DNA from: a virus
Taxonomy: Duplodnaviria; Caudoviricetes
IMG/VR virus record: IMGVR_UViG_3300022177_000048
Span: 1-43,874 of that record
DNA length: 43,874 nt
Direction: 5' to 3' (one strand)
Shown here: in pieces, positions 1-43,874 of the stretch
Layout of the letters: every line of letters begins with the position of its first letter
Numbering within the stretch: the stretch's first letter is position 1
Made by a program: the position numbers and the translations under genes
Notes under the pieces: generated by a model
Databases searched by the model: none
Seen by the model: the letters and a program-made list of their open reading frames with translations, nothing else
What the model was told of the DNA's origin: nothing

Positions 1-414
1 TCAGCCTACAAGCGTGCTTCTTAATTTTTCAACTAAAATAGCACGCTTGTTCTTTTTTAACTCGCACTCCCAAATTCGGGCGACAGTCCAGCCTCTGCTC
101 GTAAACATCTCCGTAACAGTTTTGTCGCGTTTCATGTTACGACTTATTTTGCTTGACCAGTATTCCTCGTTTTCCTTGGGGCACCTATTTCGACAATCAT
201 GTCCATGCCAAAAGCAACCGTCCACAAAAACAGCTACCCTTTTGCTCAAGAAAACAAAATCCGGGTGGCCTTTGACTGGGTAGCCACGACGCCAACCAGT
301 TATTCTTTGCTCACGAAAAAACTCGACAAGAGCTAGCTCGGTGGACTTGTTTCCTTTTGACCTAATATTCCGCATTACGGCGGAACGTTTTGCTTTATCG
401 AAAACGTCAGCCAT
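1..414 (-). CDS. vsr: Very short patch repair (G:T mismatch) endonuclease
   Basis: MADVF...RSAVMRNIRSK, PDFVF, FVDGCFWHGH, RN..RD and IWECE motifs; GAGGAGG RBS; near a C5 methyltransferase. Confidence 0.95.
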   Translation of the reverse strand: MADVFDKAKRSAVMRNIRSKGNKSTELALVEFFREQRITGWRRGYPVKGHPDFVFLSKRVAVFVDGCFWHGHDCRNRCPKENEEYWSSKISRNMKRDKTVTEMFTSRGWTVARIWECELKKNKRAILVEKLRSTLVG

Positions 415-451
415 ACGGATACCTCCTCGCCCTAATTCATTTGTTAAATTA

Positions 452-580
452 TCATTCTTCTAGCGCGATGTCATAACTGAAATGCTTGATACGGTTTTTC
501 CTCAATAGGGATATTAATTCCTTAAAAGCATGAAGCATTTCGTCCCTTCTCTTGCTCTTAACATATATTTCATAAATCAT
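452..580 (-). CDS. Possible 42-aa small protein (MIYEIYVKSK...DIALEE)
   Basis: Hand-translated ATG..TGA frame, co-oriented with the cassette; weak RBS, no recognised family. Confidence 0.3.
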   Translation of the reverse strand: MIYEIYVKSKRRDEMLHAFKELISLLRKNRIKHFSYDIALEE

Positions 581-717
581 TTCTGTTGCCCGCTTACTTT
601 ATGGTTTTATTTTAACCTATCATAAAAAACATTCCCGAAAGCTTCCTAAGCCAAAGAGACCGGTTGGAAGGAGTTGTGAATAATAACTCCATACCGGCTA
701 TATAGTCAACGGACTAT

Positions 718-1113
718 CTAATGTATCTCTTGAAACATGGAAATTATTTTATTTGCCGTTTCTGGACTTAGTGCTTTTTTATTTAGTATTCCCCACCCAT
801 ATTTCTTTCCCCATTCAACTTCAAGTAATGGCCTTATTAAGCCAAAATCAATACCTTCGCCATAATTAAAAACCTTTAAAAATTCAATAGGTACTCTATA
901 ATTAAATCCGCTTTTAGACCAGATCTTTTTATTGTCAATAAAAAGTTTACCGCAGATTTTTGCCAAAGCAACGAACTCTTTATTTACCTTAAACGCAAGT
1001 AAGTCACCTTCAACCCATCTACTAATATGATTCTCTATATTTGCTCCCCACAAACCATTCTTAATACAAGCATCCAATTGTTCTTTCGGTACAGATGCAA
1101 TACGAAGATCCAT
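718..1113 (-). CDS. Stand-alone EVE/PUA-like domain protein
   Basis: GLWG...GDLLAFKV...F.D...IW....YRVPI pattern typical of EVE-like domains; G-rich RBS. Confidence 0.6.
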   Translation of the reverse strand: MDLRIASVPKEQLDACIKNGLWGANIENHISRWVEGDLLAFKVNKEFVALAKICGKLFIDNKKIWSKSGFNYRVPIEFLKVFNYGEGIDFGLIRPLLEVEWGKKYGWGILNKKALSPETANKIISMFQEIH

Positions 1114-1256
1114 AGAACCCCCCCTATATTATATAAGATTATTTTATAATTATTATTTTACCATTAATTGAGGTTTTCACGATAAAACAGACACTCCAGA
1201 GTTAGATTATCCCTTGATTCTAAGTTATTAATAATCCGGCTTTTGACCCTAGGTTT

Positions 1257-2666
1257 CTATATATTGTCAAATAGACTTATTTGCGTATCATTGATTTTTT
1301 CTACAAAACCTTCATTTACATCTTCAGAGCCTTTTGGAACATCGCTGAAGCGTCCTCTTTTTTGAACCCTTGAACGCTTGTCAATATCTTCAGCTGACAT
1401 TGTTGCAGCGATAGATAACAGTACTTCTTCTAACCTTGGGTTAATAGCTAGATTTCGTTCTTGTTTTCTACGCACAATTCCATAACAGCCAACAGGTGAA
1501 ATGTAAATATCTTCTGGAGCATCTATACACACGACATCTCTCATATCAGAGAATTCACATTCCTCTGGAATCGTCGTACAGTTTAAATATAAATCTTCAT
1601 TGACAAATACCAAATCTTTTCCAAGATCTATAAACAGACTTTCCTCGGAAATTTGAAGTAATCTTCCATTTAACACAAATTTATGTTCAGATAGATCCAG
1701 TGTGTCTTTTTCGTATTTCAGCAGGCGTGAGCCAATCCATTTAATTACTGGAACAGCCCAAGAATTACCGATTGCCTGATAACGATTGGTTTTTTTCGCC
1801 CCCGGTAAATTAGTATAATTATCAGGAAAACCCATAAGTCGCTCACATTCGATAGGGGACAATCGGCGAATGCGATTATTTTGAACAATAAATAGTGATC
1901 CATTATATGCTGCCGCATTGCCATTCCACTTAGTGCCATAAGCTGAATAAAGGCAATCTGTATATTCCCTGAACACCTCGAAATGGTGTCCATCTTTTTG
2001 AAATCTCAATGGAGCTTCTGGGAATGACTGAACAGAACCTCCGTGGCTTTCTAACATAATGTTTTCAGGGAAAAATTCTTTGCCTCCAGCCAGCACATAT
2101 AATCTTTTGCGTTGTTGCGGGAGCCCAAAATACTTTGCATCCAAAACTCTCCATGCCACATTTCGCTTAGGCCCTCTTACAATACCTGCATTTGGCCATT
2201 TTTTGATATTGATAACATCGTCTAAACCTGCCAATGAAGAGATAAGACATCCAAATGCATTTGTTTTATCACTTAAGACTCCCTCAACATTTTCCCACAA
2301 TACTATACTCGGTTTAAGACCTTTGTTTGCTCTCACAGTGTCATTAGCATCAACTATATCAACATAATTAAGTGTAAGATTACCACGATTGTCATGAAGA
2401 CCGTTTTTCCAACCAGCAAACGAAAAAGCCTGGCATGGGGTTCCGCCACAAATTAAATCTGGAGCAGATATTTTTCCTTCATACAGTTTTGTTGGAATAT
2501 CATTCATATCACCCAAATTTTCAATATTTCCGTACTTTTTTTTCAGTACTTTAGATGGAAAGTCAGCAATTTCGGAAAACCACTCAAATTTTAAACCTAA
2601 AGGCTCCCATGCCACGGAAGCTGCTTCTATTCCCGAGCAAACGCTTCCCACTGTTTTTAAAATCAT
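1257..2666 (-). CDS. DNA (cytosine-5)-methyltransferase with C-terminal extension
   Basis: Motif I SVCSGIEA, IV GGTPCQAFS, VI WENV, VIII PQQRKR, IX RRLSPIECERLMGFP, X RYQAIGNS. Confidence 0.95.
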   Translation of the reverse strand: MILKTVGSVCSGIEAASVAWEPLGLKFEWFSEIADFPSKVLKKKYGNIENLGDMNDIPTKLYEGKISAPDLICGGTPCQAFSFAGWKNGLHDNRGNLTLNYVDIVDANDTVRANKGLKPSIVLWENVEGVLSDKTNAFGCLISSLAGLDDVINIKKWPNAGIVRGPKRNVAWRVLDAKYFGLPQQRKRLYVLAGGKEFFPENIMLESHGGSVQSFPEAPLRFQKDGHHFEVFREYTDCLYSAYGTKWNGNAAAYNGSLFIVQNNRIRRLSPIECERLMGFPDNYTNLPGAKKTNRYQAIGNSWAVPVIKWIGSRLLKYEKDTLDLSEHKFVLNGRLLQISEESLFIDLGKDLVFVNEDLYLNCTTIPEECEFSDMRDVVCIDAPEDIYISPVGCYGIVRRKQERNLAINPRLEEVLLSIAATMSAEDIDKRSRVQKRGRFSDVPKGSEDVNEGFVEKINDTQISLFDNI

Positions 2667-2808
2667 TTAATTTTCACCCTTTAAATTTTTTTTGTGTTCC
2701 ATATTAACTCCAAGACAAAGTCATAGCAACTTCCATTATCAATATTATAAAGTTAATTCAATTCAAACACGCCCAGCTCAAAGCTATTAAAATGACCAAG
2801 CCTAAATA

Positions 2809-3519
2809 CTACAATTTTTTTATGTTATCGTTTAAAGCCTTTCGCCAAGTATCGAAATCATACCAACCACATCCTATGCATCCACGCTCAGCATTCGGAC
2901 CAGAGGCAGGACATCCTTTAGGCCAATCTTCAGTACCGCTATAGAAAAACTTTATGCCCATTGGATATCCTCTTTTACCAGTTGAGATACATCTTTCACA
3001 GGCTCTTGATTTAAGCAAATTATGATTACCTGAACTATCCTTCTTTAAAATTTGAAACTTCCTTTGTATTTGTTCTTCGTTCATATCATTACTGTTGCTA
3101 TTTTCGGTTCCACCCCAGCGTTCCATTGGAAACCGATGATCAATAATAAGCTCGTGAGAAGCACGTTTTCGTTGCTCAATGGAATCTTCATACCCGAAGT
3201 GTTCATGAATTTTCTTTTGTAAATTTTCTGATACCCCTGATGCCGAATTCGATTTTTTATATTCTCCAGTCCATCGATCCCAATTGGTGATCTTATTACA
3301 TAAATCACAGTGTTGCCTTATTGACTCGATTACGATTCCTGGTCTGCTTTTCGTACCACGTTGTAAACCTTGGACGCCTCCGCCGCCGGCAAGTTGCTCA
3401 GACCCAATTTCCTTTTGTGCGCATTTCCTACAATGCCATCTCTGATCCTGCAACATAGAAAAATATGTACTTTGCAGGGAATCCTTCCCTAATCCTTTTT
3501 TAAATTCATCTATTGTCAT
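2809..3519 (-). CDS. Putative Zn-binding HNH-type restriction endonuclease (paralog B)
   Basis: CxxC pairs (CRKC, CDLC, CERC, CIGC), DHRFP and NHNLLK; directly upstream of the C5 MTase. Confidence 0.65.
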   Translation of the reverse strand: MTIDEFKKGLGKDSLQSTYFSMLQDQRWHCRKCAQKEIGSEQLAGGGGVQGLQRGTKSRPGIVIESIRQHCDLCNKITNWDRWTGEYKKSNSASGVSENLQKKIHEHFGYEDSIEQRKRASHELIIDHRFPMERWGGTENSNSNDMNEEQIQRKFQILKKDSSGNHNLLKSRACERCISTGKRGYPMGIKFFYSGTEDWPKGCPASGPNAERGCIGCGWYDFDTWRKALNDNIKKL

Positions 3520-3529
3520 ATCTATACAC

Positions 3530-4462
3530 TCACTTTTTTAACATTTCAACAACAATCTCTCGCCATTTAGCCATATCGTACCAGCCGCATCCACGGCAAC
3601 CTTGTTCTGCAGATTTACCTTTCTGGGGTATTGACGCATCCCAATTTTCAGTTCCTGCATAGAAATATTTAATGCCAAACGGGTACCCGCGTTTTCCAGT
3701 TTGATAACAAGTTCTGCATACTTCTCGCTTTTGTTGGTTGCGCTGGTTTGTAAGTAATTGGTATTTTTGCCGAATCTCACTGTCGCTCATATTTTCCGGA
3801 TTTTCTTCTTTTGTGTTTTCATCCCATCTAATTTCAGGAAATTTATGGTCGGGTAAACAGTGAGGATTTACTGCTTTTTCGTACACATCAACACTACCAA
3901 GAAGCTTAATAATTCTTTTTCTTAGACTAGGGGACCATGTTTCATATCCATTACCTTCAACGCCACCTCTTTCAATAGGTAATAAGATAAGATGAGTTTT
4001 ATTTGCCGCACAATTTGAACAATAACGATTAGTATCGGTAGCCAGAGTGTACCCAAATTCTTTTAGATCTTGAATCCTTCGTGCCCAATTTGGATTTTTA
4101 GGCAGCGTGCACTCAACGCATTGCCAACCACCCTTGATTAAACTATCAAAAAAAGATTTTGTTGTTTGAGCACGTTGTTTTTCAGCCCAGAAGGCGACCT
4201 GCTTTTTTTTCCAAGCCTCAAAATTCTCTGGTTTCATTTGATCATATACAGTATTTAGGTGAACATTAACTTCATCTTCATTTTTAAGTGAAATACCAGT
4301 TCGCCGGTACTCCACTGGAACCCAACCATCCCATATAAAATTTGGATATGTAAAGCGAACATGAATATATTCTTCAGACGCCTTCGAATGCTTCTTTCGA
4401 GTTCTTTCTACAATGCTAATATTTTTATCCAAAACTGTACTTGAAGTAGCTCTATCTTTCAT
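3530..4462 (-). CDS. Putative Zn-binding HNH-type restriction endonuclease (paralog A)
   Basis: CxxC pairs (CVEC, CSNC, CRTC, CRGC), DHKFP and NQRNQQK; C-terminal part clearly homologous to 2809-3519. Confidence 0.65.
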   Translation of the reverse strand: MKDRATSSTVLDKNISIVERTRKKHSKASEEYIHVRFTYPNFIWDGWVPVEYRRTGISLKNEDEVNVHLNTVYDQMKPENFEAWKKKQVAFWAEKQRAQTTKSFFDSLIKGGWQCVECTLPKNPNWARRIQDLKEFGYTLATDTNRYCSNCAANKTHLILLPIERGGVEGNGYETWSPSLRKRIIKLLGSVDVYEKAVNPHCLPDHKFPEIRWDENTKEENPENMSDSEIRQKYQLLTNQRNQQKREVCRTCYQTGKRGYPFGIKYFYAGTENWDASIPQKGKSAEQGCRGCGWYDMAKWREIVVEMLKK

Positions 4463-4670
4463 GACGATCCTCCAAAACCTTATTTTGATTTATTACACAA
4501 CCATTTTGAATCCACTCATCAATTTCACTTATTCTGAATTTCCACAAACGCCCAACGCGATGGCAAGGAATGGTTTGATTTTTTATCCAGCGATGTAATG
4601 TATCTTTGTTTACACCTAGGTGCTCAGCAATATCTTTGCTTGAAACCCAACGTTCAACGCTGTTGCTCAT
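4452..4670 (-). CDS. Excisionase-family (HTH_17-like) DNA-binding protein
   Basis: IAEHLGVNKDTLHRWIK...IPCHRVGRLWKFRISEIDEW; start moved to ATG 4670, which has a GGAAGGAG RBS; overlaps the nuclease A start. Confidence 0.85.
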   Translation of the reverse strand: MSNSVERWVSSKDIAEHLGVNKDTLHRWIKNQTIPCHRVGRLWKFRISEIDEWIQNGCVINQNKVLEDRHER

Positions 4671-4775
4671 AGATTCACTCCTTCCAATTTGTAGATTTAT
4701 ACCCATAATATTATTACACTTTCATCTGTTTGTATATAATTAAGTATGCTTTCTTATGTTTTAGTAAAATAGAGG

Positions 4776-4784
4776 TGTTATAAT
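4776..4784 (+). promoter_or_regulatory. Extended -10 sigma-A promoter element (TGtTATAAT) for the metallopeptidase gene
   Basis: Exact TGNTATAAT in the AT-rich divergent intergenic region upstream of the GGAGGAG RBS. Confidence 0.55.
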
Positions 4785-4810
4785 AGAAGAAAATTTTCGG
4801 AGGAGTAGCT

Positions 4811-6703
4811 TTGGCACCTAATCGTTCATTCAAGGATTATATTGCAAACCGTTTTTATAACGAGTTGTATGCTGCTGTGTCCGGCTATTTGGAACAGAAT
4901 CATAGCGATCTGGACGTTTCCTCACGACTGGTACGGACTATTGATAGGGCAGAACTCTCCGATATAGACGTCAAGAGCGTATTTGTAGATAATTTGCCCG
5001 GTATGAAAATAGCTTTTGATGTTCTGCTGGAAGCTGAGTTTGAAATATCGGAAAATGACAGGCACACTGACAGATATGACCAGAAGAGACGCTGGTTTAA
5101 GATTTCTTGCACAGGAGACCTTTCAACTAATCTTGATGATTTCGATATCTCAGGCACAGAAGAATATAACTATCGCAGTAAACAAGATAACCCAATGTCG
5201 GATTCACTTGTCCCTATAATACATAAAGATCATCTGGAATCAGTGGCAAGAGCATTCTTGGAAAAGTATTATCAAGAAGCCTTATATCAACCAATGGCTA
5301 TCGATCCTACTGTTCTTGCAGAACGGATGGGGCTTTCGATCCAGCTAAAGCACATCACGTCCGATTTTTCAACGTTCGGGCAAGTATTCTTCGCGGATTG
5401 TGAAACAGACTACTACGATAAAGACACCGCTTCCTTCAAAAAGATACAAGTCAAAAGCGGCACAATCTTCGTAGACCCTGATGCATATTTTTTTCGGAAT
5501 TTGGGCTCTGTCAACAATACCATTATTCACGAGTGCGTTCATTGGGATAAACACAGGAAAGCCTTTGAACTGGAACGGCTGTACAACGAAAATGCGACTC
5601 AGATCAAATGCCAGGTCACCGGGGGTATAAAGGATAACAAAGTCAAGTCGGCAACTGACTGGATGGAGTGGCAGGCAAACTCCCTGGCTCCGCGAATCCA
5701 GATGCCATATACTCAGGCAAAGATAAAAGCGGCGGAGTTTATAAGGCACTACTTACGAGAGTTTCCCGACTCTAAGCTCACCGACATCATGGAGCCCGTC
5801 ATTGATGAGATGGCTTCGTTTTTTTGCGTTTCACGTTTTGCCGCGAAAATCCGCATGATTGACCTAGGCTTTGAGGAGGCAATTGGGACCTTTACATATA
5901 TTGATGGTCGGTATGTGAAGCCTTATTCTTTTAAGAAGGGCACTCTATTACGGAGCCAGACGTTTTCAATAAGTGAGCGCGACGCCATTGTGGAAAGTAC
6001 AATGGTACCTGCGCTTCATGAAAAAATACAGAGCGGTAAATACCTGTTTGTTGATTCCCACTTCTGCATTAATGATGCAAAGTATATAGAATACGATATC
6101 GATGGACAGGCTTTTCTGACTGATTATGCGAGACACCATATGGACGAATGCTGTCTCGTATTTGATTTATCTATAAATAGATCAGCGAATAGTTACTGTA
6201 GGCAGTTTTATACAGAATGTGTTCTGTATAGGGATGCCACGTCTGACATAATATTTGAAGCACACTACTCTGACTCAAAATTGAATAATGACGTCGATGC
6301 CCAGGCAAAGGCCATTATAGCTTATAACAAGGAGTTGGCTGAAGTCTTGCAGAATCTGCCTGGCAGTTTTTCTGGAGCGTTAAAGTCTCTCATGACTTGG
6401 AAAGGCAAAACCGTCGAAGCGCTTGCAGGAGACTGCTGTCTTGACCCAAAAACTATTCAAAGAATGCGAAACAACGAGGCCTATGAAACCACAATTGAAA
6501 CAATCGTCGCCACTTGCATCGCATTGCAATTACCCCCGGCGGCAAGCGAGGCATTAATCAACCGCTCGGCATGCTCACTCGGTGTTAGTGAAAAGCACCT
6601 GACCTATCGCTTCCTACTAAACTCCTGCTATACAAAGACCATTTATGAATGCAACGAAATGCTTCAAAGATTAGGGCTTGAACCGCTGGCAAAAGAAAAA
6701 TAA
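4811..6703 (+). CDS. ImmA/IrrE-family metallopeptidase with C-terminal XRE-like HTH
   Basis: HECVH (HExxH) and EWQAN motifs; C-terminal KTVEALAGDCCLDPKTIQRMRN HTH-like segment; TTG start with GGAGGAG RBS. Confidence 0.85.
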   Translation: MAPNRSFKDYIANRFYNELYAAVSGYLEQNHSDLDVSSRLVRTIDRAELSDIDVKSVFVDNLPGMKIAFDVLLEAEFEISENDRHTDRYDQKRRWFKISCTGDLSTNLDDFDISGTEEYNYRSKQDNPMSDSLVPIIHKDHLESVARAFLEKYYQEALYQPMAIDPTVLAERMGLSIQLKHITSDFSTFGQVFFADCETDYYDKDTASFKKIQVKSGTIFVDPDAYFFRNLGSVNNTIIHECVHWDKHRKAFELERLYNENATQIKCQVTGGIKDNKVKSATDWMEWQANSLAPRIQMPYTQAKIKAAEFIRHYLREFPDSKLTDIMEPVIDEMASFFCVSRFAAKIRMIDLGFEEAIGTFTYIDGRYVKPYSFKKGTLLRSQTFSISERDAIVESTMVPALHEKIQSGKYLFVDSHFCINDAKYIEYDIDGQAFLTDYARHHMDECCLVFDLSINRSANSYCRQFYTECVLYRDATSDIIFEAHYSDSKLNNDVDAQAKAIIAYNKELAEVLQNLPGSFSGALKSLMTWKGKTVEALAGDCCLDPKTIQRMRNNEAYETTIETIVATCIALQLPPAASEALINRSACSLGVSEKHLTYRFLLNSCYTKTIYECNEMLQRLGLEPLAKEK

Positions 6704-6718
6704 AAGAATTTTAAAGCT

Positions 6719-6750
6719 GCCCGGACATTCTGTGTCCGGGTATTTTTTTA
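6719..6750 (+). terminator. Intrinsic terminator
   Basis: GCCCGGACA-TTCTG-TGTCCGGGT hairpin followed by a T tract just after the stop codon. Confidence 0.75.
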
Positions 6751-7035
6751 TGCCCTTACGTGATAATTGATACTATTTGCCGCTGGAAATGGGTTTAGCA
6801 ATCCGTTTCCAGGGGCTTTTTCTTGTCTGCGAATTATTCAACCAGACATTCCTTGCCCGTGTGGAGAAGGCCTTCTACTTCTAGAATTAAATTGACGGTT
6901 GTACAAGCAATCAGGCTCCCAGAATCCAGTTGTAACAGCAAATACGAATAGCCGAAAGGCTCCCGTTTAAAAAAAACGGCGAGTTTTTTGGCTGATAATT
7001 ATGCCCTTTTCTCGCTGGAGAAAGGGGCTTTTTTT

Positions 7036-7464
7036 ATGCCAATCAATGACAATCAGCAGACAAACAATCCAATAAAGATTAGTTACAAAGATGCGGATAG
7101 CAAAATCATTGAACTAGAGGTTTCCTATGAGGTTGGAACCTTTTATCTGGAAGCCGTGGAAGCTGAAAAGAAGAACGACCGTAAGAACTCTCGCCCAGAC
7201 CGCCACACTCCACTTTCCACATTTACCTACGAGGATGTTCGCTATTTCAGTGATAGTACCGACTTGCTTGCTGACTTAATTGAATCTGAAGTCATCAACC
7301 ATGCTATGTCCTACCTAACCGAACGGCAGCAGTACCTTGTCCGAAAGTGCTTTTTGGAAGGCTGGTCATATACCGACCTTGCCGCCATTGAAGGCGTGGA
7401 CGAGTCGGCTATACGCCATGCTGTAAACCGAGCCAAAAACAAACTTAAAAAATATCTGTCATAG
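7036..7464 (+). CDS. Sigma-70 region-4 (HTH) family regulator
   Basis: LTERQQYLV...EGWSYTDLAAIEGVDESAIRHAVNRAKNKLKK; start uncertain (ATG 7036 after AAAGGGG versus TTG 6988). Confidence 0.85.
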   Translation: MPINDNQQTNNPIKISYKDADSKIIELEVSYEVGTFYLEAVEAEKKNDRKNSRPDRHTPLSTFTYEDVRYFSDSTDLLADLIESEVINHAMSYLTERQQYLVRKCFLEGWSYTDLAAIEGVDESAIRHAVNRAKNKLKKYLS

Positions 7465-7465
7465 A

Positions 7466-7525
7466 CCGTCCGATTTACTCTCCGCAGGTGGCATAAGGCA
7501 GAAGGCACATGAAATCAGCCTTCGG
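7466..7525 (+). promoter_or_regulatory. Motif A copy 1: CCGTCCGATT-N11-GGTGGC plus GAAGGC/GCCTTC hairpin
   Basis: Same motif and spacing at 11717 and 40300; intergenic, directly upstream of an RBS. Confidence 0.75.
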
Positions 7526-7543
7526 AAAGGCAAGGTGATCCGA

Positions 7544-7738
7544 ATGAAGCATATGCTTAAGATTAGTGTTTCAAAGGAACCGCAGGGTGGCTGGATTGTT
7601 AGCCGCCGCCATGTCACCGTACGGGAGCGTTTGGTTCGCTTCCTTCTGGGAGATAAGCAAAGGCTGACGGTCATCGTCCCCGGTGACAGCGTAAAGTCGC
7701 TATCCATCGTTGAGGAGGGGGATGAAAACCGTGGGTAA
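7544..7738 (+). CDS. Small phage hypothetical protein
   Basis: MKHMLKISVSKEP...LTVIVPGDSV; first gene after motif A; AAGGTGA RBS. Confidence 0.75.
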   Translation: MKHMLKISVSKEPQGGWIVSRRHVTVRERLVRFLLGDKQRLTVIVPGDSVKSLSIVEEGDENRG

Positions 7739-8054
7739 AACCAAGCTGCTGCTGGATGTTGCAGCTAATCTAAGTAACCTGGCAGACAGCATTTGGGCTG
7801 TGGCCGAAGCGATGGCGGGCAACGAACCTGTCCAAGAGGTCCAACCTGAAAGGCCGGCACCAGTTAAGGAAGAGAGGCCTGCGGCCAAGGCAGTTGCTCT
7901 GGAGCAAGTAAGAGCAGCACTGGCTGACAAAAGCCAGCAAGGGTTTACGGCTGATGTTAGGGCTCTGCTTGAAAAGTACGGCGCACCAAAACTCAGCCAG
8001 ATAGACCCGGCGAACTATGCGGCGCTGTTGGCGGACGCGGAGGGGTTGAAATGA
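7731..8054 (+). CDS. Phage hypothetical protein of the PolA-type replication module
   Basis: GAGGAGG RBS; C-terminal VRALLEKYGAPKLSQIDP.Y..LL; overlaps both neighbours. Confidence 0.75.
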   Translation: MGKTKLLLDVAANLSNLADSIWAVAEAMAGNEPVQEVQPERPAPVKEERPAAKAVALEQVRAALADKSQQGFTADVRALLEKYGAPKLSQIDPANYAALLADAEGLK

Positions 8055-9187
8055 ACGGGGACAAACAACACGCTCGGCTGTCAGCTTCTGGAGCCCATCG
8101 TTGGATGAACTGCACCCCGTCGGCCCGGCTGGAGCGGGAGTTCGAGGACAACGGCGGGGAATCCGCCGCCGAGGGGATTGCTGCCCACGCCCTGGCGGAA
8201 CACAAGCTGCGCCGGGCGTTGAAGATGCGCTCCAAGAAGCCCGTCTCCAAGTACGACTCCGACGAAATGGACAGCTACACGGACGGCTATGTGGAGTTCA
8301 TACAGGAACTCGTCGCCCAGGCAAAGCAGGAATGCAATGACCCAGTTGTGCTGATCGAGCAGCGCCTGGACTTCTCAAAATTCGTGCCGGGCGGCTTCGG
8401 AACTGGGGACTGCATGATTATTGCGGATGGGACGCTCCACATAATTGACCTCAAGTATGGACAGGGCGTTCTGGTGGAAGCGGAGGACAATCCGCAGATG
8501 AAACTGTACGCCCTCGGTGCGCTGGAACTCTTCGATGGCATCTACGACATCCTTACGGTGTCCATGACCATTTATCAGCCCCGCCGTGAAAATGTCAGCA
8601 CCCACACGGTATTCAAGGAAACGCTGTACCAGTGGGCGGAGGAAGTGCTCAAACCAACGGCAGAGTTGGCTTTCAAAGGTGAAGGCGAGTACGCTCCCGG
8701 TGAACATTGCCAGTTTTGCCGGGCGGCAGTGAAGTGCCGGGCACGGGCTGAAGAGAAATTGAATCTGGCCCGATTCGAATTTGCCTTGCCCCCACTGCTT
8801 ACGGACGAGGACATCGAGGAAATACTCGCCCTACTAGATGATCTCACTTCATGGGCGAACGACGTCAAGGCTTATGCGCTAGAAGCAGCGGTTAGCCATG
8901 GCAAGGAGTGGCGCGGCTATAAGCTGGTAGAGGGTCGCTCTAACCGGAGGTACGCCAATGAAGATGCCGTCGCTAAAGCCGCAAAAGATGCAGGCTACCG
9001 CGACATCTACCGTCAGAGCCTTATTACCCTCACTGAGATGGAGAAGCTGATGAGCAAAGTAAAATTCCAGGAAATCCTTGGTGGTCTCATCGAAAAGCCG
9101 CCAGGAAAACCGACTTTGGTCCCGCTTTCGGACAAGCGCCAGGCAATGAACGCCTTTAGCGCAAAAAATGAATTTACGGAGGTTTAA
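8051..9187 (+). CDS. DUF2800 family PD-(D/E)xK (Cas4-like) exonuclease
   Basis: HARLSASGAHRWMNC, EQRLD, GTGD, IIDLKYG, NPQMKLYALG and CQFC..C motifs. Confidence 0.85.
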   Translation: MNGDKQHARLSASGAHRWMNCTPSARLEREFEDNGGESAAEGIAAHALAEHKLRRALKMRSKKPVSKYDSDEMDSYTDGYVEFIQELVAQAKQECNDPVVLIEQRLDFSKFVPGGFGTGDCMIIADGTLHIIDLKYGQGVLVEAEDNPQMKLYALGALELFDGIYDILTVSMTIYQPRRENVSTHTVFKETLYQWAEEVLKPTAELAFKGEGEYAPGEHCQFCRAAVKCRARAEEKLNLARFEFALPPLLTDEDIEEILALLDDLTSWANDVKAYALEAAVSHGKEWRGYKLVEGRSNRRYANEDAVAKAAKDAGYRDIYRQSLITLTEMEKLMSKVKFQEILGGLIEKPPGKPTLVPLSDKRQAMNAFSAKNEFTEV

Positions 9188-9191
9188 TACT

Positions 9192-9770
9192 ATGTCGAAT
9201 ACAGCAAACAGAGTAAATCCTAACCCTGGGAAAAATCCTACCAAGGTAATCACCGGCATTGTACGTCTATCATATGCAAACGTATGGGAACCGAAGTCCA
9301 TCAACGGCGGCGCGGAGAAGTACAGCGTTAGCCTGATCATCCCCAAAAGCGATACCAAGACAATCGCGGCTATCAATGCCGCCGTGGATGCGGCTATCGA
9401 GGAAGGTAAGGGTAAGTTCGGCGGCAAGATTCCCAATAAAGCGCAGCTAAAACTCCCGCTCCGTGACGGTGACATCGACCGCCCGGATGATGAATCCTAT
9501 GCGGACAGCTTCTTCGTGAACGCCAATAGCAACACCGCCCCGCAGATAGTGGATAGACAGGTCAACCCTATCTTTGAACGCTCTGAAATCTATTCTGGCG
9601 TTTACGCAAGAGTCAGCATCAACTTCTATGCCTTCAATTCCAATGGAAATCGCGGAATAGCATGCGGCTTGGGAAACATTCAAAAAATTAGCGATGGTGA
9701 ACCGCTGGGTGGCAAATCAAATGCCGCAGATGATTTTGCCACCGACGTGGACGATGATTTCCTGTCATGA
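9192..9770 (+). CDS. DUF2815 single-stranded DNA-binding protein
   Basis: RLSYANVWEP, LPLRDGD, YSGVYAR, GLGNIQK; acidic C-terminus DDDFLS; GGAGG RBS. Confidence 0.9.
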   Translation: MSNTANRVNPNPGKNPTKVITGIVRLSYANVWEPKSINGGAEKYSVSLIIPKSDTKTIAAINAAVDAAIEEGKGKFGGKIPNKAQLKLPLRDGDIDRPDDESYADSFFVNANSNTAPQIVDRQVNPIFERSEIYSGVYARVSINFYAFNSNGNRGIACGLGNIQKISDGEPLGGKSNAADDFATDVDDDFLS

Positions 9771-11701
9771 GAACAGTCAGTATCGATCTAGAAACCTTTA
9801 GCACGATAGACCTCGCCAAAAGCGGGGTCTATCGTTATGCTGAATCACCGGATTTTGAAATTCTGTTGTTCGGATACAGTGTTGACGGTGGAGAGGTTCA
9901 GGTTATTGATCTTGCCAGCGGCGAACGACTGCCGAATGAAATCGGTAACGCCCTATTAGATGAAAGCATTATTAAATGGGCGCACAACGCGCAGTTTGAA
10001 CGCGTATGCCTGTCTAGATATCTTGGCCAGTGGCTTAAACCGGATTCCTGGCGCTGCACCATGATTTGGGCCGCTACCCTGGGACTGCCACTGTCGCTGG
10101 AAGGAGTGTCATTGGTTACCGGGGCGGAAAAGCAAAAACTAACTGAGGGCAAGGATCTGATCCGCTACTTCTCCATGCCCGCCAAGACATCAAAAGCCAA
10201 CGGCCAGCGTATACGCAATCTCCCCGAACACGACCCTGAAAAATGGGAACGCTTCAAAGCCTATAATGCTCGCGATGTTGAAACAGAAATGGCAATACAG
10301 ACAAAGCTGACAAATTTTCCGGTACCAGAGGATGAGTGGAAAAACTATATCCTCGACCAGGAAATCAATGATCGGGGTATTAGGCTGGATATGACATTGG
10401 TCAGGCAGGCGATCAGCTGTGATGAGCAGTCCCGGGCGGAACTAATGCGGGTGATGCAAGAGTTGACCGCACTGGAAAATCCCAACTCAGTCGCGCAGAT
10501 GAAGTCCTGGCTCGCTGATCATGGTCTTGAAACCGACACGTTGGACAAAGCAGCGGTCAAGGAACTGCTCAAGACCGCACCTGGAAATCTGGGACGTGTT
10601 TTAGAATTACGGCAGAAGCTAGCCAAGTCCAGCATAAAGAAATACACAGCGATGGCAAACGCAGTCTGCTCCGACGGGAGGGCGCGCGGATTGCTGCAGT
10701 TCTATGGCGCTAATCGTACCGGCCGTTTCGCTGGACGGCTGATCCAAGTACAGAACCTTCCGCAAAACCATCTGCCGGATTTGGAGGAAGCGCGCAGTCT
10801 TATAAGCTCAGGGCAGTTTGATGCCGTAGAGATGCTCTACGATTCTGTACCCTCCGTTTTATCGGAACTTATCCGGACCGCATTCATCCCGCAGGCCGAA
10901 CGCAAGTTTATCGTTGCAGATTTCAGTGCCATTGAAGCCAGAGTAATAGCCTGGCTGGCGAGGGAAACTTGGCGGAATGAGGTATTTGCTACCCACGGCA
11001 AAATCTATGAAGCTTCAGCTGCGCAGATGTTCCATGTTCCCATCGAAGAGGTTACCAAAGGCAGCCCCCTGCGCCAGAAAGGCAAAATTGCCGAACTGGC
11101 ACTTGGCTACGGCGGATCAGTCGGCGCTTTAACCGCTATGGGCGCGTTGGAAATGGGGCTTCCCGAAGAGGAACTGCAGCCGTTGGTGACCGCCTGGCGG
11201 AAGGCCAATCCCAACATCGTGCGATTCTGGTGGGATGTTGACCGGGCTGCCAAAACAGCGGTCAAGGAACGTACTGCTGCAGAAACACACCGAATTCGTT
11301 TTGAGTACCGCAGCGGAATGCTTTTCATTACCCTGCCATCCGGCAGGAAGCTCTGCTACGTTAAGCCCCGGATTGAATTAAACCGCTTCGGCAGCGAAGC
11401 GGTGACGTATGAGGGTATCGGTGCCGCCAAGAAATGGGAGCGCATCGAAAGTTACGGCCCGAAGTTTGTTGAGAACATTGTACAGGCAGCGTCCAGGGAT
11501 ATTCTTTGTTATGCCATGCACCGTTTGGATGCCAGAGGCTACACCATCGTGATGCATGTCCATGACGAAGTTGTGATTGAAGCTCTGGACCAGGAATCGG
11601 TTGACGATATTTGCGCCGTCATGGGTGAGACACCGCCCTGGGCAAAAGGACTTCAGCTAAGGGCTGACGGCTTTGAGTGTCAGTTTTATAAAAAAGATTA
11701 A
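9767..11701 (+). CDS. Phage family A DNA polymerase (3'-5' exonuclease plus polymerase)
   Basis: DLET, HNAQFE and YNARD exonuclease motifs; DFSAIEAR, RQKGKIAELALGYG and HVHDE polymerase motifs A/B/C. Confidence 0.95.
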   Translation: MRTVSIDLETFSTIDLAKSGVYRYAESPDFEILLFGYSVDGGEVQVIDLASGERLPNEIGNALLDESIIKWAHNAQFERVCLSRYLGQWLKPDSWRCTMIWAATLGLPLSLEGVSLVTGAEKQKLTEGKDLIRYFSMPAKTSKANGQRIRNLPEHDPEKWERFKAYNARDVETEMAIQTKLTNFPVPEDEWKNYILDQEINDRGIRLDMTLVRQAISCDEQSRAELMRVMQELTALENPNSVAQMKSWLADHGLETDTLDKAAVKELLKTAPGNLGRVLELRQKLAKSSIKKYTAMANAVCSDGRARGLLQFYGANRTGRFAGRLIQVQNLPQNHLPDLEEARSLISSGQFDAVEMLYDSVPSVLSELIRTAFIPQAERKFIVADFSAIEARVIAWLARETWRNEVFATHGKIYEASAAQMFHVPIEEVTKGSPLRQKGKIAELALGYGGSVGALTAMGALEMGLPEEELQPLVTAWRKANPNIVRFWWDVDRAAKTAVKERTAAETHRIRFEYRSGMLFITLPSGRKLCYVKPRIELNRFGSEAVTYEGIGAAKKWERIESYGPKFVENIVQAASRDILCYAMHRLDARGYTIVMHVHDEVVIEALDQESVDDICAVMGETPPWAKGLQLRADGFECQFYKKD

Positions 11702-11716
11702 AAAATTATAACGGAA

Positions 11717-11780
11717 CCGTCCGATTCCTCTCCCTGCGGTGGCTTATTCCGAAGGCCATAAACAAATTGAGCCTTTGGAA
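11717..11780 (+). promoter_or_regulatory. Motif A copy 2
   Basis: CCGTCCGATT-cctctccctgc-GGTGGC, then TTCCGAAGGC...GCCTTTGGAA hairpin upstream of the antirepressor. Confidence 0.75.
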
Positions 11781-11793
11781 AGGACGGATCCGT

Positions 11794-12612
11794 ATGAACG
11801 AACTGCAGGTATTCTCCTATGAAGGGAAAGAGGTCAGGACTATCCAGAGGGGTGGCGAAACCTGGTGGGTCGCCAAAGACGTGTGCGATGTTTTTGGTGA
11901 GACCAACCGCAACCGCGCTATGCAAACCCTAGATGAGGATGAAAAGGGGTATACGCAAATGACTACCCCTGGCGGAATCCAGCGATTTGCCGTGGTAAAC
12001 GAAGCGGGTCTATATGCCCTGCTCTTTGCCATGCAGCCAACGAAGGCGCGCGGTGTAAGTGATGAGTACATCGCTGACAGGGAGCAAAAACTCAGGAGTT
12101 TCAAACGCTGGGTCACCCATGAGGTTTTACCGACCATCCGCAAACATGGAGCGTATATCACGTCCTCCAAACTGGAAGAAATCATGAATGACCCTGACTC
12201 TTGGATTAAGCTCTTGACTGCTCTCAAAGAGGAACGGCATGAAAAAGAACGGCTTCAGCTACAGGCCACCCAAGATAAGCCTAAGGTGGTTTTTGCCGAT
12301 GCGGTGTCGGTTTCGGAGGGAACCATTCTTATCGGGGAACTGGCCAAAATCCTCAAAGGTAACGGCATCGACATCGGCCAGAACCGCTTGTTTGAAAGGC
12401 TCCGCCAGGAAGGCTTCCTCATCAAACGCAACGGTACCGATTACAACGCGCCAACCCAGATGGCAATGGAACTTGGCCTGTTCAAAGTTAAGGAAACCGC
12501 CATTACCCATTCGGACGGGCATGTAACCATCAGTAAGACCACCAAGGTAACCGGCAAAGGCCAGCAGTATTTTATTAATCGTTTTCTTAGCGAAAAGGCG
12601 GTGATGCGATGA
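11794..12612 (+). CDS. BRO-N / KilAC (ANT) phage antirepressor
   Basis: MNELQVF..EVRT...WWVAKDVC, FKRWVTHEVLPTIRKHG, KPKVVFADAV, TKVTGKGQQYF; start set at ATG 11794 after AAAGGA. Confidence 0.92.
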   Translation: MNELQVFSYEGKEVRTIQRGGETWWVAKDVCDVFGETNRNRAMQTLDEDEKGYTQMTTPGGIQRFAVVNEAGLYALLFAMQPTKARGVSDEYIADREQKLRSFKRWVTHEVLPTIRKHGAYITSSKLEEIMNDPDSWIKLLTALKEERHEKERLQLQATQDKPKVVFADAVSVSEGTILIGELAKILKGNGIDIGQNRLFERLRQEGFLIKRNGTDYNAPTQMAMELGLFKVKETAITHSDGHVTISKTTKVTGKGQQYFINRFLSEKAVMR

Positions 12613-14969
12613 AAATAGCGGTTGGTAACAGCCGAATGGACCGGAAGTGGAAGAACAAGGACATTACCTGGGCGGACTTTGTCGCCCGGGTCAGGTCCAC
12701 TATCCGGACCACTGAAACAGTATCGGAATTTCGTAAAATGAGCCGCGCCCAGCAGGACTCTGTCAAAGATGTGGGCGGCTTCGTAGGTGGATCCTTGCGG
12801 GAAGGTAAACGAAGGAGTGGCCATGTTATTGGGCGTTCCCTGCTTACTCTGGACATGGATTATGCCACCCTGGGTATATGGGAGCTGATCGAAAGCCGGC
12901 ATGATTTCAAATGCTGCGTCTACTCCACCCACAAGCATATACCACAGTCGCCTCGCCTGCGCCTGGTAATCCAGCTGGCTCGGGAGGTCAGCGAAGATGA
13001 ATATCCCGCCCTGGGGCGGATGGTGGCCAAGGAAATCGGTATTGATCTCTTTGATGATACCACCTATGAACCGTCACGCTTGATGTACTGGCCATCTACA
13101 CCGGCAGATGGCGAGTTCCTATTTTATGAAAAGGACGGTCCCCTGCTGGATCCGGATACCTACCTTGCTAAGTACGCTGATTGGCGGGATACATCTATGT
13201 GGCCGGTTTCATCCCGCCAGTCTGAGGTGGTTCAGCGTCAGATAACCCAGCAAGCCGATCCCCTGGCCAAGGAAGGAGTGGTCGGCGCGTTTTGTCGGGC
13301 TTACCCCATTCAGGCCGCAATTGAAACTTTTCTATCCGATATATATGAGCCTAGTGTTATGGACGGCCGCTATGACTACATCCCAGCCGACTCATCGGCA
13401 GGAGTGGTACTTTATGGCGGCAAGTTTGCCTACAGTCACCATGCTACCGATCCGGCTTGCGGAAGGTTGCTTAATGCTTTTGACCTGGTGCGAATACATC
13501 GCTTCCGCGACCTTGACGACAAAGCTGCTGAGAACACACCGCCTGGCAGGCTGCCTTCCTTTAAGGCAATGACGGAACTGGCTGTTAAGGATGACCGGGT
13601 GAAAGCCCTTTTGTTTGAGGAACGGCGGCAACAGGCTGAATCTGACTTTGCCCAAAACGCAGACTGGACCAAACGACTGGAGCGTGACAGAAGTGGGCTT
13701 CTAATAAACAACCTGCGTAATATTTCCCTTATCATCGAGAACGACCTGGCTCTGAAGGCAATTGTCTTCAATCAGCTTGCAGATGGTATGGAAATAAAGG
13801 GTGAAGTGCCCTGGAAGCACCCTGCCCGCTTCTGGCGCGATGCTGACGATGCACAGCTTATCAGCTATATTGACTCCCATTATGGCACATTCTCGGCCAG
13901 GAACTACGAGATTGCGGTCACAAAAGTTGCTGATGACCGCTCTTATCACCCTATCCGGGAATATCTGAACGCACTGCCGCACTGGGACGGAATCCCGAGG
14001 GTGGAAACGCTCCTTATCGGATATCTGGGCGCAGATGACAACCGATATGTTCGTGCTGTAACCAGGAAAACGCTGTGTGCAGCTGTAGCCAGGGTGCTGA
14101 AACCCGGAATTAAATTTGACAACATCCTGGTTTTGAACGGTGCTCAGGGTGTTGGGAAATCCACATTGCTGGTTAAACTGGGCGGCGATTGGTATTCAGA
14201 CAGCCTGTCGCTCACGGATATGAATGACAAGACCGCTGCCGAAAAGCTGCAGGGCTACTGGCTACTAGAAATCGGCGAGTTAGCGGGAATGCGCAAAGCT
14301 GATATTGACAAGGTTAAGGCCTTCATCTCACGGCAGGACGATAAGTACCGCGCCAGTTTTGGGCGGCGAGTGACACCCCACCCCAGGCAGTGCATATTCA
14401 TTGGAACAACCAATTCCGAAAAAGGATACCTGCGCGATGTTACTGGAAACCGCCGTTTCTGGACTGTCAAAACCCCAGGCGGCCTGTCAAGGTTTACCTG
14501 GCAGCTGACCAATGAGGATATTCAGCAAATCTGGGCGGAGGCTCTGGTTTATATCAAAGCCGGGGAACGGCTTTACCTTGATGCTGATTTGGAAAAGCTG
14601 GCCAGGGCCGAACAGCGAGATGCCATGGAACAGGACGAGCGTGAAGGTTTGGTGCGCGAATACCTTGACAGGCTTCTGCCTGATAACTGGGAAGAGATGA
14701 GCTTTTATGAGAGACAGGACTACATCCGCTCGCCCGGCGGCCCCACCCAGCCGAACGGCCAAGTCCGCCGGGAAACCGTCAGCAATATGGAAATCTGGTG
14801 TGAGTGCTTCGGCAAACACAAAGAGGATCTCAAGCCTGCTGACAGTTACGCGATAGCAGCCATCATGGAGCGGATTGACAGCTGGGAGAAAACAGGAAAT
14901 CGGACGTTGCTGCCCATTTACGGGAGGCAGCGAATATACACCCGGGTGGGACAACTCAAAGAAGAATAA
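12609..14969 (+). CDS. Primase-helicase, virulence-associated E (VapE) family
   Basis: N-terminal primase-like DMD / STHKH..PRLR; Walker A GAQGVGKST; EIGEL and GTTN...GNRRFW. Confidence 0.9.
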   Translation: MKIAVGNSRMDRKWKNKDITWADFVARVRSTIRTTETVSEFRKMSRAQQDSVKDVGGFVGGSLREGKRRSGHVIGRSLLTLDMDYATLGIWELIESRHDFKCCVYSTHKHIPQSPRLRLVIQLAREVSEDEYPALGRMVAKEIGIDLFDDTTYEPSRLMYWPSTPADGEFLFYEKDGPLLDPDTYLAKYADWRDTSMWPVSSRQSEVVQRQITQQADPLAKEGVVGAFCRAYPIQAAIETFLSDIYEPSVMDGRYDYIPADSSAGVVLYGGKFAYSHHATDPACGRLLNAFDLVRIHRFRDLDDKAAENTPPGRLPSFKAMTELAVKDDRVKALLFEERRQQAESDFAQNADWTKRLERDRSGLLINNLRNISLIIENDLALKAIVFNQLADGMEIKGEVPWKHPARFWRDADDAQLISYIDSHYGTFSARNYEIAVTKVADDRSYHPIREYLNALPHWDGIPRVETLLIGYLGADDNRYVRAVTRKTLCAAVARVLKPGIKFDNILVLNGAQGVGKSTLLVKLGGDWYSDSLSLTDMNDKTAAEKLQGYWLLEIGELAGMRKADIDKVKAFISRQDDKYRASFGRRVTPHPRQCIFIGTTNSEKGYLRDVTGNRRFWTVKTPGGLSRFTWQLTNEDIQQIWAEALVYIKAGERLYLDADLEKLARAEQRDAMEQDEREGLVREYLDRLLPDNWEEMSFYERQDYIRSPGGPTQPNGQVRRETVSNMEIWCECFGKHKEDLKPADSYAIAAIMERIDSWEKTGNRTLLPIYGRQRIYTRVGQLKEE

Positions 14970-15234
14970 TAGTTGTCCGAAAGTTGTCCTTGAATTTGTC
15001 CCGAAATAAAAGCCAGATACCATGCGGCCTAGCAGGCTATCTAGGACATGAGGACAAGATTTCCTTACTAGATCAAATCTAAATATATATAGGTATATAT
15101 ATGTCCTATATATACTCTATAAGGAAATTTGTTGTCACTTGTGCCAGACACTGAAGCAAACACTGATTTCACCGAGGTTTTAGGCCGGGACAACCTGCGG
15201 GCCAACTGCCTTGTGGGACAAGTAGACCTTGTCC
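14949..15234. repeat. Putative replication origin: TTGTCC/GGACAA iterons flanking an AT-rich core
   Basis: TTGTCC at 14973, 14984, 14996, 15229; GGACAA at 14949, 15052, 15188, 15216; (TA)n core about 15080-15120 bracketed by ATTTCCTTA/TAAGGAAAT. Confidence 0.7.
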
Positions 15235-15254
15235 CGGAAATGGAGGGTTAAATA

Positions 15255-15869
15255 TTGGAAACCTGGATTACTCATATTTACTCTGAATCAACGATGAATT
15301 GTGACTTTTGCGGATTGCATACTGGCGGGTACTCCTTTGGAATTGACGGATATTGCAACTCGGAACAGCCCGATGTATTTGATTCCCTTTTCAAAAAACG
15401 CGGAATGGAATGTTGTGGACCCTGCGCTACTATTCTTCTTGGCAAAGACTCCAAACCATATGCCGAAAGATATGATGCCTACCAAAAGCGGTGGGATGAT
15501 TTCCGCGGCATACAGTGGCGAGCCACTTGTAATCCGCTCGTGCAAATAAAAGCCTATAAACGATGGCATGTTGGGATTATGAGGGACAAATATGGTCGAA
15601 ACCAGTATGGCGTTTTGCTTGGGTCTGCTGAACGTTGGCATTGGAGAGAAAAAATGTCTCCTTACGAAGATCAGCGCAACATTGCCATCCGTGATGAGGA
15701 GACCGCAGAGCGAGTCGCGTTCCGGTGGGTCGATTTCGTGGACTTCTTCAATGTCAGTCCGGAAGACCCATATTCAACATCAGATTTTAACTCTCTTGCA
15801 AAGGCGCTTTTGCGCGGGGATGCGCCTGAAAATTTGGGTGATATCGATATTTACAGGAGACGGCTATGA
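15255..15869 (+). CDS. Hypothetical protein with N-terminal Cys cluster
   Basis: TTG start with GGAGG RBS; CDFC...C...CCGPC; ATGA overlap with the next gene. Confidence 0.7.
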   Translation: METWITHIYSESTMNCDFCGLHTGGYSFGIDGYCNSEQPDVFDSLFKKRGMECCGPCATILLGKDSKPYAERYDAYQKRWDDFRGIQWRATCNPLVQIKAYKRWHVGIMRDKYGRNQYGVLLGSAERWHWREKMSPYEDQRNIAIRDEETAERVAFRWVDFVDFFNVSPEDPYSTSDFNSLAKALLRGDAPENLGDIDIYRRRL

Positions 15870-16156
15870 GTGAAAAGCAATTAGAGCAAAAACTTGTCCG
15901 GGCAGTACGAGACATGGAGGGCATAGCGCCCAAGTTTGTCAGCCCTGGATTCGACGGTATGCCTGACCGGCTGGTACTTCTCCCTAAAGGCAGGATCGCT
16001 TTTGTGGAAGTGAAAGCAATGGGATGCAAACCCAAGCCGCGCCAAATATTAAGGCATGGAATGCTTCGGAAGCTTGGCTTCAAGGTGTATGTCCTGGACG
16101 ATGAAATGCAGATACAGCCACTGGTGTCAGAGATAATGGGAGGAGGTGATGCCTGA
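15866..16156 (+). CDS. VRR-NUC domain nuclease
   Basis: MSEKQLEQKL...GMPDRLVL...FVEVKA...P.Q. Confidence 0.92.
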   Translation: MSEKQLEQKLVRAVRDMEGIAPKFVSPGFDGMPDRLVLLPKGRIAFVEVKAMGCKPKPRQILRHGMLRKLGFKVYVLDDEMQIQPLVSEIMGGGDA

Positions 16157-17521
16157 TGAAGTTCATACCTCATGAGTATCAGCAATACGCCATTGATTAT
16201 CTTCTAGAGAAGCCTGTAGCCGCCATACTTTTGGATATGGGCTTAGGTTGAGGGCAAGACCGTTATTACCCTGACCGCCATCTTTGAACTTACGCTGGAC
16301 AGTTTCGAGATCCGTAATGTTCTGGTCATTGCTCCGCTACGGGTGGGAATAGAGACTTGGCCGGCTGAAATGAAAAAGTGGGATCACCTAAACGGGCTTA
16401 CCTGCTCGGTGGCTATAGGCAGCGAAGTCCAGCGAAAAGTTGCGCTTTTGCAGCCAGCACAGGTCTATATTATTAACCGGGAAAACATTGACTGGCTAGT
16501 GAATAAGAGCGGACTTCCCTTCGACTATGACATGGTGGTTATTGATGAATTGAGTTCATTTAAGGCTAACAGTTCCAAACGTTTCAAGGCGCTACGCAAG
16601 GTTCGTCCCAGTGTCAAAAGAGTGGTCGGCCTTACTGGAACGCCCTCCTCCAATGGATTGATAGATTTATGGGCTGAAGTCGGCATCCTTGACATGGGGC
16701 AGCGTCTTGGCCGGTATATTACCCACTTCCGCAATAATTACTTTATGCCCGACAAACGCAGCCAGCAGATGGTATTTTCATATAAGCCCCGGCCCGGTGC
16801 GGAGGAAGCCATCTATCGATTGATCTCGGACATTACTATCAGCATGAAAAATACCGATTATCTTAAATTGCCGGAGCTGGTGATAAATGAAATCCCCGTC
16901 AGGCTATCTGAAAAAGAGACCGACTGCTACCAGACAATGAAGCGCGAAATGGTGCTTTCTATCAAAGACAAGGAAATTGATGCGGTTAACGCCGCTGCGC
17001 TTTCCGGCAAGCTTCTCCAGATGGCAAACGGTGCGGTCTATGACGAAAGCGGCGGCGTAGCACATATTCACGACCGCAAGCTGGATGCGCTGGAGGATCT
17101 AATCGAAGCAGCCAACGGCAAGCCGGTTTTAATTGCCTACTGGTTCAAGCACGACCTTAAGCGGATACTGGAGCGTTTTCCCGCCGAGCGGCTGGACAGT
17201 ACCGGTTCCATAAAGCGATGGAATGACGGCGATATCCCGGTGGCCGTTATCCACCCCGCATCGGCGGGTCATGGTTTAAATCTACAATCTGGAGGTTCCA
17301 CCCTTGTATGGTTCTCCCTGACTTGGAGCCTGGAACTTTACCAGCAGACCAATGCCAGGCTCTGGCGGCAAGGGCAAAAGGACACCGTTGTTATTCATCA
17401 CATTATCGCCAAGAGCACGATTGACGAACAGGTCATGAAGGCTCTCCGACTAAAGGATAAAACCCAGACCGCCCTCATTGAAGCGGTCAAGGCAAACCTA
17501 AACAAGGAGGCGGTCGCATGA
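16156..17521 (+). CDS. SNF2-family helicase interrupted at Walker A (TGA at 16249, remainder in +1 frame); recoded gene or pseudogene
   Basis: 16156-16248 encodes MKFIPHEYQ...LDMGLG then TGA; from 16253 GKTVITLTAI... continues in frame with ORF 16343-17521 (IDELS, LTGTP, HPASAGHGLNLQ, QTNARLWRQG). Confidence 0.9.
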
Positions 17522-17967
17522 TTGCACTGAAATACATCAACAAGAACGCCGCTACCGTAGCCGCCATCCGCGACTATACCAACATGCGGTTCATAATAAA
17601 TAACACTCCGGAGGAAATAAAGGAAGTGTACGAAAAGATGAGTGCACCTAGAACCCCCAAGTTATCCAGAATGCCGTCCGTAAGGAATCCACAGGCCGGA
17701 GCCGACAAACTGGCGGCGCAGATTGACAAGCTGGACATCCTGCGGGAACGCTACAGCCAGGCGATAGAGTACATGGCGTGGTTCGAGCCTGCCTGGTCAA
17801 GCCTGACCGATACTGAGCAGCACTTCCTTTCCGAGTTCTACATGGGCGATAACCAGAAGTCTGGTGCGACCTACCGCTTGATGACTGAACTTAGTTACAG
17901 CGAAAGCCACGTGGAAAGATTACGGAGCAATGCATTAAACCACCTGCGCAGTATGCTGTTCGGATAA
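17518..17967 (+). CDS. Late-gene transcriptional activator (ArpU/RinA-like, C-terminal HTH)
   Basis: LTDTEQ..L..FY...ELSYSESHVERLRSNAL; located directly before the HNH/terS genes. Confidence 0.65.
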   Translation: MIALKYINKNAATVAAIRDYTNMRFIINNTPEEIKEVYEKMSAPRTPKLSRMPSVRNPQAGADKLAAQIDKLDILRERYSQAIEYMAWFEPAWSSLTDTEQHFLSEFYMGDNQKSGATYRLMTELSYSESHVERLRSNALNHLRSMLFG

Positions 17968-17969
17968 AG

Positions 17970-18014
17970 ATGAGGGAATTATGAGGGGGTGTTTGTCTCA
18001 GGACCTAGTACAAT
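17970..18014 (+). promoter_or_regulatory. Putative activator-dependent late promoter
   Basis: Direct repeat ATGAGGG at 17970 and 17981 overlapping the -35 position of TACAAT (18009-18014). Confidence 0.5.
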
Positions 18015-18039
18015 AATAACATCGAAAGCTGTATCAAGA

Positions 18040-18072
18040 GCCTTCGCGGAGTTACAACCGCGGGGGCTTTTT
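18040..18072 (+). terminator. Terminator-like hairpin before the HNH gene
   Basis: AGCCTTCGCGG...CCGCGGGGGCT followed by TTTT. Confidence 0.55.
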
Positions 18073-18097
18073 GTATGCCAAAACGAGGTGGATATTA

Positions 18098-18457
18098 ATG
18101 CCCTTTAAGCCCAAACGACCGTGTTCTCAGACCGGTTGTCCTAAGCTGACAGACGGCAGGTTTTGCGAGGAGCATGCCAAAGAAGAAGCAAAACGATATG
18201 AACGATACCAGCGCGACCCCGCCATGAAGAAACGCTACAGCAGGACTTGGAAGCGTATCCGTGACCGGTACATTGCATCTCATCCACTCTGTGAGCAGTG
18301 CCTGAAGAACGGGGCAATAACTCCGGTTCAGGAAGTACACCACATCAAACCCTTGTCGCAAGGCGGGACGCACGATGAGGACAACCTCATGAGTTTGTGT
18401 ACCTCATGCCATTCGGAGATCACCGCCCGCGAGGGAGGTCGTTGGCAAAGGAAGTGA
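18098..18457 (+). CDS. Packaging-associated HNH endonuclease
   Basis: PLCEQC, EVHHIKP..GG...DNLMSLCTSCH; GAGGTG RBS; adjacent to terS. Confidence 0.93.
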   Translation: MPFKPKRPCSQTGCPKLTDGRFCEEHAKEEAKRYERYQRDPAMKKRYSRTWKRIRDRYIASHPLCEQCLKNGAITPVQEVHHIKPLSQGGTHDEDNLMSLCTSCHSEITAREGGRWQRK

Positions 18458-18560
18458 CCGGGAGGGGGGAGTCAAATCTCTGTAGCCCTTGCCATGGAGA
18501 ACGGGCGGACCCCTTCGCGCGCAAAAATTACGGTTCAAACAGGGGATTAAGCCCCGCTAC
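18458..18560. other. Probable cos region
   Basis: Non-coding gap between HNH and terS with G-runs and a GC-rich core AACGGGCGGACCCTTCGCGCGCAAAAA; usual cos position in HK97-like phages. Exact cut site not determinable. Confidence 0.55.
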
Positions 18561-18579
18561 AGCAAGGAGGTGAAGGCTT

Positions 18580-19158
18580 GTGGCAAAAGACGGAACTAAC
18601 AGGGGCGGCCGCCGGGTCCGCGCTGGCGACAAGCCGCAGCCCCTGGCTGAAAAAATCACAGCCGGAAAGACCGCAAAGATTTTAGAAACCCCGGAACTGC
18701 AGCCCGAGTCGATGCTCGAAGCGGAAGAACTTGAGGATGCGGCAGATTTGTACGGAGAAGATATGCCCGCGCCCAGCGATTATCTCAGCGCGAGACAGAA
18801 AGATGGAAAGCCGCTAGGCGCTGACGCTCTATTTATGGAAACATGGAAATGGCTTAAGGACCGTGGGTGTGAGAAATTCGTCAACCCGCGTCTAATCGAA
18901 GCCTATGCCCAGGCATTCACTCGTTACATCCAGTGTGAGGAAGCCATCAGCACCTACGGACTCTTAGGGAAACACCCGACCACAGGCGGCGCTATGGCTA
19001 GCCCATTTGTACAGATGAGCCAATCTTTTCAGAAACAGGCAAACCTCATCTGGTATGAGATTTTTGACATCGTAAAACAGAATTGCACCACGGCCTTCGT
19101 CAGCAATCCGCAGGACGACATTATGGAAGCTTTGCTGTCAGGCAGGAAAGGACGTTAA
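18580..19158 (+). CDS. terS: Terminase small subunit (P27-like)
   Basis: MAKDGTNRGGRR.RAG, SPFVQM; AAGGAGG RBS; position after HNH/cos. Confidence 0.85.
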   Translation: MAKDGTNRGGRRVRAGDKPQPLAEKITAGKTAKILETPELQPESMLEAEELEDAADLYGEDMPAPSDYLSARQKDGKPLGADALFMETWKWLKDRGCEKFVNPRLIEAYAQAFTRYIQCEEAISTYGLLGKHPTTGGAMASPFVQMSQSFQKQANLIWYEIFDIVKQNCTTAFVSNPQDDIMEALLSGRKGR

Positions 19159-19164
19159 AAATAG

Positions 19165-20400
19165 ATGAACACAACCGAGCGTTTTGAGAAAGTAAATATC
19201 GACCGGCTGGTACCATATGCACGCAATGCGCGCACTCACAGCAAGGAACAGATACTTCAGTTGAGAGCATCACTCCGGGAGTTCGGATTCGTCAACCCGG
19301 TCATCGTTGATAAAGATCTTAATGTCATCGCCGGGCATGGACGCATCCTGGCTGCCAAGGAGGAAGGCATTGGTGAAGTGCCCTGCGTGTTCGCGGAACA
19401 CCTGACCGAAGCTCAGAAGCGAGCCTACATTATAGCCGACAACCGGCTGGCCCTGAACGCTGGCTGGGATGATGAAATGCTCTCAGTAGAGATTGCCGAT
19501 CTGCAGGGCGCGGACTTCGACATCTCCCTCCTCGGTTTTAACGACGCGGAACTGAATAAGCTGCTGGGCGCTCTTGAGGATGTGAAGGACGACGACTTTG
19601 ATGTAGAAGGCGAACTGGCCAAGCCCGCTGTAACAAAGCCAGGCGACCTGTGGCTTTTAGGACAGCACCGCGTTGTCTGCGGTGACAGCACCCAAGCGGA
19701 TACCTATACCCTGCTTATGGACGGTAAACTTGCCAACCTGGTAGTAACCGATCCTCCCTACAACGTTAACTATGAGGGTACGGCGGGCAAGATTAAAAAC
19801 GATAACATGGCGGACGAAAAGTTTTACCAGTTCCTGCTGGAAGCTTTCACCCTGACCGAAAAGGCTATGGCCAGGGATGCAAGTATCTATGTTTTCCACG
19901 CCGACACTGAGGGGTTTAATTTCCGTAAAGCGTTTAAGGATGCGGGATTCTATTTATCAGGAACGTGTATATGGAAAAAGCAGTCGCTGGTCTTGGGACG
20001 TTCGCCTTACCAGTGGCAGCATGAGCCGATATTGTTTGGCTGGAAAAAAGCCGGCAAACACGCCTGGTACTCCGACCGCAAGCAGTCTACCATCTGGGAG
20101 TTCGACAAACCTAGGAAAAACACCGATCATCCTACGATGAAGCCAGTGCCGCTGGTCGCGTACCCGATAATCAATTCCAGCATGACGGGCTGTATTGTTC
20201 TTGATCCCTTCGGCGGATCGGGCAGCACCCTGATCGCCTGTGAGCAGACCGGACGGATTTGCCACACCGTGGAACTGGATGAGAAGTTCTGCGATGTTAT
20301 CGTGAACAGGTACATCGATTTAAAAGGTTCTGACGCTGATGTTTTCCTTTTGCGCGGCGGTCATAAAATTCCCTTTGAAAGCATGCAAAAAATCGTGTAG
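19165..20400 (+). CDS. ParB-like N-terminal domain fused to an N6A/N4C DNA methyltransferase
   Basis: YARNARTH, IAGHGR, ADNRL; TDPPY, HPTMKP, DPFGGSGST. Confidence 0.93.
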   Translation: MNTTERFEKVNIDRLVPYARNARTHSKEQILQLRASLREFGFVNPVIVDKDLNVIAGHGRILAAKEEGIGEVPCVFAEHLTEAQKRAYIIADNRLALNAGWDDEMLSVEIADLQGADFDISLLGFNDAELNKLLGALEDVKDDDFDVEGELAKPAVTKPGDLWLLGQHRVVCGDSTQADTYTLLMDGKLANLVVTDPPYNVNYEGTAGKIKNDNMADEKFYQFLLEAFTLTEKAMARDASIYVFHADTEGFNFRKAFKDAGFYLSGTCIWKKQSLVLGRSPYQWQHEPILFGWKKAGKHAWYSDRKQSTIWEFDKPRKNTDHPTMKPVPLVAYPIINSSMTGCIVLDPFGGSGSTLIACEQTGRICHTVELDEKFCDVIVNRYIDLKGSDADVFLLRGGHKIPFESMQKIV

Positions 20401-20403
20401 AGG

Positions 20404-20436
20404 CTTGCTATTACACCGATCCAGAGTGATGTATAT
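20404..20436 (+). promoter_or_regulatory. Motif B copy 1: CTTGCTA-N12-AGAGTGATGTAT
   Basis: Same motif and spacing at 21419 and, more diverged, at 40932; intergenic. Confidence 0.6.
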
Positions 20437-20466
20437 GACTACCAAAACAGAAAGGTGGTCGATCCT

Positions 20467-21126
20467 ATGGAATTTAAGTTTAACGTTACCGGGGCTAGGC
20501 GCAAAGAGCTAGTTCTGGCCATCAGTGAAATCCTGAATACCGCATCGGAATACCAAGGCCCACCGACCTTTGCTTATGTCATAGGCGGGTTTACAGTCAA
20601 CAAAGAAGGCACCCTCATCACCAGCGAAATCAACAGCGACGAAGAGCTTGAGCAATTATTATACGAGCTAGACCGGCGCGGACTTCAGTTTGAGGTACCA
20701 GACGAGCTGGTTATTGAGATGCCCAAAGAAGGTTTTACCGAAGCAGCCATTGCCAATCTGGAGCGGCTGGTTAAGAGCAAGGAAACCCTTATCAAAAAAG
20801 CCCTGGGCGCAGACCGGTTGCCAATTGAACAGACCGAGGACCGACTGCGTTTCCCCTGGTTCTCTGGCAGCCTTGCAGCGGAAGAAGTCAGCGCCTATGC
20901 CCGCTTCATCGGGGCGCTTTGCGCGATGGCCAAGAACCAAAAACGGGTAACGGCCACCGAAAAGGCGTATGACAATGAGAAGTACGCCTTTCGCTGTTTT
21001 CTGCTACGGCTGGGATTTATCGGGACGGAATACAAAGAGGAACGAAAGATTTTGCTCTCCAGGTTAACCGGCAGCGCTGCTTTCAAAAACGGCCAGCGCA
21101 GTTCGGAGGAGGTGCCAGAAGCATGA
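20467..21126 (+). CDS. Conserved phage hypothetical protein
   Basis: TG..RKELV.AI, NEKYAFRCFLLRLGFIG.EYK..RK.LL; the C-terminus resembles the end of the downstream amidoligase. Confidence 0.75.
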   Translation: MEFKFNVTGARRKELVLAISEILNTASEYQGPPTFAYVIGGFTVNKEGTLITSEINSDEELEQLLYELDRRGLQFEVPDELVIEMPKEGFTEAAIANLERLVKSKETLIKKALGADRLPIEQTEDRLRFPWFSGSLAAEEVSAYARFIGALCAMAKNQKRVTATEKAYDNEKYAFRCFLLRLGFIGTEYKEERKILLSRLTGSAAFKNGQRSSEEVPEA

Positions 21127-21350
21127 AGCAGATTCATCCGGAAATGTTAAAGGCACTCAGGTCATATTATCCTCCGGGTACACGGGTGGAACTAGTTCGC
21201 ATGGAGGACCCTTACACCAAACTGAGACCCGGCGATCCGGGTATAGTATCCTTCATCGACGATACCGGCACCGTGTTTGTTGACTGGGATTCCGGCAGCA
21301 GGCTAGGGGTCGTATTTGGTGAGGATGAAATCAGAAAAATCGAAGAATAA
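21123..21350 (+). CDS. DUF4314 domain protein
   Basis: YPPGTRVELVRMEDP...G.V..IDD.G...V.WD.GS.L...GED. Confidence 0.85.
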   Translation: MKQIHPEMLKALRSYYPPGTRVELVRMEDPYTKLRPGDPGIVSFIDDTGTVFVDWDSGSRLGVVFGEDEIRKIEE

Positions 21351-21388
21351 TCGGAGGTAACCCCCCGTATAAAGCCAAATATTTATGC

Positions 21389-21451
21389 GGATTTCAGCCA
21401 TTTATTTTGCTGAAATCCCTTGCTATATAGCCCTTTCAGAGTGATATATGT
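21389..21451 (+). promoter_or_regulatory. Perfect 10-bp inverted repeat followed by motif B copy 2
   Basis: GGATTTCAGC-N10-GCTGAAATCC (21389-21418), then CTTGCTA-tatagccctttc-AGAGTGATATATGT. Confidence 0.6.
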
Positions 21452-21489
21452 ACACACCAAAAAAACACACCTGAAAGGAGCCAGATAGC

Positions 21490-22389
21490 ATGTTCAACGC
21501 CAAATTCGGAATCGAGATTGAATTTACCGGGATTACCAGAAGCCAGGCCGCCGAGATTGCGGCACAGTTTTTAAACGGGAGGATTGAGCACTGCCGAGAC
21601 AGCTACGATACCCAAAAGGTATACACCCCAGACGGACGAGCCTGGAAGTTTATGAGCGACGGGAGCATTCGCCGGGAAGTTAAGGTGAGCGGCAGAAAAA
21701 TAAGCGCCGAGCACGAATACAGCGTTGAATTGGTAAGCCCGGTTTTAACCTACCGCGAGGACATAGCCACCCTGCAGGAATTGGTCAGAAAGCTTCGCAA
21801 AGCCGGGGCATTTACCAACCCCTCCTGCGGGATACACATTCACCTGAACGGCGCGGACCATACGCCAAGGAGCATTAGAAACTTTATAAACATCATCGCC
21901 AGCAAGAACGACCTTTTTTACAAGGCTCTGCAGATAGAACCTGAGCGGATGAGGTTCTGCAAAAAGATGGATGCCACCCTGGTGGAAAAGATAAACGTCA
22001 GAAGGCCGAGAATCATGCGGGAGCTTGAGGAACTTTGGTACGAAGGCTACTGCGAAAGCCGCAGCCGCCACTACCATGAAAGCCGCTACCACTTTTTAAA
22101 CCTGCACAGCTTTTGGAACGGCAACTACACGGTGGAGTTGCGGGGATTTAACAGCGAACTGCACGCGGGCAAAATCAGAAGCTACATAGTCTTAGCCCTG
22201 GCCATGAACCAGCAGGCCTTGACCCAAAGGAGCGCCAGCGCCAGAAAGCCCCAGGTTGAAAACGAAAAGTTCGCCATGCGGACCTACTTAAACCGCATCG
22301 GCTTGATCGGCGAGGAGTTCAAAAACTGCCGCGAGCACCTTTGCAAACACCTGGGAGGTTCGGCGGCATGGAGGTTTCGGGCGGCTTAA
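21490..22389 (+). CDS. Putative amidoligase (COOH-NH2 ligase, Amidoligase_2-like)
   Basis: FGIEIE, DGSI, ELVSP, SCGIHIH, RYHFLN and TVELR motifs. Confidence 0.88.
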   Translation: MFNAKFGIEIEFTGITRSQAAEIAAQFLNGRIEHCRDSYDTQKVYTPDGRAWKFMSDGSIRREVKVSGRKISAEHEYSVELVSPVLTYREDIATLQELVRKLRKAGAFTNPSCGIHIHLNGADHTPRSIRNFINIIASKNDLFYKALQIEPERMRFCKKMDATLVEKINVRRPRIMRELEELWYEGYCESRSRHYHESRYHFLNLHSFWNGNYTVELRGFNSELHAGKIRSYIVLALAMNQQALTQRSASARKPQVENEKFAMRTYLNRIGLIGEEFKNCREHLCKHLGGSAAWRFRAA

Positions 22390-22427
22390 GCCGCCGCCGA
22401 AACCAGCGATAAAGGAGGCTAATTCTA

Positions 22428-22886
22428 ATGGATAAGCATAACAAACTGTACATCGCCTATGGTTCCAACCTCAATCTTGCGCAGATGGCTGACCGATGTC
22501 CAACTGCCAGAGTTATCGGCTCCGGCGAGATGAAAGGCTGGCGGCTCCTGTTCAGGGGTTCGCGTGCGGGTGCGGTAGCAACGGTGGAACCTGAAAAAGG
22601 CAGCAGCGTTCCAGTTCTGGTTTGGGAGATAACCTCCGCCGACGAAGCGGCGCTCGACCGCTATGAAGGCTGGCCTTTTTTATACCGCAAGGAAACCGTC
22701 AAGGTGAAAATAAACGGCAAGACAGTCAAGGCAATGGTATATATCATAAACGAAGGCAGGCCGCCGGGCCAGCCCAGCTGCTATTATTACTCGGTCATCT
22801 TGGATGGCTATAAGGAAGCGGGCTTTGATATTGATATCCTGCGCCGGGCAGCCACCGAATCTGTAGAGATGGAGGAAGCCAGATGA
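22428..22886 (+). CDS. Gamma-glutamylcyclotransferase (AIG2-like) family protein
   Basis: YIAYGSNL..QM..RCP, LDRYEG.P..Y.K. Confidence 0.9.
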   Translation: MDKHNKLYIAYGSNLNLAQMADRCPTARVIGSGEMKGWRLLFRGSRAGAVATVEPEKGSSVPVLVWEITSADEAALDRYEGWPFLYRKETVKVKINGKTVKAMVYIINEGRPPGQPSCYYYSVILDGYKEAGFDIDILRRAATESVEMEEAR

Positions 22887-23071
22887 ACGAAACCATACGA
22901 ATGCAGATTTTAGCCATCAGGGAAAGCGGGGTCACGAACATGTTTGATCTCCCCCGCATCCAAAAGGAAGCATATAGTAAGGGCTTTCACGAATTGGTTA
23001 TTTACCTTAATGACCACAAGCCCGAATACTGCCGTTTTATCCTGACGGGGGAAGAGGAAGAGAGCGAATAG
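22883..23071 (+). CDS. DUF5049 domain protein
   Basis: QILAIRESGVTNMFD...ELV.YL...EY..FILTG. Confidence 0.85.
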   Translation: MNETIRMQILAIRESGVTNMFDLPRIQKEAYSKGFHELVIYLNDHKPEYCRFILTGEEEESE

Positions 23072-23097
23072 CTGACACCAATAAATACTTGGGAATT

Positions 23098-23125
23098 AGG
23101 GCTTCTTCGGAGGCTCTTTTCTTTT
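23098..23125 (+). terminator. Intrinsic terminator closing the amidoligase block
   Basis: AGGGCTTC-TTCG-GAGGCTCT followed by TTTCTTTT. Confidence 0.75.
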
Positions 23126-23153
23126 GCCCGCTTTAAGAGAGGAGGCGGCAAGC

Positions 23154-24755
23154 ATACGAAAACTCAAAAAATACAAGCCGACTTCCTTTATGGCAGCGGA
23201 TTCAAAATACAGTAAAGATGCTGCCGACTATGCGGTTGCCTTTATCGAAGCCCTGTGCCACACCAAAGGCTCCTGGGCGGGACAGCCCTTTGAACTGATT
23301 GACTGGCAGGAACAGATTATCCGTGACCTGTTCGGCATTTTAAAGCCCAACGGTTACCGCCAGTTCAATACTGCATATGTGGAAATACCGAAAAAGATGG
23401 GCAAATCGGAACTGGCGGCGGCCATCGCTCTGCTCTTAACCTGCGGTGATAATGAGGAACGCGCTGAGGTTTACGGCTGCGCCGCCGACCGCCAGCAAGC
23501 TTCCATCGTGTTTGAGGTTGCCGCCGATATGGTGCGGATGTGTCCGGCACTGAACAAACGTGTTAAGCTGCTGGCCTCCACCAAGCGGCTCATCTACCTG
23601 CCGACAAATAGCTTTTATCAGGTACTGTCGGCAGAAGCCTACTCAAAGCACGGCTTCAACATCCATGGCGTGGTGTTTGATGAGCTGCACACCCAGCCGA
23701 ACCGGAAGCTGTTTGACGTCATGACCAAAGGCTCTGGTGACGCTAGGATGCAGCCACTCTACTTCCTAATCACGACAGCGGGCGATAACGTCAATAGCAT
23801 CTGTTATGAGGTGCACCAAAAAGCCAAAGACCTGCTGACCGGCCGGAAGCATGATGCAACGTTTTATCCTGTAATCTACGGTGCAGAGGAAGAAGACGAT
23901 TGGACTGACCCTAAAGTATGGAAAAAAGTCAATCCATCGTTAGGTATAACAGTTGGTATCGACAAGATTAAAGCTGCCTGTGAAAGTGCCAGACAGAATC
24001 CCGCCGAGGAAAACAGCTTCAGGCAGCTTAGACTAAACCAATGGGTTAAACAGGCTGTTCGCTGGATGCCCATGGAGAAATGGGATAAATGCGCTTTCCA
24101 GGTTGATGCGGAAAGGCTTAAGGGCCGTATCTGCTATGGCGGACTGGACTTGTCCAGCACTACCGATATCACAGCTTTTGTACTGGTCTTTCCCCCGGTT
24201 GACGAGGAGGACAAGTATCATATTCTCCCCTTCTTCTGGATACCGGAAGAAAACCTTGACCTCAGGGTACGCCGCGATCATGTGAACTATGACCTGTGGA
24301 AGAAGCAGGGTTATTTGAAAACCACCGAAGGCAACGTGGTGCATTACGGATTCATTGAAAGCTTTATCGAGGAACTCGGTACGAAATACAACATTAGGGA
24401 AATCGCTTTCGACCGCTGGGGAGCGGTGCAGATGACTCAGAACTTGGAAGGGCTTGGATTTACGGTGGTACCGTTTGGACAAGGCTTCAAGGATATGTCC
24501 CCGCCGACCAAGGAACTGATGAAGCTAACCCTGGAGGAAAAGATCGCCCATGGCGGTCAGCCAGTCCTGCGCTGGATGATGGATAACATTTTTGTTAGGA
24601 CCGATCCGGCAGGAAACATTAAACCGGACAAGGAGAAGTCTACGGAGAAGATTGACGGAGCGGTGGCAACGATAATGGCGCTGGATAGAGCACTACGAAA
24701 CCAAGGGAATAGAGGTGATTCTGTTTATGATGAAAGGGGGTTGCTGATCTTGTGA
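23154..24755 (+). CDS. terL: Terminase large subunit (probable ATA start)
   Basis: PKKMGKS Walker A, VVFDELH Walker B, GGLDLS, KIDG; AGAGGAGG lies 8 nt before ATA 23154. Confidence 0.95.
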   Translation: MRKLKKYKPTSFMAADSKYSKDAADYAVAFIEALCHTKGSWAGQPFELIDWQEQIIRDLFGILKPNGYRQFNTAYVEIPKKMGKSELAAAIALLLTCGDNEERAEVYGCAADRQQASIVFEVAADMVRMCPALNKRVKLLASTKRLIYLPTNSFYQVLSAEAYSKHGFNIHGVVFDELHTQPNRKLFDVMTKGSGDARMQPLYFLITTAGDNVNSICYEVHQKAKDLLTGRKHDATFYPVIYGAEEEDDWTDPKVWKKVNPSLGITVGIDKIKAACESARQNPAEENSFRQLRLNQWVKQAVRWMPMEKWDKCAFQVDAERLKGRICYGGLDLSSTTDITAFVLVFPPVDEEDKYHILPFFWIPEENLDLRVRRDHVNYDLWKKQGYLKTTEGNVVHYGFIESFIEELGTKYNIREIAFDRWGAVQMTQNLEGLGFTVVPFGQGFKDMSPPTKELMKLTLEEKIAHGGQPVLRWMMDNIFVRTDPAGNIKPDKEKSTEKIDGAVATIMALDRALRNQGNRGDSVYDERGLLIL

Positions 24756-26044
24756 GATTATTCAGCAGATTTTTTAAATCGAGAGATAAGCCAATTTCCA
24801 ACTACCTTCCAAGTACTTTTTATAGCTTTTTCTTCGGCAGTACATCCAGCGGCAAAACGGTCAATGAGCTCACGGCCATGCAGACCACCGCTGTGTATGC
24901 CTGTGTCAGGATACTAGCCGAGACTATTGCCAGCCTGCCGTTGCACACATATAAATACACGGCTAGCGGCAAAGAGAAGACAACCAGCCACCAATTGTAT
25001 TACCTGCTCCATGATGAGCCGAATCCGGAGATGACTTCATTTGTGTTCAGAGAGACACTAATGAGTCATCTTTTATTATGGGGAAATGCCTATGCCCAGA
25101 TTATCCGGGACGGCCGGGGCAAGGTACTGACTCTGTATCCTCTGCTACCCGACCGGATGACGGTGGACAGGACTTCCAGCGGACAGCTTTATTACGAATA
25201 TCGAAAGGATACTGGATATGTAATCTTACGGCCGGAAGATGTTCTGCACATACCAGGCCTGGGTTTTGATGGTTTGATTGGGCATTCTCCCATCGCGATG
25301 GCCAAGAACGCTATTGGCATGGCGATTGCCACCGAGGAATACGGTGCTAAGTTTTTCGCCAATGGGGCCAATCCGGGGGGCGTGCTCGAACATCCCGGAG
25401 TGGTAAAAGATCCGGCCAGGATCAGAGATAGCTGGAACGCGGTCTACCAGGGCAGCGGCAATGCCCACCGGGTAGCAGTGCTGGAAGAAGGCATGAAGTT
25501 TCAGCCAATCGGCATACCGCCGGAGCAGGCCCAGTTTTTGGAGACAAGGAAATTCCAAATCAATGAGATAGCCAGGATTTTCAGGATACCGCCGCACATG
25601 ATCGGCGACCTTGAAAAGTCCAGCTTCTCTAACATAGAGCAGCAGAGCCTGGAGTTTGTGAAATACACCCTGGATCCCTGGGTAGTGCGCTGGGAGCAGG
25701 CTATGCAGAGAGCGCTCTTTTCGCCGGGTGAAAAGAAAGATTACTTCATCAAGTTCAATGTGGACGGACTCTTGCGGGGCGATTACCAGAGCCGGATGAA
25801 CGGATACGCTGTAGGCAGGCAAAACGGCTGGATGTCCTCCAATGACATCCGGGAGTTGGAAAACCTAAATCGGATTCCCGAGGAACTGGGCGGGGATCTG
25901 TATCTCGTTAACGGCAATATGACCAAGCTGGCCGATGCCGGGATATTTGCCAATAAGAACAACAATGAAACGGGGGTGGGAAACCTTGAAGAGAAAGTTT
26001 TGGAACTGGGTCAGGAACGAGGCAAGCCGAACCCTCTATCTTGA
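24752..26044 (+). CDS. HK97-family portal protein
   Basis: AVYACV, HDEPNP, LLWGNAY, IARIFRIPP, SNIEQQ, NDIRELEN. Confidence 0.95.
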   Translation: MRLFSRFFKSRDKPISNYLPSTFYSFFFGSTSSGKTVNELTAMQTTAVYACVRILAETIASLPLHTYKYTASGKEKTTSHQLYYLLHDEPNPEMTSFVFRETLMSHLLLWGNAYAQIIRDGRGKVLTLYPLLPDRMTVDRTSSGQLYYEYRKDTGYVILRPEDVLHIPGLGFDGLIGHSPIAMAKNAIGMAIATEEYGAKFFANGANPGGVLEHPGVVKDPARIRDSWNAVYQGSGNAHRVAVLEEGMKFQPIGIPPEQAQFLETRKFQINEIARIFRIPPHMIGDLEKSSFSNIEQQSLEFVKYTLDPWVVRWEQAMQRALFSPGEKKDYFIKFNVDGLLRGDYQSRMNGYAVGRQNGWMSSNDIRELENLNRIPEELGGDLYLVNGNMTKLADAGIFANKNNNETGVGNLEEKVLELGQERGKPNPLS

Positions 26045-26675
26045 CGGAGCCATTGCCGAGGAGACCTGGTTCGGCGATGAGATAACTCCCAAACAATTTA
26101 AAAACGAGCTATTTAGCGAAAACGGCGACATCACCATTTGGATCAACTCTCCAGGTGGTGATGTTTTTGCTGCCAGCCAAATCTACAACATGCTGATGGA
26201 TTTCCCGGGCAGAGTCACCGTGAAAATAGACGGCATCGCTGCCAGTGCTGCCTCCGTAATTGCCATGGCGGGCGGTGAAGTGCTCATGTCGCCGGTATCC
26301 ATGATGATGATTCACAATCCCATGACGATAGCTTTCGGTGACAGCGGGGAGATGGAGAAGGCCATTGCCATGTTAGGTGAAGTGAAGGAAAGCATCATCA
26401 ACGCCTACGAACTGAAAACCGGTCTTTCCAGAGCAAAATTGTCGCGCCTCATGGATGCGGAGAGCTGGTTCAATGCCAAAAAGGCAGAAGAGTTGGGGTT
26501 TGCCGATGCGATTCTGTTTACTGCGACTAATGAGTCCAGTCCGAAAAATGAAGGCCTCATTTTCAGCAACCTAGCGGTGGTCAACTCACTGATTAATAGG
26601 CTGCCGCGTCAAGAAAAGAAACCCGGATCAGCCATAACCATATTGGACAAGAGGCTTGACCTCTTGAAATTGTAA
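25986..26675 (+). CDS. ClpP-like head maturation protease
   Basis: INSPGGDV, GIAASAAS, MMIHNP, ESWF.A..A...GFAD; TTG start (MKRKFWNW) overlapping the portal 3' end. Confidence 0.92.
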   Translation: MKRKFWNWVRNEASRTLYLDGAIAEETWFGDEITPKQFKNELFSENGDITIWINSPGGDVFAASQIYNMLMDFPGRVTVKIDGIAASAASVIAMAGGEVLMSPVSMMMIHNPMTIAFGDSGEMEKAIAMLGEVKESIINAYELKTGLSRAKLSRLMDAESWFNAKKAEELGFADAILFTATNESSPKNEGLIFSNLAVVNSLINRLPRQEKKPGSAITILDKRLDLLKL

Positions 26676-26689
26676 GGAGGGATTTGTTA

Positions 26690-27883
26690 ATGAGCAAAAT
26701 ATTGGAGTTGCGTGAGAAAAGAGCCCAGGCCTGGGAAACCGCCAAGGCATTTCTGGATTCCAAAAGGGGCAGCGACGGTCTGATATCCGCTGAGGATACC
26801 GCGGTTTATGAAAAGATGGAAACCGAGGTGGTGAACTTAGGCAAGGAGATCGACCGGCTGGAAAGACAGCAAGCTATGGAACTGGAACTGGCCAAACCGC
26901 TGAACTCGCCGATTTTAGCCAAGCCTTCAGTAAACGGAGAACAGAAAACCGGCCGGGCCAGCGACGAATACAAACAGGCTTTTTGGAAAACCATGCGCAG
27001 TAAAAACAGCTTCGAAGTGCAGAATGCATTGCAGATCGGTACTGACAGCGAGGGCGGCTACCTGGTGCCCGACGAGTTTGAAAGAACCCTAATCGAAGCC
27101 CTGCAGGAAGAAAACATTTTTAGGCAATTAGCCAACATAATCACCACTTCGTCAGGCGACCGGAAGATTCCGGTAGTGGCCAGCAAAGGGACTGCTTCCT
27201 GGGTGGATGAAGAAGGAGCCATCCCGGAATCAGACGATGCCTTCGGGCAGGTTTCCATCGGGGCCTATAAACTGGCTACCATGATCAAGGTTTCCGAAGA
27301 ACTGTTAAATGACAGCGTCTTTAATCTGGAACAGTATATTGCCAAAGAGTTTGCCCGCAGAATCGGGGCCAAGGAGGAAGAAGCCTTTTTCGTTGGGGAT
27401 GGCAGCGGCAAACCTACCGGCATATTAAATGCTACCGGCGGGGCGGAGTTAGGCATAACGGCTGCTTCGGCAACTGCGATCACGGTTGACGAGGTCATGG
27501 ATTTGTTCTACAGCCTGAAATCACCGTATCGTAAAAGCGCGGTCTTTGTGATGAATGATGCCACGGTCAAGGCTATCCGCAAGCTAAAAGACGGCAACGG
27601 GCAGTACCTGTGGCAGCCATCGATTACTGCCGGCCAGCCGGATACGATTTTGAACCGGCCGGTTAAGACCTCGGCTTATGTGCCGACCATTGCGTCAGCC
27701 AAGAAAACTATTGCTTTCGGCGACTTCGGCTACTACTGGGTGGCCGACCGGCAGGGCAGGTCGTTCCAGCGGCTAAACGAGCTTTATGCGGCTACTGGGC
27801 AAGTGGGCTTCAAGGCCACTCAGAGGGTGGACGGCAAGCTGATCCTGGCCGAAGCCATCAAAGTGCTGCAGATGAAAGCGTAG
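26690..27883 (+). CDS. HK97-fold major capsid protein
   Basis: Coiled-coil N-terminal delta domain, GGYLVP, GDGSGKP.G, KLKD.NGQYLWQ, RVDG; AAGGAGG RBS. Confidence 0.95.
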   Translation: MSKILELREKRAQAWETAKAFLDSKRGSDGLISAEDTAVYEKMETEVVNLGKEIDRLERQQAMELELAKPLNSPILAKPSVNGEQKTGRASDEYKQAFWKTMRSKNSFEVQNALQIGTDSEGGYLVPDEFERTLIEALQEENIFRQLANIITTSSGDRKIPVVASKGTASWVDEEGAIPESDDAFGQVSIGAYKLATMIKVSEELLNDSVFNLEQYIAKEFARRIGAKEEEAFFVGDGSGKPTGILNATGGAELGITAASATAITVDEVMDLFYSLKSPYRKSAVFVMNDATVKAIRKLKDGNGQYLWQPSITAGQPDTILNRPVKTSAYVPTIASAKKTIAFGDFGYYWVADRQGRSFQRLNELYAATGQVGFKATQRVDGKLILAEAIKVLQMKA

Positions 27884-27894
27884 GTGAAGCTTAA

Positions 27895-28227
27895 ATGAGC
27901 AATGTTAAAAACTATACCGAGCAGGGCGGAGAGAAGACAGTTATCGGGGGAGAACTTGAGATTGCGGCCGGCGGCAAACTGGCTATTGCTGCAGGGGCAA
28001 GTGTGGAGGGGGTTGTAAGCGCTCCGGTAGTGGATGCCTTGAATTCAACCTCGGCTACCAGCGCCCTGTCGGCTAAACAGGGCAAGGTCTTAAACGATGC
28101 CCTGGCTGTCAAGACTGCGGCCAACCAGACTGACAGTACGGCAACCGAAGTGGCAGGACTGGTGACCGATTTCAACGCTCTCTTAGCCAAGCTCATAGCG
28201 GCTGACTTGATGGCTGCCGCTGAATAA
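27895..28227 (+). CDS. Head fibre / capsid decoration protein
   Basis: KNYTEQGGEKTVIGG...DFNALLAKL; located between capsid and connector genes. Confidence 0.7.
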   Translation: MSNVKNYTEQGGEKTVIGGELEIAAGGKLAIAAGASVEGVVSAPVVDALNSTSATSALSAKQGKVLNDALAVKTAANQTDSTATEVAGLVTDFNALLAKLIAADLMAAAE

Positions 28228-28245
28228 TTCTAGGAGGTGGGCGTA

Positions 28246-28521
28246 TTGGTTGTTACCTTGGAGGAAGCCAAGCTGTATCTGAAAGTTGACGGCGATGAGG
28301 ACGATACGCTCATCACCGATCTGATCAATGCGGCCGAGGAACTCAGCCAGGATATCCTGCGCTGTCCGTTGACCGAATTCACAGAGGTTCCCGAAACCGT
28401 CAAGCAAGCGGTTCTATACGCCATCGGCAATATCTATGAACAGAGGGAAACTGTGGACATGACCGCCGTAATTGCGGTTATGGCCAGGCTCCTGTTTGCC
28501 CACCGCAGGGAGGGATGGTAA
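28246..28521 (+). CDS. Head-tail connector (gp6-like)
   Basis: VTLEEAKLYLKVD..EDDTLI, KQAVL....YEQRE. Confidence 0.9.
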   Translation: MVVTLEEAKLYLKVDGDEDDTLITDLINAAEELSQDILRCPLTEFTEVPETVKQAVLYAIGNIYEQRETVDMTAVIAVMARLLFAHRREGW

Positions 28522-28523
28522 GC

Positions 28524-28868
28524 GTGAAGAACCGGAACCGGGTGAGTTTAGGGGAACTGCGGCACCGCGTTTCGCTGCAAACCAAAACCATCACCAAAGC
28601 AGAGGGCATACCCCAGGAGAACTGGACTACGGTCGCCACAGTCTGGGCAGCGATAGCAGACCTGTCCGGAAAGGAATACTTCCAGGCCGCCAGCGTCCAG
28701 TCCGAGGTCACCAGTCGGATTAGGATCCGTTACCGCCCCGGGATAACTCCCGCAATGCGAGTTTTTTATGGTTCCCGGTTGTTTACTATTCTGTCCGTAA
28801 TCGATAAAGATGAGCGCCACCGTGAAATAGAGCTGATGTGTAAGGAGGTGATCCCCGGTGGCGGATAA
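28524..28868 (+). CDS. Head closure / head-tail adaptor
   Basis: GELRHRV, TVWA, GKEYFQA, IRYRPGI...MRV. Confidence 0.9.
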   Translation: MKNRNRVSLGELRHRVSLQTKTITKAEGIPQENWTTVATVWAAIADLSGKEYFQAASVQSEVTSRIRIRYRPGITPAMRVFYGSRLFTILSVIDKDERHREIELMCKEVIPGGG

Positions 28869-29241
28869 TATGACCCTGGAAGGTATGGATGAGATCCTGG
28901 CCAAGCTGATGGAATTAGGGCAAAGAGCCGGTCCGGTGGAAAACCAGGCTCTCTATGATGGGGCTAAAATCGTTCAGGCCAATGCCAGCCAGAGAGCGCC
29001 CCGAAGCGAAACCGCCGGGGAGCATCTGGCCGACAACATAGTCATATCCGAGGCTAAACAGGGAGAAGGGATAAAATACATCGACGTGGGGCCGAGCGCT
29101 CCCTTTTTTTATGGCAAATTTATGGAGTATGGCACCACCAAGGTGGCCGCCCGCCCCTTCATGGGTCCGGCTAAAGCGGAAAGCCGGAAGCAGGTACTGG
29201 AAACCATCAAGCAGACCCTGAAAGCGGGGCTGGGCCTATGA
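28858..29241 (+). CDS. HK97 gp10-like tail component
   Basis: FYGKFMEYGTTK..ARPFM.PA. Confidence 0.9.
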   Translation: MADNMTLEGMDEILAKLMELGQRAGPVENQALYDGAKIVQANASQRAPRSETAGEHLADNIVISEAKQGEGIKYIDVGPSAPFFYGKFMEYGTTKVAARPFMGPAKAESRKQVLETIKQTLKAGLGL

Positions 29242-29597
29242 TCAATGTCAAACCTGAAGTACTAACAGCCTTGGAAAGCAACACCAGCCTGGTTGCTCTC
29301 TTGGGCGGACCTTACATTTACCAGTTGAAAGCGCCGGAAGGATTAGATAAATACATCACATTGTTTGAGTTAACCAATTTCGATTCCGCCTGGGCAGATG
29401 ACATCGCTTTTACCGCAGAGGTGCACCTGCAGGTGGATGTATGGGTAAAGGAAGCTAGTACCTCGGCCGTAGCCGATGAGGTGGATAATACCATGAAGGT
29501 TCTGGGCTTTAAAAGAACAGGCAGCGCCGATCTGTATGAAGATGACACCAAAATATTTCACAAGGCACTCAGATATGTAACTGAGCGCCCAATTTAA
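29238..29597 (+). CDS. Tail completion/terminator protein
   Basis: QVDVW...M..LGF.R...DLYEDDT..FHK..RY; position before the major tail protein. Confidence 0.8.
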   Translation: MINVKPEVLTALESNTSLVALLGGPYIYQLKAPEGLDKYITLFELTNFDSAWADDIAFTAEVHLQVDVWVKEASTSAVADEVDNTMKVLGFKRTGSADLYEDDTKIFHKALRYVTERPI

Positions 29598-29611
29598 GGA
29601 GGGATAAAAAC

Positions 29612-30496
29612 ATGGCTGGCATCCAAGTGGGCCTAAACAGCCTATATTATGCAATCTTGACCAGCGACACACCGTCCGGGACCGCCTACAACAGCCCGGT
29701 CGCCATAGCCGGAGCCATCAACGCCAAAATTAATCCCAAGAGCAACACCGAAACCCTGTATTGTGACGACGGCCCCGATGAAACCGTAACCTCTTTGGGC
29801 GAGATCGACGTGGAGTTCGAGGCCAAAGATATAGACCTTAATACCCAAGCGGCCATTTTAGGACACAGCGTCACCGGCGGAGTGCTGACCAAGAAGTCGA
29901 CCGATACCGCGCCCTATCTGGCGCTGGGATTCAAGTCCCGGAAGAGCACCGGCAAGTACCGCTATGTGTGGCTGTTCAAAGGCAAATTCGCTTTGCAGGA
30001 GCAGGATTACCAGACCCAGGAGGACAAGCCCAAGTTTCAGACCCCCAAAATCAAAGGGACCTTCATTAAACGTGCCTATGATGATGCCTGGCAGAAGCTG
30101 GGCGATGAAGATCATCCTGATTGGGTGGTTGCTACCGGAACCACTTGGTTTGCGGCTGTAGACGGGGCCGCGCCTAGCGCATTAACGGTCAGCATAGTTC
30201 CCACTGACGGAGCAACGGGGGTTGCGGTTGGGGCTAACCTGACCTGGACCTTCAATAACGCGATACAGGTGAGCGATATGACTCCGGCCAACTTCTTGCT
30301 CTTAAGCGCTAGTGATGGATTGGAGGTGGCCGGCGGGCTATCTATTGATGCGGCTCATAAAGTGGTGACCTTCAATCCCGGTGCAGACCTGGACAGCTCC
30401 ATTGCTTACCTTATGGTCTGTACCCGGGGGATCAGAGACATTTATGGTCAGAGCTTAGCGGCCAACAGTGTAGGCAACTTCACCACAGCAGCTTAA
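29612..30496 (+). CDS. Major tail protein (phi13-like) with C-terminal Ig-like domain
   Basis: LYCDDG, APYLALGF, YVWLFKGKF; last ~105 aa P.DGATGV.V......TFN..I...RDIYG..L......FTT. Confidence 0.9.
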   Translation: MAGIQVGLNSLYYAILTSDTPSGTAYNSPVAIAGAINAKINPKSNTETLYCDDGPDETVTSLGEIDVEFEAKDIDLNTQAAILGHSVTGGVLTKKSTDTAPYLALGFKSRKSTGKYRYVWLFKGKFALQEQDYQTQEDKPKFQTPKIKGTFIKRAYDDAWQKLGDEDHPDWVVATGTTWFAAVDGAAPSALTVSIVPTDGATGVAVGANLTWTFNNAIQVSDMTPANFLLLSASDGLEVAGGLSIDAAHKVVTFNPGADLDSSIAYLMVCTRGIRDIYGQSLAANSVGNFTTAA

Positions 30497-30512
30497 ATAG
30501 AGGAGGGATATA

Positions 30513-30833
30513 ATGGGAAACCCTACAATAACCCTGCAAGGGCAGACCTATACGGCGCCAGCGCCAAAGGTCAAGCTCTGGCGCGAGGTGACCAAATTCA
30601 AGGAGCAATTCAGTGATACCGCCCAGGGTGACCAGGAAGCCTTGAGTGAGATGGAGCGTTTGATTGCGGCGGCCTTTAACCATCCGGACATAACCGCGGA
30701 AGTTATTGAAGAGCAGTTGGACTTGGATGAGTTTGTCCCGCTATTTTACCAGATCGCCGGCTGGGTGGCGGAGGTAGTCAGCCGGAAAATGAGAGAACTC
30801 CCAAACGGACTGGAGCTGGCGGACCGGACCTAA
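30513..30833 (+). CDS. Tail assembly chaperone (G)
   Basis: Between major tail and tape measure genes; slippery C CCA AAC at 30800-30806. Confidence 0.85.
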   Translation: MGNPTITLQGQTYTAPAPKVKLWREVTKFKEQFSDTAQGDQEALSEMERLIAAAFNHPDITAEVIEEQLDLDEFVPLFYQIAGWVAEVVSRKMRELPNGLELADRT

Positions 30834-31015
30834 ACAGTCTGTCGGCTTACCAAATGGTGGTGTATTTCTATCTAAGCCTGGCCCAGAACTACCACTGGAT
30901 CCCAGAACAGATTGACGCTATGGAGCTCGAGATGTTCTGGGATCTGCTTATTGTGGGCGCAATGGTTATTGAGACCGAAGAAAATCCGTCCGGATACATT
31001 GATGAAATTTGGTGA
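30800..31015 (+). CDS. -1 frameshift extension of the tail assembly chaperone (GT)
   Basis: -1 frame from CCCAAAC is open to TGA 31013-31015: PKRTGAGG...HWIPEQIDAMELEMFWDLL...YIDEIW. Confidence 0.8.
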   Translation, partial: PKRTGAGGPDLNSLSAYQMVVYFYLSLAQNYHWIPEQIDAMELEMFWDLLIVGAMVIETEENPSGYIDEIW

Positions 31016-31030
31016 GGGAGGTGAGGACAA

Positions 31031-34000
31031 TTGGCAGAAACCATCGGCGAACTGCTGGTGAAGATTGGCCTGGACAATACCGGCTTTAATCAGGGCATGA
31101 AAGAGTTGGACCAGTCTTTAAAACTGGCCAAGGCTGAGTTCCAGGCGGCGGCCGCCAAGATGGGCGACATGGGCAGCGCTGCCGACCAGCTGAAACTAAA
31201 GGTTGATTATTTGAATAAGCAGGCTGAGTTGCAAAGGCAGAAGGTTGCTGCTTTAAAAGATGCCTATGACAAAGCAGCGGGTAGTACCGAGCAGGATGCG
31301 GCAGCGGTGGAAAAACTGCAGATAAAAATGCTGCAGGCCGAAAAGGTTCTGGCCAATATGGAAAACTCCCTCAAAAAGACAGTCAGGGAGCTGGATCTGC
31401 AAGCTTCAGCCTGGACCCAGCTCTCCAAGAGAGCTGAGGAAGCCAGCCAAAAATTAAAAAATGCGGGGGGAAGCATTACCAGCGCCGGGCAAGGCCTGTC
31501 CCTGGCGTTTACCGCACCGATTGTGGCGGCCGGCAGCGCTGCGGTGAAACTGGCTTCAGATACCAATGAAGCCCTCAACAAGGTGGAGGTAGCCTTTAAG
31601 GACAACGCTCAGGGAATTAAGGACTGGAGCGATACTACCCTGGAACGCTTCGGCATTGCCCAGGGGACCGCGCTGGACATGGCTTCTACCTACGGGGATA
31701 TGGCCACCAGTATGGGTCTTGATACCGAGCAGGCCTCGGTCATGAGCGAAACCCTGGTGGGGCTGGCCGGGGATCTGGCCAGTTTCAAGAACATTAAGAT
31801 CGACATAGCCGATACCGCTTTAAAATCAGTGTTTACCGGTGAGACCGAATCATTAAAACAATTAGGGATCGTCATGACCCAAACCAACCTGCAGGAATAC
31901 GCCTACAGCCAGGGTATTCGGAAGAAGATCCAGGATATGAGCCAGGCTGAACAGACCCAGCTCAGGTACAACTATGTCCTGGCCATGACCAAGAACGCCC
32001 AGGGGGATTTCGAGCGGACCGGAGCCGGAACCGCCAATCAAATGCGGGTTTTCTCTGAAAGCCTGAAAGAACTGGGAGCAACCATGGGCCAGCATATTCT
32101 GCCGGTCATAACGCCGTTGATCCAAAAATTAAATGAACTGGTCCAGAAATTTGGGGATCTGAGTCCCAGTGCACAGAAGACCATCCTGGTTGTGGCGGGG
32201 GTGGCAGCTGCGATCGGCCCGGTGATACTCATTATTGGACAGCTGGTAACCGCCGCCGGGGCCATCTCTGGTGTAGTTGGTACAGCTGCGGCAGCCATAG
32301 CGAGTGCCGGCGGGGTTACCGCAGCGTTAGGGGCGGCTTTTACCACTTTGACTGGTCCCATTGGAATTGCTGTAGCCGTTATTGCCGGGCTGGTTTTAGC
32401 TGTCAAGGAGCTATGGCAAAACAACGAGAGCTTTCGGACTGTAGTCAAGGAGGTTTGGTCGGATATACAGGCGATTATCACCCAGGCTGGCATTGCCATC
32501 CATACCTTCTGGAACAAATGGGGCGATGACCTAATCGCCATATTCTCAAACATCTGGAACATTATCAAGACGGTGTTCCAGACAGCGGCACAAGTGATTA
32601 TTAACCTGTTCGGATTTTTTCTGGATGTTTTGCAGGGGGACTGGCAAGGAGCCTGGGAGCATATAAAAAACATTTTCATTTCCTTGTGGAACGGCATCAA
32701 AACGGTAGTGGTCAACGCTTTTGAGGGTTTAAGAACCCTGCATAACACTCTGCTGGAAATTGGAGTCCATATTATTCAGGGCCTGATTGACGGGATTAAA
32801 GACAGAATAGAGAAAGTCAGAGAAATCGCCGGGGAGATCGCTGAGACTGTAAAAGGAAAGATCAAAGATGCCCTGGCGATTCAGTCGCCTTCCCAGGTGA
32901 TGCACGAATTCGGCCTTAATATCAGTGAAGGCCTAAGTACAGGTATGCAGGAAGGGCTCTCATTTATTGAAGGCTCCGTATCCGATATCATTGCTTCGCT
33001 TGTAGATATGCGCAACAATCTGGTAGATGTAGAGACTGAAACCAACGCCAAGCTGCTGGAAGCTGAAAAAGAGTATGCCGACCAGTGCAGGGAAGTCCAA
33101 ACCAAACTGGCTGAGGACGAAGTAGCACTGCAGCAGGAACTGTCGGACAAACTGGAGGAAATTAGTGCGGCAGGCCTTCAGAAAGAAGCCCAAGCGATTG
33201 ATGCTTTTAAGCAGAGCTACGCTGCCAAGGTTGAATCCATCAAAAACCAGATCGGGCTGTTTGATGAAGTCAAGGTGCGAAAAGTATCGGGCAAGTCCCT
33301 ACTGGGTAATCTGGAAGACCAGGTTCAAGAGTTCGACAGCTGGCAGGCCAATTTGAAGTCACTGGCTGCCAAGGGAGTTGACGAAGGACTAATTGACGAG
33401 CTGCGGCAGATGGGGATCAAGGTGGCTCCTCAGGTTGCCGCTCTCAATACCTTGACAACTGATGAGCTTAATAAATATGTAGGCCTTTGGAAAACCAAAA
33501 ACGCTCAAGCCCGGGCTGAAGCCAATATCGAGATGCGGCAGGCGCGGGTTGATTTAGGTCAGCGCTTGAGTGAGATCAGGATGGAAACCCAGAATCAGCT
33601 GACTCAGCAGACTATCGAAATGCAGAACAAACTGATGGAGATGAAAGCCAAGGCTGATGAGGAACTGGCCAATTATAAAAAGGCTTGGGAAGAAAAGAAT
33701 GGTGAAATCAAAAAGAACGCCGCCGAAACCATCGCCACTATCGAAAAGAAGTATGAGGAAATAGTCAAGAAATCCGCCGGATACGGCATCCAGGCCATGA
33801 GTGAGTTAATCCGGGGCATAAGGTCCAGGATGAGCGATTTGCAGGACGCCATGGATGAAGTGAGAAGCATAATGGGTTCCGGCATGGATCCCAATCAGCG
33901 CAACTCCCCTTCACTGGTGGACCGGATAAAAACCGGGGTGGCTGATATAACGGCTGCCTACAGCACATTAAAAAGCAACCTAAGCAATCTTGGCCTGCAA

Positions 34001-34174
34001 AGTACCTTGGCAGGAATTGCCCCGGTAGCTTTGGGAGCAGTTGCGGGGAGTACAACTAACAGCAGTTCCACCACCGTCAACAGGATCAGCATAACGGTTA
34101 ATGGCGGAACTTCCGACGCCGGAGAGCAAATCTACCGCACCTTGCTTGCCAAGGGGGTGCGCTTCAGTGGCTAA
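31031..34174 (+). CDS. Tail tape measure protein
   Basis: 1047 aa, Ala/Gly-rich, coiled coils, hydrophobic stretch and W/F periodic repeats; GGAGGTGA RBS. Confidence 0.93.
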   Translation: MAETIGELLVKIGLDNTGFNQGMKELDQSLKLAKAEFQAAAAKMGDMGSAADQLKLKVDYLNKQAELQRQKVAALKDAYDKAAGSTEQDAAAVEKLQIKMLQAEKVLANMENSLKKTVRELDLQASAWTQLSKRAEEASQKLKNAGGSITSAGQGLSLAFTAPIVAAGSAAVKLASDTNEALNKVEVAFKDNAQGIKDWSDTTLERFGIAQGTALDMASTYGDMATSMGLDTEQASVMSETLVGLAGDLASFKNIKIDIADTALKSVFTGETESLKQLGIVMTQTNLQEYAYSQGIRKKIQDMSQAEQTQLRYNYVLAMTKNAQGDFERTGAGTANQMRVFSESLKELGATMGQHILPVITPLIQKLNELVQKFGDLSPSAQKTILVVAGVAAAIGPVILIIGQLVTAAGAISGVVGTAAAAIASAGGVTAALGAAFTTLTGPIGIAVAVIAGLVLAVKELWQNNESFRTVVKEVWSDIQAIITQAGIAIHTFWNKWGDDLIAIFSNIWNIIKTVFQTAAQVIINLFGFFLDVLQGDWQGAWEHIKNIFISLWNGIKTVVVNAFEGLRTLHNTLLEIGVHIIQGLIDGIKDRIEKVREIAGEIAETVKGKIKDALAIQSPSQVMHEFGLNISEGLSTGMQEGLSFIEGSVSDIIASLVDMRNNLVDVETETNAKLLEAEKEYADQCREVQTKLAEDEVALQQELSDKLEEISAAGLQKEAQAIDAFKQSYAAKVESIKNQIGLFDEVKVRKVSGKSLLGNLEDQVQEFDSWQANLKSLAAKGVDEGLIDELRQMGIKVAPQVAALNTLTTDELNKYVGLWKTKNAQARAEANIEMRQARVDLGQRLSEIRMETQNQLTQQTIEMQNKLMEMKAKADEELANYKKAWEEKNGEIKKNAAETIATIEKKYEEIVKKSAGYGIQAMSELIRGIRSRMSDLQDAMDEVRSIMGSGMDPNQRNSPSLVDRIKTGVADITAAYSTLKSNLSNLGLQSTLAGIAPVALGAVAGSTTNSSSTTVNRISITVNGGTSDAGEQIYRTLLAKGVRFSG

Positions 34175-35579
34175 AACTCTTAGGATTGCCGGGATTGACC
34201 GATGGGCTGACTACCGCAGGGGAAGTCTAAATATCAGCCAGATGCTTACCTACCAGGCTGACAGCTGTTCTTTTGCAGTCAAGGGCGATAAGCCTTTGCA
34301 GGGCAGCGAAATAATCATCGAAGACACTGCCCTTACAGAACCCCGGATTTTTGCCGGTATTATCGACCGGGTGGAGCTGATTTACAGTAAGGCCCCGCTG
34401 GTGTGGAAAGCCGATTGCCAGGACTACACCCTGCAGATGAATAAGAAGCTGGTGGTTGAAACCTACCTGGGATGGAGCGCTGACGCAATCGTACGGGATA
34501 TATTGAATAAATATTGCCCGGGTTTTTCAGCTGCAGGGGTAGAAAACGGTGCTCCGGTAATCGAATCTACCGGCACCGACTTTAACTACATAATGCCGTC
34601 CGATTGCATGAAGTGGCTGTGCGACTACATCGGCTGGCAGTGGTATGTGGACCATTACAAAGTGGTCCATTTTTTTGACCCCGGCGAACTGGGCTCTGCC
34701 GCTCCCATGACCCTGCAGCCCGGAGGACGGTTCAGCAACTTCAAAGTCAGCATCGACCACCAGGGTCTGCGCAACCGTGTCTATATATTGGGCGGCAGCA
34801 TGCTGTCCGATCCGCAGACTATAGAGTGGAAAACAGACGGCGCTGCCCGCATCTGGGTGCTGCCCTGGACACCACAGGAATGCAGTCTGCAGGTGGGCGG
34901 GGTAGACTATAGTCTCGGACTTGAAGGTACAGATGAGGAAGACAGCAAGGACTATATGGTGAATGTCAATGACGGCTACCTGCGCTGCTCGGCTGCTACG
35001 GATACACCTTCAAGTGGATTGACCATATCGTTGACCGCCAGACAGAGCATAGACGTCATTACCGTAGTCGACGACCTGGCCAGCCAGGCAACCATCTCCG
35101 CACTGGAAGGCGGAGACGGGGTGTATGAACACCAAATCAAGGACGACACCCTGGTAACTATTGAAGCGGCCGAATCAGCCGGCAATGCGGACCTGCGTGA
35201 CTGGGCCAACCCCAAGACCAGCGGCAGTTTTACCACCACAGTAACCGGCTGGGCACCCGGCCAGCTTGTAGTCATCGAGCTGCCCGAAAGGGGCGTTAAC
35301 TCAGTATTCCTAGTGCAGAAGGTAGGGATATCTTTAAACGAAGCGGGGCTTTGGGTTTTCACCGTGGAATTTGGAGGCCGCCTTCTAGGGATTGCCGATT
35401 TCCTTAAGGCACTGGTTTCAGCGCAGCAGAAGAAAAAAATGAATGATACCAAGCTGATCCATAAGTTTGTTTACGGAACAGAAGCAATATCGCTTACTGA
35501 CACGCTGCTTACGACAGTCAGGAACCGGCCCTGGGTAGTCGAAGGCTGCCAAAGCAGCGCATTAATGATAGGGGGTTAA
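34167..35579 (+). CDS. Tail tip / hub-like structural protein
   Basis: Directly after the tape measure gene; beta-rich, WQWYVD....HFF, NRVYILGG, PGQ.V.I; GTG start after AAGGGGG. Confidence 0.6.
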   Translation: MAKTLRIAGIDRWADYRRGSLNISQMLTYQADSCSFAVKGDKPLQGSEIIIEDTALTEPRIFAGIIDRVELIYSKAPLVWKADCQDYTLQMNKKLVVETYLGWSADAIVRDILNKYCPGFSAAGVENGAPVIESTGTDFNYIMPSDCMKWLCDYIGWQWYVDHYKVVHFFDPGELGSAAPMTLQPGGRFSNFKVSIDHQGLRNRVYILGGSMLSDPQTIEWKTDGAARIWVLPWTPQECSLQVGGVDYSLGLEGTDEEDSKDYMVNVNDGYLRCSAATDTPSSGLTISLTARQSIDVITVVDDLASQATISALEGGDGVYEHQIKDDTLVTIEAAESAGNADLRDWANPKTSGSFTTTVTGWAPGQLVVIELPERGVNSVFLVQKVGISLNEAGLWVFTVEFGGRLLGIADFLKALVSAQQKKKMNDTKLIHKFVYGTEAISLTDTLLTTVRNRPWVVEGCQSSALMIGG

Positions 35580-35583
35580 ATTT

Positions 35584-36195
35584 ATGGCTGGCGGATATAT
35601 TCAAGTCCCGCCCGACAGTACGGGTAAAAAGCTGAACGCGCGCTACCGGGCTATTGAAGGCGGACCGGGTTATGAGCAGTATGTGGCCTGGCATGGTCTG
35701 CCTACCTTTTATTGTTTAGCGCCCAGCGTGGCCTTGGCTCAGAATAAACATTTGTTTTCTATATATAACGATGCGGGCAGCGGATATCTGATCAGGATAC
35801 CCAGGCTTTCGATTGTTAACATGTCCCTGACTGCCATTACTGGCGTAGGAGTGGAACTGGATTTCATGCGTGCCACCAGCCAGAGCAGCGGAACTGTTAT
35901 TACCCCACAAAAGGCCGACACGGCGGATGCAAACCTGGCTGCTGGAATTCACATTGCCACCGGAGCCACCATTGCTGAAGGAGCTGTTATGTGGCCGGTG
36001 ACTATTAATAACGATGAAATAGCCCTGACCGGCAATCCCGCTCCTTTGTCAGAGTTTAACCTTATCCCCAGGGGATTTGATATAAAGCCTCTATGTATCA
36101 GGCCAGGGGAAGGAATCAGCATCAAACAGATAACCAATACCACAGTGGGGCTATGGTCGGTGCTGGCCGTTATTACTGTTGAGGATGGCGCATAG
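35584..36195 (+). CDS. Hypothetical tail-region protein
   Basis: Tightly packed ORF with RBS; no family recognised. Confidence 0.75.
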   Translation: MAGGYIQVPPDSTGKKLNARYRAIEGGPGYEQYVAWHGLPTFYCLAPSVALAQNKHLFSIYNDAGSGYLIRIPRLSIVNMSLTAITGVGVELDFMRATSQSSGTVITPQKADTADANLAAGIHIATGATIAEGAVMWPVTINNDEIALTGNPAPLSEFNLIPRGFDIKPLCIRPGEGISIKQITNTTVGLWSVLAVITVEDGA

Positions 36196-36206
36196 GAGGA
36201 GTTTTC

Positions 36207-36548
36207 ATGTCAATGATATGGGAAATGCATAAGTGGGGGCTTACTTCTATTCCTCAGCCGGAAAGCGCAGCCATACCAACTATCGGCGGCTTAGCCCGCA
36301 TCTATCCCCAAACTCAAGCCATGTCTCTGCCCCGGGGCCTGCAGATCTCGGTGAGCACCGACGGCAGCCAGTGGAGCCAATGGGCGGACGTAGACTTTTC
36401 CAAAGCGGTTACGGTGCCGTACCCGGGTTTTATCAAATTGAGGGCTTATCAAAAGTCCACTGTGCAAGTATTTAACTACAAAACACCTGAAGAAGCGGAT
36501 TCAGTTGTCGGTCTGACCGTGGTATTGGGCCAGTATGGGGTGGTGTGA
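36207..36548 (+). CDS. Hypothetical tail-region protein
   Basis: AGGAGGAG RBS; contains ISVSTDGSQWSQW. Confidence 0.75.
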   Translation: MSMIWEMHKWGLTSIPQPESAAIPTIGGLARIYPQTQAMSLPRGLQISVSTDGSQWSQWADVDFSKAVTVPYPGFIKLRAYQKSTVQVFNYKTPEEADSVVGLTVVLGQYGVV

Positions 36549-36550
36549 AC

Positions 36551-36961
36551 ATGAAGGATATAATCAGCCTGAAGTCGGAGTGGTTTTTGGAATATGAAGA
36601 CGGAACAGTAGTCGGTCCATTAAAAAATTATATAACCAGTGCCGGCTTGAGTATAGCCGCCCAGAAGCTGGCGGCGTTCTCCAGCCCTTATTTGGTTATA
36701 GGTAATGACACTGCCGCAGGGGATAGCATTACTGAGGTTTTCCGCAAAGCGGTATCGGTTGTGACTCAATCGGGAAATAACATAAGGCTTAGGACCGTGC
36801 TCTTGGCAGGAGAGGGCAACGGACAGCATCAAAAAACTTGTATTTTTGTCGGCGCGACCGATGCCCCTGGCTCAGGCACTATGTTTAATCTCTTAAAGGT
36901 GCCCTGGGGGAAGGAAAATCAGATGATCTTAACGGTAGAATGCAGGCTGACGCTGCAGTAG
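36551..36961 (+). CDS. Hypothetical tail-region protein (baseplate/fibre-anchor-like)
   Basis: N.IT.AG...EVFRK...GNG....IF..AT...SGTMF pattern; tight packing. Confidence 0.65.
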   Translation: MKDIISLKSEWFLEYEDGTVVGPLKNYITSAGLSIAAQKLAAFSSPYLVIGNDTAAGDSITEVFRKAVSVVTQSGNNIRLRTVLLAGEGNGQHQKTCIFVGATDAPGSGTMFNLLKVPWGKENQMILTVECRLTLQ

Positions 36962-36973
36962 GAGGTGGATGCA

Positions 36974-37705
36974 ATGCTGTTTGCGGCCGAAAGCGGCCAG
37001 ACGGTTATAGATGAAAACCTGGCCAACTCGTCGGTTATGATGCAGGAGTTCTCTCATATTTACGAAGGCACTGCATTTGACGGTAAAACTGGAGCTGGCG
37101 TAGCTGAGTATGACTCTGCCGGTTATGATCATGCGGTGAGGTTCAAGGCTGATGCGGCAGCGTCTATTGCCAGGGTTGTATTTGAAATTATCAAACATGG
37201 CCAGGGTGCAGATCTATTGCTGGAGCTCCGGGACGGATTTAATCCGGACGGCTCAGCAATGGGGTCGCTGCTGAGATACATGGTCCTCCCGCAAGAGTTT
37301 ATGCCGGCGGTCAAAACATCATTCAGTATCCCCTTGGATATTTCTGACCTAGTCAATGGGGCCTACTATTGGCTGATTGTGAAAAAGGGCGGGGATGCGG
37401 ACAACCATTTTCACCTGCATGGGGAAACTATTCAGGACTCTCTATACCCGACCTATAAAAGGGCTGGTGATAGCGGAGCCTGGACAGCGGAGAACGCCAT
37501 CCACTTCAGCGTGTATAACGGGGAGACCGGCAACCTCATGCATGGTATCTACGGCTATAATGCCGTTACTTGGCTAGTTTGGGATGGTGATCTAATCTCC
37601 AAAGCCTACCGGTACTTGCCTCCTGCTTCCGGTTTTCCCGGCGGGGTCAGGCAGATAAAAACCTACCAATGGTCGGGAGAGATTTTAAAGCGGGGGGTGG
37701 TATAG
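36974..37705 (+). CDS. Hypothetical tail-region protein
   Basis: AGGAGG RBS; beta-rich with a GAYYWLIV motif. Confidence 0.7.
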   Translation: MLFAAESGQTVIDENLANSSVMMQEFSHIYEGTAFDGKTGAGVAEYDSAGYDHAVRFKADAAASIARVVFEIIKHGQGADLLLELRDGFNPDGSAMGSLLRYMVLPQEFMPAVKTSFSIPLDISDLVNGAYYWLIVKKGGDADNHFHLHGETIQDSLYPTYKRAGDSGAWTAENAIHFSVYNGETGNLMHGIYGYNAVTWLVWDGDLISKAYRYLPPASGFPGGVRQIKTYQWSGEILKRGVV

Positions 37706-38232
37706 TGTTTGGTTCAGAAGAAATACTGGCGTTTATCCGCAGACAGGTCGGGGTTAGAACTGATGCCGCGGACCCGGCAGGGAGCATGCACTCCAAAATC
37801 GCCAACTTGCAGGAGGTTATGCAGAATTACATTAAGAACTACACGATCATGCAGATTAGTACACTGGCATCAAGTTCCATGGGATGGAGCAGCACGGAAC
37901 AAAGTGTGACCATTACCTACAACGGGGCAGGTATTTTGCAGAACATCTATATACAAGCCAGCGGATCGTCATCGTGGACCAGCAACTGCCGGGCAACTGT
38001 TACCGTAGATGGAACGGCCCTGCCGGCCTTTGGTTCTGCTAATGGCAGTGTAGCCTGGTCATCCTCAAATATGTATTTGTTCTCTGATTCTATGGGAAAA
38101 CTCAACGTGATTGGCAGCAGGGCAAATTTAGGCATACCCTTTCGTTCTTCTATATCAGTAACCATATATTTTTCTGTTCCCAGCGGGGGCGGGGGATCAA
38201 TGGTGGGCAATCTGGAAGTTTACAAGTATTAA
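37705..38232 (+). CDS. Ser/Gly-rich tail-region protein, possible receptor-binding protein
   Basis: TAGTG overlap with the upstream gene; helical N-terminus followed by a beta-rich Ser/Gly domain. Confidence 0.6.
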   Translation: MFGSEEILAFIRRQVGVRTDAADPAGSMHSKIANLQEVMQNYIKNYTIMQISTLASSSMGWSSTEQSVTITYNGAGILQNIYIQASGSSSWTSNCRATVTVDGTALPAFGSANGSVAWSSSNMYLFSDSMGKLNVIGSRANLGIPFRSSISVTIYFSVPSGGGGSMVGNLEVYKY

Positions 38233-38252
38233 GTAGAGGGGGCAGGACCTTA

Positions 38253-38675
38253 ATGTTTATGGTATTTAACAAGGACGATGGTTTGGTTTTGCATGCATCC
38301 GAAACCGAACCGTTGCTGGCTCCGGGACAGGACTTTGTCTTTGCCCATGATTCCGACCTCAATTTATCCAATTACGAGACTATAAAGGTTATAGGTAAGG
38401 AAGGGTGCCATCTGGAATTGACGCCGACCGCTGAATGGAGTGATAAAGTAGGCAGCGGTACAAATTTTTCGCTGGATGAAAAAATAGCCAAGCTGGAACA
38501 TTACGATTTAATTCTAATGGAGGCTGTAGCTAGGCTCTCGGAAGCAACTCCCGGCACAGTCAGTTCAGAGCTTATGACTGAATTGGTACTGGCGGGAAGA
38601 AGAACGATAGACCAGGTGCCGGCTGATATACAGAAAGATGTGTCAGGCACGATCGAAACTGCCGGCAAGCTATAA
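38253..38675 (+). CDS. Hypothetical protein ending in a small CD1375/XkdX-like module
   Basis: C-terminal ELVLAGRRTIDQVPA...DV; last tail gene before a terminator. Confidence 0.6.
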   Translation: MFMVFNKDDGLVLHASETEPLLAPGQDFVFAHDSDLNLSNYETIKVIGKEGCHLELTPTAEWSDKVGSGTNFSLDEKIAKLEHYDLILMEAVARLSEATPGTVSSELMTELVLAGRRTIDQVPADIQKDVSGTIETAGKL

Positions 38676-38697
38676 AGGCTAAGATTATATTATGTTA

Positions 38698-38720
38698 CGG
38701 GCCTGCGGGCTCTTTTTTAT
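38698..38720 (+). terminator. Terminator after the tail genes
   Basis: GGGCC-TGCG-GGCTC followed by a T tract; short stem. Confidence 0.55.
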
Positions 38721-38808
38721 TGCCTAAATTCAGGTGAGATAAGCTCGATCTGCAGCAGATGCATAACTGCAGGCTTGAGCAGTATCTCAATGGGAAGGGG
38801 AGTGAGGG

Positions 38809-39090
38809 ATGGAAAACCTAGCGCTGTTGGGAGCCATAGGGACCGTGTGCTCGGCTGCCTTCGGGTACGTTGGCTACCAGCAAGGGATTAAAAATGCTTG
38901 TATAGACGAAGGCCAAGAAAGTGGAGAGCTGAAAGCCGACATCAAATACATCAAGAGCGGGATCGATGATATTAAGATCGATCTTAAAGTGCAGGAAAGG
39001 AGAGTTAATGAACTTGCCGAGCGGGTAACCAGGGTAGAAGAGTCCACCCGGCAGGCCCACAAGCGCATTGATGAGATCAAAGACATTTAG
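38809..39090 (+). CDS. Membrane-anchored coiled-coil protein of the lysis module (XhlA-like)
   Basis: N-terminal hydrophobic helix; ERVTRVEES...AHKRID. Confidence 0.7.
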   Translation: MENLALLGAIGTVCSAAFGYVGYQQGIKNACIDEGQESGELKADIKYIKSGIDDIKIDLKVQERRVNELAERVTRVEESTRQAHKRIDEIKDI

Positions 39091-39098
39091 GAGGCAGC

Positions 39099-39359
39099 AT
39101 GACTTTCTCAAAATTTATCGTCACATTGCTATTGATTAACGGCATAATCTGGACCTACCTGTCTTATTACCTGGCTTATCTGGGGAGAGATCAAATAGCG
39201 GAGACGTTAAGTTCCGCCGTATTGGTTCAAATTTTAGGTGTGGTGGTTGTGTATTCAGCCAAGGCACTATTTGAAAACCTGAGCAAAAACAACAACTGGC
39301 CGGATAAGACAGCCAAGACCGTGAAGAAGGAGGAGGTTACCACTTATGAGCAGCCCTAG
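39099..39359 (+). CDS. Two-TM membrane protein, holin candidate
   Basis: Two hydrophobic helices and a charged C-terminus; overlaps the amidase start. Confidence 0.65.
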   Translation: MTFSKFIVTLLLINGIIWTYLSYYLAYLGRDQIAETLSSAVLVQILGVVVVYSAKALFENLSKNNNWPDKTAKTVKKEEVTTYEQP

Positions 39360-40026
39360 TGTATATTTGTCGGCCTCATCCCAGGAAAACAATCTGGGAA
39401 TTGACGGGGTTTCCGAAGAAGCCCGGATGAACGTGCTGGTTCGTGATGTGGGCAGCATCTTGACCAGCCGGGGGATAAACGTTTACTACAACGATCCCGC
39501 GTGGAGTCTGTCGAAAATTGTAAGCGACAGCAACTTGAAAAATCCGGATCTGCATATCGCAGTCCATACCAACGCCGGGGGCGGTACCGGCACCGAGACT
39601 TGGTGTTATGGCATCTCGGGCACAAACAGCGCCGCCTTTGGGTCCAGGCTGCAGGCTGCCTTAGTTGCAGCTTTGGAACTGAGAGACAGGGGTATAAAGG
39701 ACAGTTCGGTACACGGGTATCGCTGGGCCGAGGTCGTCAATACGAATGCCACCTCGGTATTGACCGAGGTGTTTTTTCATGACAACCCTGAGGATGTGGA
39801 TCGGTATAACCAGAGGTATCAGCGGGTGGTAGCAGCCATGGCAGATGCCATATCGGAGTGGTTTAATATATCAACTCCCAACCGGGTCCAGATCCACGCC
39901 GGCGGGACAACCATAAATGCGGTAATAATTGATAACAGATCTTATGCCCCGGTGCGCCAGCTGGCTGAAGCCCTGGGCCATACTGTAGATTGGATCGAGA
40001 GTACCAGAACTGTTGTAGTGAAATAG
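39346..40026 (+). CDS. Endolysin: Amidase_3-type N-acetylmuramoyl-L-alanine amidase with small C-terminal domain
   Basis: AVHTNAGGGTGTE, DRGIK, LTEVFFHDN; C-terminal NRSYAPVRQLAEALG..VDW (copper-amine-oxidase-N-like). Confidence 0.85.
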   Translation: MSSPSVYLSASSQENNLGIDGVSEEARMNVLVRDVGSILTSRGINVYYNDPAWSLSKIVSDSNLKNPDLHIAVHTNAGGGTGTETWCYGISGTNSAAFGSRLQAALVAALELRDRGIKDSSVHGYRWAEVVNTNATSVLTEVFFHDNPEDVDRYNQRYQRVVAAMADAISEWFNISTPNRVQIHAGGTTINAVIIDNRSYAPVRQLAEALGHTVDWIESTRTVVVK

Positions 40027-40047
40027 CAGATAGAAAGGATGGATAAG

Positions 40048-40233
40048 ATGAGACCATTTTTTGAAAGATTAAAGAGCCGTAAATTTTTGACCGCCCTGGC
40101 CAGTGCGGTTTTCATTATTATCAACGAGGGGCTGGGGACTCCGGTCAACCGCGAGGCTTACGGATGGATCTCAGGAACCATCATCGCCTTTATCCTGGGC
40201 GAAAGCTATGTGGACGGCAAGGCAGCGAAATAG
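40048..40233 (+). CDS. Small two-TM holin candidate
   Basis: RLKSRKF..AL...IIAFILGESYVD. Confidence 0.75.
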   Translation: MRPFFERLKSRKFLTALASAVFIIINEGLGTPVNREAYGWISGTIIAFILGESYVDGKAAK

Positions 40234-40251
40234 GTATTAGAAAGGGTAAGG

Positions 40252-40292
40252 ATGGCTCGTGGGGCACAATCGCTCTGCGGGCCATTTTTTTG
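40252..40292 (+). terminator. Intrinsic terminator after the lysis module
   Basis: ATGGCTCGTGGGGC-ACAATC-GCTCTGCGGGCCAT followed by a T tract. Confidence 0.8.
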
Positions 40293-40299
40293 TTTGAAG

Positions 40300-40358
40300 C
40301 CGTCCGATTTTCCATCCTCCGGTGGCTTAAACCGAAGGCTTTTGAGGTTCGCCTTCGG
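40300..40358 (+). promoter_or_regulatory. Motif A copy 3
   Basis: CCGTCCGATT-ttccatcctcc-GGTGGC, then CCGAAGGC...GCCTTCGG hairpin abutting GGAGGAGG. Confidence 0.75.
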
Positions 40359-40371
40359 AGGAGGTAGCGTA

Positions 40372-40779
40372 ATGACGCAGCAGCAAAAGGAGACAATTAT
40401 CAAAATGCGCGGGGACGGCTGTAGCTATTCAAGTATATCGAAAACACTCGGTGTTTCCGAAAATACGGTAAAGTCATTCTGCCGCAGGAACAACCTTGGC
40501 AGTATTCATATAGGAACGAGTTTACAGAAGGATGGGGCTTTCTGCCGGCAGTGCGGAACCCCCCTTGCTCAGACTTCTGGCGTGAAGCGAAAACAGTTCT
40601 GTTCGGATAAATGTCGCATGGCTTGGTGGAACGACCACCCGGAAGCCGTCAACCGGAAAGCCATCTATACTTTTACCTGCCCTATCTGTGGCCGAGAGTT
40701 TGAAAGCTACGGAAACAAGAACCGCAAATACTGTTCTCGTATCTGCTACGGCAGGTCAAGGGCGGTGCGGCATGGATAA
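40372..40779 (+). CDS. HTH plus Zn-finger protein
   Basis: YSSISKTLGVSENTVKSFCRR; CRQC..FCSDKC, CPIC..YCSRIC; start moved to ATG 40372 after GGAGGAGG. Confidence 0.85.
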   Translation: MTQQQKETIIKMRGDGCSYSSISKTLGVSENTVKSFCRRNNLGSIHIGTSLQKDGAFCRQCGTPLAQTSGVKRKQFCSDKCRMAWWNDHPEAVNRKAIYTFTCPICGREFESYGNKNRKYCSRICYGRSRAVRHG

Positions 40780-40936
40780 GGCCTTAGCAATCATCCACTA
40801 TACAGCCGCCATGGCGGTTTTCAAAAAATGGCTTGCGGTGGGCATTATTCATGAAGCTGAACTTATAAAAATTGAGGCAGCTATCGCTGAAAAATACGGG
40901 CTTTCAACGCGCAGCATATATCGCCAAAACGCTTGA
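40772..40936 (+). CDS. Small SHOCT-like protein preceding the recombinases
   Basis: MAVFKKWL..GII.E.E..KI......KY; overlaps the upstream stop. Confidence 0.7.
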   Translation: MDKALAIIHYTAAMAVFKKWLAVGIIHEAELIKIEAAIAEKYGLSTRSIYRQNA

Positions 40937-40963
40937 TAATATAGGCGTTTCGAGCGAATATGT
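40932..40963 (+). promoter_or_regulatory. Motif B copy 3 (diverged)
   Basis: CTTGATA-N12-CGAGCGAATATGT upstream of the AAAGGAGG RBS of recombinase 1. Confidence 0.5.
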
Positions 40964-40983
40964 CATAACGAAAGGAGGCCCTA

Positions 40984-42294
40984 ATGGAAAGAATAGTTAA
41001 GAAGATATCACCGTCGGTGTTGCCGCTTCCGGCAAGATTACGGGTGGCCGCCTATGCCCGTGTTTCATCCGGAAAAGATGAAATGCTTCATTCCCTTGCG
41101 GCTCAGGTCAGCTATTACAGCAACCTCATTCAGCAACGACCGGATTGGCAATATGCTGGTGTATACGCCGACGAGGCATTGACGGGAACCAAGGAGACTC
41201 GTCCACAATTTCAGCGTCTGATTGCCGATTGTAAGGATGGCCGCATTGACCTGGTCATTACTAAATCAATATCACGCTTTGCCCGAAACACGGTAACGCT
41301 TCTTGAAACCGTGCGAGAACTGAAACGGCTTGGGGTCGACGTTTATTTTGAGGAGCAGAATATTCACTCTATGAGCGGGGATGGAGAACTTATGCTCTCC
41401 ATCCTAGCATCCTACGCCCAGGAAGAAAGCCGCTCGGTCAGTGAGAACTGCAAGTGGCGGATTCGCAAACAGTTTCAGCAAGGTGAGATCGTAAACCTGC
41501 GTTTCATGTACGGGTACCGAATCAACAATGGTCAAATTGAAATCGATCAGGAACAGGCCGAAATTGTTAGACTGATCTATACCGATTACATAAACGGCCT
41601 GGGATGCGACCGGATCGCTGCCAGGCTGCGGGAAACGGGTGCACTGACGTATCACGGCAGAGAGTGGACAGCCAAACGGGTCCTGGCCATTCTTAATAAC
41701 GAGAAGTATTCTGGCAACGCGCTGCTTCAGAAAAAGTATGTCGCCGACCACTTGTCCAAAAAGCTGGTTTATAATCGTGGAATCCTGCCAAAGTACTATG
41801 CTGAAGGAACCCATGAGCCGATCATTGACCCTCTCACCTTTCAAAAGGCGCAGGAAATCATGGCCGAGCGCCGGGAGAATGGGAATGTCTGGAAAAACCC
41901 CGCCAACCGTTATCCGTTTTCGGGCATAATTTTCTGCCCCCGCTGCGGAAAGAACTACCGACATGTAACCTACAAGGGACATACAGCCTGGAACTGTGCC
42001 ACCTTCATTCACTCCGGCAAAGACGCCTGCCCAGCTAAGCAAATCCCAGAACCAATATTGTTTTCGCTGACCGCTGAAGTGTTGGGTTTGGCGGAATTTA
42101 ACGAGGTGATTTTCCGGTCCGAGATCAAGCAGATGCAGGTACCGGAGCCCAACAAGGTCATATATATCTTCCAGGATGGCCGTGAAATTAAAGCAGTCTG
42201 GCAAGACCGGTCGCGCAAATCAAGCTGGGACAGTGATAAAAAACAGCAGGCGCGGGATAGGGCGCTTGCATACCAAAGGGGGGATTTGAAATGA
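40984..42294 (+). CDS. Large serine recombinase 1
   Basis: AAYARVSS, TKSISRFARN, AQEESRSVSEN, EKYSG, Zn ribbon CPRCG; no long coiled coil. Confidence 0.95.
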   Translation: MERIVKKISPSVLPLPARLRVAAYARVSSGKDEMLHSLAAQVSYYSNLIQQRPDWQYAGVYADEALTGTKETRPQFQRLIADCKDGRIDLVITKSISRFARNTVTLLETVRELKRLGVDVYFEEQNIHSMSGDGELMLSILASYAQEESRSVSENCKWRIRKQFQQGEIVNLRFMYGYRINNGQIEIDQEQAEIVRLIYTDYINGLGCDRIAARLRETGALTYHGREWTAKRVLAILNNEKYSGNALLQKKYVADHLSKKLVYNRGILPKYYAEGTHEPIIDPLTFQKAQEIMAERRENGNVWKNPANRYPFSGIIFCPRCGKNYRHVTYKGHTAWNCATFIHSGKDACPAKQIPEPILFSLTAEVLGLAEFNEVIFRSEIKQMQVPEPNKVIYIFQDGREIKAVWQDRSRKSSWDSDKKQQARDRALAYQRGDLK

Positions 42295-43874
42295 AGCCCA
42301 CCCGAGCCGTTACTGTCATACCGCCAACCATGAACCGCTTTGCACCGGAGACACCAGGTTTGGCCCCAAGAAAAAGAGTAGCCGCCTATGCCCGCGTTTC
42401 AACAGATTCTGATGAACAGCTTACCAGCTATGAAGCCCAGGTAGACTACTACACCAAATACATCAAGGAACGTGCCGATTGGGAATTTGCCGGAATCTAC
42501 ACCGATGAGGGCATCAGTGCCACCAATACCAAAAAACGCGAGGGATTTAAGCAGATGGTCGCTGATTCACTTGACGGGAAGATCAACCTGATAGTTACTA
42601 AATCCGTCAGCCGCTTTGCGAGAAACACGGTTGATTCCTTAGTTACAGTGCGTCAGTTAAAAGAAAAAGGTGTAGAGGTTTATTTTGAAAAGGAGAACAT
42701 TTATACGCTGGACAGCAAGGGGGAGCTTTTAATCACCATCATGTCCAGCCTGGCCCAGGAGGAAAGCCGTTCAATCTCCGAAAACGTAACCTGGGGACAG
42801 CGCAAACGCATGGCGGATGGAAAAGTCAGCATGCCTTATGCCCACTTCCTTGGTTACGAAAAGGGCGAGGATGGGTTGCCCAAAATCGTAGAAAGGGAAG
42901 CGGAAACAGTTCGTCTGATTTACCGGATGTTTCTTGAAGGTAAAACGCCTTCAGCCATTTCAAAACACCTCGCCAATCAGGGTATCCCCTCGCCATGCGG
43001 CAAGAAAACTTGGCAAGTGGCGACAGTAATAAGCATTCTCACAAATGAAAAATATAAGGGGGACGCACTTCTGCAAAAACGCTTCACGGTGGATTTTCTC
43101 ACTAAAACCACCAAAGTGAACGAGGGCGAGGTTCCCCAATACTATGTTCAGAACAGCCACCCAGCCATTATTGAGCCGGACGAATTCGATGCGGTACAGA
43201 ATGAAATGGAACGGCGTAAAAAGCTCGGCCGGCCAGTCAGCTGCCACAGTCCGTTTTCAGCAAAAATTATTTGCGGCGAGTGCGGCGGTTTCTACGGCTC
43301 CAAGGTCTGGGGCTCAAACACCAAATATCGGCGCAAGGTATGGCGGTGTAATGAGAAGTACAAAAACGCCAAACCTTGCCAAACACCCCATATCACAGAG
43401 GATGAAATTAAGCATCGGTTTCTAACGGCATTTAATATACTGATGGGTGGTAGAGATGAGCTGCTCGCCAGCTGCCGGCTGGCTCAAGAGGTCTTATGCG
43501 ACTGTTCAGCAATTGAAACAGAACTCGCGGAACTGCAGCGTGAAATTGAAGTTGTTTCCGAACTCACGAAAAAATCCATTTATGAAAATGCCCGCTTTGC
43601 CGTTAATCAGGATGAATTTAATGAACGCCACAGCGGGTACATGGAACGCCATCAGATGGCTACTGAGCAAGTTGCTGGATTGGAAACGCTACGTAATACT
43701 CGCCGTGAGAAGCATAAAACCCTGGAGGCTTTTATCCGGGACATAGAAACCCGGCCGGTAATTATTGACGAATTCGATGAAAAACTATGGCTGGCCATTA
43801 TTGACAAAGTCACTGTATTGCCAGATGGTAGGCTCGTGTTTACCTTTAAGGGCGGTACAGATATTAAAGCATAA
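42291..43874 (+). CDS. Large serine recombinase 2
   Basis: AAYARVST, KSVSRFARN, AQEESRSISEN, EKYKG, Zn ribbon CGECG, C-terminal coiled coil. Confidence 0.95.
   Translation: MKPTRAVTVIPPTMNRFAPETPGLAPRKRVAAYARVSTDSDEQLTSYEAQVDYYTKYIKERADWEFAGIYTDEGISATNTKKREGFKQMVADSLDGKINLIVTKSVSRFARNTVDSLVTVRQLKEKGVEVYFEKENIYTLDSKGELLITIMSSLAQEESRSISENVTWGQRKRMADGKVSMPYAHFLGYEKGEDGLPKIVEREAETVRLIYRMFLEGKTPSAISKHLANQGIPSPCGKKTWQVATVISILTNEKYKGDALLQKRFTVDFLTKTTKVNEGEVPQYYVQNSHPAIIEPDEFDAVQNEMERRKKLGRPVSCHSPFSAKIICGECGGFYGSKVWGSNTKYRRKVWRCNEKYKNAKPCQTPHITEDEIKHRFLTAFNILMGGRDELLASCRLAQEVLCDCSAIETELAELQREIEVVSELTKKSIYENARFAVNQDEFNERHSGYMERHQMATEQVAGLETLRNTRREKHKTLEAFIRDIETRPVIIDEFDEKLWLAIIDKVTVLPDGRLVFTFKGGTDIKA

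Follow-up and report, generated by a model that had tools for sequence, protein, structure and literature searches.

To our knowledge, only a handful of systems make use of translational bypassing. In the closest of them, T4 gene 60/MobA, a glycine take-off codon is followed by a stop codon or, in some relatives, by a rare Arg codon (10.1101/2022.08.31.505936; PMC5009743), the landing codon is read by the same tRNA and lies directly 5' of the codon at which reading resumes, RNA pairs 5' of the take-off codon, and an upstream HNH gene is often lost while the gap stays. Each of these features appears to have a counterpart in the phage helicase genes described here, where the pairing would take the form of a 9-bp long-range helix joining the gene start to the bases before the take-off codon. 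The gene 60 gap measures 20-50 nt, whereas the helicase gaps measure 4-12 nt and fall in all three frames, and helicase landing, unlike that of gene 60, would need two of three base pairs only. The long take-off stem-loop containing the stop in gene 60 has no counterpart in the helicase genes, and most helicase gaps are too short for a mini Shine-Dalgarno such as the one located 6 nt before the gene 60 landing site. The pairing proposed to drive gene 60 lies ~26 nt 5' of the P site, whereas that of the helicase abuts the take-off codon (10.1101/2024.12.09.627546). Also unlike gene 60, the broken gene is an SNF2 helicase interrupted in Walker A, the hosts are Bacillota, and the hop is a prediction from sequence comparison. 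By analogy, the helicase gap likely works as gene 60 does; membership in the gene 60 element is a separate claim, and the passages covered of 10.1101/2022.08.31.505936 hold no mention of a helicase.

Shorter jumps have also been described. In synthetic E. coli stop-hops, glycine codons read by one tRNA flank a stop (PMC5009743), and our 6-nt in-frame alleles are built exactly so; unlike those constructs, the helicase gaps are natural, conserved and mostly out of frame. In the passages covered, this 2016 review gives no natural in-frame stop hop as known. The UUA bypass of Streptomyces phage Hau3, within its terminase gene (PMC10732093), likewise spans a short gap (10 nt) in a phage gene, with a 5' stem-loop as its proposed stimulator. 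Its trigger is a developmentally regulated sense codon, proposed to act as a regulatory sensor, whereas in the helicase genes a stop almost always takes that place and we see no evident regulator; helicases are not mentioned in the passages covered of that paper. The mitochondrial byps of Magnusiomyces capitatus (PMC5009743) resemble the helicase gaps in their short inserts, imperfect take-off/landing match and two-of-three pairing, but they occupy many sites and are decoded by organelle ribosomes with relaxed decoding, whereas the helicase gap sits at one fixed site on bacterial ribosomes. We found no report of recoding at this helicase site in the main texts of open-licence papers; published lists of frameshifted genes may nevertheless include these helicases.

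A helicase gene broken inside Walker A

The window analysed here, all 43,874 nt of IMG/VR record IMGVR_UViG_3300022177_000048, is a 43.9-kb temperate phage genome that encodes a DUF2800 exonuclease, SSB, PolA, a VapE-type primase, a VRR-NUC nuclease and an SNF2 helicase, together with terminase, portal, capsid, amidase and two serine recombinases. The closest helicase in the phage collection (81.5%) belongs to a Syntrophomonadaceae phage, and the protein is 68.9% identical to that of NatCom_991, a named heliusvirus (PMC11283538). Ca. Heliusvirales, a group defined by a TerL clade and nine marker genes (PMC11283538), is a candidate placement for this phage, with matching gene functions present in the window. 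The helicase is listed there as a marker spread over many protein clusters, and the passages covered mention neither a frameshift nor a stop codon. Elsewhere the window carries a C5 cytosine methyltransferase and a Vsr endonuclease on the minus strand (1-2666), a 204-aa ORF with two CxxC pairs and no Pfam or PHROG match between the primase and VRR-NUC genes (15255-15869), a second methyltransferase of N4/N6 type with a ParB domain (19165-20400), an amidoligase and gamma-glutamyl cyclotransferase pair within the packaging region (21490-22886), and, where the contig ends, a tandem pair of genes for large serine recombinases (40984-43874).

The sole SNF2-type helicase gene of this phage contains 7 extra bases, including a stop codon, inside its ATP-binding loop (Walker A). 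Its ATG at 16156 overlaps the TGA of the upstream VRR-NUC nuclease gene (15866..16156, plus strand; PF08774, E 0.0013; phrog_93) and is preceded by a strong Shine-Dalgarno-like sequence (16142..16150, plus strand) 5 nt 5' of the ATG; an identical 11-mer from this region is found in the same register in 78 of 125 gapped genes. Piece 1 comprises 31 codons (16156..16248, plus strand), among them the conserved Y8-Q9 and the opening half of the Walker A motif, and ends in DMGLG at the putative take-off codon GGT (16246..16248, plus strand). The 7-nt coding gap that follows (16249..16255, plus strand) consists of TGA (16249-51), G (16252) and the putative landing codon GGC (16253-55), after which AAG ACC reopens the frame at Lys-Thr, 7 nt past the glycine codon of DMGLG. 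Piece 2 starts at this Walker A Lys-Thr and extends for 421 codons (16256..17521, plus strand), with SNF2-related, DEAD and Helicase_C domains and a match to phrog_62. The coordinates, the TGATG overlap at 16156, the 452-aa sum of the two pieces (31 + 421 codons) and the lack of any further disruption had been described in a first-pass annotation of this DNA, and all hold. The annotation was also correct that the program-made ORF list misses the N-terminal piece: the list places the helicase start past Walker A, at GTG 16343. Neither a second helicase copy nor a phage-encoded suppressor tRNA was found in the 43.9-kb genome.

The break is genuine, being neither an assembly error nor a product of chance. 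The site is crossed without a single difference or gap by contigs from run X1 (depth 127) and run X2 (depth 265), either of which may be the source sample. Contigs from three additional studies (runs X3, X4 and X11) also cross it, with 27-34 differing letters and again no gap, and the assembly error that had been listed among the alternatives is thereby ruled out. X8 contigs do not bridge the site, and the two RNA-labelled runs, X23 and X24, have no coverage there. A gap-deleted form was absent from the contigs of eight runs, five of them spanning the site, although contigs drop rare variants. Chance is rejected because 19 IMG/VR loci share the 7-nt form, in a pattern that fixed a GGN landing codon, with the downstream frame open for 414-429 codons in 19/19, and because 13 of the 78 relatives that hold the site among the best 80 are broken at the same place. 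The insertion is thus neither unique to this genome nor missing from the assembled reads, and hundreds of relatives are gapped. Runs X1 and X2 also contain, over window positions 16253-16495, an intact relative with an E-M-G-L-G motif at similar depth that is near-identical farther downstream.

Examination of 698 sequences, 618 of which passed a filter on the site and motif II, gave after duplicate removal 279 distinct SNF2 genes broken directly after the DMGLG glycine codon and 178 intact genes. Gaps in 277 of the 279 are 4-12 nt long and cover all three frames (4 nt, 56; 5 nt, 118; 6 nt, 62; 7 nt, 29; 8 nt, 3; 9 nt, 4; 10 nt, 4; 12 nt, 1). The remaining two gaps are 1 nt; in both genes (L267, L290) a GGG take-off codon is followed by TAA and they look like plain +1 slips, L267 having an HNH gene upstream. 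The pattern L-D-M-G-L-G followed by TGA matched at least 119 loci (~220 estimated), 109 of the 119 being SNF2 homologs, and the same pattern followed by TAA or TAG matched at least 120 (~230 estimated), with 117 of 120 homologous; three homologs in these sets were judged by eye, and the non-homologs are chance matches. Intact genes number ~5200, an estimate from 2 of 64 parts. By these rough scan estimates, gapped genes make up ~8% of these phage helicases, a share likely mis-annotated as truncated genes or pseudogenes. Of the 120 GTDB matches listed, 105 proved to be gapped homologs, 104 of them recognised by script and 1 by eye; 103 of the 105 are labelled Bacillota, 1 is a bacterium and 1 an archaeal MAG; where a host is named, nearly all gapped genes belong to Bacillota phages. 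Loci L017 and L148 place a gapped and an intact SNF2 gene on one 70-kb IMG/VR contig, which may represent two prophages or a chimera. In P0003 the N-terminus of a VapE primase is fused to the helicase from residue 45, so that Walker A is lacking, probably by deletion.

Both sides of the break are maintained. Among viral loci, the downstream frame stays open for 380 codons or more in 140 of the 143 gapped and 119 of the 121 intact ones; in GTDB the count is 63 of 67. When dN/dS was pooled over disjoint pairs at 80-99.5% identity, with the two pieces analysed separately, same-allele pairs (n=44) gave 0.074 after the gap (dS 0.47) and 0.139 before it, different-allele pairs (n=32) gave 0.081 and 0.146, and intact pairs (n=35) gave 0.099 after the site and 0.150 before. 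Across gapped pairs the values are thus 0.14-0.16 for piece 1 and 0.07-0.08 for piece 2, similar to those of intact pairs. The gapped genes are widespread and, judging from these ratios, under purifying selection in both halves. A simple inactivating insertion, another alternative raised at first pass, is rejected as an explanation of the family.

Putative take-off and landing codons and a predicted upstream helix

Because gaps occur in all three frames, no single frameshift or readthrough event could serve the whole family, and one product across alleles therefore needs an event that is blind to frame. The prfB +1 frameshift is UGA-specific and shifts by +1 only, whereas the helicase family uses TGA, TAG and TAA in three frames, so a prfB-like shift at GGT-TGA, which the first-pass annotation had also entertained, fails for the family. 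We consider it probable that peptidyl-tRNA-Gly hops over the gap and so rejoins the two pieces, because hundreds of related genes share the break site with both halves conserved. In this phage the stop codon TGA would stall the A site while peptidyl-tRNA-Gly, presumably with anticodon GCC, releases GGU, slides 7 bases and re-pairs at GGC, and translation would resume at the lysine codon with a junction of LG-K.

The codons around the gap fit such an event. Where the search patterns allowed GGN, the take-off codon is GGY in 194 of 197 gapped genes against 117 of 161 intact ones. A scan fixing bases only up to the glycine codon (120 loci listed) returned 83 stop-first gaps (one by eye) and 4 sense-first gaps, so that 83 of 87 gaps open with a stop, along with 28 intact and 5 unrelated loci. 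Its 115 homologs contain no long insert at the site and no in-frame sense insertion; the homologs from the TGA and TAA/TAG patterns likewise lack long inserts. A scan for gaps opening with A, C or G (120 loci listed) gave 19 gapped homologs, 3 intact false matches and 98 unrelated loci. These 19 sense-first gaps are all 4-5 nt long with none in frame, and in 18 of them the opening codon encodes Pro (CCA or CCG) or else Arg (AGG or CGG).

On the landing side, the codon before the Walker A Lys forms at least two pairs with anticodon GCC in 276 of 277 genes, where the null gives a mean of 114 and a maximum of 133. Counted by distinct alleles the figure is 41 of 42 (null 13.7, max 23), and among non-redundant genes it is 135 of 136 (null 52.6, max 70). 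The score was, however, devised after the alleles were seen, and 19 loci come from the pattern fixing a GGN landing codon. The offset just before Lys scores best in 271 of 277 genes (null 91, max 111), and the later-found sense-first gaps obey the two-of-three rule in 19/19 cases. GGA, AGY and GAY are common landing codons, the commonest being GGA (94/277), which has a wobble mismatch to anticodon GCC and is a two-pair match. Landing codons that open with anything other than GG end in C or T in 89 of 90 genes; in the non-redundant set this holds for 50 of 51 such landings against 50 of 85 GG landings (p 5e-8, which like our other p values is overstated, related genes not being independent). 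This C/T equivalence is not predicted by mere descent from an old glycine codon. In some alleles a one-base slip scores nearly as high as the hop. An in-frame stop and a wobble-type equivalence matter to a ribosome and not to splicing or DNA excision, and we infer from this that the event is ribosomal.

The first-pass annotation had read this gene as a stop-hop between matched glycine codons that might tie helicase output to RF2 level. Frames, landing rule, stop or slow codon and selection all speak for the stop-hop, while two details of that reading did not survive. Matched codons are found in this phage (GGT/GGC) and are not a family rule, since two of three pairs suffice. RF2 sensing finds no support and was set aside, since TAG, TAA and sense codons fill the same place as TGA. 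The upstream helix and the HNH link described below were not part of that annotation.

The gapped genes also show unusual constraint at synonymous sites. Codons 2-4 are fixed as AAG (96%), TTC (94%) and ATA (85%), a bias imposed by no search pattern, and among the codons before take-off the glycine is GGC in 179 of 197 gapped genes against 33 of 161 intact ones, and TTG, TTA or CTC encodes the leucine in 189 of 197 gapped and 52 of 161 intact genes. Codons between these two segments vary as freely in gapped as in intact genes. The two segments are complementary over 9 bp, pairing 16159..16167 (codons 2-4, plus strand) with 16236..16244 (plus strand), the latter ending one base 5' of the take-off codon. 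With respect to a nascent-peptide stimulator such as that of gene 60, the sole residues that are more fixed in gapped genes are 2-4 (K-F-I), whose codons form the predicted helix. An ATG lies 31 codons upstream in 110 of 136 non-redundant gapped genes, and 8 or 9 of the 9 pairs can form in 95 of these 110 compared with 4 of 52 intact genes. Two-sided compensatory change was seen in 11 cells against 2.0 when shuffled, a number reached by 0 of 500 shuffles; intact genes gave none above chance. When a G occurs at start+4 the opposite base is C in 7 of 7 genes, and when it occurs at start+11 the opposite base is C in 5 of 6.

The 9-bp helix is absent from this phage's own minimum-energy fold, in which the 3' strand uses a local partner (16210..16218, plus strand; not stabler than shuffles, z 0.24) or the Shine-Dalgarno region, and it was not recovered in the alignment consensus fold. 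At -9 kcal/mol, 15 of the 136 gapped genes lack both the far and the local duplex. By energy alone local hairpins are not distinctive (64/136 gapped, 52/97 intact); enrichment is confined to very strong ones, which occur in 6 of the 26 gapped genes that miss the far helix, as compared with 4 of the other 110 and 2 of 97 intact genes. In the gapped loci L009, L035, L050, L227, L245 and L278, where the long-range helix is missing, its 3' strand takes part in a strong local hairpin instead. A tetraloop hairpin enclosing the take-off codon was considered as the cause of the codon bias and was superseded by the long-range helix: it is weak, as only a 3-bp stem can close there, with a mean pairing probability of 0.2. 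A hairpin next to the E site stimulates forward shifting in E. coli extracts without RF2 (PMC6321510), which offers a possible mechanism for the helix. From its position directly 5' of take-off, the helix may push the ribosome forward or keep the following ribosome away; alternatively, it might block initiation by the next ribosome.

Other explanations of the gap

Each allele could instead undergo its own ordinary recoding, by +1 or -1 frameshifting or by readthrough, to give a P-loop 1-4 residues longer, which here would be LG-E-G-K by a +1 shift. The two 1-nt alleles do read as +1 slips at a stop, the last three bases of the 4-nt alleles vary only synonymously in the +1 frame, and in E. coli extracts +1 shifting can be promoted by a hairpin upstream (PMC6321510). 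We nevertheless find this unlikely: three mechanisms would be required that swap between close relatives, for example 5- and 7-nt alleles at 96% identity; in-frame sense insertions are absent from both the 115 homologs and the 19 sense-first gaps; solved SNF2 ATPases keep the DMGLGKT spacing (1z63); and the landing rule is not predicted. It is quite unlikely that the extra bases are removed before translation, either from RNA by cutting and joining or polymerase skipping, or from DNA in a subpopulation. Such removal would also be frame-blind, guidance could come from a helix in the RNA or in single-stranded DNA, and the deleted form could escape notice as a rare variant dropped from contigs. 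It leaves unexplained, however, why an in-frame stop or slow codon comes first in the gap and why C and T are equivalent at the third landing base, which fits wobble decoding; furthermore, the 4-nt alleles have no flanking repeat, and none of the contigs of the eight runs (five spanning the site) carries the deleted form.

A third reading holds that the genes are dead, representing scars of homing endonucleases or mobile elements in hitchhiking prophages or in phages complemented by an intact relative. On the tree of piece 2 (213 tips), gapped genes are indeed scattered among intact ones in 56 gapped-only groups, with 43 changes of state against 70 when shuffled; gapped-intact pairs reach 97% identity, an intact relative co-occurs in X1 and X2, and most sampled loci are prophage-like. 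Against it stand the same-allele pairs with dS 0.47 and dN/dS 0.074, the conservation of the travelling 31-codon piece as well (0.14), the absence of long inserts in 115 homologs and of a second helicase copy in this phage, and the three kinds of stop, the landing rule and the compensatory pairs, which require selection. We regard this reading as very unlikely and as already largely refuted. The gapped-only clades were not used as evidence of vertical descent because intact genes were sampled at only ~2-3%. Least probable of all, and extremely so, is that termination and re-initiation give two separate chains that assemble into a split enzyme. Several gaps resemble a Shine-Dalgarno sequence (TAAGGA, TGAGG), and there are cases of enzymes split through homing endonucleases (cited in 10.1101/2022.08.31.505936). 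Re-initiation is rejected because no start codon is available between the stop and the lysine; in addition, the first conserved residue past the gap is the Walker A lysine itself (AAA and AAG about equal) and 4-nt gaps lack an SD-like motif. In our view a short ribosomal hop is the best explanation.

HNH genes and a possible origin of the gap

In some gapped relatives an HNH gene lies between the VRR-NUC gene and the helicase, whereas in this phage no HNH gene or HNH remnant was found upstream of the helicase. Among gapped loci, 36 of 208 have an HNH_3 gene whose end coincides with the helicase start, compared with 3 of 127 intact loci (one of the three a weak partial match). In the non-redundant sets the figures are 30 of 136 gapped, spread over 17 gap alleles, and 1 of 89 intact; the other 106 gapped genes are without an HNH gene. 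The two clear intact HNH carriers have D-C-G-L-G in place of D-M-G-L-G; at L170:2403-2921 and L180, an HNH gene lies upstream of an ungapped helicase with D-C-G-L-G-K-T, possibly a second route to endonuclease immunity. A sequence boundary also coincides with the gap. Over 13 close gapped-intact pairs, identity past the gap is 0.83 but only 0.67 across the preceding 90 nt, and 10 of the pairs show this drop, whereas control pairs give 0.91/0.87 (gapped-gapped, drop in 2/52) and 0.88/0.87 (intact-intact, drop in 2/29).

The HNH link, the mosaic boundary at the gap and the scattered tree fit a cassette moved by homing from which the HNH gene was later lost. The gap may have arisen as protection against the HNH homing endonuclease encoded just upstream, and this endonuclease would then have brought the gap, along with the first 31 codons, to further helicase genes. 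On these patterns it is likely that HNH gene, first 31 codons and gap moved together as a homing cassette, with later loss of the HNH gene from most genomes, this phage included. An intron or insertion-sequence scar was rejected as the source, as no full-length element was found and long inserts number 0 among 115 homologs. A more far-reaching proposal, which we advance tentatively and hold to be possible although doubtful, is that the 31 codons form a self-contained cassette whose helix both drives an efficient Gly-tRNA hop with relaxed landing and meters ribosome loading. HNH would have spread it across Bacillota phage helicases, and it would be kept after HNH loss since it controls how much helicase is made and protects Walker A against homing by HNH and inteins.

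The family offers more than 40 natural gap alleles at one site in three frames, in effect a natural set of mutants for take-off, stop, landing and stimulator, and makes short bypassing on Gram-positive ribosomes directly testable. It also suggests that the pairing of a homing endonuclease with a recoded gap is a strategy used repeatedly, T4 being no isolated case. Walker A seems to be a homing target for other elements too, since at least 25 of 120 longer homologs contain intein-like inserts directly after the Walker A lysine, several with LAGLIDADG domains; these sit 3 nt downstream of the gap site and are in frame. Among the carriers are P0011, P0036 and P0043, and further insertion sites occur near residues 132, 288 and 369.
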